A stretch of DNA of 63,426 bases, the filler included, from Choristocarpus tenellus KU-1152 (taxonomy: Eukaryota > Protista > Phaeophyceae), in the NCBI GenBank assembly GCA_964200185.2. It is 11 parts of 11 records of this genome, joined end to end, with 100 filler letters (N's around TTAATTAATTAA, not from the genome) between each part and the next. Parts side by side here need not be neighbours in the genome. Positions count along the whole stretch, not along the records: positions 23,497 to 33,539 come from CAXNAD020003185.1; 10 more parts are not named here. One strand, written 5' to 3'. The position numbers and the translations under genes are program-made. Below the pieces are notes generated by a model. The model did not search any database and was not told the DNA's origin. It saw only the letters and a list, made by a program, of their open reading frames with translations. This document shows, piece by piece, positions 1 through 63,426 of this stretch (its first letter is position 1; each line of letters opens with the position of its first letter).

Positions 1-218
1 GCCTGTACCTCTGCGAAGGTGATGTCCAGGAGGAGACCTTTGTCCCTGTAGGGAGCAGTTCCAGCATCTGCTAGTGCCCCTGCGTGAAACACCAGATCCA
101 TGCAAAGATTTCGGTCCAACCGTCCTCCGTGGTGCAAGGGATGCCCATCCCCTTGCATAGTTGGTGTAGGCGTTTCACCATTGGCGTGTGCTGCCGTACC
201 TGTCCCCCTGCCCTGGGG
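1..218 (-). mobile_element. Decayed restriction-like endonuclease (RLE) region of a CRE-type non-LTR retrotransposon
   Basis: Minus strand reads GGQVRQHTPMVKRLHQLCKGMGIP, then after a frameshift RNLCMDLVFHAGALADAGTAPYRDKGLLLDITFAEVQ. This resembles the RH...(R)xD...LLD(V/I)T pattern of CRE/SLACS-clade RLE domains. Confidence 0.55.
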
Positions 219-869
219 CAAAGAGAAACCTATTATATATCGAGGAAAAGTGGTAGTATGCACTTTATGCTTGTCCCCAAACGACGATAGAGCGACGTCC
301 TTGCTGTATGTGCTTCCCATGTGCCTTCAAGAGTAGTTACATGTAGGTATTTATTGAACATGCCCTCGGTGAGGCAATTTCGATGGAGCTGTGGTGGTGC
401 AGCAAGCACCACATATACACTACCCCTGCACAGTATACCAGTGTCGTATATATACCGTATTGTAACTTTCGTAAAATTCAAAAGCATCAGCAAGCCGTTG
501 GATGACTGGACTGACGACTCGCAGTTCAAATCAAATCAACATTCAAAGCCAATCTCCACTCCAATGCCTTGCCCTGTGTATTCAATTGCACTTTACGAGG
601 ATATTATACATTATACAGTATCAAAGACACCACCATGGATCAAATGCAGCTGCACCGGCATGCACCCCATCGTACGCACTGAGTAAAAAAAAATATTCGC
701 TAATAAAAAAATAGCGACTGCCAAAAAAATCGAGGGTGTCCGCTTGTTTGATTGCCCTTGCCCCGATTGCGCTGAGTCAAGCCAGCTTTGTTTCAGCAGA
801 TAGTACGAAACATCGTTCATGCTGAACTCTTCGGCGGTTGTTTCTAAGCATGCAAACTTGTCAGCTACT

Positions 870-1049
870 GGATCAAAGTATCTGGGGGGGGGTGGCGGCT
901 GTCCATTTGGGGTCAATTTTTTCATGTCGCAATTTTTGTGCGATTTGGTTACATACGTTGGATGAATAATGTAGGCGCACATTTCCTGGTTTTGCCCCAA
1001 ATGGACACCCTGGTGTAGACTGCCCCCGCCCCCCCAGATACTTTGGGTC
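870..1049. mobile_element. MITE family A, copy 1 (180 bp)
   Basis: TIRs GGATCAAAGTATCTGGGGGG / CCCCCCAGATACTTTGGGTC; 3-bp TSD ACT at 867-869 and 1050-1052; near-identical inverted copy at 1671-1851. Confidence 0.9.
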
Positions 1050-1670
1050 ACTTGAGATTACGACGGCGGAGGAATCGAGAACACTGAAGAGGCTGCTCCT
1101 TTCCTCACGGCCCCTGATGTGCTGTCCCCTCCCATAAACCCACCGCCATCCTCGTCACCCGAGCTTTCGTTGTCTGACTGGTACAAAAGGATTCCTTGAG
1201 CAGCTGGTCTTTCATGTCCTCTACTGTCGCATTGGCCACTTCATCGTTGTCTTCCACACTGATCCACGCTCTTGCTGTGTCGATGGAAGCCGGAGACGGT
1301 TTCCGTCGTGTGTGAGGTGCAGAGCGTCAAGAGCATTAGAGAGATCCTCATTAATATATAGGGACACCTTGTGGGATGTACCTCTACGAGCAAAATGGCC
1401 ACCCGTGATAATATAGTAGACAGTACAGACATTACAGTAGGACAGAAACGAGCGCTAAATTTCAAAATTCAATCTTAATCCTCATCAGCAGACAGTGCAG
1501 AAGGACAATACAATCACGATTACAATTTTTTCCTACTTTCAGAATTTCAATCCAAGCGCTGACGCACCTCGACATATTTGGTACCCCTTGTAGACTTGGC
1601 GTCAGGCTTCAGTGTCTGCGCTTTCTCCATGATGGTTGTTGCCTCCTTCAACTGGTAGAGGGTGCTGTGA

Positions 1671-1851
1671 GACCCAAAGTATCTGGGGGGGCGGGGGCAG
1701 TCTACACCAGGGTGTCCATTTGGGGCAAAACCAGGAAAAGTGCGCCTACATTATTCATCCAACGTATGTAACCAAATCGCACAAAATTGCGACATGAAAA
1801 AATTGACCCCAAATGGACCAGCCGCCCCCCCCCCCCCAGATACTTTGATCC
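1671..1851. mobile_element. MITE family A, copy 2 (181 bp, inverted relative to copy 1)
   Basis: TIRs GACCCAAAGTATCTGGGGG / CCCCCAGATACTTTGATCC; 3-bp TSD TGA at 1668-1670 and 1852-1854. Confidence 0.9.
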
Positions 1852-2667
1852 TGACGGATTCCAAACTTTTGAGCAACCGCAGTTCCCTGGGGCTCATGCA
1901 CATTTCCACATGCGTTTCATTTCGCTGGCCGCCAAAGGATCCACGATGCTGCAAATGCCATCAACATAACCTCTATGAAAGCAATCGGGAGCATGTATAA
2001 GTGTATATTGCAGCTGGATCCCACTGCACAGGGCATCGTTACATCCGTAAAATGCAATCGTCTAAACTTGATGTGATATACTGTATGTACTGTACTGTGC
2101 AGTACTGAGAGGGAAAAGACCGCTATGCTGTGTCCTCCTGGTCTCGAGCAGCTTTGTGCCTTACTTTGTTATATTTTGGCTAACTTTAGACATGGCTTTT
2201 TGTGAAACCCCTTGATCAAGTAGTGAAAAATATGGGAGTTTGCTCGATATAAGAGAGAATTGACCGGAAAATAATGGGGAAACCTCTCTTATATCCTGAA
2301 AAGTCGTGACAAGGCAATTCACCCTCTCTTATATCCCGTTTTCTCTTATGTTGACCTCTCTTACATAGATACACCTGTTCGAATATACTCCTTCAACTAT
2401 AACGGATATCACTAGTAGTATACATGTAGAGTGAGAATACAAGAATTATTAGTTGGTTAATCCAAGTTTGTTCTTGTATACGAACGGATAGGAATTGGTT
2501 CCATTAAGCATGGTGTTTTGGGGTTGTATGGTCGCCCCCTCTCCTTGGTAATAATCACTGTACAATATTTGGTAATGCTCCTATATTTATCTCTTCTGTC
2601 CATGCATGAGCCGGGGGATACTATAACACAATATATTGGAACCCTATTTTTCTATCTGTGCTTATCA

Positions 2668-3389
2668 TGTCTTCGCTAGGAGAAGAGACACCAGTCCACG
2701 GTAAGGGTCGAAGTGAGGCTACCCTTGCTGAAGATCGATACCAGCAACTCTCCTCTACTATGGAGGACTAACTAAGGCGATACAAGAGCTGAAGATTGAC
2801 CAAGATCGTTTTTTAGAGATGAACGTTGGTAGAGTCGGCAGTGGGGATCACCCTGCCATCCAAGCCGCTGTACCCAGCACACGGCCACCGACTGGGTTTG
2901 TACCGGTTGAAGTTGGACCTGTTGAACCCGTTGTGGGTGAAGGTTTTCGAAATGGCGACAGCCTGGACGGACTCAGTGTTCGGAGTGGTATCAGGTGGAG
3001 ATCAGGTTCTTCGCCAGTATCAGGGTCTGGAGTTGATCTTGTTCTCTACAGGAGAAGGCAGTGATCAAAAGCCCAAACTGCCCAAGTTGGTAGACAACTC
3101 CAACTATCGTGATCGGAGAAGGTGGTTCATGGTCCACTGTAAGTACACTGGCTGTTTATATGCCCTAACTGTGACAAGACCAATCAACCAGGAGAGATCG
3201 CAGGAGGGACTACTCGCTGATGGGTTTAATAAAAATGAGATTTTGATGGCTGAGGAAGCATATTATGCGCTTACCATTGCTCTTGTTGCCCCTGCCACGG
3301 AAGGTCTGTGCTGCATGCACCTGAGCCCAAGTGAGCTTTTTGCAGCTGTGGACAACTGGTTTATGCCGAACACAGTGGGCAACAGTTAA
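2668..3389 (+). pseudogene. Probable decayed gag-like ORF of an LTR (copia-like) retrotransposon
   Basis: Intronless frame with an internal stop near 2770. PKLPKLVDNSNYRDRRRWFMVHCKYTGCLYAL resembles the N-terminal motif of copia gag. An upstream TG...CA-bounded AT-rich segment (about 2376-2628) could be an LTR, but no clear PBS is present. Confidence 0.35.
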
Positions 3390-3459
3390 TATTTATTCCG
3401 GCAATTCTTCTCTTCAAAGGTGGGGAAGGGGGCTAACCCACTCCTCACTCTAGCGAAAC

Positions 3460-3576
3460 GAGTGAAACTATCTTAGGGGGTACGATTTTTTCCCTGTTTG
3501 TTTGGCTTCCCATGGGTTTTTTAATGACTTTTTTCCTCTACAAAATGTTTCGGAGTAGGTAAAATGTGTAGGCTAT
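3460..3576. mobile_element. MITE family B, left part (runs into gap)
   Basis: GAGTGAAACTATCTTAGGGGGTACG... matches the left end of the full copy at 53017-53274. Confidence 0.75.
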
Positions 3577-3676
3577 NNNNNNNNNNNNNNNNNNNNNNNN
3601 NNNNNNNNNNNNNNNNNNNNTTAATTAATTAANNNNNNNNNNNNNNNNNNNNNNNNNNNNNNNNNNNNNNNNNNNN
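3577..3676. other. Artificial contig spacer N44-TTAATTAATTAA-N44
   Basis: Identical 100-nt spacers with a six-frame stop linker also occur at 8710, 13814, 17871, 23397, 33540, 37659, 44971, 52550 and 58476. Confidence 0.97.
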
Positions 3677-3702
3677 TATAAATTATGACACTTTAATTAA
3701 CT

Positions 3703-3736
<34 letters not shown>

Positions 3737-3899
3737 CTATCCCCCCCCCCCCCCCCCCCCCCAATCTTAGTATGTCTCATTCACACCCCTTAATTTTCCC
3801 CAACGACATGATGTAATCGTAGTCACATGCTATGCATTTGTTTTTTGAGTCCTCCCTACTAATTGGTCTCCTTTATTACACCCCCCACCCCCCTGCACA

Positions 3900-6800
3900 C
3901 CACCACTACAAAATCCTGCTCACTCACAAGTTCGTCAAACATTTCCTTCATGTCTGTTCTCGACCCTCAAAGTCCAAAATATAACGGGTGCACAGATGTG
4001 CACAAGTGCAGTAAGGGGAGGGGAGATAAGGAAACCCCATTTGGTGACAGGGATGTGGTCGGAGATTGGATTCAGTGGGCACATGAAGAGAGTACCAGCA
4101 TATATGAGGGCGAGGACAGTGATTGCAGAGAGGGCAAAGAAATTGCAGGAGGACCTTCTTTCAGGGCGGTAGGGGGCTGGGGAGATGATCAAGAGGTATG
4201 TGAAAATATGTTGACAACTATGGCGGAAATGGAAGGATTGTAGATAATACTCTGACCCTGAGAGAGTGTGTTTGAGGGAATTGCTGATTGCCAATTAGGC
4301 TTCACAAGGGCTTTGGCTTGCGAGAAGGATTTGGTATAATGTGGTTCTCTAAGGTGGGAACTATGATCTGGTTTGCTAAGCGATTGGCCACTATAGGCAA
4401 TGTGGTTCAGCCCATCATGTGTGTCACTCATTTACATATGTATGAAGTACATCGCATAAGTGACTTTATTTCACGCTTCGAAGCGCACTTTTTTAGTGTA
4501 GTTGTTTCACTGAATTGTTTTGATCTTTTGTTGTGGTTGTGGTAGTAACCAGAAACCTTACTTTGCCTTTGCCATGTGTTCTGTGTTTTGGTCCAAGCAG
4601 GTCTAAGGAGAGGTACCAGAGAGGAGGATAATGACACAAGTAATGACACAAGTAATGACACAAGTAATGACACAAGTAATGACACAAGTAATGACACAAG
4701 ACTGTAAATTTTGCGGTGTCTTTGGCATATCTGGGTTCAAGTGTAGCCTTGCACTGCTACAGGCAACACAGAAAACCGCGTGATTCACAGCATTTCAATC
4801 AAGCTTCATGTATCTTATAGAATATTTCTGCATGGGCCTCGATCTACTTATTCTTACTTGGATCCTTGTTGCTATATTTGCCAGGTTGCAGCAGGTTCTT
4901 GTAGATTTTGCTTGGAGAATTGAGGTGTGGGGGGGGTCAACATTATCTGAATTTATTCCTCTGTTTTCATGATAATAGCTTAGCATAAGAAACAAATAGG
5001 TACCCTAAAGACTAGTCCCAAGCCATCCATGGTCAAATAATGATGACATTTCTGTGAAGAGTGGACTGTAATGATGCAATCGCTTCCTTGTAACCATGTA
5101 GCTACAGACACCAAGCAATTCAACCTAGCCTATTATTGATATTGATCCCTTCATCAGAGTCCTTTTTCTTATCCTACTTTTTTGTTTTGCTTTGCAAGGG
5201 TAATGATGTAATGCAAGGTGCAAACAATATGCAGTTTTTCTTGAATACATCCCTTACCAGGAAGTAGGCAAAACACTTTGATCTTCTCATTTTATGATTA
5301 TAGTGATCCGGAGTATAATGGAGACACACAGTCATGAAAGGGTGGATTGGACAGGGAGGGATATTTTGTTAGTTGAGCAGCATCCCCCCCTCCTTCTGGA
5401 CTCATTTTCAATGATTGGGTGCATATTGAGTCAGAATCTGTAGTGATATTGAAAAAATGCAATAGTCCGATTTTGAGGAAGGATACATAATCATGTTTCA
5501 GACTAGGTGTCGGTCAGGTTGGTGAGTGAGGATGTAGTCAACACAACAGTATCCACTCCCCTTAAGGTCCACGTTGGTGTAAGACCCTTTTCGCCATAAT
5601 GAACTGAATAAAATCTTGACGAGTTCTGGTTTATTCATCTCTGTAATCCTTACCAGTCACATACCATTCTTGCTCAGACTATCATCATCATAGGGTCCAA
5701 GTACCAAGCTGTCCCTATCCCCTACCGTGTTACTGCTCCTTCCCATGCGGGTGTTTGCAATCTGTAAGGATGAGCAGTTTGTCCCTGAATAGAACCTCCT
5801 TCACGGTTTCACGGAGGGCAGCCCAGAACTGGCCCTTCTCTGTCTTCAGCTGCATTTGATGCAGCTGTCAGCAGGATCCGAAACTTCATCAGCCAGTTGT
5901 TGATGACTTTTCTATCTTGGGGTTTTCTCACTAGGCATTCTGCTTTGCCACTGCCAGTATGAGACCATACCTCCCTGTTTCATCCTCTTCCCTCTCCACT
6001 CCAATGAACAACATACCCACTGCTTTCGAATTCATGCCAACCACCTCTCCCTGTCTCCTGAAGTGTATCCGTCTGTTCCATCCAGTTCACACCTTAAACT
6101 GCCATCACGCAAACATCCCAGGTGGTGATTTTGACCTCCTTTTTCCAACTTTTCGATTAGGAACCATCAGCCCATTCCACATGTATTCTTCCTTTGTGGT
6201 GCACACCTTTCAGGAAGTCCCCTTCTCCTCTGTCATTATTTCTCTTCCTTTGTCACCATCTTTGTCCAGTCTCGGTACTTGTCTTTCTTTGTGCCATGGG
6301 GTCAGCCGTCCCACAGCTTGTTGATAATGAGCAACTCTGCCCCGTTGTCAAAGTTTACACTTGCTCATGCAGCTGTAATGTTCTGCGAGAAACTGGTGTC
6401 AGCCACATTTTGTGTATGGTCTAACTAACACCCACTGGGTATGGAATACTAATATTAGCACAGCAAGAAGCAATTAATTGAACGAACAGACTCACTTTCC
6501 GTCAGGGAAGCATGCATGTCAGTGTAGAGCTTCTTTGTAGCGCTATTGCTACATGTTTTGTTTTTTTGTGCTTTTGCGTGAGTATGGGGGAAGGCTTTGA
6601 AGGTATGTAGGTTTGCATACTGTTTATTGTCAGGAACTGACCTGCGGGTGGCCCTACCTCTGAACACCTTCCCCGCTTGGCTTTGTCCAGAATGTAGGGG
6701 GAGAGATTTGGTTGTTGCTCTTCTTTTACTATGACAACAGTGAGCCATTCCACTAGATCTTTTGAATTCAGATTCATTCATTGAAACCCATGGTGACTTT

Positions 6801-6900
6801 TCGTATAAGTTGGATTTTCTGACCATTCAGTCCTCCTGTGATAGGGAACATAAGTGGAATTTGCTCATCCGTACTGCAGTTTGTTGCTGGTGGAGACCTT
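3900..6900 (-). mobile_element. Heavily decayed LINE-like retrotransposon remnant
   Basis: Long intronless coding-like sequence broken by many stops and frameshifts; degenerate RT-like stretch near 4000-4450 (TTLPIVANRLANQIIVPTLENHIIP); no consistent splice structure. Confidence 0.35.
4629..4700. repeat. 12-bp tandem repeat (TAATGACACAAG)x6
   Basis: Directly visible; explains the periodic ORFs LLVS, CHYL and CVIT. Confidence 0.95.
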
Positions 6901-8648
6901 GTTGAAATGTGGCCAAATCTGGAAATGAGTTGAGCACATGCACGTGCTCTGTTAGCATTTTAAGGTGCGTCGTAGCTATATCACTCAGAGACAATGATGA
7001 TGCCTATTGTTTGTTTGTTTTGTCGTAACCCCCTATGGTATGTGAACGTGTCTTCCTTTGTTTATCACCACTACCACTACCAGTACCACAACTGCTACCA
7101 CTACCACCACCAAATACACTGTCAACTGCATGCACATTGTGAATTTTTCCAGCACTTCTTCTTTCCTCTTCCATCTCCTCTTCTAGCATTGTTGTTGTGG
7201 TTGTCAATAGTGTAACTCCCATATTCTATAGTCAATGATCTTCACTTCAATATTATTGTGTAGTACTAATATTAGTGTGATGAGCTTTCGAACGACTGTG
7301 ATACTATGTATTGGGTAAAACATAAAAACAGTATTAATGCTGCTGCTGTTCTTGTTGTAGAAAAGGATGGCAAATAAGAAGAACAAGGACTAAAAAAGTA
7401 AGGAAGAACTAGCAATGGCCCTAGTAGTAGTAATGAGTGGATGCAATGTTGAAGAGATGCACAAACAAGACCGAACCACTCGCTGACAGCTGTTCTGATA
7501 CGAGATAACAACAAAAAAAGGTACTCACCACAAAACAAAAACAGTAAGAACACACAACACTTCCTCACCTAAATTGGCATACTCACCTATATCTATCCAA
7601 ATCCTAAGTGCTTGCATTCAGTTGCAATAACAACATAAGGTAACTCCAAGGAAAGTAAATTATTAAACACAGAAAGACCACTAACTGCAACTATCAACAC
7701 CATTTATGACACAAGGGAGGAGGGCGGGGGGGAATACGTTTTGTAGTGTGGGGGTTGTCCTGATCTCTCAGTTACAAATGAACAATGAAACGAGATTTAC
7801 TATGTCAAACTGCTTACTGTCAACTATGTCAATACAACAATAACAGCAACAACAGGCACTCACCACACATCTACAACATTAAACAACACACCCTCACCAA
7901 AATTGAACTAATCACCCACATGCCACCAAAATTCCAAATGCATGCATGCATGCATGCAATAGTTGCAACAACAATCTGAGGTAAGTCACAGGGAGAAGCA
8001 TCTATTGAACGCTGCTAGTAGCAGTAGTAGTAACAACACCGTTTATGACAAAAGAATAAGTGAGGGCGGGGCAGGGGGCGGTGTTGTTTGTAGTGTGGCG
8101 GTTTGTCCTGATCTCTCGATTGCAAACGATTTGTGATTACAAGAGGTCAACAACAACAACAGGCATACATCATTATCGATTTGTTGTCTCTACCACGATG
8201 ACCGAGCACAGTGCCCTCTTCAACAAGTCCTGAAGCAGAATGATGCTTCAAAATTTATTAACAAAAAAAAGAAATGCTACAAAAGAAATAATGATACAGT
8301 GGAACAGAAATGAGAGTAACAGTGGTGTGAATAGACCTACCCTAAGGACCAAAAGCACAGGAGGAGGACAACATGGGGGGTATCCACAACAAAGAAAGCA
8401 CAGATGTGTGATGAAGAATACATCAAGAAAATGCAGGGAAATAAACGTAAAACATATGCAGGATGCCACCACACGCATCTTATCCATTCAAATTTACCTA
8501 CTGATTGCAGTCTTTGTCGTTGTAGTCATAGTAGTAGTGCTAGTAGTAGTGACTCAAGTAGAAGTAGGTACGGTAGACATTGCTACTATATTCATATGAT
8601 ATTCTTGGCTCTGTGGAGTGCCTTTTTTCACACCATGATCGGGCATCT

Positions 8649-8709
8649 GAGTGACAGTATCTTAGAGGGTACGAGTTTTGCCCTGTTTGTCCATTTGGGG
8701 CTTGACTTC
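8649..8709. mobile_element. MITE family B, left end (runs into gap)
   Basis: GAGTGACAGTATCTTAGAGGGTACGAGTTTTGCCCTGTTTGTCCATTTGGGG matches the family B left end. Confidence 0.8.
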
Positions 8710-8809
8710 NNNNNNNNNNNNNNNNNNNNNNNNNNNNNNNNNNNNNNNNNNNNTTAATTAATTAANNNNNNNNNNNNNNNNNNNNNNNNNNNNNNNNNNN
8801 NNNNNNNNN

Positions 8810-9078
8810 GCTACAGCCTCGCCTCCCCAGCTGGTGCTTGATCGACTGGAAAGGCTTAAGTTCAGGCTAGATGCGCTGTTGCCATCGGCAGAAAGGCTCC
8901 TCTGCAGCTGAGGCAGTGTATCCAGGCTGCTCCCCCTTCCCATCCCCAGGCCATTTTCCGAACTCTGTCTTCCTGGCAGACCAAACTTTACCCCAGCAAC
9001 ATTTCGCCACATCTCCGTTCCTTCTTCTTCTAGGGACGACCACGCTGTGCTTCCAGCCTCTCCCAACCTCGCTGTTTC

Positions 9079-9110
<32 letters not shown>

Positions 9111-12100
9111 TGTAGATCGGAAAAACCCACGTCTGAACTCCCGCCCCCTCAAAAAGTCGTATNNNNNNNNNNTCTTCTTCTAGGGACGCCCCCCCTGGGC
9201 TCCCCCCCCCCCCCACCCCCGCTTTTTCCCCCCCCCCCCCCCCCGCCCCCGCCCCCCTCGTCCAGGAAGCAACATCGACGTTGAGCATCTCTCCCTCAGA
9301 AAAGGGCCTACTATGTGGCATGGGTCCCAAAGGCATAACCTGATCCAAGAACTGCGGCGGCATGCTGACTACCTGGGAGGGGGGGGGGGGTTGTGAAGCA
9401 GTGCGTCCGGTTTGAACTGTCTTTGGGTCCTGCAAGTTGGTCCACCCTCCATCACTCCCGTTGTAGCTGACGGGATCCTTCCACCCTATGCTGCCACCAC
9501 CTGGGTCTGGCCTCAGCACTCTCAAGCCTGTTGAAGCAGTGACTTCACCAGCCACCCCCCCCACAATAGTCCCTCCAGTCACTGCGGCCTCTGACACTAG
9601 GCTTCCAACCCCTGCCGCTACCTGCGCCACAGCTTCTGCTGCCACCATGGATGTGGTTGAGGCCCAGCCCTCCTCCCAGCTGGTTGTTGGTTGTCTCCCA
9701 TGCTCAGTGGCCCACCAAGCGCACGCCGGGAGATGTTTGGTTGTTGGGGTTTGACTCACGGAGTGTTCGAAATCAATAGTTTTCTCATCCATGTTATTGT
9801 GTACCTTAGTAGATGTCCGCACACACCCTGCAAAGGCATGTTGTTGTGCTTTGCCGTGGAATGTAGGCCCTGACCCTCTCATAGGGAGTGGGGAAATTGC
9901 ACACATCCCACTACCCCCTGTTGCAGCCAAAGACTGCCCAGATCCTTCTTCTTGCAACCCTGTGCTCATCCATACAGCCCCTGTTGCCCCGCGTTCTTCC
10001 AACTCCTGCCCCACATCCGCACTAGGTAGTTTGTAGGACCAGTTGTCCACAGTGGAACTTTTTGGCACATTCCCAGGCAGTGGTGATGGCACCTGGAGTT
10101 GAAGCTGCTGGGAAGCGGTGTCTAGGATGCATGAATCGGAATTCGCCACACCTCCCTGATCTAGTCCGTCATTCTCAAAGATGCTCAAAGGGAACCCAAG
10201 TTGCATCCCTGGAATAAGGGGGGACAAAGAGACCTGAGCAGGTGTAAGGTTCGTTGCTGCCGGGCTTGTTGTTGCTGCAACTAAGTTGGGGTACCTCTCT
10301 ACCCCTTCCCCCATCCGGACCTCAGTCATCGACTGCAGGCTCCCCTCATTTGAAAGTCCCTGCCCACTGTTATCCAGAGCCAGGAGCTCTGTTCCCAGGT
10401 CTGATGGAGCCTTCTCCCGTTGCCCACGACTGTTTCCTCCTCGCTGCCAGGCCCCGGCAATGATCCGTGCCCCAAGCCCACTTATAGAACCACTTCGCCT
10501 CAAGGATGACGGGCCATCGGCAGATCTGGGTGTTCTTGTTTGGGGATTTCCATCATCGGGATGTGCCCTTGCCAAGCTGCTCCGAAACTTGCCCCACCTT
10601 CCATGTCGACTAGACCCATTCTCTTCATTGACCTCCCCTGTTAAGCTCTCCTTTTGGCTGGTACTGGAGTTGGCGCTGGTTCCACTTCCTCCGGCGCTGC
10701 CAACACCCTCATCAGTTGCTGGAGTACGGCCCTGCCTAATTCTGAACGATCGAAAAATGTTGCGTGCCGAATCAGCCGGCTTCATGACCTTACGGATGAT
10801 CCTACCTGCTCTGGAATGGCTCCCACTCTCGCCATGACCAGAATTGCCTTGCATATCAGGGTTGGTCTCCAAGCGAGTGGTTCCACCTAGCTGTTGCATG
10901 TTTCGTGGGCTGCCATCGGTAGGCTGACTATTGAGTAAGGTCATCTCTGGGTCTTGGTCTTGCACCAAGGGCGTGGAGGGACCCATTTCGAGATGTGGTT
11001 CCTGCCCTGGTGCTGCTTTTGGAGGGAGGGGGGCAGAGCCACCATTCACACCGATTGAAAGGGATGAGACTCCCCCTGACTCCCAATAGGTACCAGTTGC
11101 CACATTTGAAGAATGTAGGATGCTGGACCCAGAACTCGGAAATGGTGTCCCCTCCCCAGGAATCCCCGTTGTTGTAGGGAGTGAGGCCACTAGCAATGGC
11201 ATCCCCCCTTGGCGTTGCGCCTCGTCGAAGCTAGAGTCTAGATTTGAAGACTGCAGGACATCAGGCCCTGACCCTGGAAACTGCAAATCTCCCCTAGGGA
11301 CGTCAATCGTTTGGGACAGTGAGGGTATTATCAAAGGAAACCTGCTTTGATGCTGTGCTGGATCAAAGCTCGAGTCGAGATTACTGTCTTGCTTTCCCGA
11401 CTCTGGCAGCGATGGAGGTTCCAGCTCGTCGCCCTTCTTGCCAACAATGCCATGTTCGTGATCCATCTTGACTCTGCTCATGTGTTGATCGCCTTCTTGT
11501 GGCCTGCTTGAGGCAGTGAGGCACTGTCCCCTCTGGGATTGGTCCATTGGCAACACAGTGTCATGGTCGTAAAGAACAGCATCTTCGACAGTTTCCTCCG
11601 CCTGAACTAGTAAATTCATAGCTGACCGAGAGAGCGACCCCAGAGAAGCCAGCGAGACACCAGAGAGGGATAAGGCAGAGTCATCCTTGCAAAGCAGGCG
11701 CACCCCAGAAAAAATGAGGTCTTGTGTATCAACAGCAGTAGCAGGAGTCTGGATTATACTATTGAGAGAGATATCGGAGGAGAGTGATGTGCATGGTGTG
11801 GAGACTGCAGGAGCTTGTCCAGACGATGCTACAATGCCAGGTCCAACACTACCAGAGCCCCCCGACGCTCCGGAGAGCTGGCCAGACGAACTCCGCAAGC
11901 TGCTGCCCGACGAGCTGATGTTCAGAAAACTGTCATCTCGAAAGAGCAATCCCGCACAAGCAGCAGCGGTCAGAGCGGTCACTTGGGACTTGGGTGGGAA
12001 TCCACCTGTGCCTGATGCTGACGGCTTTGAAGGAAACACAGTAGCTCCATCAACAGGTACGCTCAGGCTCCCCTTGGAGGTGACCGCATTGCCAATCCGA

Positions 12101-12249
12101 TTCGGTCTTGGGGCTCTAGCAGTATTCATTCTCCCAGAGGCGACATATCTGAGCCCTAACACTCCTCTGGTCTTGTCTGGTTGACTAGATGGAAACTGTA
12201 GTGCTTTATTGGGTGTGTGATGAGTCTCATAAGTCACTTCCTTCTCCAT
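8810..12249 (-). CDS. Large intronless Ser/Gly/Pro-rich (likely disordered) protein of unknown function, over 1100 aa, 3'-truncated by gap
   Basis: Stop-free frame of about 3.4 kb from ATG 12249; internal 46-aa tandem repeat (SNLDSSFD...). The 9080-9260 part is low quality, with homopolymers and Ns. Confidence 0.7.
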
Positions 12250-13237
12250 GTTGTTTCCACAATATCGAACCGCGGAACCAGAGCTTCTTCCTCCTCCTTG
12301 AACCGAAGTATCGACACACTCTTACTCTCTCACTCTCTCACCTTTCTACGCTATCTATTGAGTTTTGACACACATTGTCAATCAATTCATTGATATACTA
12401 GGGTATATATTAAGTTGAATGTGATAGTCAGTCTTGGATGACTCTTGATTTCATTCAAGGACACAACTTCTACTTCCGTATCTTTAAAGTTTGGGTAGAA
12501 ATCATAATAGAATATTATTAGAGTACGGAGTACTTTCAAAAGAGAAGAAAAAAGAACACTGAAGTTTGCAGATGAGGAAGTAAAAAGAATCAAATTTCGT
12601 AATGATTAAGAGGTTTTCTAACGTTCCTCCGTTCTCTGTTCCACCGCCAGTTACTCAGGTATTCTATAACGGTATAAGAGTATTCACCTCAACATATAGA
12701 TAAAGTGATGTATAACTTTATCAAAAGGACATTTTATATACACATATGTATATAGTTTTCATTGGTTTCTCCCTGACACATCTGCAAAATGTTAGAGGGC
12801 TTAATAATAAAATAATGTTCTATGATAGTAGCATAATGTTCTATTACAATTTCTGACGTTCTACAAGGAAAAACCAATAATTAGTAAACACAAGAATAGC
12901 ATTGAATAAGATATGGTTGTGGATATTATTATGCGATGTATTGTAAGACCCCCCCTCCTTCCGTTCGACCTGTAGTCCGACTATTTTCCTACAGATTATT
13001 TCTACGATTGTTGGGTTGGAATGTGACTTTATTGTGTAAATAATTACTTTATGGAGATGTATATCGACTGAAATAGGCTGGAAGAGGTGTATCTTTTCTT
13101 CTATAGACATTCCCCTTCCCTTTTTCCTTATCTGTACGAAACATTATTGGGAGAGGATAATTGATCTCAAAGTGCTATTTTTTTTTGTGGTGTATAAGTC
13201 TTCTGTTTGACTATGTATTGGGAGATGTCCCGACCTG

Positions 13238-13720
13238 TGATACTTTCAAATCCGATAAGAAATGTCGTGTTATCTCTATGTGTCAGACCTACTTTTGAAC
13301 GTTTAAACCTCAGAAGATCCAATTTACTTACAAACCACCAACCACTACATATATCTAGTTCGTAGTAAGAGATAATTTAGTACATAGTAGTAGTTAGGAC
13401 ATATCCATATTTATAGTAGTGGTCATATATATATATATATGTTAATCATACATACTACCATTATAATACATGTATACTTATTACTAGTGTTCGTCTATTG
13501 AGTTGGTAAATGTTCGAAATGGTGATACTTTCAAATTCAACAAGAATGTCGTGTTCTCTCTCTGTGTAACCACTTTTAATGTTTAACTTTAGAAGGTCCA
13601 ACTTACTCACACATCATCACATCAAATGTACAACACTGATGTATAAACTAGTAGGAGGTAAGGTATTAGTACATTGTAGTAGTAAAGACAGAAGATCCGT
13701 ATGTACAGGAGTAGATATGT
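13238..13720. repeat. Diverged direct duplication (about 285-bp spacing) in AT-rich DNA
   Basis: GTGATACTTTCAAAT..AAGAA(A)TGTCGTGTT.TCTCT...AGAAG.TCCAA.TTACT occurs at about 13238 and about 13522. Confidence 0.7.
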
Positions 13721-13744
13721 AAATGATGCATCCTAGTTTACACC

Positions 13745-13813
13745 TAACAGCCGATTTCAAAAATTGAGGATGGAGCTTTTCATCGAGGATGGGCTTGACC
13801 CCAAATTGACTGG
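13745..13813. repeat. End of a third dispersed repeat/MITE family; counterpart at 23500-23570 in the opposite orientation
   Basis: TAACAGCCGATTTCAAAAATTGAGGATGGAGC versus the reverse complement of 23500-23570, TAACAGAGGATTTTCAAAATTGGGGATGGAGC; both copies abut assembly gaps. Confidence 0.6.
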
Positions 13814-13919
13814 NNNNNNNNNNNNNNNNNNNNNNNNNNNNNNNNNNNNNNNNNNNNTTAATTAATTAANNNNNNNNNNNNNNNNNNNNNNNNNNNNNNN
13901 NNNNNNNNNNNNNCATTGT

Positions 13920-15420
13920 GGTGTCATGTATTTGGAGCAGGAAACTTGTTTGACCTCTTGAGAGGTACAGCGCAGGGTCATGGCGTGGGTATTCAGGGCT
14001 GTACTTTGGGGTGTTGCAAAGGGAGGAAGGTGTAGTGTGTGCGTGCGTGTGTATGTGCTCCTAGAAGCAAGTTTTGTTGTTGAGTGTGTTTTGCGCTGAA
14101 TCATTCCAGATGGAGCTCTCTGCTGGTTGGATTGTTGAAAGGAGCTTGCATTGTGAGAGGGCACTGCAAGTCGTGGAACTTTCTTTTTTGTTGGTTGGTT
14201 TGGATTCCTACAACTGCAGGTTAGGGGGGAATCGTGTCAGATTCTGATGAAGGATGAAGGAGAGTGGATAGAGCAGTTGCCAGGTCTTGACAAGAGAATG
14301 GGAGTGATTTCCATCAGTGCATTCATTTAAGGTTTGTGGAGAAGGAAATTGGATAGCAGAGGGCGAAGGATTATTGGATATGGTTCGTATGCCTCGGACC
14401 AGTATGCTAATATAGTGTGCAAGATATTGTGCCTACTTGAGCAAGTGATAGGGTAGTTGGGACTTGGCATTATTGTTGCTCGTTAGAGTGTACTGAGCGT
14501 TTCTCTAGGCCCCATCTGGCCACAGGGGATTCAGGAAGAGGGGAAAGGACTGGCTGGAGGATAGGCAGATGTGAGCTGGCCTGACTGATTTTTTGAGTAG
14601 AGGGGAAGGCCGCTGAGGGTATGGGGAAACAGTGTGTTAGTAGGCAAGTGGGGAAGGACGAGCAATTGTTTAGTATTTTGATTGAGAAGCAGTAGGTATC
14701 CTGTTGAGCTGTGACACGCATGTTTCGAGCGATTCACTTGTATTTTTGTGTGCTTTGTATGTTCATGTGTATGCGGTTCCTCTACTCCCAACCTTTTGTC
14801 TGAAAGATGTGTATTCTTTTTTGTTTAATCCGTGTGCTTGCATGGAGTAGCGATCCAGATGTTTTGGTTGTGCTCATCCAGACCGGTGGCAATGTATGGT
14901 CAAGTGCATGGGGGACAGGGGAGCAAAGGTTTTGGATGGTGGGTATGGATAAAATAGTAATTTGGAGGTGAGGCTGTGGAGAGTTGAAGGAGTGAGGAGG
15001 CCCACCCTTCCTCGCCAGTAGAAAGAGGTGAAGCCACACATGTGGTGCAAAGTAGTTGTTCTGTGCTTTCTTACATCTCTCCTTGTCTCAGATCAGAAAG
15101 GATAGTTGTGTAAATGAGTGTTGCTGGTTCCACTGTTTGTTGCAGTAACAAGGGGTCAACATGATGAGTAAGGTGCAACGATCACCCCATATCAACGTGT
15201 TTGGTTGGTCTTTGTACTACTTTGAGCGACCTGCTGAGAAGATAGAACAGCGAGCTGTGCAGTGGATAGGCACTCCTCCATTATACAGATATGTGACTCG
15301 TTTGATGAGATTTGCTGGACCCATTTGTTTTTGCTGTCTTATCTCTGTTTGTTCATCTCAGTTGGTAGACTGTAAAGAGTGCTAGAGAGGAGTCGCTCTG
15401 GTGGTGTTGCTGCTGCCCGT
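13920..15420 (-). mobile_element. Decayed LINE-like reverse transcriptase remnant
   Basis: Intronless coding-like sequence with many stops; degenerate RT-like blocks (LSDLRQG near 15085). Confidence 0.35.
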
Positions 15421-16304
15421 TCAAAGAAGTGTGTGAACCACGTGGTAGCAACAGATACAATGCACAGACAAATAGTTACTTGCGCTATCAGTGTGGTAAC
15501 ATGAGAGGGTCTTCCTTACTTCACTCTACCCGGAGTTTCTTTCCATGTGTCATACTTGGTTGCTTTTTTCACCATCTCAAGCTTGCTTGGCGTACTAGTG
15601 CTTTTCAAAGCGGCTTGAGATCGTTTTTTCACCGCGTGTGTTTCTTGTGGTGTGTGCAGGATGCCTGTATTTTTGTTTGATGGTGGTGGTGGTGGCGACG
15701 TGTTTTTGTAGTGCCTGGCGTGTACGTGCGCACGGCGCGCAAGCAAGAATTTATCATGTGCACAACAGTACAATATCAATAATACACAAGATTAAAAAAC
15801 AGTTGGGCTGTTTAACCATCTCACTTCCTCTTCTGTCTCTGTCAGATGAATGTCGCATTCATTCGTGTCTTGTGTGTTTGAGCGAGGGAGTGGTCGACGG
15901 TGTGATTCATAGAGCCTTTGTTACTGCAGAGAGTAGATGGCGTATTGTAGTTCTTATTGGTTACCTGCAGTGGTGTTCCATGTTGTAGAGTTTCTTGGCT
16001 ATGTTGCAAGCAAAAAAGGATAATAGTGGGTGGCTGTGGATGTGTGATGAAGGATGGATGTGGTTGGTTGTGGGGGTACTGACTGTCTACGTTCTCAATG
16101 CTGATCTACGCAGTAATAACCAAAATTGCTCTATCTTGAAGGAAAGAGTTTGAACTTGCTTTTCTGGAAAATGCATCAGCACTACTTCAACCATTCATTG
16201 ATCGAGGTAACCCAGATATATCGGCAGTAGTACTAGATGCAGAAAGGCAGTCATAAATAAATGAACGAGGCTCCCGGGGCGATGCTGCCACACAGATGTT
16301 GTAC

Positions 16305-16335
<31 letters not shown>

Positions 16336-16680
16336 TTTCCTCAACTACTTTCGCAACTTCGATTTTTGAAGGTGGCAGTGATTAAGGTAGAAGCACGCCA
16401 CACTGTCGAATTCTTCTTGACTTGCAAACTTGCTTGGATGGGCGATCATGTGAGTTTAATCCAACCTCTTACAAGTCTTCTTGAAGTAGTAGACATGGCA
16501 TACTCCAAAAAATTGAGAAATCCTGAGAGTATGGATTTCACAATCCTACTTAATTATCATGGCCAACAGCACAAGAAAACATATCCAATGCAATAGTCAA
16601 TCGATAAATGATGAAAATTACTCCATTATGGAAAAAATATAATATCAATTATATTGCAGATATCCGCTTTATTGTGAGAA

Positions 16681-16752
16681 GGTCTTATGGTGTAGTCGGT
16701 AACATTTGAGACTCTGAATCTCACGCCCCGAGTTCGAGTCTCGGTAGGACCT
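16681..16752 (+). tRNA. tRNA-Gln, anticodon CTG
   Basis: Acceptor stem GGTCTTA/TAGGACC; A box TGGTGTAGTCGG; anticodon arm TGAGA-CT-CTG-AA-TCTCA; T arm CCGAG-TTCGAGT-CTCGG; T-rich Pol III terminator immediately downstream. Confidence 0.96.
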
Positions 16753-17099
16753 TTCATTTTCTTACACTACACATTGCGCTACGTGTTGACTAACTTTTCC
16801 ATTCCGACTGTTGTATTGCTTCTACTCTTGCATTGCTTGTGACATGTTGGGTGCAGCTCTCCCGCCCCTCATAGCTCCGTCTCTCTCTCGAATCTTGTGC
16901 TGAACCCACCTTGAAGGTCCGTCTGGCATTTTCGTGGGGTAGCCACATAATATGGGGTAGTGGAATGTGTGTATGTGTACAATTGGTTGTGCTTGCCACG
17001 TGAAGCTGGATCATTGAACCAGATTTCCCAGAAAAGAAGCCTGGTGTCGAAGGGGTTCAAACCCACAATATTCGTGTGGGTACCCCCAACTTAACAACC

Positions 17100-17516
17100 A
17101 TTCTCGTATAAGGACACCACTTAACGGCTACCTCTCTACAAGTACATGTATGTCTAGCCAGACGGGAATACCATTGAACAATTTTTACCCCTCATTGTTG
17201 CTATTCCACAACATAATACACGAAGGGGATAGGTTAAGGGCTTGACAACAAACACTATCACCTAATCATAGACGGGTATCATTTCTCTTCAGTTGAATTG
17301 TTGAATCGAGAGTACTTGTTTACGAATATAATTTTTAATCGGGTTCCAAAACTAAATGTTCTGCACTTAGAGTAATAATCCAAATGCAATGGCATGACAC
17401 GAATTATGAGACATGAAACCCCAAGATAGTCCCGTCAGCAGAGCTCACATCCGCTTGATAAGAAGAAGCAAACGAAAATTACGTCTTACTTCTCTGTTTC
17501 AACTAATTGCAATTAG
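17100..17516 (+). mobile_element. Possible internally deleted pogo-like remnant
   Basis: Frame ending KKKQTKITSYFSVSTNCN*, similar to the PIP-box-like KQxxIxxFF tail of pogo/Tigger transposases; a TIR-like CTCGTATAAGGACACC lies near 17103. Confidence 0.3.
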
Positions 17517-18465
17517 GTCAAAGCTACTCAACCACTACGATTCACACCACTACAACTATTTATTTCTCATCTTTCGACTCACCTAATTCCACGTCCAAAA
17601 CTACACTGCAAGCCTGAAAAATTATTTTACAACATAGTTCCCACACTGAACTCAGGTACCCTCATTAGATACCACCTACTACTACATACATGTAGAGTAT
17701 CTGGTTTAGAACAGCATCAGTCTTTCAGATTCAATCTCTCTCATTCCCTGACTCCATACCTACCTGTAAGAATACATACACATCTGAATTTGTTTTAGCA
17801 TCTGCTTTTTTGTTACAGGCGAATAGAGCGAGTATTTCTTCTTATATTTCAACGAAGTGCAAACGTTTGTNNNNNNNNNNNNNNNNNNNNNNNNNNNNNN
17901 NNNNNNNNNNNNNNTTAATTAATTAANNNNNNNNNNNNNNNNNNNNNNNNNNNNNNNNNNNNNNNNNNNNACGCAATCCCCTCCCTACTTCCCCCCCCCC
18001 CCCCCCCCCCCCCCGCCCCCATTCCCCCCCAGTATCGCCCCGATTTTACTTCAAGAGCCTACAACAAAACAAGAAAATGTCTCTTTTTTCTTTTCTTCTT
18101 GTCCAGTTTCGTTGCCTTGGGAGGCGCTCTGCCTGCTGCGGTAGGACCTGAGCACGCCGGGTGGCAGCCCCTTGCGTGCGCTCATTCTCCAAGTTCAACC
18201 CCTACAACCCTGGGTACAAGCCTAGCTCTGCCTTGGGATGGATTTCGGACTGGTGCTACATACAGGATGCGTTCGCTGCGATTGGATTATCCTCCCCCCC
18301 CAAAAAATGACAGGCGTTTTTCCACCTGTTTCTGGAAGATAATAAAAAAAAACAAAAAAGAAGCTTTTAACTTCAATAGAGTCCAAGCAAATTCATAGGC
18401 TCTCCCTCTCTATCTCTCTATTACAGCACAGCTCATCACTGAACCCCCCCCCCCCGATCTGTAGC

Positions 18466-18686
18466 GCTCTGTAGCACCAGAAACGTCGCATGTATGCAAT
18501 AAAAATACTGCAACTTTTTTTTACCCCATTCGTGCGACCACGCTGTTTGAACATGAATGGCTCCATAGTGCTCTGTAGCACCAGAAATGTCGCATGTATG
18601 TAATAAAAATACTGCAACTTTTTTTAACGATATTCTTGTGACCATGCTGTTTGAACACGAATGGCTCCGTAGCACTCTGTAGCACC
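18466..18686. repeat. About 104-bp tandem repeat, 2.1 copies, inside an SLBP intron
   Basis: CTCTGTAGCACCA starts at about 18466, 18571 and 18675, with conserved intervening sequence. Confidence 0.9.
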
Positions 18687-18753
18687 ACACAGTCGCGAGT
18701 ACAATACAGAAACTTTCATGCCAAGAGAGCCAGGCGAAAAGTGCTTGTCTCAC

Positions 18754-20558
18754 TTGGGAACAGTTGCCACATATATGTCATAGCCCAGGGTGTTCTTTCC
18801 GTAATCAATTTGCTTTTGCCTTTGGGCCAGGCGCCGAGGGTCGGTCTCTTTGTCACCTGCAAACTTGAGTCCCGTAGCTGTAAAAAATTAACAAGAAGAA
18901 ACAAGCAGGTACAAAGAGTGGCGGTAGGATGGGTCAATCACGGTCCAGATGGGGGATCATTTGGGGAGTTACAATGATAGTGGGGGAGAGGGAGAGGGAG
19001 GGGGAGAAGGCGGTGAGAGATTGTTCATAAAAAAAAAAGACTTGGTTTTTAAAGGCAGGGTAACTCTTCTCGAGATAGCCAGTGCAAGATACTCTAAATG
19101 CAATTTTGACAAGAGGTTCGAAGGCATGCCCGACACCAGGCATTCGAACGAATTAGGGAGGGACCTTACCACAGACATCGAGTTAGAGCCGGTAATGGGA
19201 CATGCATTGGTGTAACGTGTGTACTGAACGCAGGCAAGGGATCAATATCTGACTCCACTCACAACCCCCAGCTTACGGGCACAGTACATAAAAGACTCCA
19301 GTGGACATTTACAAAATCTCTTTCTCTCTCTCTGTTACATAGATCCCTCTGTCCTGTTGTGCCTTTGCTTACACTACCAGCTCCTCGACGTATCACATTA
19401 CAACCTCCCAAAAAAGAGTCAAGCCATCCCTGTTTTAGAAAACTAAGCGCACATTTCTTCTGGCGGGAGAAATTCGATACTGGGGGGTTGTTTGCCAACG
19501 ACTATCGGGGAATCCAGGGACCAGGGACGCCAACAGGCAAGGGACCTTGCCACCCTCGGTAGAGACTTTTGTTGTTGTGTGTTGTACCACCCGTTGTTAT
19601 ATATTTGAAGAGGGGGCAGTAGTGACGATCTTTTACAAGGTTCTGTTGACAACGACAAGCGCAAAATCGCAATCTGTTCGGTATATTCTCACAGAGTCTG
19701 GAGCCTGCAAAAGAAACTCCGCTGAACACAAATCAAATTCAGTTGCCCCCTCCCTGAGCGACCGAACGAAAGCTCAAGCCAAGGGCTGCTCTCCAAAATT
19801 CCAGTTCACCATCTTCCCTCACCCTTTCCACCAGCTTCCGACCCCTTAAACTCGGGTGCCTGCCCCAGAAGGTGACGTGGAAGTGCTGGCTCGTTCACCT
19901 CCCCTGTCTCAGTCCTTCCTCCAGTCCCGATCTTTTTTGTGACCCTGTTTCCTTGCCTTTCACCCCTGTCCCTTTTGCTGCCCCTGTTACTAGTGCTGCC
20001 GTAACAGTTGCCATTTCGGTTCACTGCACCTCTCCTGGATCCCCGTGCATTGCTACCACTTCCCATTGTGCCCACCTCTTCAATCCCACCCCCTCTCCTG
20101 GCTTTGGTCCCATCCTCACCCCAGTGACCCACCCTATCTCGTCCTTTACTTTGATCCCACTTTCGGATTTGACCATTTTCCTCCGTGGCGTAGCCCTGCT
20201 TGCGACCTCTTCCCCAATCCATGTTACCCTTATACACCCCTCTGTTCGTGTCTCTTACCTCGTGTAACCGGCTTGGGCTACTACTCCTACTCCGGTCTCT
20301 ACTCCGGCTCCGGCTCCGGCTCCAACCCCTTCCGTTTTCCCTTCCCCCACCCCCTTCTGCTTCCCATCTTCCCTCATTGTCCCTTCCCCAGTCACTCCCC
20401 CTGTCTTTCCTTCCCGTTCTGTTTATCTCCCAGTCCACACTCACTCCCTGCTCTGTTCCCAAATATTTTTCATATCCCCCGTTGCGTTCCCCAACTCTTC
20501 CTTCATCTCTCTCCCAGCGCCCAGTGTAACTCATCTCTCTGTCTTGCCTCCAATCCAT
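18754..20558 (-). CDS. SLBP: Histone RNA stem-loop binding protein (SLBP/HBP); exons 20558-19823 and 18877-18754; 3' part missing
   Basis: A phase-1 GT-AG join gives ...[46 protein letters not shown], the hallmark start of the SLBP RNA-binding domain. This exon is missed by the ORF track. Exon 1 is RG/RS-rich. Confidence 0.88.
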
Positions 20559-21232
20559 AATGTCCAATAACCTACAAGACCCTTCACTTCGTGCAGGAGG
20601 CCTAGGCTGTCAAACGGGACAGTTATTGGGAGAAAATGGCAAGCTCTCAGATAGAGAACTTTATCGGTAGATCGTGCAATTGCGCTGATGACTATGAAAG
20701 AGGGCGGTGTGCCTGGATAGGGAGGGGAAGGGCGTTGTCCTGGGGAGAGACTCGATGGAGTATGCTTAAATTTCAAAATGAGGATGGGGATACGAGCCAT
20801 GTAGAACAAGGCATTCGAAGCACCAACCTGATCGGTTTCAGTAAGAACGACCTCGAAATAGAGAAACCAATCGACCCTAGCAAGGGCAGGCCAAGCAGTG
20901 TGACAAATTTGGACTGAAGTATCGACTGATGGGTTGTCTTGGTTTGTTGGTTTGTTGAGATGGGGCGAACCACAGACGATGTCAGAAAGTTAATAATCTC
21001 ACATAGTTATTATTCTTGTTGGAAAAGAAAGAAGTCCAACTTTCAAAAATATCTGTACGTTCTACAGAATTTCCGGTAGCGGGATCAAGTTCATATATAA
21101 ATGCCCAGTAAGTTTAACTTCTCGAAAATATGCTGCTCCACCCTCAAATGTTGTACTCCCCTCCACATCTTCCTTCAATCTTCAACTCGTTCAACCTCTG
21201 GAAGGCATCGATATCAGAGGAAGTTGGGAGTC

Positions 21233-21433
21233 ATGAGGTCAGCAATAGTTTCCATAGTCGCTGTCTCGTTGACAATGTTTGATGGGGTCCAAGGCTTCGT
21301 CAGCCTGTCCGGGCGACAGGCGGTGTGGGGTATGCTGCCGAGAGTACCATGTGGACGGAGTTGCGCGGTTGCCAAGAGCGCGATGACTGAGAAAAAGGCA
21401 CCATCTATGGCTCTCAAGGGAATGGCGAAGAAG
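21233..21433 (+). CDS. First exon of a putative plastid-targeted protein, divergent from SLBP
   Basis: MRSAIVSIVAVSLTMFDGVQG|FVSLSGR...: a signal peptide followed by Phe at +1 (ASAFAP-type) and a basic Ser/Ala-rich transit peptide; likely donor AAG|GTGGAT. Downstream exons not resolved. Confidence 0.55.
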
Positions 21434-22590
21434 GTGGATTGGGGTGATATTTTGAATGAGTGTATAATTTCAGTGCGGTGAGACCTGGTAGCTTTTCGAG
21501 AATTACTCTAGGAGGCATGTGCGTGCAACGACGAAAGACCCCCAGAGTAAGAGACCGCCCTTACGCGAGTATGCGGTCCATAGATAACCAACGAGTTGGT
21601 GACCTGTCCGTGCAGACATGAACGATCTTATGTTGTCCCTCGACATGTGTAGATCCTTTCAACTCAATCTTGGCTGCATGCATCTCGCACTCTGACTTAC
21701 TGGAAATAGTAAAGCATGATTTACTCCAAGCGGGACGTGCTATTTTTTTCAGCCCGACCAAACAGCGATAAATCGAGCTCAATTAACCTGGTGCCTTCGT
21801 TAGGAGATGAATGGTGCCATGACTGTCTTGACGGTACGAACATCAAACAATGTATTTTCATCTTTAATCTACAACGCAAAATAAGCACTTGTAAACCTTT
21901 AATACACCTGAAATGTCATTCGTGTAGCTAAATGTGAGACAACTGACCAGGCAAGGAGGTGTTCATGGGGGTGGTCGTGGAAGGTCAGCTGAGGACAGCT
22001 TTCACTTATCATAGTCAAACAAGGTGTGCGAGAGTATCTTGTATAGTATGAGGTAAAAGGAGAATGATTGTGAATGTATTGCTTCAAGTCCATGGTGTGA
22101 GATCACAATGCTGTCGTTGCGTACAATTTTAATTCAGTGGACGTTTCGCATCTAATGACACGGAAGCGTTCATGCACATTCGGTAATTTGCAGTAGTACC
22201 ATTATCTGGTATTGAGTACCAAGAGTACACATATACTACTATGTCAGTACTTGTGGCTTGATTTGTTGGATGGATGGATGGATGGGTGGATGGATGGTCT
22301 GTGGTGTAGCTGTCGACGGGAACATGATAATCGGAAAGGGTATATAACATTTCAACTGGCCCTAACCCTGAACCTAGTCACGTACTCCAAGAAAGAGGTC
22401 TTCACTTGCGTAACTTTGTATTGTCCATGCCTAGTGACAATTATGCCACCAAACATATGCTCCCTTAGACTAAAGTGAGGAGAATCAATGTTCGGATAGG
22501 TTTCTCATTCTAGTTTTGGCCTCGATTGAGAAGCCAAGGACACGGCGTGTAACCTATTGCTGGGGTTTTGCGCTTGTACGCCTCGGGTTG

Positions 22591-22663
22591 GGTCTGAAAG
22601 GCTTCAGACCGTCATTTGCGTTGACCTACCTGATACCGAAACAATGGTTCCGGACTTGCACTG

Positions 22664-22702
<39 letters not shown>

Positions 22703-22780
22703 GCGTTGACCCACCCGATACCGAAACAATGGTTCCGGACTTGCACTGATTATATTATTATTACTATTATTACTATTATT
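22591..22780 (+). repeat. Retroelement-like 3' end: hairpin plus a duplicated 48-bp unit, each copy followed by (TTA)n
   Basis: Hairpin GGTCTGAA-AGGC-TTCAGACC (22591-22610); TTGCGTTGACC.ACC.GATACCGAAACAATGGTTCCGGACTTGCACTGA at 22616 and 22701, each followed by a TTA tail. Confidence 0.65.
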
Positions 22781-24828
22781 AAGTCATTGATCAGATTGTA
22801 TGTTTGCAATGTAAATGCCTCCTTTAAAAAGCACGAAAATTATTATTTTTTTTAGTATATATATACATATTATATACATATATGTATATACACACAGGTG
22901 TATGTGTACATCAATATTCGTCTGATTCGTTCCAACGGAGCAAACCAACACCTCTTCCGACGATGAGGAGTGCCAAGGGACTGGGATGTCTTTTCCAATA
23001 TTCTACAACAACAACAACAACAATAACAACAATAACAACAAAAACAAAAAATGTAGAAAAAAAAATGTGGTTCCTAGAATGTAAAAATCACGCCCGTGTG
23101 TCTTTTTTTTTAATATCCCCTCTCGTTCCCCGATAAACTTCAACACAAGTGAAACTGTTTCGCTTAGGAATAAAAGGCAGACAGAAACAACGTACGAGAA
23201 GAGAGAAAAAAACGTTTTGGTCGCCTTCCTTCAACATGGGTGTACATTATATGGAATGTCAGGAATACTACACCTGTGGTGCATACGTACGTAGTGTGTG
23301 CATCAGCTAAATGTACGGGCTTTGGGGGGGGTTACAGGTTGTGTGTGTTTTTTTTTGTCATGCGCACAGTAGTTTTTTTTTTTTGTTTTTTTTTCTNNNN
23401 NNNNNNNNNNNNNNNNNNNNNNNNNNNNNNNNNNNNNNNNTTAATTAATTAANNNNNNNNNNNNNNNNNNNNNNNNNNNNNNNNNNNNNNNNNNNNTTTT
23501 TAAGACCGTTTTCGCAAAACAACCATCCTCGTAGTCCCGCTCCATCCCCAATTTTGAAAATCCTCTGTTATCTACAGCAACACAAACATGATACACAAAT
23601 AAATGCCAATCAGAACATAGGTAAACGGGTATGTAACAATGATAATCACAATCCTATTATTTGGGCAAAAACTATTCATGTTTCATCTGAAGTTATCCCA
23701 CAAGACAAACGATGAGTGGGCAAGGTTGTGACAATTGTATTGCTATTGGAAACTAACCGGGCAGAAGAATTTTCAATGGTGGCAATCTGCCAAGCACAAC
23801 TCTTTTGTGGGGTCTTTCTTGGATCAATGAAGAAAAATGATCAGTGTATAGAGTCGCTGTATGTTCCCACCAATGAAATGACTGCAGTGTAGAAAACTCC
23901 TACTTTACTATGTTAATGCAAGCAAGTACATGAATATCCAGGCTATACCCAACCTGGAATATAATCGACTTATTAGAGCTCTACATCTTGTATTCAAGTC
24001 CTTCAGTGGTTGTTGAGTACGCCTCTCGAAATGCAATCATAAAAAACCCGGTCTAGTTATCAATCCAGCCAAAATAATTCAATAAATAACCTACCATTAG
24101 CTTGCTGGGGGAGGACAAAGATAGGGTTAAAAATGTAGCATCCAGAGACAGAGTGCATTCTGAATGGCATTGAAGAAGAAAAGTGTATCATCTACAAAAG
24201 GGCAATATTCATACCCACCACAAAAACAAGAGATCAAACAGAAGTAAGACCGACTAACCCAAAGGTCATGTAGTATGATTGCTCTGTACCGATCACCAGC
24301 GTACTGCCCGAATGCAGATTGAATACTTAAAAACGACAATTACGCTAACCCTGAAACAAAAATAAGTCCCACTTTAGAGTTCATAGTAACAGTTGAAGAT
24401 CGAATGGCAAAGGCCTAGTATGAGCTGCTTATTAGAGACAGGTATATCAAGGACACAGAATGAGCAGTGTCAAGCATGACTTATCTTGTTTATTCTGCAA
24501 CAACAATATTGGATTGGGAACCATTTCTTTCATCTTGGATTTATGGTCATGCCATGTTTACCGGGCAGCCTTGATCTTGTTATTTCCCCCCACCTCCCAA
24601 CAAACCCAACAAACTTAAAACAAGATGAAATCTCAATCCCCAAACCAATTGTTTCCCATCTCATACTAAAGGCAGCAAACATACTCCACTCTTATTCCAT
24701 GTGCACCAAGGAACTTAACTTATCAAGGAACTTGAAACTGAGGATTTTCATGTCAGAAGAGAGCTAACATACATAAATACTGTACACGCACATATACACA
24801 AAAGGCACGCACACATCAAACACATCAG

Positions 24829-27800
24829 CTATCTTCGCCGCTGCGGCGGATACCGCCTTGCCCCATGACCTCCATTGGGGGGTGAGGCCTTCAGAACTGC
24901 TTGCATCTCCTCAACTGAACTCGGTACAGGAATCTGATACGTTGGATTGTCACTGGCGATGGTTCGCCACCTACTAGTACACACAACAGAGGGCAAGGTG
25001 GGACAAGATATACAGTGGTGACATGGGCACAATGATGAGAAATTTGCAGCGCACAAGCAAAGACAAGCACCAGGCAATGGTGAGTTTGGGGTGCTTTCTC
25101 TATCATAAGGACGTTGGACTGGAGAGCAGGGGCTACATGGTGATTGTTTCAGGATCAGACAAAACAACGGCATCTCCGAGTTAGAGTATCTTCTATTCAC
25201 CTATTGTGTATTCAGGTTAGCCAATAATACGCATACTGTAATGAATACAGATGATGATAGGCACAAAATCAACTCAACCAAAATTCTCACTTCTCGATAT
25301 TCTTGTAGCCTCCTACACTCTAACCACCACCATTGTTTGCCTACCTCACTTTCCTGGTCACATTACATACACAACTTTGAAGTACGTATCATAATCAGAG
25401 CCCACATGACCAAATCGGATTAGGACAGCAATGCGATAAATCAGAAATGTCCACCAATGAGCGACTTGCACTGTAGGATCACCCAAGAAAGAAGTCAGTA
25501 CTCCCAACTACTTTGCACCAACACGTTTCAGATGACTACTTGTACGAGAGGGAGACTTGGACCGCCACTTCAGTCACATACAGGTAACCATGGACGCCAA
25601 TGCACCACTAAAGCACACCTATCGCTGATGCCTGGCGCAGATAGAATGCTCTCAAGACCAATGACATCCCCCAGAGCAGAATGGGCATTGACCATCCCCA
25701 CACCAAAGAGGTGCTTGTAAACAGCTGGTATTGACATCGAACACGTTGTCAGTAGATCCACACCCACACCACAGGAACAGGTTTGGGCACAAAAATAATT
25801 TGGGGAAATTTGGAAGGAAGTGGGAGAGGAGGGAGTCAGCCAAGACTAAGACTTTGATCTCGTTGAGATCATACAACTTTTGCTTGTACCTTTCAATCAT
25901 TTTCACCTGCACTGTTACTGCTTCCTGGTCGGGTTTCTTTGCAACTGATGAACAAAATAGCATACAAACTGTGATAGAACCAACACAACTGGAAAGTGCT
26001 AAAATGAAAACTGTAACTATCTAGGCCCCAAAGGTTTCACACTCAAAACCAATCTTTAACCTTGTGTTCCCCAACACAACAGATCTTGATTCAATCCCAC
26101 TCGTGCTGTACACCCACAACCCCTATTTTACCAGATGATCTATGGGCCGGCATTTGACTTCCTCTCTCCCTTCCCCCTTGGCCATTTCCAATCAGATATC
26201 CTCACCCTCCAGCTTGAATTCTTCAGGACGACATGGCCTTGACCAATCACTGGGATTCTGTCGCCACATGTTCGAGTTCCTCAAGATCAGAAGAGTGTCA
26301 ACAAAACACACTATGCCTGTCTGACCCATGGCAAACCTGACATTGCAGTGGAAAATGTGTATGAGGGGATTGGAGTAGGGTCGCAACGAGATTGAAGAGG
26401 GTATTGTCCCACCACAATAGTTGTAGCCAAGGACAAATCTAGGAATCAGCGCGGAAGTGATCATATGAGTGGGTGACATCCCCAACCCTCTGAATATTGA
26501 TAGGCCAGTAAGCGAATCAAACTCATCGACAAGTAGTCCCTGAAAAGGGTGGCACAAAGGTTATCACCCCCTCTCCTACTTGTTCACCGGCAATGAGTAT
26601 CAACAAGACAAAACAACCTCTTGCCTGTCAAATTATGAGACACAGACAGGGAAGAAGTAGATCTGGCTAGATGCCACGATTGCTTAGCCCATGTAGGTGG
26701 AACTCACATGGTATTATCATCTCCAACATCAATGTAGGTAAAACACAGAGCACACTGCATCCTGTACTCTGTAGTGGGAGTTATGTATTAGTAGATGCAT
26801 AAATGAATGACAACTCAGGAAACAAATCAACTCTCTTAAACTATTTCCAACCTCAAAAGTCTGTACAACAATTGGCCTGATGGGATCGATCGAAATTTAT
26901 GATATTTCCTCCAAATGATGAGTGATAACGAAAATATTAGGGATACCTTAGGGTAGAGTGTAGGACAAAGGCACCCTATCGACTCAGGGTGACAAGCAAA
27001 GTATATGATTGGGAAAAGCTGATAGTTTTCGTGCCATGCCGCCTTAAAACCCTTGATTAATAATCTTGCAACTAACATGAGTATGATATCAGCAACATAT
27101 TATCCAGGTTAGCAGAAGCCCATATCATATCGCACAGGGTACTCTTACGCAAAGCAAACCTCTTTAGTCCCTGATCTGAATGTATCTACCTCACCATACC
27201 CCCCAAACCACACATCTACACTTCATCCTCCTCCTGACCCCAAAATTCCTTTCCCTTCGAGGTTGACACACCTCCCAAAGTCCGCACGTTGGAGCTCCTC
27301 TTTCATGAAAGAGTGGTCAAATCGTGCATTATGCGCCAATAGGACAATTCCTCCCATGAAGTCTCTCTCCCCCTGACCTCCATCCCCATCCCTGTCCCTT
27401 CCTCCTCTTCCTGTGCCCAGTCCGCTCAGCCAGTCAGTAAACTGTGGCCACACTTCTCGGAAGGGTTGTGCATTGTTAGCAACCAATAGGTCGGTGGTGA
27501 TTCCAGTAAGTGCTGCAATGCGCAATAAGGACAAAGGAAGGGGAGGGGAGGGGAGGGGAGGGCACCGGGGCATGGGAGTTGTTCACATGCAAGGTCTTCA
27601 GGTTTAACAATAACTTGCTCTGCATTTACCTTCTCCTGCTGCACATGCAGTCTTGCCAAATTCTCGCTTTGAAAGGGAGGGAATAAGATTGAAAAAAAAA
27701 TCGTTCAATAGACATCTTACTGCTGCCGACAACTAGCACAGATGAATCTAATATTCACAGAGTTCCCCCCCTGGTCTACCCAACCTAACCCCATCCCCAT

Positions 27801-30800
27801 CCTGACATATCTTATCCTTAATGGACTTGCAAGTCACAGGACACAGCAGTCTACTCCAGTTTTGAGGCAGAGCACAACACGTAAGTGTGTTCAAGCATTA
27901 CTCAGAAACAAAGTCTTAGACCGTTTAAAAACAACTCAAACATTATAATGAAACCACATCATGCCCGCCTGCAGTCAGGTTCGAAAAAGCACCCTGACAG
28001 GAGAAAATGGGGCATAGGAACGAACTTCTTGATAAGAAAAAATGAGTTTTTTTTTGGATGGATTGGTCAATGGTATTGAAAGTTGGGACGGGGGCAGGGG
28101 GGGCGGGCAATATGATCCCTCACACTGTATCATAGGAGGTATTGTAGCACCCTCTGGGTCAACCATGCAGGAGAACCGGTCCTTGGGGTCCTCACTCCCC
28201 ATAACCTTCAGCCAAGCAGGACACAGACAACCCAAGTGCAAAGGAAAAGCACAACAGCAAAGAAGCAAGGACAGCAAATGGATGAGTTATTGACACCTGT
28301 GCTCTGCAATACAAAGATTCATGATGAGAAAGGAAAGGGTATGCGAGGTGAACCTCAACTTCAAGCCATTCTGTTGCAGTGTGTGGGGGTCCAACAACAC
28401 TCTTTAAGTTGAACAATTACATCGCCTCTTTTTCATCACCACAACCCTCCCTCCTCCAAAATCCAGGCGTTGCTGAACACCCCTGATCTCCTACATCATT
28501 ATTACCTCAAATAACACTCCATCAACCCCATCCTTACCACTGCATGATGAATGCATCACTCCATCACCCCCTCTACACAAAAAAACATTCACCTTAGCGG
28601 CTATCTGTATCACCCTGTTACTCTTGGCAGCAATCCCAGTCGTCTCCAAGTCAAAAATAACAACAGTGTGGTCCTCTTTGATCAGGTCCACCCCCAGCAT
28701 GAATGACACACCAATAGGGGTAGAGGCACCATCACCATCACCATCACGCTCCCCACTTATCCCCCTAGAATCTCTTGAAGCCCCGATCAACACTCCCTCA
28801 TCCACAGGCAGTGATCGGGTCACGGTACTCACGGCCCCTGATCGCCGCCCTTCATCCCCACCCACTCCCACTCCACCAGCTACTATCTCTTCATTAAGTT
28901 CGTGTTCGCCCTTTCTTCCCTCAAGTTCTGGCCCTCCCCCTCCCCCTCCCCCTGCCAAGGTCTTTTCTGGTACGGGTTTAATTGACTTGGATTTGGTCGC
29001 AGTGGGCGGCCTCATGAGGAAAAAGAGGACAGGCAGGAGGGACAGAATGGGGGCAAGATCCAACACATCAGAATGTGCACCTCCTCAAAACAAAAAATAT
29101 AATATCCCAGCAACAGATTATTTCTACCTGCTCCTTTGGGCTGTCTGTGGAAGGACTGGCACAATGCAGTGCGTAAGAATAGCTCTTATGCTTCAGGTGT
29201 GAGTAGTGACATGCAAACAATAAGAGTGGATTGAGGGGAGATTGGCATGATTGGCAGCTGCTGTGTATGTCTATTGCAGGATGACACAGCCAAGAGGTAT
29301 GGCAAAGGGATCAGGCTTGGCAGATAAACAACGTCATAATTTTCAATTCCAGTCTTTGCTTACAAACGTAATATCACCCCAACTTTGAGTCTAAACTCCT
29401 CACTACCGGCTCAGGGCAGGTCTTAGAGTAGTTGTATATATTTTTTTGCATTCTGGTTATTAATAAAAAATATGAATACTGTGCTAGCTTTGAACAATAA
29501 CACCACCATATGATGCTACTTTCCCATATGGATAGTAAAAGGTCTTGGACGAATGCAACTAACATGCAAACTCTTACCCCATCTGCATTCCGAAACACTG
29601 GTCAAAAAATGTTTTCTTAGAGAAGGGGACAAGGGAAGGGGACAAGGTTGGATTGATCACAAGACAATATGGTCACACATTTATCTCTCTGCATGTGCAC
29701 ACACACTAATGTGTTGTTAGGAGTGAAGAACAGGGGAGTGATTGCAGTGACAAAACAAAATAATAAAATGAAAAAATACAAAAGTCACGGACAAGATATG
29801 TCCTCTTTGTAAAAAAAAAAAAACTGGTTCGACCAGCCATGACCAGGGCTCTTCTAGAGAGGGGTAATCTTCTATCGTGGTGACAGCTGCCCCAGACCCA
29901 CCAAAGAAATACACTCAACCCAAAGTGAGTCATTACCACCTACCTTCCAGCTTGGAATTTCTTTAACCTTTTTCATGCTGGTTGATACCTCCCCTCTCCA
30001 TTTCCCACCCACCTACCTATTCCTGCCAATCTACCTCCCCTCTGTATCACATAGTGCAAGCATGTAGAGAGCCTTACATCTCCACCTAGAGTGTAATACG
30101 TATATATAATCACTCATTGCCTTGCCAGTCCCATCACATATTTCCAACCTCAAAATTTCAGGAAGCCTAAAGGCAGTCACACTTTCACTATGGAAAAGTG
30201 TCTTACACACTCCAACACAGAACCCTTGTGATGAATTGGAGATGGAATGGAAAGATTATGACCAGGTATTCTGGAGGCTAGGGCTAGACCAAAAGAGAAG
30301 GCAACTAACCCTGTGTGACAATCCATCCCATTTGTCCAAAATGCTGCAGAGGAGTCCATACAATACTCTCCCAGAGGGAACATAAAACGACTCCACCATC
30401 CACCCTCCACCCCAACCCATCCACTCAACCCCCTCCATGTATGCCCACCTCTTGGTGACCTCCAAGATAGCATCTGTCGCCCCAAGGGCTACCAAGGGCT
30501 CAAATCCTTCTACCAGTTGCCCAGCCTTTCCACACACACTGAGAAGGAAGGCAAGGCTATCCCTAGCTGTGCTTCCTCCATTGTTGCCCCCCTGCATTAC
30601 CTCTTCTCCAGCCTCCATCCCTTTCTCCACTCCACCCCCAACCCCTGTCCTTGCTACTGCTGCTGCTCCGCTAGGGTGGGTAGGCAACAGATGCAAGTTG
30701 TCCACAAGACGCCTCGCCAGATGGTATGCCTCGGCGGCCAGATCTGATTGAAGCGTCAGGTCTGCCACCTTAAAGCTGGCATGTTATTGTTGTGGGAGGT

Positions 30801-33313
30801 ACGATAGACCTTGGTTTGGACATCAAAGGGGCTTGGGTAGGGGGGATTGTGTATTTCACAAGGTTTACTTATATTCGCAGGACTTGACGTGAATGATTGT
30901 ACAGCATTTGGTGGAAATCACAGCCCAAGACTGACATTGAGCAATACAAAGTCAGGACCAAAGCACGACCCACTCACCATACCACACTGCACTGCCATGC
31001 AGGTTCTTGTTACATTTCAGTAGAGCATAAGAATGCACAAGTTATCCCAATCAATAGGCATGCAAAAATAAACGTGAACATGGCACAGCGCTGCTGCTGT
31101 ACTGGCACAGAACCTGAACACTCCTCAACAACGAAAGCAACCTGGAGATCCATGCAATCACAAGCATATACACATACAACATGCAGATATGCCAGCAACA
31201 GCAATCACACCTGGCATCAAGATATCCCTTTTGTCGAACACCCAACACCTCGCCTGGGCCCCTCAGGGCCAGGTCCCTCTCCGCGAGTAGAAAGCCATCC
31301 CTGGTATTTCTTACAGCTTTCAGTCTCTCACTAGCGTCCTCCTTCAAGTTCTCCCCATATAGGAGAATGCAATGGGACCGGGGCAAAGGAGGGGGAGAAT
31401 CTACCTCCTCATTTTCAGTCTGGCAATTAGCTTTGGTCTTAGCCTTAACCTTGGTCTTAGCCTTAACCTTGGTCTTGGACTGTACAAAAGAGGGAAACAG
31501 GACAAGAAGTACAAGAGAGAGGGGATGGGGTGGGACGGGGGGGAAGAGTGAAGTGAAAAGACAGTAGGGAATGGGTATGTTCTTGGCAATGGAAAGCAGT
31601 TAAAAGATTATGCTGGGTGTTGTTGTAGTAAGGAGGATAACCCTTGTTACCTTTTCCATACCCAGCAATCCAACAATTATTTTTCTCTAATCTACCACAT
31701 CTAGAGAACCCAAAAGTCTATTCCTATCACTTCCTAGATGTTTCTAACCAAGCTGTACCAACATACGTCAAAAAGTGCCCCATAGCGCTGGTATTTCCCA
31801 AGAGAAAATACACATGTACATACATACATTCATAAAAAAACAGACCTCCAGCTTCAACCCTAAAAAAAAGAGCATTTATACATTACCTTCTGGCACCTGC
31901 TACCCAACTTGATACAGCACATAAATCAAATCAACATAGCTACACTTACAGGAGGGAATCAACCAAATAAGGCAGACATACGGACAAAGGCCCAAGCACA
32001 CGAACAACACAAAGAGGACAGATTTTATGAAATCAACGCACAAATCAGGAATCAACATAATTATGAAATCAACACACAAATCAGGAATCAACAAACACCA
32101 CACCTTGACTTCCTTCCCTTGAACCCCACCCTCATCCTTCCTAACATGCCCTCCCCCCGTTCGACCAAGACGGCCCCTGAGTTGGTGCAGTTGACTGAGG
32201 CCAAACATCTCAGCATTTTCCACAACACACACACCTGCCCGCGGAACATCGACGCCAACCTAAGCAAGAGCAACAAGTAACGAAGTCAGTTGGAGGGCAG
32301 GGGTGGGTTCTTTGGGGGGGAAGGGGCGAAGGGAACTGAAGCAGAGCCACGCCTGCAGACCGTAGTCTGTCACGTAGTTACAGAACAGGCATGACTTTAG
32401 GAAAACCTGACCTACATCAATTTACAGTTCACTTTGGAGAAAATTGGCACAGACAAGGCCAGTGATTCATTTTGTTTTCAATATTAAGATGCCTGCAGTA
32501 AGGTAAAGGCCAAAGTTGGCAACTGAAAAACAACATGTTCTACACCAATCTCCACAAAGGAAAAAATACAACCTGTTTGGGTTCACCAGAATTTTCTACG
32601 AGAATGGCGCAACTTTATTCAAACTGATTCAAATTAATTCAAATTAAATATGACGCAGTAGATACTGAAGAGAAAAGACCCGATCGTCATAACTTCAACC
32701 ATGATGTACTCAGAGCACACTGCCTATGCAAGCACAGCCTACCGGAATCTGGGTCAGTTTGAGTTGCATAGTACAATAAACACAGTTGATGCAATTAAAA
32801 CTACACTTTGTGATCCTCAGTCCAGAGCACAACCCTATTCCCAACACTGCCGTATATATAGTACATGACCCCATTGACAAGGGGGAAAAACTATCCACAT
32901 CAAAGGTTTTGCATACTCAAGTGTGAAATTAAAAAAAATTACAGCACATCGTAACCCAGAGTGTTATCCAATACTTGGGAGGCGTTCCCACATCCAGTAT
33001 GAGAAAAAAGAGGAGAATCGAAGGTGAACTTCAAGGTATTAAAAAAAATCAATATAAAAAATCAAACCCAGAATACAAAAGACTCAATACCTCAACCACC
33101 CAAAAGAATGGAACTTTAGATGTCCAACCTCCTATTGTCCTCCCGAAAACTCCTCTACATCTATTGAATTGAAATCATGCTCTTCAACAGATATCTACCT
33201 CTATGATGCTAGTGGCCACAAGAATCCTTCCTTCCCCCTCTGGAGCTTTGGAGAAGTCAGCTAATGTGCGATTCTTTTCCTCTGAAGTCATTTTTCCATG
33301 TAAAAGAGACACA
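24829..33313 (-). CDS. recG: RecG-family SF2 DNA helicase (C-terminal half) fused to a DEDDh/DnaQ-like 3'-5' exonuclease; 10 exons visible, 5'-truncated by gap
   Basis: Exons 33313-33199, 32259-32104, 31479-31211, 30775-30449, 29010-28593, 28205-28124, 27512-27272, 26336-26206, 25724-25619 and 24970-24829; all joins are GT-AG with matching phases. RecG motifs: [44 protein letters not shown] motif [25 protein letters not shown]. Exonuclease motifs: [26 protein letters not shown]. Confidence 0.9.
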
Positions 33314-33520
33314 CTGCAGGCAGACACCAAGAAGATCACATAGCGCATTTTGATATCACATCTCATGACCAGACCAAGAGCGACTTGGAGTGCAGTCTCA
33401 AAGAGAATTAATTGACACCACACTGTGGATAAATTGTTGCCCTTTAGCCCTTCCCCAGAGTGTCTCTAAAGGGACAAAGGTAATGGAAAAGAAGTGGGGA
33501 AAGCAGGATGGATAGCTCAC

Positions 33521-33539
33521 GGGTCAAAGTATTTGGGGG
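33521..33539. mobile_element. MITE family A terminus running into gap (within a recG intron)
   Basis: GGGTCAAAGTATTTGGGGG matches the family A TIR. Confidence 0.6.
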
Positions 33540-34248
33540 NNNNNNNNNNNNNNNNNNNNNNNNNNNNNNNNNNNNNNNNNNNNTTAATTAATTAANNNNN
33601 NNNNNNNNNNNNNNNNNNNNNNNNNNNNNNNNNNNNNNNGGTGAATGGAGGGTTTGAGAGTGCAGCAGGGTTTGGCCCCCCCCCCCCCCCCACCTTCCCC
33701 CCCTCTAATGCTGTTCTTTGACTGCCCCTGATTCGCCATGGCGGGGTTGAACACCAAATAATCAATTGGCTCACTGTAAATTCTTGCAGGGAATTTTTTT
33801 TTTTTGACCCCTTTTAAAATTGTTGTAATTTGTGCAGCTGTGTATCATTTAGCTTGTGATGTGTACTACTATGATAGGGAGGGGTGTGTGTGTGTGTGTG
33901 TGTGTGTGACTCAACTGTGGGGTTGTGTCTCCTCTCTCATGGACCAACCCACGCCGCTTGTCCTTGAACTGTTGATCTGAGATTGTATAGGGTTAGGGGG
34001 ATGGGAGGAAATGTCCGGAGGTGTATGCTTAAGCCACTGGAAATGCTTTTTTTCATTATTTGACCCCTGATGAGGATTACAGATGAGGATTACAGATGAG
34101 TCTTTGTTTGAAAGAGTGTGAGGACCAGAGGATGGGGGGGGGGGGGGGGGGGGGTTACATTGGGGGGGGGGGGCCCAAGGGGGAAAAACGGGAGGGGGGG
34201 GTTTAGGCGGGGNNNNNNNNNNGTGGGTGTGGGGAGGGGGGGTGGGGT

Positions 34249-34291
<43 letters not shown>

Positions 34292-35902
34292 GGGGGGTTA
34301 CATTGGGAGGTAGAGGCACAAGTAGGCAATACTGAAGTGGTAGTGTCTAGCAGTGGCCGCTCAAGTTGGAGAGGAGGGAAACAACTTGATAGAGTGGAGG
34401 AGGTGTGAGAGTGTTTGGCATGCGTGCGTGTTTTTGAGACTAGCATCCACATTTGTGTGCAAAATGCATGTATTTTTCATGTGTTGAAAAAAAAAAAAAA
34501 CTGGTCGAGAGGGATGTCTAATACAAGTCAAGTCGATTGTTAGCTTTTGTGTGTATTTTGATTGTTGATGTGTTTTGTGCTTAATGGGTTTCGTGTGTGA
34601 GATTTTCTGTTCTGTTTTTCTGGTACCAGTTTTCAGATGCGTAGCGCTTTGAATTTTGTTTTGTTTTGTTCAAGAGGGTTCAACCTCAGCCAGAACCAGT
34701 TAGTTGGCTGTGGTCCCCCCTCCGGGTGTGGCAGCCCTCCCCAAGGCAATGTCATTGCCATTTGTCCATTCTGGTCAGCAAGCGAACACCCGTGTCCTCT
34801 TTTAAATTTAAGCACCTGGCTGCTCCGACTGAGTTTCTTGGGGACAAATGGGCAATATCTTGGATTGTAAGATTTTGCTGGATTGGCAAGAAAGTAGTGT
34901 GGTCTAGTGGGTGGAGGGTTGTTCTGCAATGTGTCACCTCACCATTACCTCGGAAAAAAAATGAGTGATTTTGTATGTCCACTGTGGCTCTGCTTATAGG
35001 TTGGTTGGGCTTTTGCTAGTCATGCCGGGCAGAGCTTGTGGAGGGCAATAGGTTTGGGAGGTGGGAGAGATGAAGTGAAAGGAGGGTTGGGGTTACGGGA
35101 GGGAGGGGAGGGAGGAGAGGGAGGGAGGAGCGAGGGCTTGTTTTTGGTTGATTTTTGTTTCTATAGAGGTGTGCGTGTTTTTGTATTGAGGTACGCTTTG
35201 AAGGGTAGATAGTATATGGATGGGTGGATGGATGGTGGTTTTTAAAGGTTGCAAGAAAATGATAAAAAAAAATCACACGTATGAGGTAGGGCTGACTTTG
35301 TTGTTGAGGTAGGTGAGACTGATCCGGTGTCGATTATATATATATTTTTTGGCTGACACACGAAAGCTGTTGCGCCTCTGACTCTTGTGATCCCTCACTG
35401 GAACATGTTGCCCCTTGTTTTGTGTGTGCTCCCAAGTCCAGGTAATATATTAGTATATTAGTGATGTGTATCTATGGTGAACGGTGGTGTTGCATTAATT
35501 TGGAGTGGAGGTGGGGGCTCATAAACTATGCATGCACCAAGAGGCTTTTTTTGTGCATTCTTCCTTGCACTTCACCTTTTGTGTTTCTGGGTTGTTTGAA
35601 CTCTACACACTGATGGAAAAACTTTAAAGAAGTAACCCTCGGAGCAGCTGTGCATTTGTTGTCTTTCAAACCAGAGACCCCACATGATGATGATGATGAT
35701 GATGGATGAACTGACATAAGCAGAGACTTTACTTCGAAAGAGAGGGAGATGTCTACCGCTGACTGCACTGTCACTGTGGAGTTTTAAGTAATGAACCGTT
35801 TCATCATAGGAACAAAAAATAAAATAAATATATATATATGTATATATATGTATTGTGTATGTATGTATATATAAATATTTATATTTTTATTCCTTGTATT
35901 GA

Positions 35903-36624
35903 GGGATTTGCATCTTACTGATGAGTTCTGTGAATTCGCTCTTCTTGGTGAAAATATTCTGGTTCAGAACCTGTCCACTCTTGTCACAAGTGATGGAAAA
36001 AATCGGTTATCCACAGCATACATACATTTCAGTTGGATCTTCGGACGGGGGAGGGATCCTTTAGAGCAAGCCGAGACCAACATTTAACTTAAAAAAACAT
36101 AAATATATAGTTACATACATATTATATTATATTTTTGCAAGCTGGGTGCCGATCGACTTATCCAGAATTTTCCATCGCCTTTCTTGAAGTTGGCAGTTGG
36201 CAGAGCAGTGAGAGTATGTTAGAGGGTATGAGTTTTCCCCTGTTTGTCCATTTGGGGCTTGGCTTCCTGCAGGTTTTAAATGACATTTTACCTACTCCAA
36301 AATGTTTCAGAGCAGGTAAAGTATGTATGTTACGAAAAGGTGTCTCCAGAACTATCATGTTAGGATAGTGTTGACATTTCCTAACATGATAGCCAAATTT
36401 ACATCAAAAATGCAACATTGGATTTTGGGCCCCAAATGGACGTGACTGTACCCCCCACCTAAAGCGATAAACCTATTATTCAAATTTTGTTGTTGGAACA
36501 GAATATGGGTGTTCCTAGAAAGTAGGAAGGCAATTCGTGCCCTTCTCTGTGCTGTGTGTTTAATCCTCTTTTGTTTCCATGACTTTTCCTCTCCTCCAGA
36601 CTGATTCAGAACGCAACACAGTAG
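35903..36624 (+). CDS. Possible last two exons of an unidentified gene (about 35903-36005 and 36600-36624)
   Basis: DLHLTDEFCEFALLGENILVQNLSTLVTSDGKNR followed by a GT, and a strong acceptor TTTTCCTCTCCTCCAG at 36599; no recognisable domain. Confidence 0.25.
36206..36455. mobile_element. MITE family B, diverged copy lacking the right TIR tip
   Basis: Collinear with 53017-53274, including GTCCATTTGGGG and CCCCAAATGGAC. Confidence 0.8.
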
Positions 36625-39197
36625 GCGGTTCTAAGCTTCTTGGTGTCTGCAAGCAAGCAATAACAGTTACTGTTGATAGGCTTCAGAACGATATTAGTGT
36701 GCTTCAGTCTCCTAACGGTCCATCCACGCAGACGTAGACAGCACGGAGCATGCTTGTACAGAGGTGTGCATCAGCAGTAATTATCTAGGAAAAATTCTCA
36801 AATCTTTTGTCAGATACCAAAAAAGGGAAGTTCATGTACTGGTGTCATTCATGGTGATCATTTAGTAAGAGTTGTGAATAATGGTAAATGGTAAAGTGAA
36901 AGGTCCGTAGTATCAGATAAAAAGAGGTAACACTACCTTTGGCCCACAGACAGACACTATCAGCACGCACAAAGCACACACACACATGCCTCCTTACACT
37001 ATAAACCTCTTTTCTATGATTATGACAGTGTATTATGCATTACACGCACACAATATATAAATAAATAAATCAGCTACACAAAAAATCCAATTTCAAAATA
37101 CGTAACTCCAGAGCAGTCTTGTGTAAACACCCAGCAGCCCCTGTGAGTTTCACCATCTCAGCATTCTTTTAAGCCTGCCTATACAGAGGGCATGTGGCCC
37201 CAACTCAAATTTGAGTATCAACGCAATCAGAATCTACATCTCTATGTACTCCCGAGGCGAATCTGAAAATTATTGTCATAGGGCAGACCCCGCTGTTGCT
37301 TCCTGCACACATGCCCAGTGTGACCATGGACAGTTTGAAAAAGCAAAAAATCAAACATATTTTCATTGAAAACACACACCCTAACAGTCAATAGCTGTGC
37401 TCCAGTAAAACTGTACACACCAAAAAAGGGGCGCTCCCCGATCTCATGCATATGGATAGTTGTGCTACCTTCCATCAAACATACTTCCCCTCTTGTCATT
37501 GAGACCACCGGAACTAGTTTGATTCTCCTCCCCCTTACTCCATCTCCTCTTCCTCCTCCTTCTCCCACCTTCCAATCTGAGAACACAGAGCCCGAGCAAG
37601 TCCTCCTACAGCTGGCCCCCCACAAAAGTACACAACCTGTTGCATAGCATATGCCCCCNNNNNNNNNNNNNNNNNNNNNNNNNNNNNNNNNNNNNNNNNN
37701 NNTTAATTAATTAANNNNNNNNNNNNNNNNNNNNNNNNNNNNNNNNNNNNNNNNNNNNTCTTTCCATCCTGCCGCCGTTCTTCCCCCCCTCCTTCCGTTA
37801 CCCCCCCCCATCCCTTCCCCCCCCCCCCTACTCCCTGCCCCCCCTACACCCTCAGCCCCACCCCTACTAGTTTTTTCCATAATCCTGGGTTCACCCTGCA
37901 CATGGTTTGCAAGCAATGACAGCTGCTGTGGTGGTGGTAGTGTAGCCCTGGGTGTGGAACCATATGCCATTTGAATCGATGGCATAGCTAGCCCTGGCGA
38001 CGTCAGTGGCATCGGTGCCTGCAAAAAAAGGGTACAGCAGGTGAAGGGATGAGGTACACTCTGGAAGGTTTATGTGACAAAAAGAATGACATAATTTCAG
38101 TTTTTTGGGGGGGGAAGTCAAGCACATATGAGGCACCATTTTTTTTGTTTGTAACAAGAGTCAGAGCTCTCAGCAGTAGTTGCGGGTGAGATCGGACACT
38201 CTTTCAGTGAAAGGTAAAGCAATCAATGTCTTTTCAATTCTTACAGTTACAAGTACTCCAACGTACTATGTAGTCATTTGAATAGGAGAGTATCACAATC
38301 TCAAGGAGAGGAGGGTAATGCGGATCACACTTGGGTTAAATTGAAGTTGAAAGATGCCTCACCCTCCCACAGGAACACTCACTCTTGAAGCCCCTTTAGG
38401 TCACACATTGAAGTGAAAACAGATTTCGATCTTAAGCTGCAATAGGGAAGTATGTTGGTTATGGGCAAGGATGTGATGGGAGCTTGTGGCACTTGGACTG
38501 CTGTGAAGAGAGAGAATTAAGCAAACTATACCCCTTTGAAGTAACACACACCCACCTCCCTTCAAAAACAAGATCTTTCCACAAAAAAAAAGTGGTAGGA
38601 TGTCAGCTATGACCCTACATGTTTATGAGGAGTTCAATAGATCTATATTGATTGATGGTCCTCTTATTGCACCTCAAAACATGCATGGGAGATTTTTTTT
38701 TTGGAATGCACCATGCAAAACCACTATCACATGCAGAGCAGAGCCACAGGGCACCCCTGCCTGAAGAAAAAATTGCATCAAGTACTAACAACATCAACAT
38801 TGAAAAAAACGCCTGTCCAAGTGTGCACACGCCGAAGTTTGTCACACCTGAGCGTTGTTGGGGAGTGGGTCTGAAGATGTTGCACCCTCGGGGTCTTGTG
38901 CCTCAAGCTGGAGGTAAAAATACAACAAAAAAGGGCAGCAGTAACACACAGCACAAAAAAAAATATATATATATATATTCAACACAGAGGAAGGCATTCT
39001 TTACCAAGTACGAAAAATCTGGGGTAACGTTTTGTCAGCAGTCTCCCCCCTTGCCCCCTTCCAATCCTGACCAAAATATACGTAAGATATAGGATTGATC
39101 TCCACAACACTGGCAATCTAGAGCTCTTGTACGTCCAAGCAGTTTTCTCACCTTTCATTGGGCACAGATCATCGTCGGCATCTGATCAATGGGCTGA

Positions 39198-41496
39198 TCA
39201 GTTCACTTGCTCTATAGCCTACAAAGAGAACGTCACTCCATGCACACTGTACATTAGTGCGTAGATTTGGTGCGGACACCAAAATATCATGGGGAAAGGT
39301 GAAAAGATCCCTTCTGTTTCTTCTTGGGATGGAGGAAAGGATTGCAATAACAAATTAGCACCCTCGTAGGGTAGAGACAGGGTATGCTGGCGGCACATCA
39401 AGAGGCATTCAAGGCATGATCCGGCAACACCACATCCCATTACGATTTCTGGTCCACCTATGAGGTACACTATTGGTACCAGTCAGGAATAGGACAAGTA
39501 CCGGTACCTGCAAGCGGAAGGCTTTGAGCTCTGCCTTGGTCAGGAATCTCCCCCCTGGCCCACGCACACGCCTGCAAGCATGGTCATGGCGGGACTTGTG
39601 CAGGTAGGACTTCGCGCCGATTCAGGTCAGGTCAGTGGAGGGATGGGGGGGAAGCGGAGGGTGCAAGGTGACAAGAACAGACAAAACGGAGAAAGGGGCA
39701 AGATGAGTAAAGCACTCCCAAAGCACATAGGGCCATGGGGTGCGTGTCCACGGGGGAAGGAAATGGTAGTCTCTGCGAGGATCAGTTGATGCATAATCTT
39801 GTCCATCGCATTGCTCTAGTCAGGTGAACCAATGCTCTACTGTGTGGTGAAGTTTGCTTACGTTCATCACCCCACTAGATGTCGATAACCAAGACGTTGC
39901 AACCAAGTCTTTTGTATCTATTTGTTTTTGCTCTTTCTATAAGCTGTAACCACAGATGTCACCACATCTACCACCATTACACATCCACAAGGCAAAGTCA
40001 AGCAAGGTGAGGCAATGCTGGAACAAATTACACCACAGATCGGTAACCAAACGACCTAGATACCTTGCGTTGTTGCGTACCTTGCGTTGCTGGGGAACTT
40101 TCTTCCGAGCCTCCAGCTTAGCCCTCGCCTGGCGACGCTTGATTATCCTACTATACTGCTTGGCATTGACATAAGTGGGTTGCTCTTCCATGACCTGAGG
40201 TGTGTGAGGGTGTCAAAGAGGCGACATGCAGTACAAGCACCCACACAGCAAAGATACGCTCATGATACAGACCAAGACAGAATGGCTGCATCAACAACTA
40301 TATAATAGATCATTCTAACTGGAAGGCATGCTTGACTTGGGGCGAACTTTAATGCCATGGGTGCAGTGGTTGCAATGGCGTGGCAGTGAGGTGGTGTCAG
40401 GAGCACAACTGTTCTAGAGTGTCGGTGGGGTAAGAAAGAGTCTGTTGTTTCAAGTTACCAATGTAGCTGCTGTGCTTTGCCATAGAATCACTGCCCCTAC
40501 ACAATGTCCATTCCCACGAACATAGGAGGACAAACACTATGGATGGCTTTGCAATGGTTGACCACTTTGACCGACTGACTTGACAGGGAGATCATCAGCC
40601 ATTCCTGCAGACTTTGTGATATACAGCCATAATATATGTGCTATAGGATTAGTGAGTGATATCCACCATAAGCGGACGACGATCTTTGAAAGACAATTTC
40701 AGCAGTAGAAGGGGGTATGCATGTGTGTGTGTGGCGACACACGCATGTACACATACCTCGGTCGGTAGTGGCACTCGAGCATAGTTGGCAGGAAGCTGCG
40801 AGCCTGCCGAAACCATGTATGGCATCATCATCATTGCAGGGTTCTGCTGCATTGCAGCTGCATACATCTGCATTTGGAGATATGTGTACAATAATGCAGA
40901 GGTGTAAGTTGTGGGTGTGGTAGGGATGAGTCCCAGTGTCACCTTGCGATGTTTATTTTCAATGGTATCTATACTCGGGAAAATATTCATTTCATGGATA
41001 CAGCTGCGGCGAAGGTCTGAATTTGAGGTGGGGTAGGCTGATATGCAGAGTTGTGGCCCCACTCAATCCGGAAATGCGCACAATCATAGCGCACTAGATT
41101 TCATTAAGCATCAAAATGAAAAACAGGAGTGGAAATACCAACCATCATCTGCTGTTGCTGTGCTTGCAGTGCCTCCGCTTGGTGTTGCTGTTCGTGGTGT
41201 TGTGCCTCAAGTTGGTGTTGGTGCTGCTGAATATGTTGCGTCGCTTCTTGTTGCTGTTGCAGGTGTTGCTGAACTTCTTGTTTTTGCTGCTGTTGCAGGT
41301 GTTGCTGAACTTCTTGTTTTTGCTTCTGGTGCTGGTGCTGTTGCTGTTGCTGTTGCTGTTGCTGGTGCTGCTGATGATGGTGGGACTCCTGTTGAAGGGG
41401 CTGGTGTTGGCGATGCTGTTGGAACTGCTGTTGTTGGTGTTGCTGCTGCTGCATCTGCTGTTGCTGGAGCCCTGCCGCCTGCTGGGGGTGCTCCAT
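39198..41496 (-). CDS. NFYA: Nuclear transcription factor Y subunit A (CBF-B/HAP2); exons 41496-41143, 40867-40757, 40194-40081, 39609-39508, 39218-39198
   Basis: Gln-rich N-terminus, then EEQPTYVNAKQYSRIIKRRQARAKLE and SYLHKSRHDHACRRVRGPGGRFLT, the canonical NF-YA core. All joins are phase-0 GT-AG; the protein ends AIEQVN*. Confidence 0.95.
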
Positions 41497-42800
41497 GCTG
41501 AAAACGAGGGAAACATGATCGACAGACCTCGTAAGATTGGCGAGTGTCATGAGGGTTTTTGATCGACTTCGAGGACGGTGCAGGGTCTCTAGATCGAATA
41601 CACCTATTGTACCTCCCCATGATTGCCAGATCGAGAATAGTAGTTGTGGTGTATAAACCAAAACATGAAAGGGTGTTGTAGACTGTAAGGGAAGCACGTG
41701 CTTCAAGTAGAGGTTGTCTCTTCGATACTCACGTTCACCTGCCGGTCACCAAATCTTCAAGTTTGAAAAGGTGGGGATGTTTTCCGTCCACAACGTGCAC
41801 ATATATGGTGAGGGGGCTCCTATTGTCAAATGTAACCTACGAAAAATAACGTGTAGTTGGAGGTGTGAGGGGTAAGGGTGCCAAATAGGTATGCCTAACC
41901 TGGGGAAGATTTTGCTTGAGTCTTGTGTACAAGGTTGGTAAACACGAGCAATTAAGGCCTCCTACCCTTGAGCTAACAACGTAAGGGAGTTCTGCAGTCA
42001 GGGGCCAGATAAAGTTGGGAAGGGTGTTCCAAGTCGCCCCAAAACGCGTAGCGGACACACACACAGTTCAAAAAAGAGGGGAAGGGGCTGATTGTAGGAG
42101 ACCTCTCTTCTGGTTGGAGGACGGACCCAAAAACATTTGTTTACCCTCTCCGCCCACCTCTGATTGGCGATGGTATATTGTCCGCTGAAGGTATACCCGA
42201 TTTTGCACGGAAGATGACATCTTTGATGGTGGATCAAATTGTTGAGTCCGCATCACTCGACAACAGACCTTTTCTTGGTTGTGCTTGCCCCCTGTATAAA
42301 AGTCTGAAATCATCTTGGGCTTGCTTATAAATCCAGTGCGCTACTATCACTGCAGTTGGCGCTAGTAACATATACGGGTGTAATAACTCGTTGTGCAAGT
42401 GTGCAGGTGGTATTTGTTTTTGGACCTGTGCCTCCTTCGACTAGTTCACTCATGTGTTGTGTGGATGCTATTTTGAATTGCGGATTATTGGTCGAATCTC
42501 TTGCCATAAGGCGTTGTCTTCGTCTACTTCTGCGATTGAATTACTCATGACTCACGATTATGTTTGTGACTTTCACCAAGAAGGTTTCTAACAGCCAGAA
42601 AGGGATACAATCCGAGGATGGGTTTGCAGTGTTACGCAATATAGACCACGACATTGTTACCAATCATTGCTTCTGAATAAAAAGGCATCGCTGTGGGTTC
42701 ACCTTTCAACTGTTGGCTGCTCAACTTGGCTGCAGACCAGCTCTTGCTTGTTTTTCTTGCAAACTTCTCACAATGCCCCACACTATTTTTAACAGAAACC

Positions 42801-43818
42801 ATGCCTGGAGGAGGGGAGATCAAGGAACCTCCTTTGAAACGACAACGTGGGGAGAGAGGAGGGATTCATCAGAAGAAGGCGAGTTCCATCCTCGATGGTG
42901 GTCATGGACTTGGGAAGACGATCAACACCAGTGAACGAGGTAACATTTCGTTCGAAGGTTGTCAATATGCTCCACAAAATGCCCGAGTATGTGCCCTAAT
43001 AGTGTACTTTCGAACACGAGTGCGAGGAAGGATGTTTGCGGAGCCCTTCTTATATGCTCTCATTTCATATGCAATCTGTTTAAAGCAACGCTTTTTCTCG
43101 CTGGGATCTTGCACACTCCACGACCTGCAGCATGGGAACTTGTCACCATTTCCAACCATGTTCCACATACTAATCGCACCGTGTCCATTCTTTTGTCGCC
43201 CAGATAGTGCTAGCAGTAGATCTCGCGTTGATCTTCAGCAGGGGCCACCCAGCGGGGGCACAGGCTCCGGTAGGGCAGATCCCTGTTCTATCCCCTTCGA
43301 AGGCCCCCATGGCCTCCCACTAGCATTCAACTACTGGGCGGGGAAAGCCCCAGCATCTCAGGTTTGTGGCTCTTGTCTCCATTTCAGGTTACTCAGTGCA
43401 AAGCTTGTGAGACGCGTGATGTTATCACTCGTGCTCTTTCTGTCCTCCTTCATGCTCCGTTCCGCTTGTGATGCTCTCATGACAACCAGCTCCCTGCCTT
43501 CCAGTTCATTCACCTCTCATTGACTCAAGTTTCTATTCCCAAGGTGAAATATTGTAGAAGTGTTCAATTGTACCACTGCAATTCTCTATGCCCACCACAG
43601 GCATAAGCATTGTTTATGAGACAAGTTTTTCTGTGATGAAACAGGTCCTAACCTCAGAGGTACAGCGTCTTGTGGTCTCTGTCCTCATGGGAAGTCCCAT
43701 GCCAGCATTTGCAGGGTCTTGGGACAAGGTCAGGAAAGGGTTTGAGCCGAAGAGGGTAGCGGTGGCCTGCGTATCCGGTATTGGCATGGCTGATGCAAAA
43801 CAGGAGTTCATGTCTGGG
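42801..43818 (+). CDS. 5' exons (42801-42939, 43204-43361, 43645-43818) of a gene resembling the N-terminus of REX1/REXO5/SDN5-type RNA exonucleases
   Basis: Phase-consistent GT-AG exons with an NLS-like PPLKRQR. EVQRLVVSVLMGSPMPAF...KRVAVACVSGI resembles the D(V/L)xxLVxxVL...P.W...KVVxxxVPG(L) block of that family. The catalytic domain is not in this contig. Confidence 0.5.
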
Positions 43819-44864
43819 GTGAGTATCAGGAAACTGGAGATTCTTATCTTTTCGACTACCTGTACTGAGTAGACCAGTCTGATGAGGTTGTTCTGAGAGT
43901 ATGTATGATGGTTTGAATAAACCTCTTTTGTTCCTGCTACTCACTACACAACCGAGTGTATATTATGTAACGCTTGCTTTGAGAACAGCAGTTTCATTGG
44001 GGGTTTTCGCGCAAGATGTTAAGGGTAAGGGAATCGAGTATAGGTGGACGGTATTCAGAATACTTACAATAGATATCAGTGTGACAGGCCTCTTACGCAA
44101 TACAGATGAAGGGGTTGAAAGGAAGCAAGGGAGGGAGGGAGGGATGTGGAGTATTGTCATGAAAGTTATGTAGACATGTGTGCTACGCCATCCATTTTTG
44201 AAGTGAACCATATTTGAACATTGCAAATATCAGGATTTGAACTTGATGATCCAAAGAAGGGTTGGTCAAGCAATGTACTGCCCCTGCCACTGTGGTGGAG
44301 ACGGCAGAGGGTGTTTGGTGTACATTTCTGCTTCGAAGTATAATTAATGTGATCTTAGACCCACTTTGCTTTTCTGGGTTAGGGTTACAGGGTGAAAGGG
44401 TTAGGGTTAGGGTTGACTTCTTGTTTCAACCAGAGCCCTTCTATTTATGGTCTTTCATGTCACAATGCCTTTGTTTTTGCAACAGACCAGTTCTCTATGG
44501 TGTACTAGTACATATGCATGTACCATGGGAACATTACCTTGACAGCTGTGGGTGCAGAACAAGAGAAAGCAAATGGCTCTCATCTCATCTCTTAAGTGGG
44601 TCATATCCCTTTGTCAATTTTCTTGGCACTGGGATGGCTGTGACCCCTCAAGAAAGAAAAGAGCACAGTGTGCTGCTGGACTTAAGGCGATACGTGAGAG
44701 TTCAAGTGATGGGTGTTGTGAATTGTGTTTGAATAGGGGATAGGGATTAGGGATGAGCATCTAGACTCGAGTTTGGACAATAACAACAGAAACCTAGCGT
44801 TATAGTTTAAGGCGTCCTTACCAGAGTGTCTTGTTGATTTTCAAGTCTCTGAATTCAATTAATC

Positions 44865-44901
<37 letters not shown>

Positions 44902-45679
44902 CCCCCCCTCCTTCCCCCTCCCCCTCTCGTTTCTTGTATCTATTTTGTTTTTTACTTTTGTGCTGACCCTNNNNNNNNNNNNNNNNNNNNNNNNNNNNNN
45001 NNNNNNNNNNNNNNTTAATTAATTAANNNNNNNNNNNNNNNNNNNNNNNNNNNNNNNNNNNNNNNNNNNNGGGGGGACGACTTGTGGGTGACGACTTGTG
45101 GGTGACTCACACTTCAACCCGGATAGTTCAAACATAAATAAAAACAATAACCCTAACCCTAACACTTTTCATAACACGACGGAGTAGCTGCGGCAACGGT
45201 TTCATCTGGTTGTGAGAGATGAGTTTACCCTTCACACCAAAAGAACCCACCGCCTTCAGCATTTACATTCAACAACAGTCCCATCACACCAACCAACCCT
45301 CTCAAGACAACAAGAGGCACTACTTGTTACCTACAAACTCTGCTCTCTTGCAAAGTAACCTTCAAACCCTCCATGCTCATCAGTAGAGCAAGCAGTATAC
45401 CTTTTTGGCCCAACCTAGTACCCTAACCCTGTCTCACTGCCATAGCACGAATTCACAGCGTATCAATGGGTTGGTGACTATGGCTACCCAATATATGTGA
45501 AACCCTGAGCCCTGCCTACGCCGCTAAAAACTTGGTCTCATCAAACCATGCAGAATATTTCTTGTCCTCATCATCGTAGTGTAGGTTCTTTATCAGATGC
45601 TTGCAGTACAGGTCTACTTTATTTTACTTGGGATTACATTTCCTCAACATCATTCAGCGATACCACCTCTCCCTGTGAG

Positions 45680-45900
45680 ATACAGCTGCAAATAACACTA
45701 GATGAAACTAATAATTAAATTAAATACAGCTACTAATAACACTAGATAAACTAATAATAATATTAAATACAGCTACTAATAACACTAGATAAACTAGTAA
45801 TATTAAATACAACTAATATTAATATTAAATACAGCTGCTAATAACACTAGATAAACTAATATTAATATTAAATACAGCTACTAATAACACTAGATAAACT
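45680..45900. repeat. AT-rich minisatellite (about 40-45-bp unit AAATACAGCTACTAATAACACTAGATAAACTAAT...), about 5 copies
   Basis: Directly visible. Confidence 0.9.
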
Positions 45901-46477
45901 GATAATAATAGTAAATACAAAAACTAACAACAATAGCAACAAATGGAAAGGAGAGGCAACATGATCCCACCACAGCACACAGTCACCATGGTCAAGGGAG
46001 ACAACACATCTGACATCCTCTATCACTGCAGTCATGAAGCAAGAAGCAAAGAGACTCAAGTTGAAGTTGTTTGGGGGCGTGAGCGGATGCAGATGAAGTA
46101 GTTGTTAGCTGTAGCTCATGACCTGTTACATGTAAACTCTCCTTCCGGGTCTCTTTCCTCCACCTTTACTCCACCTCTAGCACATTGGCCTCCTTTACTT
46201 TTTTAAAAAAACAGGACCAACCTGCGACAATCCTTTACTTCAAAAAAAAAAAGTCCTTCACCCCTCGTCCAAGAGCTGGTCTCTCACGCCATCAATGCCT
46301 CCTTCTCAAGAGCTGTGTGTGCGTACACACCATATTGCCGTATAGAATTTTTTTTAACATAAAAGAAGCTATTGTTAACATAAACGCCACCACTGCTCTA
46401 CAAAAACTAAAACCACACTTACAAAACATACATACCCCATACCCTTCATTCAGAACAAGCGGAGGCATTTTTTGTCC

Positions 46478-46960
46478 ACACTACATACTACATATATACT
46501 ACATACATACTACATATACACTACATACACACTACATACATACTACATACATACTACATACACACTACATACACACTACATACATACTACATACACACTA
46601 CATACACACTACATACATACTACATACATACTACATACTACATACACACTACATACACACTACATACATACTACATACATACTACATACTACATACATAC
46701 TACATACATACTACATACATACTACATACATACTACATACATACTACATACATACTACATACATACTACATACATACTACATACACACTACATACACACT
46801 ACATACATACTACATACATACTACATACACACTACATACATACTACATACATACTACATACATACTACATACATACTACATACATACTACATACACACTA
46901 CATACATACCACATACATACCACATACATACCACATACATACTACATACATACTACATAT
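46478..46960. repeat. 11-bp minisatellite (CATAC(A/T)... e.g. CTACATACATA / CTACATACACA), about 44 units
   Basis: Directly visible; stop-free on the + strand, producing the spurious HTTYILHTYYI ORFs. Confidence 0.95.
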
Positions 46961-47910
46961 ATTCCTTCGCATCACTGCGGAAACATCTTCTGTAGGAGGA
47001 GTCAGGGTTAGGGATGGTAACATAGCTGTAGGATTCCTCGTGAAAAATGGGGGCATGTAAAGCTCTCAACTACAACGGTATGCCCACCACCATGCCACTG
47101 AGGAGGAGACAAACACGAACCTGCAACAGGTGTATCAATACGCCTCATCTCTCTACAAGGACTGCACCGCATCAGTATTTTGTGCCTTCCACTTGCGTAT
47201 TCCACACTTACTGTCAATATTATTGTGGTACTTTTACTACACTACTTTTGCCACTACACTTGAGAGTCGTGCCTTATCAACACACACAAACACGCACACA
47301 TATACATAAAACTAAAAACATAACAATGTGAAAGTTATCCCACACAAAACCAATCGCAGGGGGTTCCAATACACTCCACAAAATTCAGAAGGGGACTGAC
47401 TGCAGAACAACACCAGCAACCCCGGACCGGCTAGCTTAAAAAAAAAAAAATCCGTTTTTATCACATGTCTCGAACACCGCCGCCGTCAGAGGTATAAAAA
47501 TAAAAATACAAATAAAAATACAAATAACCAAAGCACCTACACCGCCACCTTTTTTTGTCATTTGGTCAAAAAATAAAAAATAAACCGCAGTGGACTACTT
47601 CGCCACCTCCGACACCGACACGGTACACACCACGGAGGCCGCATTCCAACAGGATGCTTGCTTGCTCTCCACAGGCCGCCTTTACTCTTCCCACCCGAAC
47701 CCACCGCCGCCGACACGTGACACTCGACAAGAAACCAACTGCTTCCCAGGAGGATAGTATTCAAATGGAGCAGGTATCGGAAATGGAGTAGGCATCGGAA
47801 ATGCAGCAATCCAAATGCACTGAACACTACCCTGAAACCACTCAACAAGTAGGGTATCGGAAAGGTGAAACGGCGCAGTAGGCACCACCGTGCAGAATGA
47901 ATTACTCTCG

Positions 47911-48034
47911 GGCAATTAATTACAAGAGTAACTACACTTCAGGCAATTAATTACAAGAGTAACTACACTTCAGGCAATTAATTACTAGAGTAACTACACT
48001 TCAGGCAATTAATTACAAGAGCAACCACACTTCG
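47911..48034. repeat. 31-bp tandem repeat x4 (GGCAATTAATTACAAGAGTAACTACACTTCA)
   Basis: Units start at 47911, 47942, 47973 and 48004; no spacers between units. Confidence 0.95.
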
Positions 48035-48287
48035 GGCAAAGCAAATCGGAACGGTGATGGAGTCAACCTCAAACGATCAGTCGTACTCAGTACTGCAACA
48101 TACCTTTCTGATTTTTAAATGTCCATTGCTACTACCGTCTAGGGTCTGTAACGTCTTTTAACGATCTTTTGTCGGAGGGATGTCAAGCGCCGTTCACTCC
48201 AAAACGATAGGCGAACTGCCAAGGAACAATTCTCACTTCCCCATCTGCTAGATTACCGTTTTCACAAAGCAGTCCACACACACACAA

Positions 48288-48318
<31 letters not shown>

Positions 48319-51049
48319 CACACGTGTATATATGTACTACTCTTCTTTCCCACCGTTGTCGATCATTCAAAACGTTAGGGAACAAGAAACAGATAAAAAA
48401 AAAATCAAGAAAAGAAACACACTAGTAAAAAAATAAAAAAAAGAATACGCTCCAGAGGACACCCATCGATCTCGCTCAAAACATAGGCTGTCCAACAGGA
48501 GGCTCTCTATCTCATTTGAAACTATACCATTATTAATCACGGAGAGGGCGGTATCGCTGTATATAGTGTCCCCTGCACAGACAATGCTTCCTTGCATGTA
48601 CAACACGAGCATTACATTGTTCAAGGTGCAGAGGTAGCACACACACATACACATACACATAGGCACAGATTTCCACATCAAAGCACGTAAATTCTATCCA
48701 GACACATTCATGGTGTACTTCTCCACCCTTCTGATTGGTGATTGATTCCTCACCTCTAGGACCGACAGCCTCACGATCTGCACGTCATCAGAATCCAGAG
48801 TGGCACATCCAGACTCTTGTGCCAATAGCCCACCCATGGGGAGCATCCATGGAGCTGCAGCATATCGAGCATAGTGTACCTGCACAGCTCAACCATCAAA
48901 TGGGTCAAGTTCAACGACAACATCAAACCCCATCAAGACACCTCAAAATGTATGTGTGAAGGTCCTACCCACAGCTGCCTAGACTATAATTCAAGTCATT
49001 TCCAATGTTTTGTCTGTGCAGGGTGCAGAGCTGATACAATAGTATGTTGTTCTAGTAGTGCTGAAGACGACAATTGAATGCCCTCAGTGAAAGCTGCAAG
49101 GAAACGCCTCGACTTTTTCTGACAGGTCGAAGACGACACGTCTAGTACAGTACAAACCTTATAGCTGTTTACTGTCATTATTACTATTACAATTACCAGG
49201 GAACTTGGCACAACAATAGGGTTTGTTCACTCAAGAAGGGGGATACATCGTTCATAACGAAGAATTACTGTAGGCATTTTTTTTGTTTTCCAATGCGAAT
49301 ACAAATGCACAACAAGTATGCACACACCTGGCACATCTTAATCTTGGGATCCTTAGTGGAAGGGGTGAACTTGTCAACTGAGACAGGAATCCACATGAAT
49401 CCTTCCTGGATCAGTGGTCAGAGGAAACAGGACTCACAGAGTGAGGGATAAAATGTTGCAAGAACGGGATCCGGTTGTGTTGGTGATGGTTGTGTTCGTG
49501 TACTTGCAGGTAATAAATAAGCTGTTGCACACAAGGTAGTAAAAAATTCTTCTCGCCTCAGAGTGTTATGAAACGTCTTATGATCGGGAAGAAATATATT
49601 TGGGGAGGAATGAATAGTGTCACTTTCGCTACAACACATTTCTAAAGTGATGGTACTCGAGAACTACCATGCCTCACCTTCACCGTGTCCAGATCGATGG
49701 AAGGCAACTCTTGCTTGTCGAAGTCATACAGCATTGCTGCCTCCCCTACTTTATTTCCCTGCTTGTTCCTCTTTGGTTTATTCTGGACTGGTGCTCGATC
49801 TCTTACCCCTGTTGCCTTTGTGGGTGCTCCACCTTCCTCTATGGATAAAAGTCAACAGGAAGGACGTTACAGGACGTAGAGGGGATAACAAAAGGATTGT
49901 GTTGGAAAGGAAGCCAAAATTGATGGTTACCCGCTGTGTCTAGAAGACAATTTTGAAAGACAATTTTGAAAGACTTCGAACGTGTCACATCCAAGAATAT
50001 CATTTTCAATAAAGTTTCCTTGAGGCTTGGCGGAGGATGGTCTTGCGCGCACAGGTCTAACATTTGAAACTCGCCAGTCAACTTTTTTGAGCTCTGTTGT
50101 GGTTGTCTCAGCTTCACCTCGAATTGTTTTGCCCTTTCCTTCATCCCCTGGATCTCCGCCTGTTGCGCGGAAACCGTACGTGACACGAGCGATTGAATCT
50201 CCATTCAACAGGTCAGTTTCCTTCCTTCGACGATGAGATGCCATCCTCAAAAATCGCATCCTGCGGAGAAGGGCATTTTCTGGTTAAGGTTGAAAAATTG
50301 TTTATGGCGTAGTTACTTCTTTAGTGGAAGCTGCTGGTCATACATCAACTGTGGTTGGTGATAACAGTGCTTTGCGACGTATTAGTGACTTTGGATACTA
50401 AGCCCCGGTAATGCACTACAGATATAATAAAGTAGGCTCACGTTGCAAATACCCCCAAGAAGAGCACAATCGTAACCACTCTCTTAGGCAATGTCCCCCG
50501 TGATGGAGCCATGTTATTCCAGCCTGGTTCCCCCTCTTCTGGTTGTACAAGCTAGACCAAGTCCCTTTTCTTCTGAGAGGTTGGGAACTTCAGATATTGA
50601 ATTTAGAAATATTGGTCCACTCTGGGGTACTCTGTCTACACAAGCAAGCGCAGCATCTATCCATGTGCTGGAAGATAGGTTACTTACTACCAATGATCGA
50701 AGGTTGACACCTCAACAATTCTATAGTTGTTGTGTAGGTATATATTCTGGTATAATATTGAGGATGGATGTCTACAAACATCATGATTTTCGCATCATCT
50801 ATAACGTTATAAGAATATCCAGGTTCGAACCTCCTTCATTCATTACTTGACCTTTTCTTCCCAGAATTTTGACATTTTTTGTGGACTATATGAGAAGTAC
50901 ATTATTGGAAAGGCACACTTACTTTGTGACAAACGATCTTGTGCTAACAAACAAAAAGGGACAGCTGGAAAGATCTGGATCGATGAGGTGAAGTTTTAAA
51001 ACTTCACACAACCTCCAGACTGTCCAGAATTGGAGAGACGTGTCGACTG

Positions 51050-52500
51050 GTCGCCTATGGCTCTTTCTTTAAAAGGGCATGGGCTTCAGCCTTCTGTGCA
51101 GACTGGCGCCCGACCTGGAGGAACATTTCAGCGGAATGGGGCGATTTGATATAGGGGTCCCAAATGGGGTGGAGTGTGCCCTGCTGGACATGTTGCAACC
51201 ACCAAAGCCGTACAGCGGGTCCAGTCAATCTTTGGAACCCAATGGTCTCCTCCCAGAGTTGTCCGGATGACACATCCATTTCTACAAGGGAGATTGACTG
51301 TACGACAATAACTAACTGCTTTTGAGCAACTGGAAACTGATCTACATGAGGTAGGCATCGCCCTCAACATGGACAACACCTTTGCTGCACCTCATCAGGA
51401 CTACCAGCCCACGCCCTCAGAAGACCTTCCGGCCACAGCAGGAATCAACCTGACGCCGGCCGGACCCAGTGGGAACAGATCAATTCATCCAAGCTCGCAT
51501 GGCAGAGGTGATCGAGAGCTCAGGGTCACGAATGCTGGCCACGCACCTGTGTGAGATGAAGGACAACCAAGTTGCCTGGCTCATCAACTCCTGGTCCCTC
51601 TCTTCCCGCTTAGGTTATTTGGTAAGGGCCCCTCCCATCCACCTGGCACGCTCCACCATGGAACAAGCAGATAACACCTCACTGTGGACGCTGGATAAGA
51701 GAATGGAAGTAGCACACACTGCAGGAAACACTGACTACTTTGAAGGGGTGTGTGAAAATGAGTCTCTTCACCTGGAGAGGCTCGAGGTATCTGGGGGGAG
51801 GGGGGTTCTACACCATAGTGTCCATTTGGGTCCTGACCAGGAAAAGTGCACACACGTTATCCATCCGACACATGCAACCAGATCACCCAAAAATTGCGAC
51901 ATGGAAAAATGTGTCTCAAATGGACAGCCACCACCACCCCCCAGATACAGAGTCAGATACACCAACAAGTACAGGCAAAGATGCCTACAAGTTTGAGGGG
52001 GTTGGGCCTATCCTCTATAAAGCATCACCAGCATGCAGCCTTTGTAGGATCACTGGTTGCCACTCTCCCCACCCTCTTAGCAAGGCAACAAGGGCCTCAT
52101 GGAGTCTTTCTCATAAGTCATTTGTATTAACCCCACCTGGGATCATCCATCCACTCCCTCCCCTCGACAGGAGTCCCTTCAGAAGACTTCGCGGAAATTA
52201 TTGACCAAGGCTGGGTAGCCTGAGGGGGAACAACAACCCCTACACCTGCCCCAGAGGTTCACACTCTAGCCGCCCATGATGCCAGGATCATAAGGAGGAT
52301 ACAACACGAGATTACCCACCTCTGAACAGGATCCGGTTTGACTCTTTCCGGACGCAATTGGCCAACCTACCAGACGATGCAGAACAAGGGAGATAAAGTT
52401 TTTTGCTAGCCCTGGTCTGCCACCGGGGCCAGTGTGGACAAGGGGCAAATGCATGGGCCTCGGCACAAAATCCCTGAAACCAGCACGCCAGATCCCTCCC
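51050..52500 (+). mobile_element. Decayed CRE/SLACS-type non-LTR retrotransposon reverse transcriptase region
   Basis: GRFDIGVPNGVE; GTDQFIQARM...QVAWLINSWSLSSRLGYLVRAPP; QVQAKMPTSLRGLGL (QAxLPxxxGGLG motif). Contains frameshifts and a MITE insertion. Confidence 0.7.
51779..51954. mobile_element. MITE family A, diverged copy 3 (176 bp)
   Basis: GGCTCGAGGTATCTGGGGGG...CCCCCCAGATACAGAGTC; TSD AGA at 51776-51778 and 51955-51957. Removing it restores LHLE-IHQQVQAKMP in the host RT frame. Confidence 0.85.
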
Positions 52501-52649
52501 ATAGAGATTAGACTCACCGCCAGAACATGATCCTTAGGGAGGGAGGAGGNNNNNNNNNNNNNNNNNNNNNNNNNNNNNNNNNNNNNNNNNNNNTTAATTA
52601 ATTAANNNNNNNNNNNNNNNNNNNNNNNNNNNNNNNNNNNNNNNNNNNN

Positions 52650-52799
52650 GGTAAAGTGTATATGTTCTGAAAAGGTGTGTCTGGAACATGGATATCGACA
52701 CTTCCTAACAAACACGATAGTCAAAATTACATCAAAATCACAACATTGGATTTTGGCCCCCAAATGGGCGCGGCTCTACCCTCTAAGATACTTTAACTC
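52650..52799. mobile_element. MITE family B, right part (left part in gap)
   Basis: Ends CCCCAAATGGGCGCGGCTCTACCCTCTAAGATACTTTAACTC. Confidence 0.8.
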
Positions 52800-53016
52800 T
52801 GAGGGAGAAGGAAAAACAACGCACCACACTCCAATTGATGGTGAGACAGGAAATGGAAAATGAGTTGAAAAAGATGTATCGGATCTACCTCCAAAAAAAG
52901 GCATGGATCCATCACTCAAATCCAAGAGAAATGCAAGGAGAGGGAAAGAGGGAAGAGAGCGAGAGAGAGGTAAAGCTCAAGAAACTCCGATCCACTACTG
53001 ATGTGGGCAGAGATAA

Positions 53017-53274
53017 GAGTGAAAGTATCTTAGAGGGTACGAATTTTGCCCCGTTTGTCCATTTGGGTTTGGCTTCCCACGAGTTCTTAATGACATTTTA
53101 CAAACTCCAAGATGTTCCGGAGTAGGTAAAATGTATACATTATGAAAAAGTGTGTACGGAACAAGGATATAGACATCTTCTAACAAACATGATAGCCAAA
53201 ATTACATCAAAATTGCAACATTGATTTTTGACCCCCAAGTGGACGCGGCTCTACCCTCTAAGATAATTTGACTC
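53017..53274. mobile_element. MITE family B, full-length copy (258 bp)
   Basis: 22-bp imperfect TIRs GAGTGAAAGTATCTTAGAGGGTA / TACCCTCTAAGATAATTTGACTC; ATAA on both flanks (53013-53016, 53275-53278). Confidence 0.9.
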
Positions 53275-54699
53275 ATAAGAAAATACGCAGAAAGAAAAAC
53301 ATGATTATTCAAGGATCACCTCCAGTGTCAAGGACCATAATTGGTTGAAGAAGGGGCACATGTATACATGTGTATATTCATACGCATTTCAGAGCATCTA
53401 TATTAACTCCTAAGATTTGGTAGGATACAACCTACCACCATCAACGCTAAGAAGAGTATCTTTGGTTGGACAAAATTTTAATGGTGTTCACTCAGGTATG
53501 ATGTTGTGTACCTGGAATAGTATTTGCTGAGAGAGTAGAAGCAAGGATTACTCAACATCCATGAGTCAAGGAACTGAGTTATACCTTCTATCTGCATCGA
53601 AAGTCTTGGAGCAAAAGCACTCCAGAACTCATTTTTTTGCCTTGTGCAGCAATGTGCAGGCGTGGTCTAATTCAGACTCTTAAGTTTCCGTCTCCAAGTC
53701 AAGAAAATATGGTGCCACTTACTTTATCAAAAGAAGTTGGAGAAAGACTCACTAGCCCACCCCACCATCACCATCATCACCGTCACCAACCTGTTTCTCA
53801 CTCTTGCCTCCAGATAATCCACCACCTTCCTCACCAATCATAGAGCCAAACCAATTGAGAGGTAGGCAGGTTTGGGCCCTTTTGCATTGTACGTCATTTT
53901 TCTTACATGTGCACTACACTCTAATTCATAGCCTATTGTGCACAATATTGTAGGCAAAATTGATATTCCCCTTTCCACATACAAAGTAACACCACAATTA
54001 CGGAAGACTCTCTCTGCAATTGTACAAAATAGTCTTTTTACCCTTTCTTGGGGATCCTTAAAATGCAACCCTGCCTACTACCTCTCAATTGGTTTGGCTC
54101 CTTACTTGATGCAGTACTTGTAAAACAAATTATCTCATCTAGCTCATCTCTCAGATCCTACGCCAACAGTGTATGGCTTGATGAGTTATCACATTTGAAA
54201 ATGTTGTGCGTGCCTAGCAAGTCTAGCACTTCACCTGTCAACAATACAACGACGGGCTCACTATCATTGTTGCCCTCATCACTCTTCTCATGATCAGAAA
54301 TATTCTCATCGGGAGTGTAACAATCGAAGCACAGCCTGTTCATGTCATCGACCCCATGTGTATCCACCGTGCCACAATTTCGGTACAAGCAATATGATTT
54401 ATAATAGTATCATAATGTCTACACCGACAGTGTTTTTCAGTTAAGTGTGTTGGTTCGGGAGTGTTGTTAGGGATGATACAGCCATGTTTCACAGTGGCCA
54501 AGGATCAAGAGTTACCCTGAGTTTTATGCGAAGAAATCCAAAGTAACGTTTGTGTCAAAGGTCAAAATGGTCGCCTTCTCGGTGAGCACTTGAAGACTGT
54601 TACAATAATAATCATAGTACATAGTACATCTAACCCTACTAAATATACGACATAGGGCATTTATGAACCAAAAACTTGATACAAATATCTATATTATAA

Positions 54700-56400
54700 G
54701 ATTTTTTCTATTTTTTGAGTTATCAACACACACAGACTCCCATCGCAAATATTCATATTTTAAGGTCATGTTCCAAGCGTGGTCCCATGCTTATTCATGG
54801 GGAAGAAGTCGGTATAACACCTACTTTTCTGGCATGGGGCAAAATGAGGGTCATCTCTTTTGGGACGTAAGATCTCAACTCCAGGTCTGTCAATAATCAG
54901 AATGCAAACACTAGGTATAGTCACGGGCCTCATTCCGCACAGTCGAAGATGACATCCATGGTACCCGCACGATTTTGGATGGTAGTTGCTCTAAATTGAG
55001 CGCTGCAGAACTGTGTATTGTACGACCGCCCTATAGGGTCATTTCGAGTCAAGGCTAGTCCTCTCTGTTCAACAAACCACCAAGCTTACAATCAGCCTAC
55101 AAATATATTTGCAAGTTCTTTGGAGAAACAAAAAATATGTATATAAATATAGCGATCTTGAGAAAGTCAAGCAGCAATACTATTTATTACAGGGAGAAAA
55201 AAATTATAGGGAAATCACTTCAAACACGTTTCATCAGAATAGCGGTTTCAAAATGAGATTATGGAAGGCATCATTTCATTTGAACGGGTATTCTTCTTAG
55301 CACTTCGGTACAGTTGAGGACTGCGTGTAACTTCTCGCCTCAGCATTGTCCACGTCCCTTACCTATAGGTAAGCGGAGAGGTGGGGGAGTGAACGAAGGT
55401 GCGAGGTGGACATGTTACTATCAGGGTCATACCCATGTTGTTTTGTGTCTCATCACCGAATGTGATAGACCTTGTCCTTGTGATTTTGATGCAGCAAAAC
55501 CAAGCACTTCTGTGCGGGAACACGGAGTGTTAGTTTAGAGGATTCCTTGAAAAAGCGATAACACTGGAATCCTTAAAAGGTTGGTGTCATCCCGTATGAC
55601 AACCCACCTCGCCAAGACCATTCTGATGTGTATGGTTGCTGTTTTCTATCGTATCCACCCCTGATGCCTTTCCCAAATCACCTCACAAACAGGTCAAGGA
55701 CCAACATGTCCTTGCTCCAAAACCTCTTTCTCCTGGGAGTACTGGTGCTATCTTCGTTAGGTGCTACACATGGCAAGGTGAGGGTCTGACTACTTGATAG
55801 GAGGAGTCGTCAAAAGTCACTCTGAGCAGACACTTCTCTATCTAACATTTTCTCGGTCTTGTAAGGAGTCCTTTCTCTTCTTCGCATTATTCTTGGGGGG
55901 GTAGGCTCCCCATATCCCATTTTGTCTCGGTTTCCGACAAGACCTAAGAGTTGTTTCTCGGTTCGCCTGAAGACGAAAACGTGACACCTCGTCTTTGCTG
56001 ACACCTTGGTTCCATCTTGTCTTCTACCAAACCGAAACGCAAAAACGAAGCAGAGGGCGGTTCCGGATATTTACCGAAGGCGTCGGGGTATCCTCACTCT
56101 TTCAAAGGAGGTTTGGAGCTTTCTCCATGGTGGCTTCTGCCGGTTGTCTGGGTGCTGCAAGACACACGAGGACGACATCACAAGAGCTTTCCAGGAAACT
56201 GAGAACCTGAAACAGCAGGAGGTGGGCAATTGCCTCCCTTGGTGCCTCATCTCCACCATTGTAGGTACATGATAGTGTGGTGTTCCCCACACTTCCACTA
56301 CATCACCACACCCCACGTCCCCTGCAGAAAATTCCAGTCCCTCTTGAAATTAGACTCAAGAAGGCTTCAGTGTGACCTCAACATGATTCCACAAGGTTCG
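54700..56400 (-). mobile_element. Decayed LINE-like RT remnant
   Basis: Intronless, stop-riddled coding-like sequence with degenerate PTxxE, RGF and DLxKA blocks in the expected order. Confidence 0.3.
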
Positions 56401-56640
56401 ATTATGTATACTGTGTGCTCGGCAATAACATCATGTAAACCTACCTTTTATGTGTGAAGTATGTTAACTCTCATCAATAGTTTACTTGGAATCACTTCAT
56501 TAGATCAACCTACAATCTACAACCAACCCAACATCCGTATCCCTGGGAGCAATAATTTTGCGCTTGTGCTTGACTCACCTCTGTCCTTTTTGCCTCTTCT
56601 TCCTCACTTCCTTCCTTGCCACGCTTTTTGACATTCTAAA

Positions 56641-56713
56641 TTTAGGGTTAGGGCCAGGGTCAGGGTCGGGGTTAGGATTAGGGATAGGGCTAGGGCTAGG
56701 ACTAGGACTAGGG
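56641..56713 (+). repeat. Interstitial degenerate telomere-like hexamer array (TTAGGG variants)
   Basis: TTTAGGGTTAGGGCCAGGGTCAGGG...CTAGGG; similar short arrays near 44376-44414 and 45149-45162. Confidence 0.8.
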
Positions 56714-58707
56714 CCTCTTTCCACAATCAGGATTGTTAACCCCGTTTACTTCTGGAAGTTTATTGCAAATCACCTATGTAGGAGCTGCCGAATTTTTGCA
56801 TGTATGGAGCAGCTTCTCCAATGTCGCCCACTTGTTCCAATATCAAAAATCCTAATCCCATTGATGGAAAGCTGAAGAACCCCTTCCAAAATCTACGACT
56901 TCATATCTAGTACCTGAAAAAAACCCTACTATTTATCACATATATGTACACAATATGTTGTTAAAGTACGCATTGGTCGATCCATTCTTTTGCTTGTGAT
57001 CAGAGAGAGAAAATATGTAACAATAGGAAGGAATGGAAACACTATTCGAAATTTTAAGATAGAAGCGAACTGTCCAACTAAGTGTACCCATTGGTTGGTT
57101 TCAGGAAATACCCTTATCAGAGCCAGTACCAGTACCAGTACCAAGTCCTACCTCCAATAGAAATACGCAGTCCCAATGATCCAATAAACGTTCAACTAAA
57201 ACATGAAAATATTGTTCAGTAATTTCAAATAACATTTTCTAGAAAATTTCCGATGTATTTGACAAGAGTTGAAACATTTACACAGCACGAGAAACGAGGT
57301 TCTCTAAGGAAATATATAACAAAGCACAGCATCCACATGAACTTCAATACACACAACAACAACAACAAAAATTCTTCGAAGAGCCATCAATGGTGATAGC
57401 TCTTCGATTCATTGAACCTTACTACACCCCTCTTCAACCCATACCCACGATAAAAGGAAATGCAGATCAAATCAACATATGGATAAATCATTAGGGTTAT
57501 GATACAGGGCCCCAATTTTGTCCCAATATGTTTTGATTAGGTATAAAATTTGATTGAAAGGTAGACAAAAATATTGCAGTGATCAGGAAGTTTTTTCAAG
57601 ACAAGCAATACGAAAAACATGTAACACATTAAAATATCCTAAATAATCGTGATTGATGGATCAGAAAAGAAACAACCACAAAGAAGATTGTTCACTTTTT
57701 AGAAGTTATTTGTCAGACAAACCTGTAAAAGAAATATTCTAAGATATTTACAAACATCTTACACCCTTGTATGTTTAAACAGACAAAATGTAAATATAAA
57801 GCCTTTCCAACTATATATACTATTATATCCTCTTACGTTTTGTAGATGTGTCTAGTAAAAGCCAAACCAATATCACAAGAACCCCTGAATCTTAAGACAA
57901 TGGTAAGAAAATATAGAGTTTGTATATGTAACAATTTCCATTTTATATTTTAACATAATTTTATATATTTCCAAATTTCCTAAACAATTTTGTAAAATAA
58001 TATGCCACCACCTACCCACTTTTCTCACTTGTTACTTAAACAGGAACTATCGGAAGTTATTATGGAACCAATCATGTCCCTCTTCCCATTCCCCCCTTCT
58101 AGCCATCTCCTTTGCACCCTTCCTCATCCTAGGGCCCATCCACAATACCAACCCACTCCAGCAGTTAGCTTGCTCTCAACATGCGACATGACATCTTTGA
58201 TAGATGATGTGATTTGTGACTGTCAATTTGAAGCTAATCCAGCCTCTCAAGATGGAAGCAGGAGCACAATTATCACAGTTGTTTAGAATCAGCAAACTCA
58301 GAGAAGAATAGCCCTTCCCAGATAGTACTCAATTCCAATTGCTAATTTAGAACAGCATTGCAATGCAAAAACCAACAATGAAGTCTCTGCAGGGTACATG
58401 CCCCACTCATGCTTGTGATATTTCTCTGTGGTGCTTCAATAACCATTCTCATCCCTCCCAGTCTCAATGTCAAGANNNNNNNNNNNNNNNNNNNNNNNNN
58501 NNNNNNNNNNNNNNNNNNNTTAATTAATTAANNNNNNNNNNNNNNNNNNNNNNNNNNNNNNNNNNNNNNNNNNNNCATTCATTAACCCCCCCTCCCCAAC
58601 CCTGAAAAAACTTCATCTTCCCCCCCCCCCCCCCCCCAACGAGTCACTATCTTATCCTTGTGCTCGTCATTTCAACTTGTGAGAGGAGCCTTCTGCTTGA
58701 AACTGAC

Positions 58708-61093
58708 CTGAAGAGTAGCGTCAGCGGATGGAGTCTCTTCCTCCAGGGTCTGACACCTCTCTTGCACCCATCGATACAAACGTTCATAGGCAGCCTCCTG
58801 GTGTTGACTTAGTTGTTCGAGGAGTTCAAACCTTTTTGGAGTGTGCCACATAAAACGGTCAAAGGGAGAAGCAGAGTGAGGGTAAGGGATGGCCCAAAAA
58901 AGTGTGGAAAGGGGCAGGGCGAGGGGTGAGGTTTGAACCTTACTATGGGGCTGGATGGGGGCGGTTCAGCAAGGGAGGGTTATGTAAATGCTACCCTGGG
59001 TCCTAGTCCACTGGAGCGAACTGCATGACCTGCCTACTCTTGTTGGCCACAGGTGATGTCCAAATGTGTCCAATAAAATGATCCAAACAAGCTTAATGAA
59101 ATAATCTCAACCTTCCTTTCAAGAATTCCAATGTTATTGACCGGAGTTCTGCCACTCATGCCGTTCTAGCATGTCCAATTCACAAAATCAACCTGAACTC
59201 TTTCCAAATAACCTCTGCTAGAGCTCAAATGAGTCCAGGCAAGACTGTGACGACTGAGCTATTACTATCGACCGAAAAACAAACGCCACCCAAGAACTTG
59301 AGGTACCCTAAACAAAAAAATGGACAAGAACGCAACTCTTGCAGTTGTACATGAGGAGTTTGGGTCTACACTAGTCCTTGGAACACGTCGATATTGCATC
59401 TACAGTCCTATTTCAATCCTTGCGGAGACTTTCTTGGGAGGTAATTTGTCATGGTCAGTCCCAAGCAGTAGAAATGTATTCGAGACATGAGCAAGTTCCA
59501 ATACATGATAACAACATTCACTACTTCCTTCCATGCCTGGTTTTCTTCTTATATCACACCATCTATGACAAGTTCCAGTAGCCGCCATGACCTCCTCTTC
59601 CCCCTCTCCTGCAAGCAATATAAAGCGTGCCCCATCAATCCTTGTAACATTTTGCTTTTTCCCTTACCCTGCACTCTGATGCCCAGTTCCCACGAGCCTC
59701 GCACACTCTCCCCTCACAGTCTTGAGGCGTTGGAGTGCTGCAAAGAAACGTAGGCCTTGGTCCGGCTCCAGAGGGGCTGATAGAGCCTCTGTTTCCTTGT
59801 GCGATAGTTGGAATTTGCGGAGGAACAAAGACACCTTCCATGGGGGGGGGGGACAAGGCAAGTCGCAGGAACAAAAGTGTCGTGTTGTGTGATTTCGAGT
59901 GGTGGGGATTGAAGGCGAGGGTGAGCTTGTCCCCACCTTATGAACAGTTGCGTTCTAAACATTGTGATTGTAAGGTGTTCTGGCTCCTGAGGCAATGGAT
60001 TATATATTGACAACCTAGTAATGTCTCCAAGAAGGCAGAGTATATTTCCTTCACCCTCGCGATGACAAGCGAGCGGCCATTTGCCACGAGTCTGAACATG
60101 AGGCGACTTCAGAAGAACTTGCAAGCTCCGATACTTGCATTAAGCTGATAAGATGTTCACCTCTTCTTTACTTCTGGCTGGAAGATCCCTGTGCCCTCAA
60201 AAAACCTTTTTGTGCCTGAGTGCAGGTCTCCTCATCCACCCAACAATTTAGCCATTAGTGTGAGATAGTAGGTTAATTGGGTCTGATCCGACACAACAAT
60301 TCGGATGCACACTCTGGTGTTGACCTCGACAACTCACCTGCTCAGCTTGAGTGCCGAGCTTCGTCCTCTGCTGGCGTAGAGCTTCCGCCCTAGCTGTGAA
60401 TTGACGCATGCTGTCATCTGCCTCAGCCAGTCGCTCAGATATAGACGTGCAACCATCCTCGAGGCCGGTCACGTATTGGTCAAGACTCTCGAGCCTCACC
60501 TTCAGGCGCTCAAAGCTCTTCAGGAAGCACGCGCTCAAGTTATAATTCTAAGGGACGTTCGGTACATAGGGAGAGCACATAAGCTGGCAATGATCGAGTC
60601 CCAGCTTACTGGGGCGTTGGAGGGTCTCGTAACCAAGCGGAGGTGGACTCGCCAGACCTCTGTGGATGCAGAGCCTCTACCCGGTGCTTTCTACATTGGT
60701 CGAATGGGACTACCTCTCTTCCAATGGAACGCTACATTAAACAATCCGATAGGTCGTGATCACCTCTATATTGAGATTATTGCAACATGAAGTTGAAGAG
60801 CTCAGAAAACACCCTCTGATGTAGCACAATGCAGGTGTTATCCTACCATTCCTGATTCACTCATTACACCTACACTTACATACCTGCTTCTCCAAGTCCT
60901 CTCTCAGAGATTTACGGGCATCCAGCGTATTCCCTCCTTTTCCAACCCCTGTGCCCGCCTTGGTAATTTTCTCCTGCTCGAGGTGCTGCTCCGCAAACAG
61001 GGTACTAATCGCCTCAAGAGACTCCAGCATCGCAGGTGCATCCGTTCGCATCTCCAGCACCTTGGTGAGCTTTTTGTCCAGCACCCGAGACAT
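58708..61093 (-). CDS. COG6: Conserved oligomeric Golgi complex subunit 6; exons 61093-60884, 60547-60338, 59834-59668, 58831-58708; 3'-truncated by gap
   Basis: LDKKLTKVLEMRTD, NTLDARKSLREDLEKQ, FLRKFQLSHKETEAL, FFAALQRLK and ELLEQLSQHQEAAYERLYRWVQERC match the COG6 N-terminal pattern; splice phases are consistent. Confidence 0.9.
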
Positions 61094-61681
61094 GATACCA
61101 ACAGGTGGTTGGGTGCTTGCACACCAGTCGGCAAGGGATCTTGGAAACTTGGATGCAATAGTTAGGAGTGTTCTTGTGAGGAAGTATTGGTATTGTCCAG
61201 GAAGGCATGGAGAATTTTAAATCAAAATATCTAGGTAGTCGATGACATGATAGGGAAATCATTAAAGAGGGGAGTAGAACATGCACGTTTGAGCCCGGTT
61301 CAATAACGAGAACCTTTTTTGTTGAATACTATTTCCTTTCCTGCACGGTTATAGTGCCGTCTTTGATGATGCTACATGCTGTATCAGTCTCGAACCTCCT
61401 GTCCAAACGCAACTTGTTTCTTGCCACGATCTTCATCTATGTTAACATTGCGACGGGGCTTGCACCAGGACTTCGGCCCTTATGCCATCCATATTGCGCT
61501 GATTCTTTGTGTCGACGTAAGTCGTGCTGTTTTAAGTTAGATGGTTTGTAAGCGACAACCAAATCACTGTCATAAAACTCCGTGTGACCATCTGAGATTG
61601 TAAACTCTTTTGGTAATCCTTCCTAATCCAGGAGGCATTTGCCAATATACCTCTGAGAAATCAAATGGTTTCACCCTTGAA

Positions 61682-62098
61682 ATGACTCCCACGGACAATG
61701 CCGGGGTGACTGGCGAGGCCATGGCTGTCCAAATGGTGGTGGTTGGGAAACTGATAGTGGACGAGTTTGAGGTCGCTGGTGTAGAGGTGAAGGACACAGT
61801 GGACGGTCAAGTAGGATTGAAGCAGCTTGTGGAGCGGTGAGTACTCTTCTCATGGAAACCACCCTAATTTCGTCCCCCATCTCCTCAGATGGTAATAGAG
61901 ATAACATATAGTCGCTACAGTGCCTTGCAATGGGTAAATATGTAGAATGAGCAGGGATTAAATCTTTAGAACCAATCAGGGTGCATCTTATGAGGGGTCT
62001 CCTTCCCCTGTCGACGTTTTTGTTCTCTCTGCACGGCAGGCTGGGTGGTGGTAGTACCCAGGCAGCTTTTGGGGGAAGAGTCTGGGGCAAGAGTGTAG
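61682..62098 (+). CDS. First two exons (61682-61836, 62040-62098) of a PfkB/ribokinase-family protein
   Basis: VVVGKLIVDEF...RLGGGSTQAAFGGRVWG matches the PfkB N-terminal G-x-x-x-x-D and GG-x-x-x-x-A signature; phase-2 GT-AG join. Confidence 0.7.
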
Positions 62099-63426
62099 GT
62101 GAGGACCTCTCCTCCATGTTGTTTCCAGACCGTGTCTCCACTACCCCAACCCCGACCTTACTCCTCGTACAAGCAGGAACTAAGCTGCTTAAATGTGTTA
62201 CTCTTTGACAACACGTACTTGCACACAGACCCTGGCATGGCCACATTGATGCGTAAAGAATTAAGGGCATGCAATGCACTCACAACCTCCTCCACTCCCG
62301 TCCAACACGATCGTAACAACTTTACTCCCTAAACCCCTCTGACTTTCAAATTTCCTGAAGTAGGCCTGGTGGCACCAGCTGGGGAGGATTTTCCACCTCA
62401 CATGGAAGCATACTTGATGTCCATGGGTGTAGACGTACAGGGGGTGGCACGATTGGAAGGCTTCAAGACTCCTCGGGAGTTGATTCGGTGCGATCAGCTG
62501 TTGTTTACAGCAAAGGTGCCGTAGGCCCACCTTCCCCCACTCCCTCCTCCGCCCTCAGCACTTCACCTTCTGTTGTGGCAACTGTAAGTAGTCAAGATGG
62601 GAATGATCCTCTACTTTCATACCTATCATAGAAGGGTACCACACACCCTGGAGGAATTTCCAGCATGAGAAGAATTACGTTATTCCTCCTTGCCTGCTCT
62701 AGACATTCCTTGTTTAGGAACCCTTGTTGCACAACCATAAAGTACTCCCCCTTCTCTCCTTTTCTTGACTGGAAATGGCACTGCTTTGGGGTGCTCTGGA
62801 GTGCTTGAATTAAAAGTGTCCAAAACGGTAGATGCAATAGTTCTCCTGTAGGGCAGTACACCAGCCTCGTCATGAGAACAACTTCCTCCTGTTTTTTAGG
62901 TAGTACATGCAGTTTCATTTTGCTCTTGTGGGTGACACAAGACAGAGCAATGCCCAATGAAGTGCTTCAGTACTTTCCTTGCTCTCTCCGACCCTGTATT
63001 TCATTCGTGCAACCATCTACAATAGATGCCCAGCAAGATTAGAACCCTTCCAGAAAGAACAGTAAGACCTGGTAAGTAAACAGTGGTTGAGTATTGTCAG
63101 TCAATGCGCTGGTTGTGCAGAACAACCTTCCTCGTGCATGGCATCGTTATTTTGCACACACACCGACGCCGGAATGCATCTTATTCTCATGAATGTATCT
63201 GCCCAAGTGTCTGTTTAACCAAACACGACCTACTGTCACTTTTAAAAAAAAACCAACAACAGTGGGCTACTACAGGGCCACAAACCGGTGCTTTGCGACA
63301 ACCGCGTTCCTCATAATTCCTCTCCATAGGAGACAGACCGGACATGGTCTCGCTTAGAGACCACGATACACTTCCCCCTGAAACAAGAAGTACCCCCCCC
63401 TTTTTCCCATGCACACTAGTATCAAT

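Follow-up and report, generated by a model that had tools for sequence, protein, structure and literature searches.

A RecG helicase fused to a predicted DPD1/TREX-like exonuclease in one spliced gene of the brown alga Choristocarpus tenellus

Do the RecG helicase motifs and the exonuclease motifs that lie on one strand of a Choristocarpus tenellus contig belong to one protein, and if so, what would such a protein do? RecG binds the branch point of DNA with its wedge domain, while a motor powered by ATP drives the reversal of stalled forks and opens D-loops, R-loops and flaps. The DEDDh/TREX/DPD1 nucleases remove nucleotides from free 3' ends using two Mg2+ ions. The locus was analyzed in a window of 63,426 nucleotides (the whole stretch of DNA under study, joined from 11 parts of the genome assembly), along which all positions are counted. 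A first-pass annotation had read the locus as a RecG helicase running into an intact proofreading-type DEDDh exonuclease, and had proposed an undescribed, lineage-specific, organelle-targeted enzyme.

One expressed and spliced gene

Positions 23497-33539 of the window match contig CAXNAD020003185.1 base for base. The gene lies on the minus strand of this contig, where ten exons with GT donors, AG acceptors and agreeing phases can be joined without an internal stop. Exon 1 (33199..33313), an internal exon of the gene and the first within the contig, encodes the RecG motif IV region from HGKM to ILVATSIIE (Helicase_C, E 2e-5). Exon 2 (32104..32259) continues Helicase_C with motifs V-VI (VGVDVP ... 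QLRGRLGR) and is 92% identical to its counterpart in Scytosiphon promiscuus. Exon 3 (31211..31479) leads from a short K/T/V/A repeat into the TRG helical hairpin and loop (RecG_dom3_C, E 4e-5); a tandem repeat is found at 31433-31476, inside this exon. Exon 4 (30449..30775) carries the final RecG helix (FKVADL...) and the first half of a Gly-rich linker, with 56% identity to Scytosiphon over 27 residues.

The exonuclease follows in the remaining exons. Exon 5 (28593..29010) encodes the rest of the linker and the ExoI motif (DLETTG ... RVIQIAAK), placed by RNase_T and by alignment, and exon 6 (28124..28205) encodes exonuclease strands 2-3, with 63% identity to a relative, L001, and introns at the same positions. 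The LTGIT segment and ExoII (AHNARFD) are in exon 7 (27272..27512; RNase_T), and the FVDTL...W region is in exon 8 (26206..26336), each 49% identical to Scytosiphon. Exon 9 (25619..25724; 68%) contains ExoIII (HSALGD) with the general-base His and the last Asp, both of which are conserved in 15 of 15 complete aligned rows. Exon 10 (24829..24970) ends the protein with the closing helix (WR.IA) and a C-terminal tail to the stop, with 56% identity to Scytosiphon over 32 residues. Searched exon by exon, the Pfam domains fall in the order Helicase_C (exons 1 and 2), RecG_dom3_C (exon 3) and RNase_T (exons 5 and 7), so that both SF2 motifs IV-VI and the TRG hairpin of RecG are present. RNase_T is weak on each exon singly (E 0.02) and strong on the public protein CAM9422580.1 (E 1.4e-12; 48.9 bits against a cut-off of 24). 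No Rfam match or notable repeat was found in the C. tenellus piece.

Three public sequencing runs, all from one study, contain the gene stretch. In one (X1) it is an unbroken span, and this run may be the source of the assembly. Another (X3) behaves as RNA, although its type is not on record; measured crudely by contig depth, it covers the exon-holding bins at about 130 to 410 and the purely intronic bins at 0 to 54. X3 joints skip 939 and 624 nt on the two sides of exon 2, 435 and 1438 nt around exon 4, and 387 and 611 nt around exon 6, thereby joining exons 1 to 7. These are exactly the lengths of introns 1-6, the 6-kb stretch that the joints cover, and all six have GT..AG ends. A loose end of X3 at 33314 shows a further upstream exon beyond the contig, where the 5' part of the gene (wedge, motif I-III domain and targeting peptide) would lie; the piece is thus the 3' half.

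The decisive joint is that of intron 4 (29011..30448), which connects 30449 to 29010 and thereby links the RecG half to the exonuclease half. It was found at a depth of 422, compared with 54 for the unspliced contig, in a single junction contig whose short side has 26 letters (plus 4 ambiguous), slightly fewer than the 31 of the tool's bridging rule. The joint does not stand alone: a stop-free run of 463 codons bridges the last RecG helix and the end of ExoI in S. promiscuus, and a single stop-free exon of 355 codons does so in L001. That the locus holds two adjacent genes, a RecG whose frame closes at position 30256 after a 64-residue read-through tail and an exonuclease that has the ATG at 29014 as its start codon, is hardly credible: the rare GAG acceptor overlapping that ATG and the highest unspliced depth among the six covered introns would fit it, but the deep joint of exact length with GT..AG ends, the lack of an intron at this site in Scytosiphon and L001, and the existence of intronless fused homologues speak against it. 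Retention of intron 4 is at most a minor isoform.

The sole annotated gene of the contig, CAM9422580.1 (727 residues, "unnamed protein product"), is itself already a fused model, and all ten exons are 100% identical to it over the aligned parts. As a true structure, this model was rejected: its extra 69 residues in intron 4, which sidestep the GAG acceptor, have no support from the RNA joint, and its shorter exon 2/3 junction also clashes with X3. The ten-exon model fits the RNA better and is correct where RNA covers it. The splice joints, together with the stop-free single stretch in relatives, establish that the fusion of RecG and exonuclease is one real, expressed and spliced gene, as the first-pass annotation had read it.

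A DPD1/TREX-like nuclease

The exonuclease half has the D-x-E of ExoI, the D of ExoII and the H-x4-D of ExoIII on a DnaQ-like fold, which places it among the DEDDh nucleases. Across the homologues described below, the catalytic D, E, D, H and D are intact in all 15 complete aligned rows, and in nearly all fused proteins overall. We found that the predicted structure of the domain (pLDDT 89.8) has TREX1 as its best Foldseek match. A wide structure search gave TREX-like proteins Z scores of 20-21, compared with 18 for the E. coli epsilon subunit. The leading clusters in the ESM Atlas (TM 0.73-0.75) were a DPD1 cluster (0.73) and two unnamed exonuclease clusters, one of them streptophyte, while bacterial clusters reached 0.64-0.67. 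The domain also missed the cut-offs of the DnaQ models (TIGR00573, 51.5 against 71.5 bits; TIGR01406, 45 against 222.7 bits), and in a tree the fused nuclease domains formed their own clade, apart from the sampled bacterial DEDDh domains.

With its predicted TREX-like fold and five catalytic residues, the nuclease is best called DPD1/TREX-like, a likeness of modelled structure. Seed-plant DPD1 (At5g26940) and animal TREX1 share this fold and these residues and are the best structural matches, but both stand alone, and the sequence identity of the fused domain with TREX1 is only about 20%. The "proofreading" label is misleading because TREX1 and DPD1, the closest structures, degrade DNA.

Distribution and origin of the fused proteins

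Searches from exon 3 and the fetched homologues showed that the same domain order occurs in about 17 other database proteins. Two of these are Chrysoparadoxa australica CAM9788511.1, a partial protein, and S. promiscuus CAM9697670.1, which is complete at 1497 residues; the further 15 or so were assembled from metagenomes or sequencing runs. An N-terminal wedge and a motif I-III domain are present in the orthologue from Scytosiphon and in other homologues. The contig neighbours of inspected homologues are eukaryotic (ORC2, EML and SOUL; proteasome subunits; OTU, U-box and cellulose synthase), and from the tree we infer that the metagenomic proteins belong to ochrophytes. Among the fusions, 108 to 406 residues separate TRG from ExoI. 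All complete RecGs of the ochrophyte type that were retrieved are fused except P0408, in whose 803 residues as retrieved no ExoI motif was found. The same family also includes paralogues with a wedge and a nuclease but no motor.

Among the matches listed, no bacterial or viral fused relative was found; at least 240 loci with exonuclease motifs were all generic (24-44% identity) and had no RecG in their flanks, which suggests, weakly, that bacteria and viruses lack the fusion. A search with the Chrysoparadoxa exonuclease matched only bacterial DEDDh-domain proteins, mostly PolC/DnaQ-like. An ESM Atlas cluster of 1050 residues labelled Actinomycetota is probably the own cluster of the eukaryotic query, with mislabelled members. 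When metagenome, genome and viral contigs were scanned for the motifs, none of the matches listed was a green-algal locus.

The architecture itself is not new. A DPD1-like exonuclease fused to RecG was described in Micromonas, Ostreococcus, Volvox and Cymbomonas (Sloan et al., Plant Cell 2024, PMC12292046/PMC11275761), and a 2025 review (PMC12079397) restates the green-algal fusion, with its function yet to be explored. Like the ochrophyte protein, the green-algal one has RecG and a DPD1/TREX-like DEDDh nuclease on one chain and is presumed organellar; the comparison is by description, since Sloan et al. do not give the domain order, and the ochrophyte nuclease is C-terminal. A chlorophyte cluster in the ESM Atlas (1511 residues; DEAD, Helicase_C and RNase_T 98%) shares the Pfam set of the fusions and scores 0.97 against an ochrophyte-type one. 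The survey thus confirmed that the domain order recurs, while the claims of an undescribed architecture and of a lineage-specific system did not survive it: the fusion is largely already widespread and described, in green algae and in other ochrophytes. The novelty lies chiefly in its presence in another, distantly related group of algae, the ochrophytes. No report of a RecG-nuclease fusion in ochrophytes or other stramenopiles was found in the literature searched, which left out most subscription papers.

Other known systems share parts of this design. The land-plant RECG/RECG1 (Arabidopsis At2g01440, Physcomitrium) is likewise a nuclear-encoded RecG with an N-terminal extension and a role in organellar recombination surveillance, but it lacks the nuclease. 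DnaQ-DinG of the Bacillota (PDB 9ii8; Z 19) also combines a DEDDh nuclease with an SF2 helicase; it differs in being bacterial, in its helicase family and in its N-terminal nuclease.

The RecG half is closest to that of the Alphaproteobacteria. When 37 RecG proteins were analyzed with IQ-TREE, those carrying the fusion formed a single clade (100/98) sister to Alphaproteobacteria (98/96); the tree is made of ochrophyte-type and bacterial rows without an outgroup root or any plant or green-algal RecG, the bacteria were drawn from search hit lists, and several near-redundant rows were dropped. In agreement with this grouping, the alphaproteobacterial RecG model NF008164 scored highest of the NCBIfam models on four of the fused proteins, although the fusions stay below its curated cut-off. 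It gave the Scytosiphon orthologue 600 bits, compared with 285 for mfd, so that this protein is nearer to RecG than to Mfd. The alphaproteobacterial proteins share the wedge, motor and TRG; these bacterial RecGs, however, have about 690-705 residues and no nuclease, and their motif II is DEQH where most fusions have DEEQ. A cyanobacterial origin of the RecG half was rejected, with an AU p of about 1e-68 for a clade of the fusions and the cyanobacteria, the latter represented by two plasmid-borne RecGs.

The phylogenies of the two domains each gave a single clade for the fused proteins and were broadly congruent, with a similar substructure in the nuclease tree. This congruence suggests one fusion event before the lineages seen in metagenomes and the brown algae diverged, the RecG half having come from a mitochondrial or alphaproteobacterial source.

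A proposed role in organelle DNA maintenance

An organellar role, as first proposed, is likely from the N-terminal extensions of homologues, which resemble targeting peptides: their first 50 residues have 6-10 R/K and 0-3 D/E, and many begin with a hydrophobic stretch. In the Scytosiphon model, the first 50 residues are unlike a clean targeting peptide. In plants, RECG carries out fork reversal and branch migration in mitochondria as well as plastids, and it holds down short-repeat and ectopic recombination (PMC6963530, PMC6981420, PMC4358946). In E. coli without RecG, or without ExoI/ExoVII, the terminus over-replicates, and 3' flaps can remain where forks collide (PMC13220808). The helicase and exonuclease activities thus concern the same problem.

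We therefore favour, as the probable reading, a nuclear-encoded, organelle-imported enzyme, conserved among ochrophyte algae, in which RecG and a DPD1/TREX-like nuclease work as a single chain and 3' strands set loose by the motor are cut back before they can invade again. In such an enzyme, the RecG motor would unwind forks, D-loops and flaps and so free a 3' single strand, either the invading strand or a flap from fork fusion. The tethered nuclease would trim this strand, which would keep it from invading again and would guard mitochondrial and/or plastid DNA against ectopic recombination and over-replication. Against coupling, the long, floppy linker shows no structural sign of substrate hand-off; it is predicted to be disordered in one homologue (pLDDT < 50), and the pTM of the model is 0.59.

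Such a linker, free in length and in sequence, would also suit two domains that act independently and are linked so as to be imported and recruited to nucleoids together, with the nuclease cleaning ends or primers or helping the organellar polymerase. We consider this unlikely. It is true that Viridiplantae fuse such a nuclease to MutS1 instead, or keep it alone, and that land-plant RECG works without one; but the partners of the nuclease elsewhere are also recombination-surveillance proteins, and P0408 is the one exception to the fusion among the complete ochrophyte-type RecGs retrieved.

It is also quite improbable that the fused organellar protein serves the bulk, programmed destruction of organelle DNA (in gametes, in uniparental inheritance or in phosphate recycling) as does stand-alone seed-plant DPD1, with RecG binding DNA and opening structures. 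The structural closeness of the nuclease to DPD1 and TREX1, the role of DPD1 (PMC12079397) and the motor-less paralogues, in which the nuclease can persist without the motor, are consistent with such a function. A nuclease hard-wired to a genome-maintenance motor, however, would demand tight control, the fusion is kept in gene-dense contigs of unicellular algae too, and its transcript is well covered in the single run X3, whose sample type is not on record. The trimming of freed 3' strands by a coupled enzyme accordingly remains the reading that we prefer.

To our knowledge, hardly any work has addressed how brown algae and other ochrophytes maintain the DNA of their organelles. The X3 joints correct a public gene model (CAM9422580.1). 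In plants, DPD1 controls plastid inheritance, and the ochrophyte fusion bears on the origin of DPD1. A tentative possibility is that the fusion is an old genome-maintenance enzyme derived from an alphaproteobacterium (the mitochondrion), either present already in the ancestors of both ochrophytes and green algae or transferred between the two groups, with seed-plant DPD1 as its released nuclease, or else that ochrophytes independently fused a different RecG; the motor-less wedge-nuclease offshoots would represent a novel type of branch-targeted exonuclease. With this finding, the fusion noted in green algae is seen in a second supergroup of eukaryotes, and brown-algal models gain a testable gene.

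Motor-less relatives of the fused protein

A group of proteins of 737-751 aa (P0395/P0507, P0397 and P0398; L252 5048-7261 and L253 5115-7328) consists of a RecG wedge followed by a linker and a DEDDh domain in which all catalytic residues are kept. The entire helicase is absent, and residues ~345-860 of the database protein P0271 had no aligned counterpart in them. Since these motor-less forms nest within the fused RecG-DEDDh clade, the loss of the helicase is derived. The wedge-nuclease proteins could possibly act as a branch-targeted exonuclease. The recG genes found on cyanobacterial and Rhodococcus plasmids (L254, L255 and L261) were used solely as tree references.

Public gene models and short repeats

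The public Choristocarpus model (CAM9422580.1) includes an additional exon and places an acceptor early (window 29900-30012 and 29011-29081), and it has a shorter exon 2/3 junction; both features disagree with the RNA splice joints and were rejected. The public Scytosiphon model cuts out four in-frame stretches (69, 81, 273 and 54 nt) from L264 17067-18455, a region that is a single open frame across them, and the four are probably false introns. The coding tandem repeat in exon 3 (window 31433-31476; 2.4 copies of an 18-nt unit, KTKVKA) and the duplicated 36-nt stretch with which intron 2 begins (window 32025-32093) are ordinary.

Intron 4 of the Choristocarpus gene

Intron 4 (window 29011-30448), which has a GAG acceptor, is absent from Scytosiphon and from L001, a relative in which one exon runs from the last RecG helix through ExoI. 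Among the six introns covered by RNA joints (introns 1-6), its retention was the highest, at ~11% by crude contig depth. From transcripts keeping intron 4, the product would be RecG alone, ending in a tail of 64 aa.
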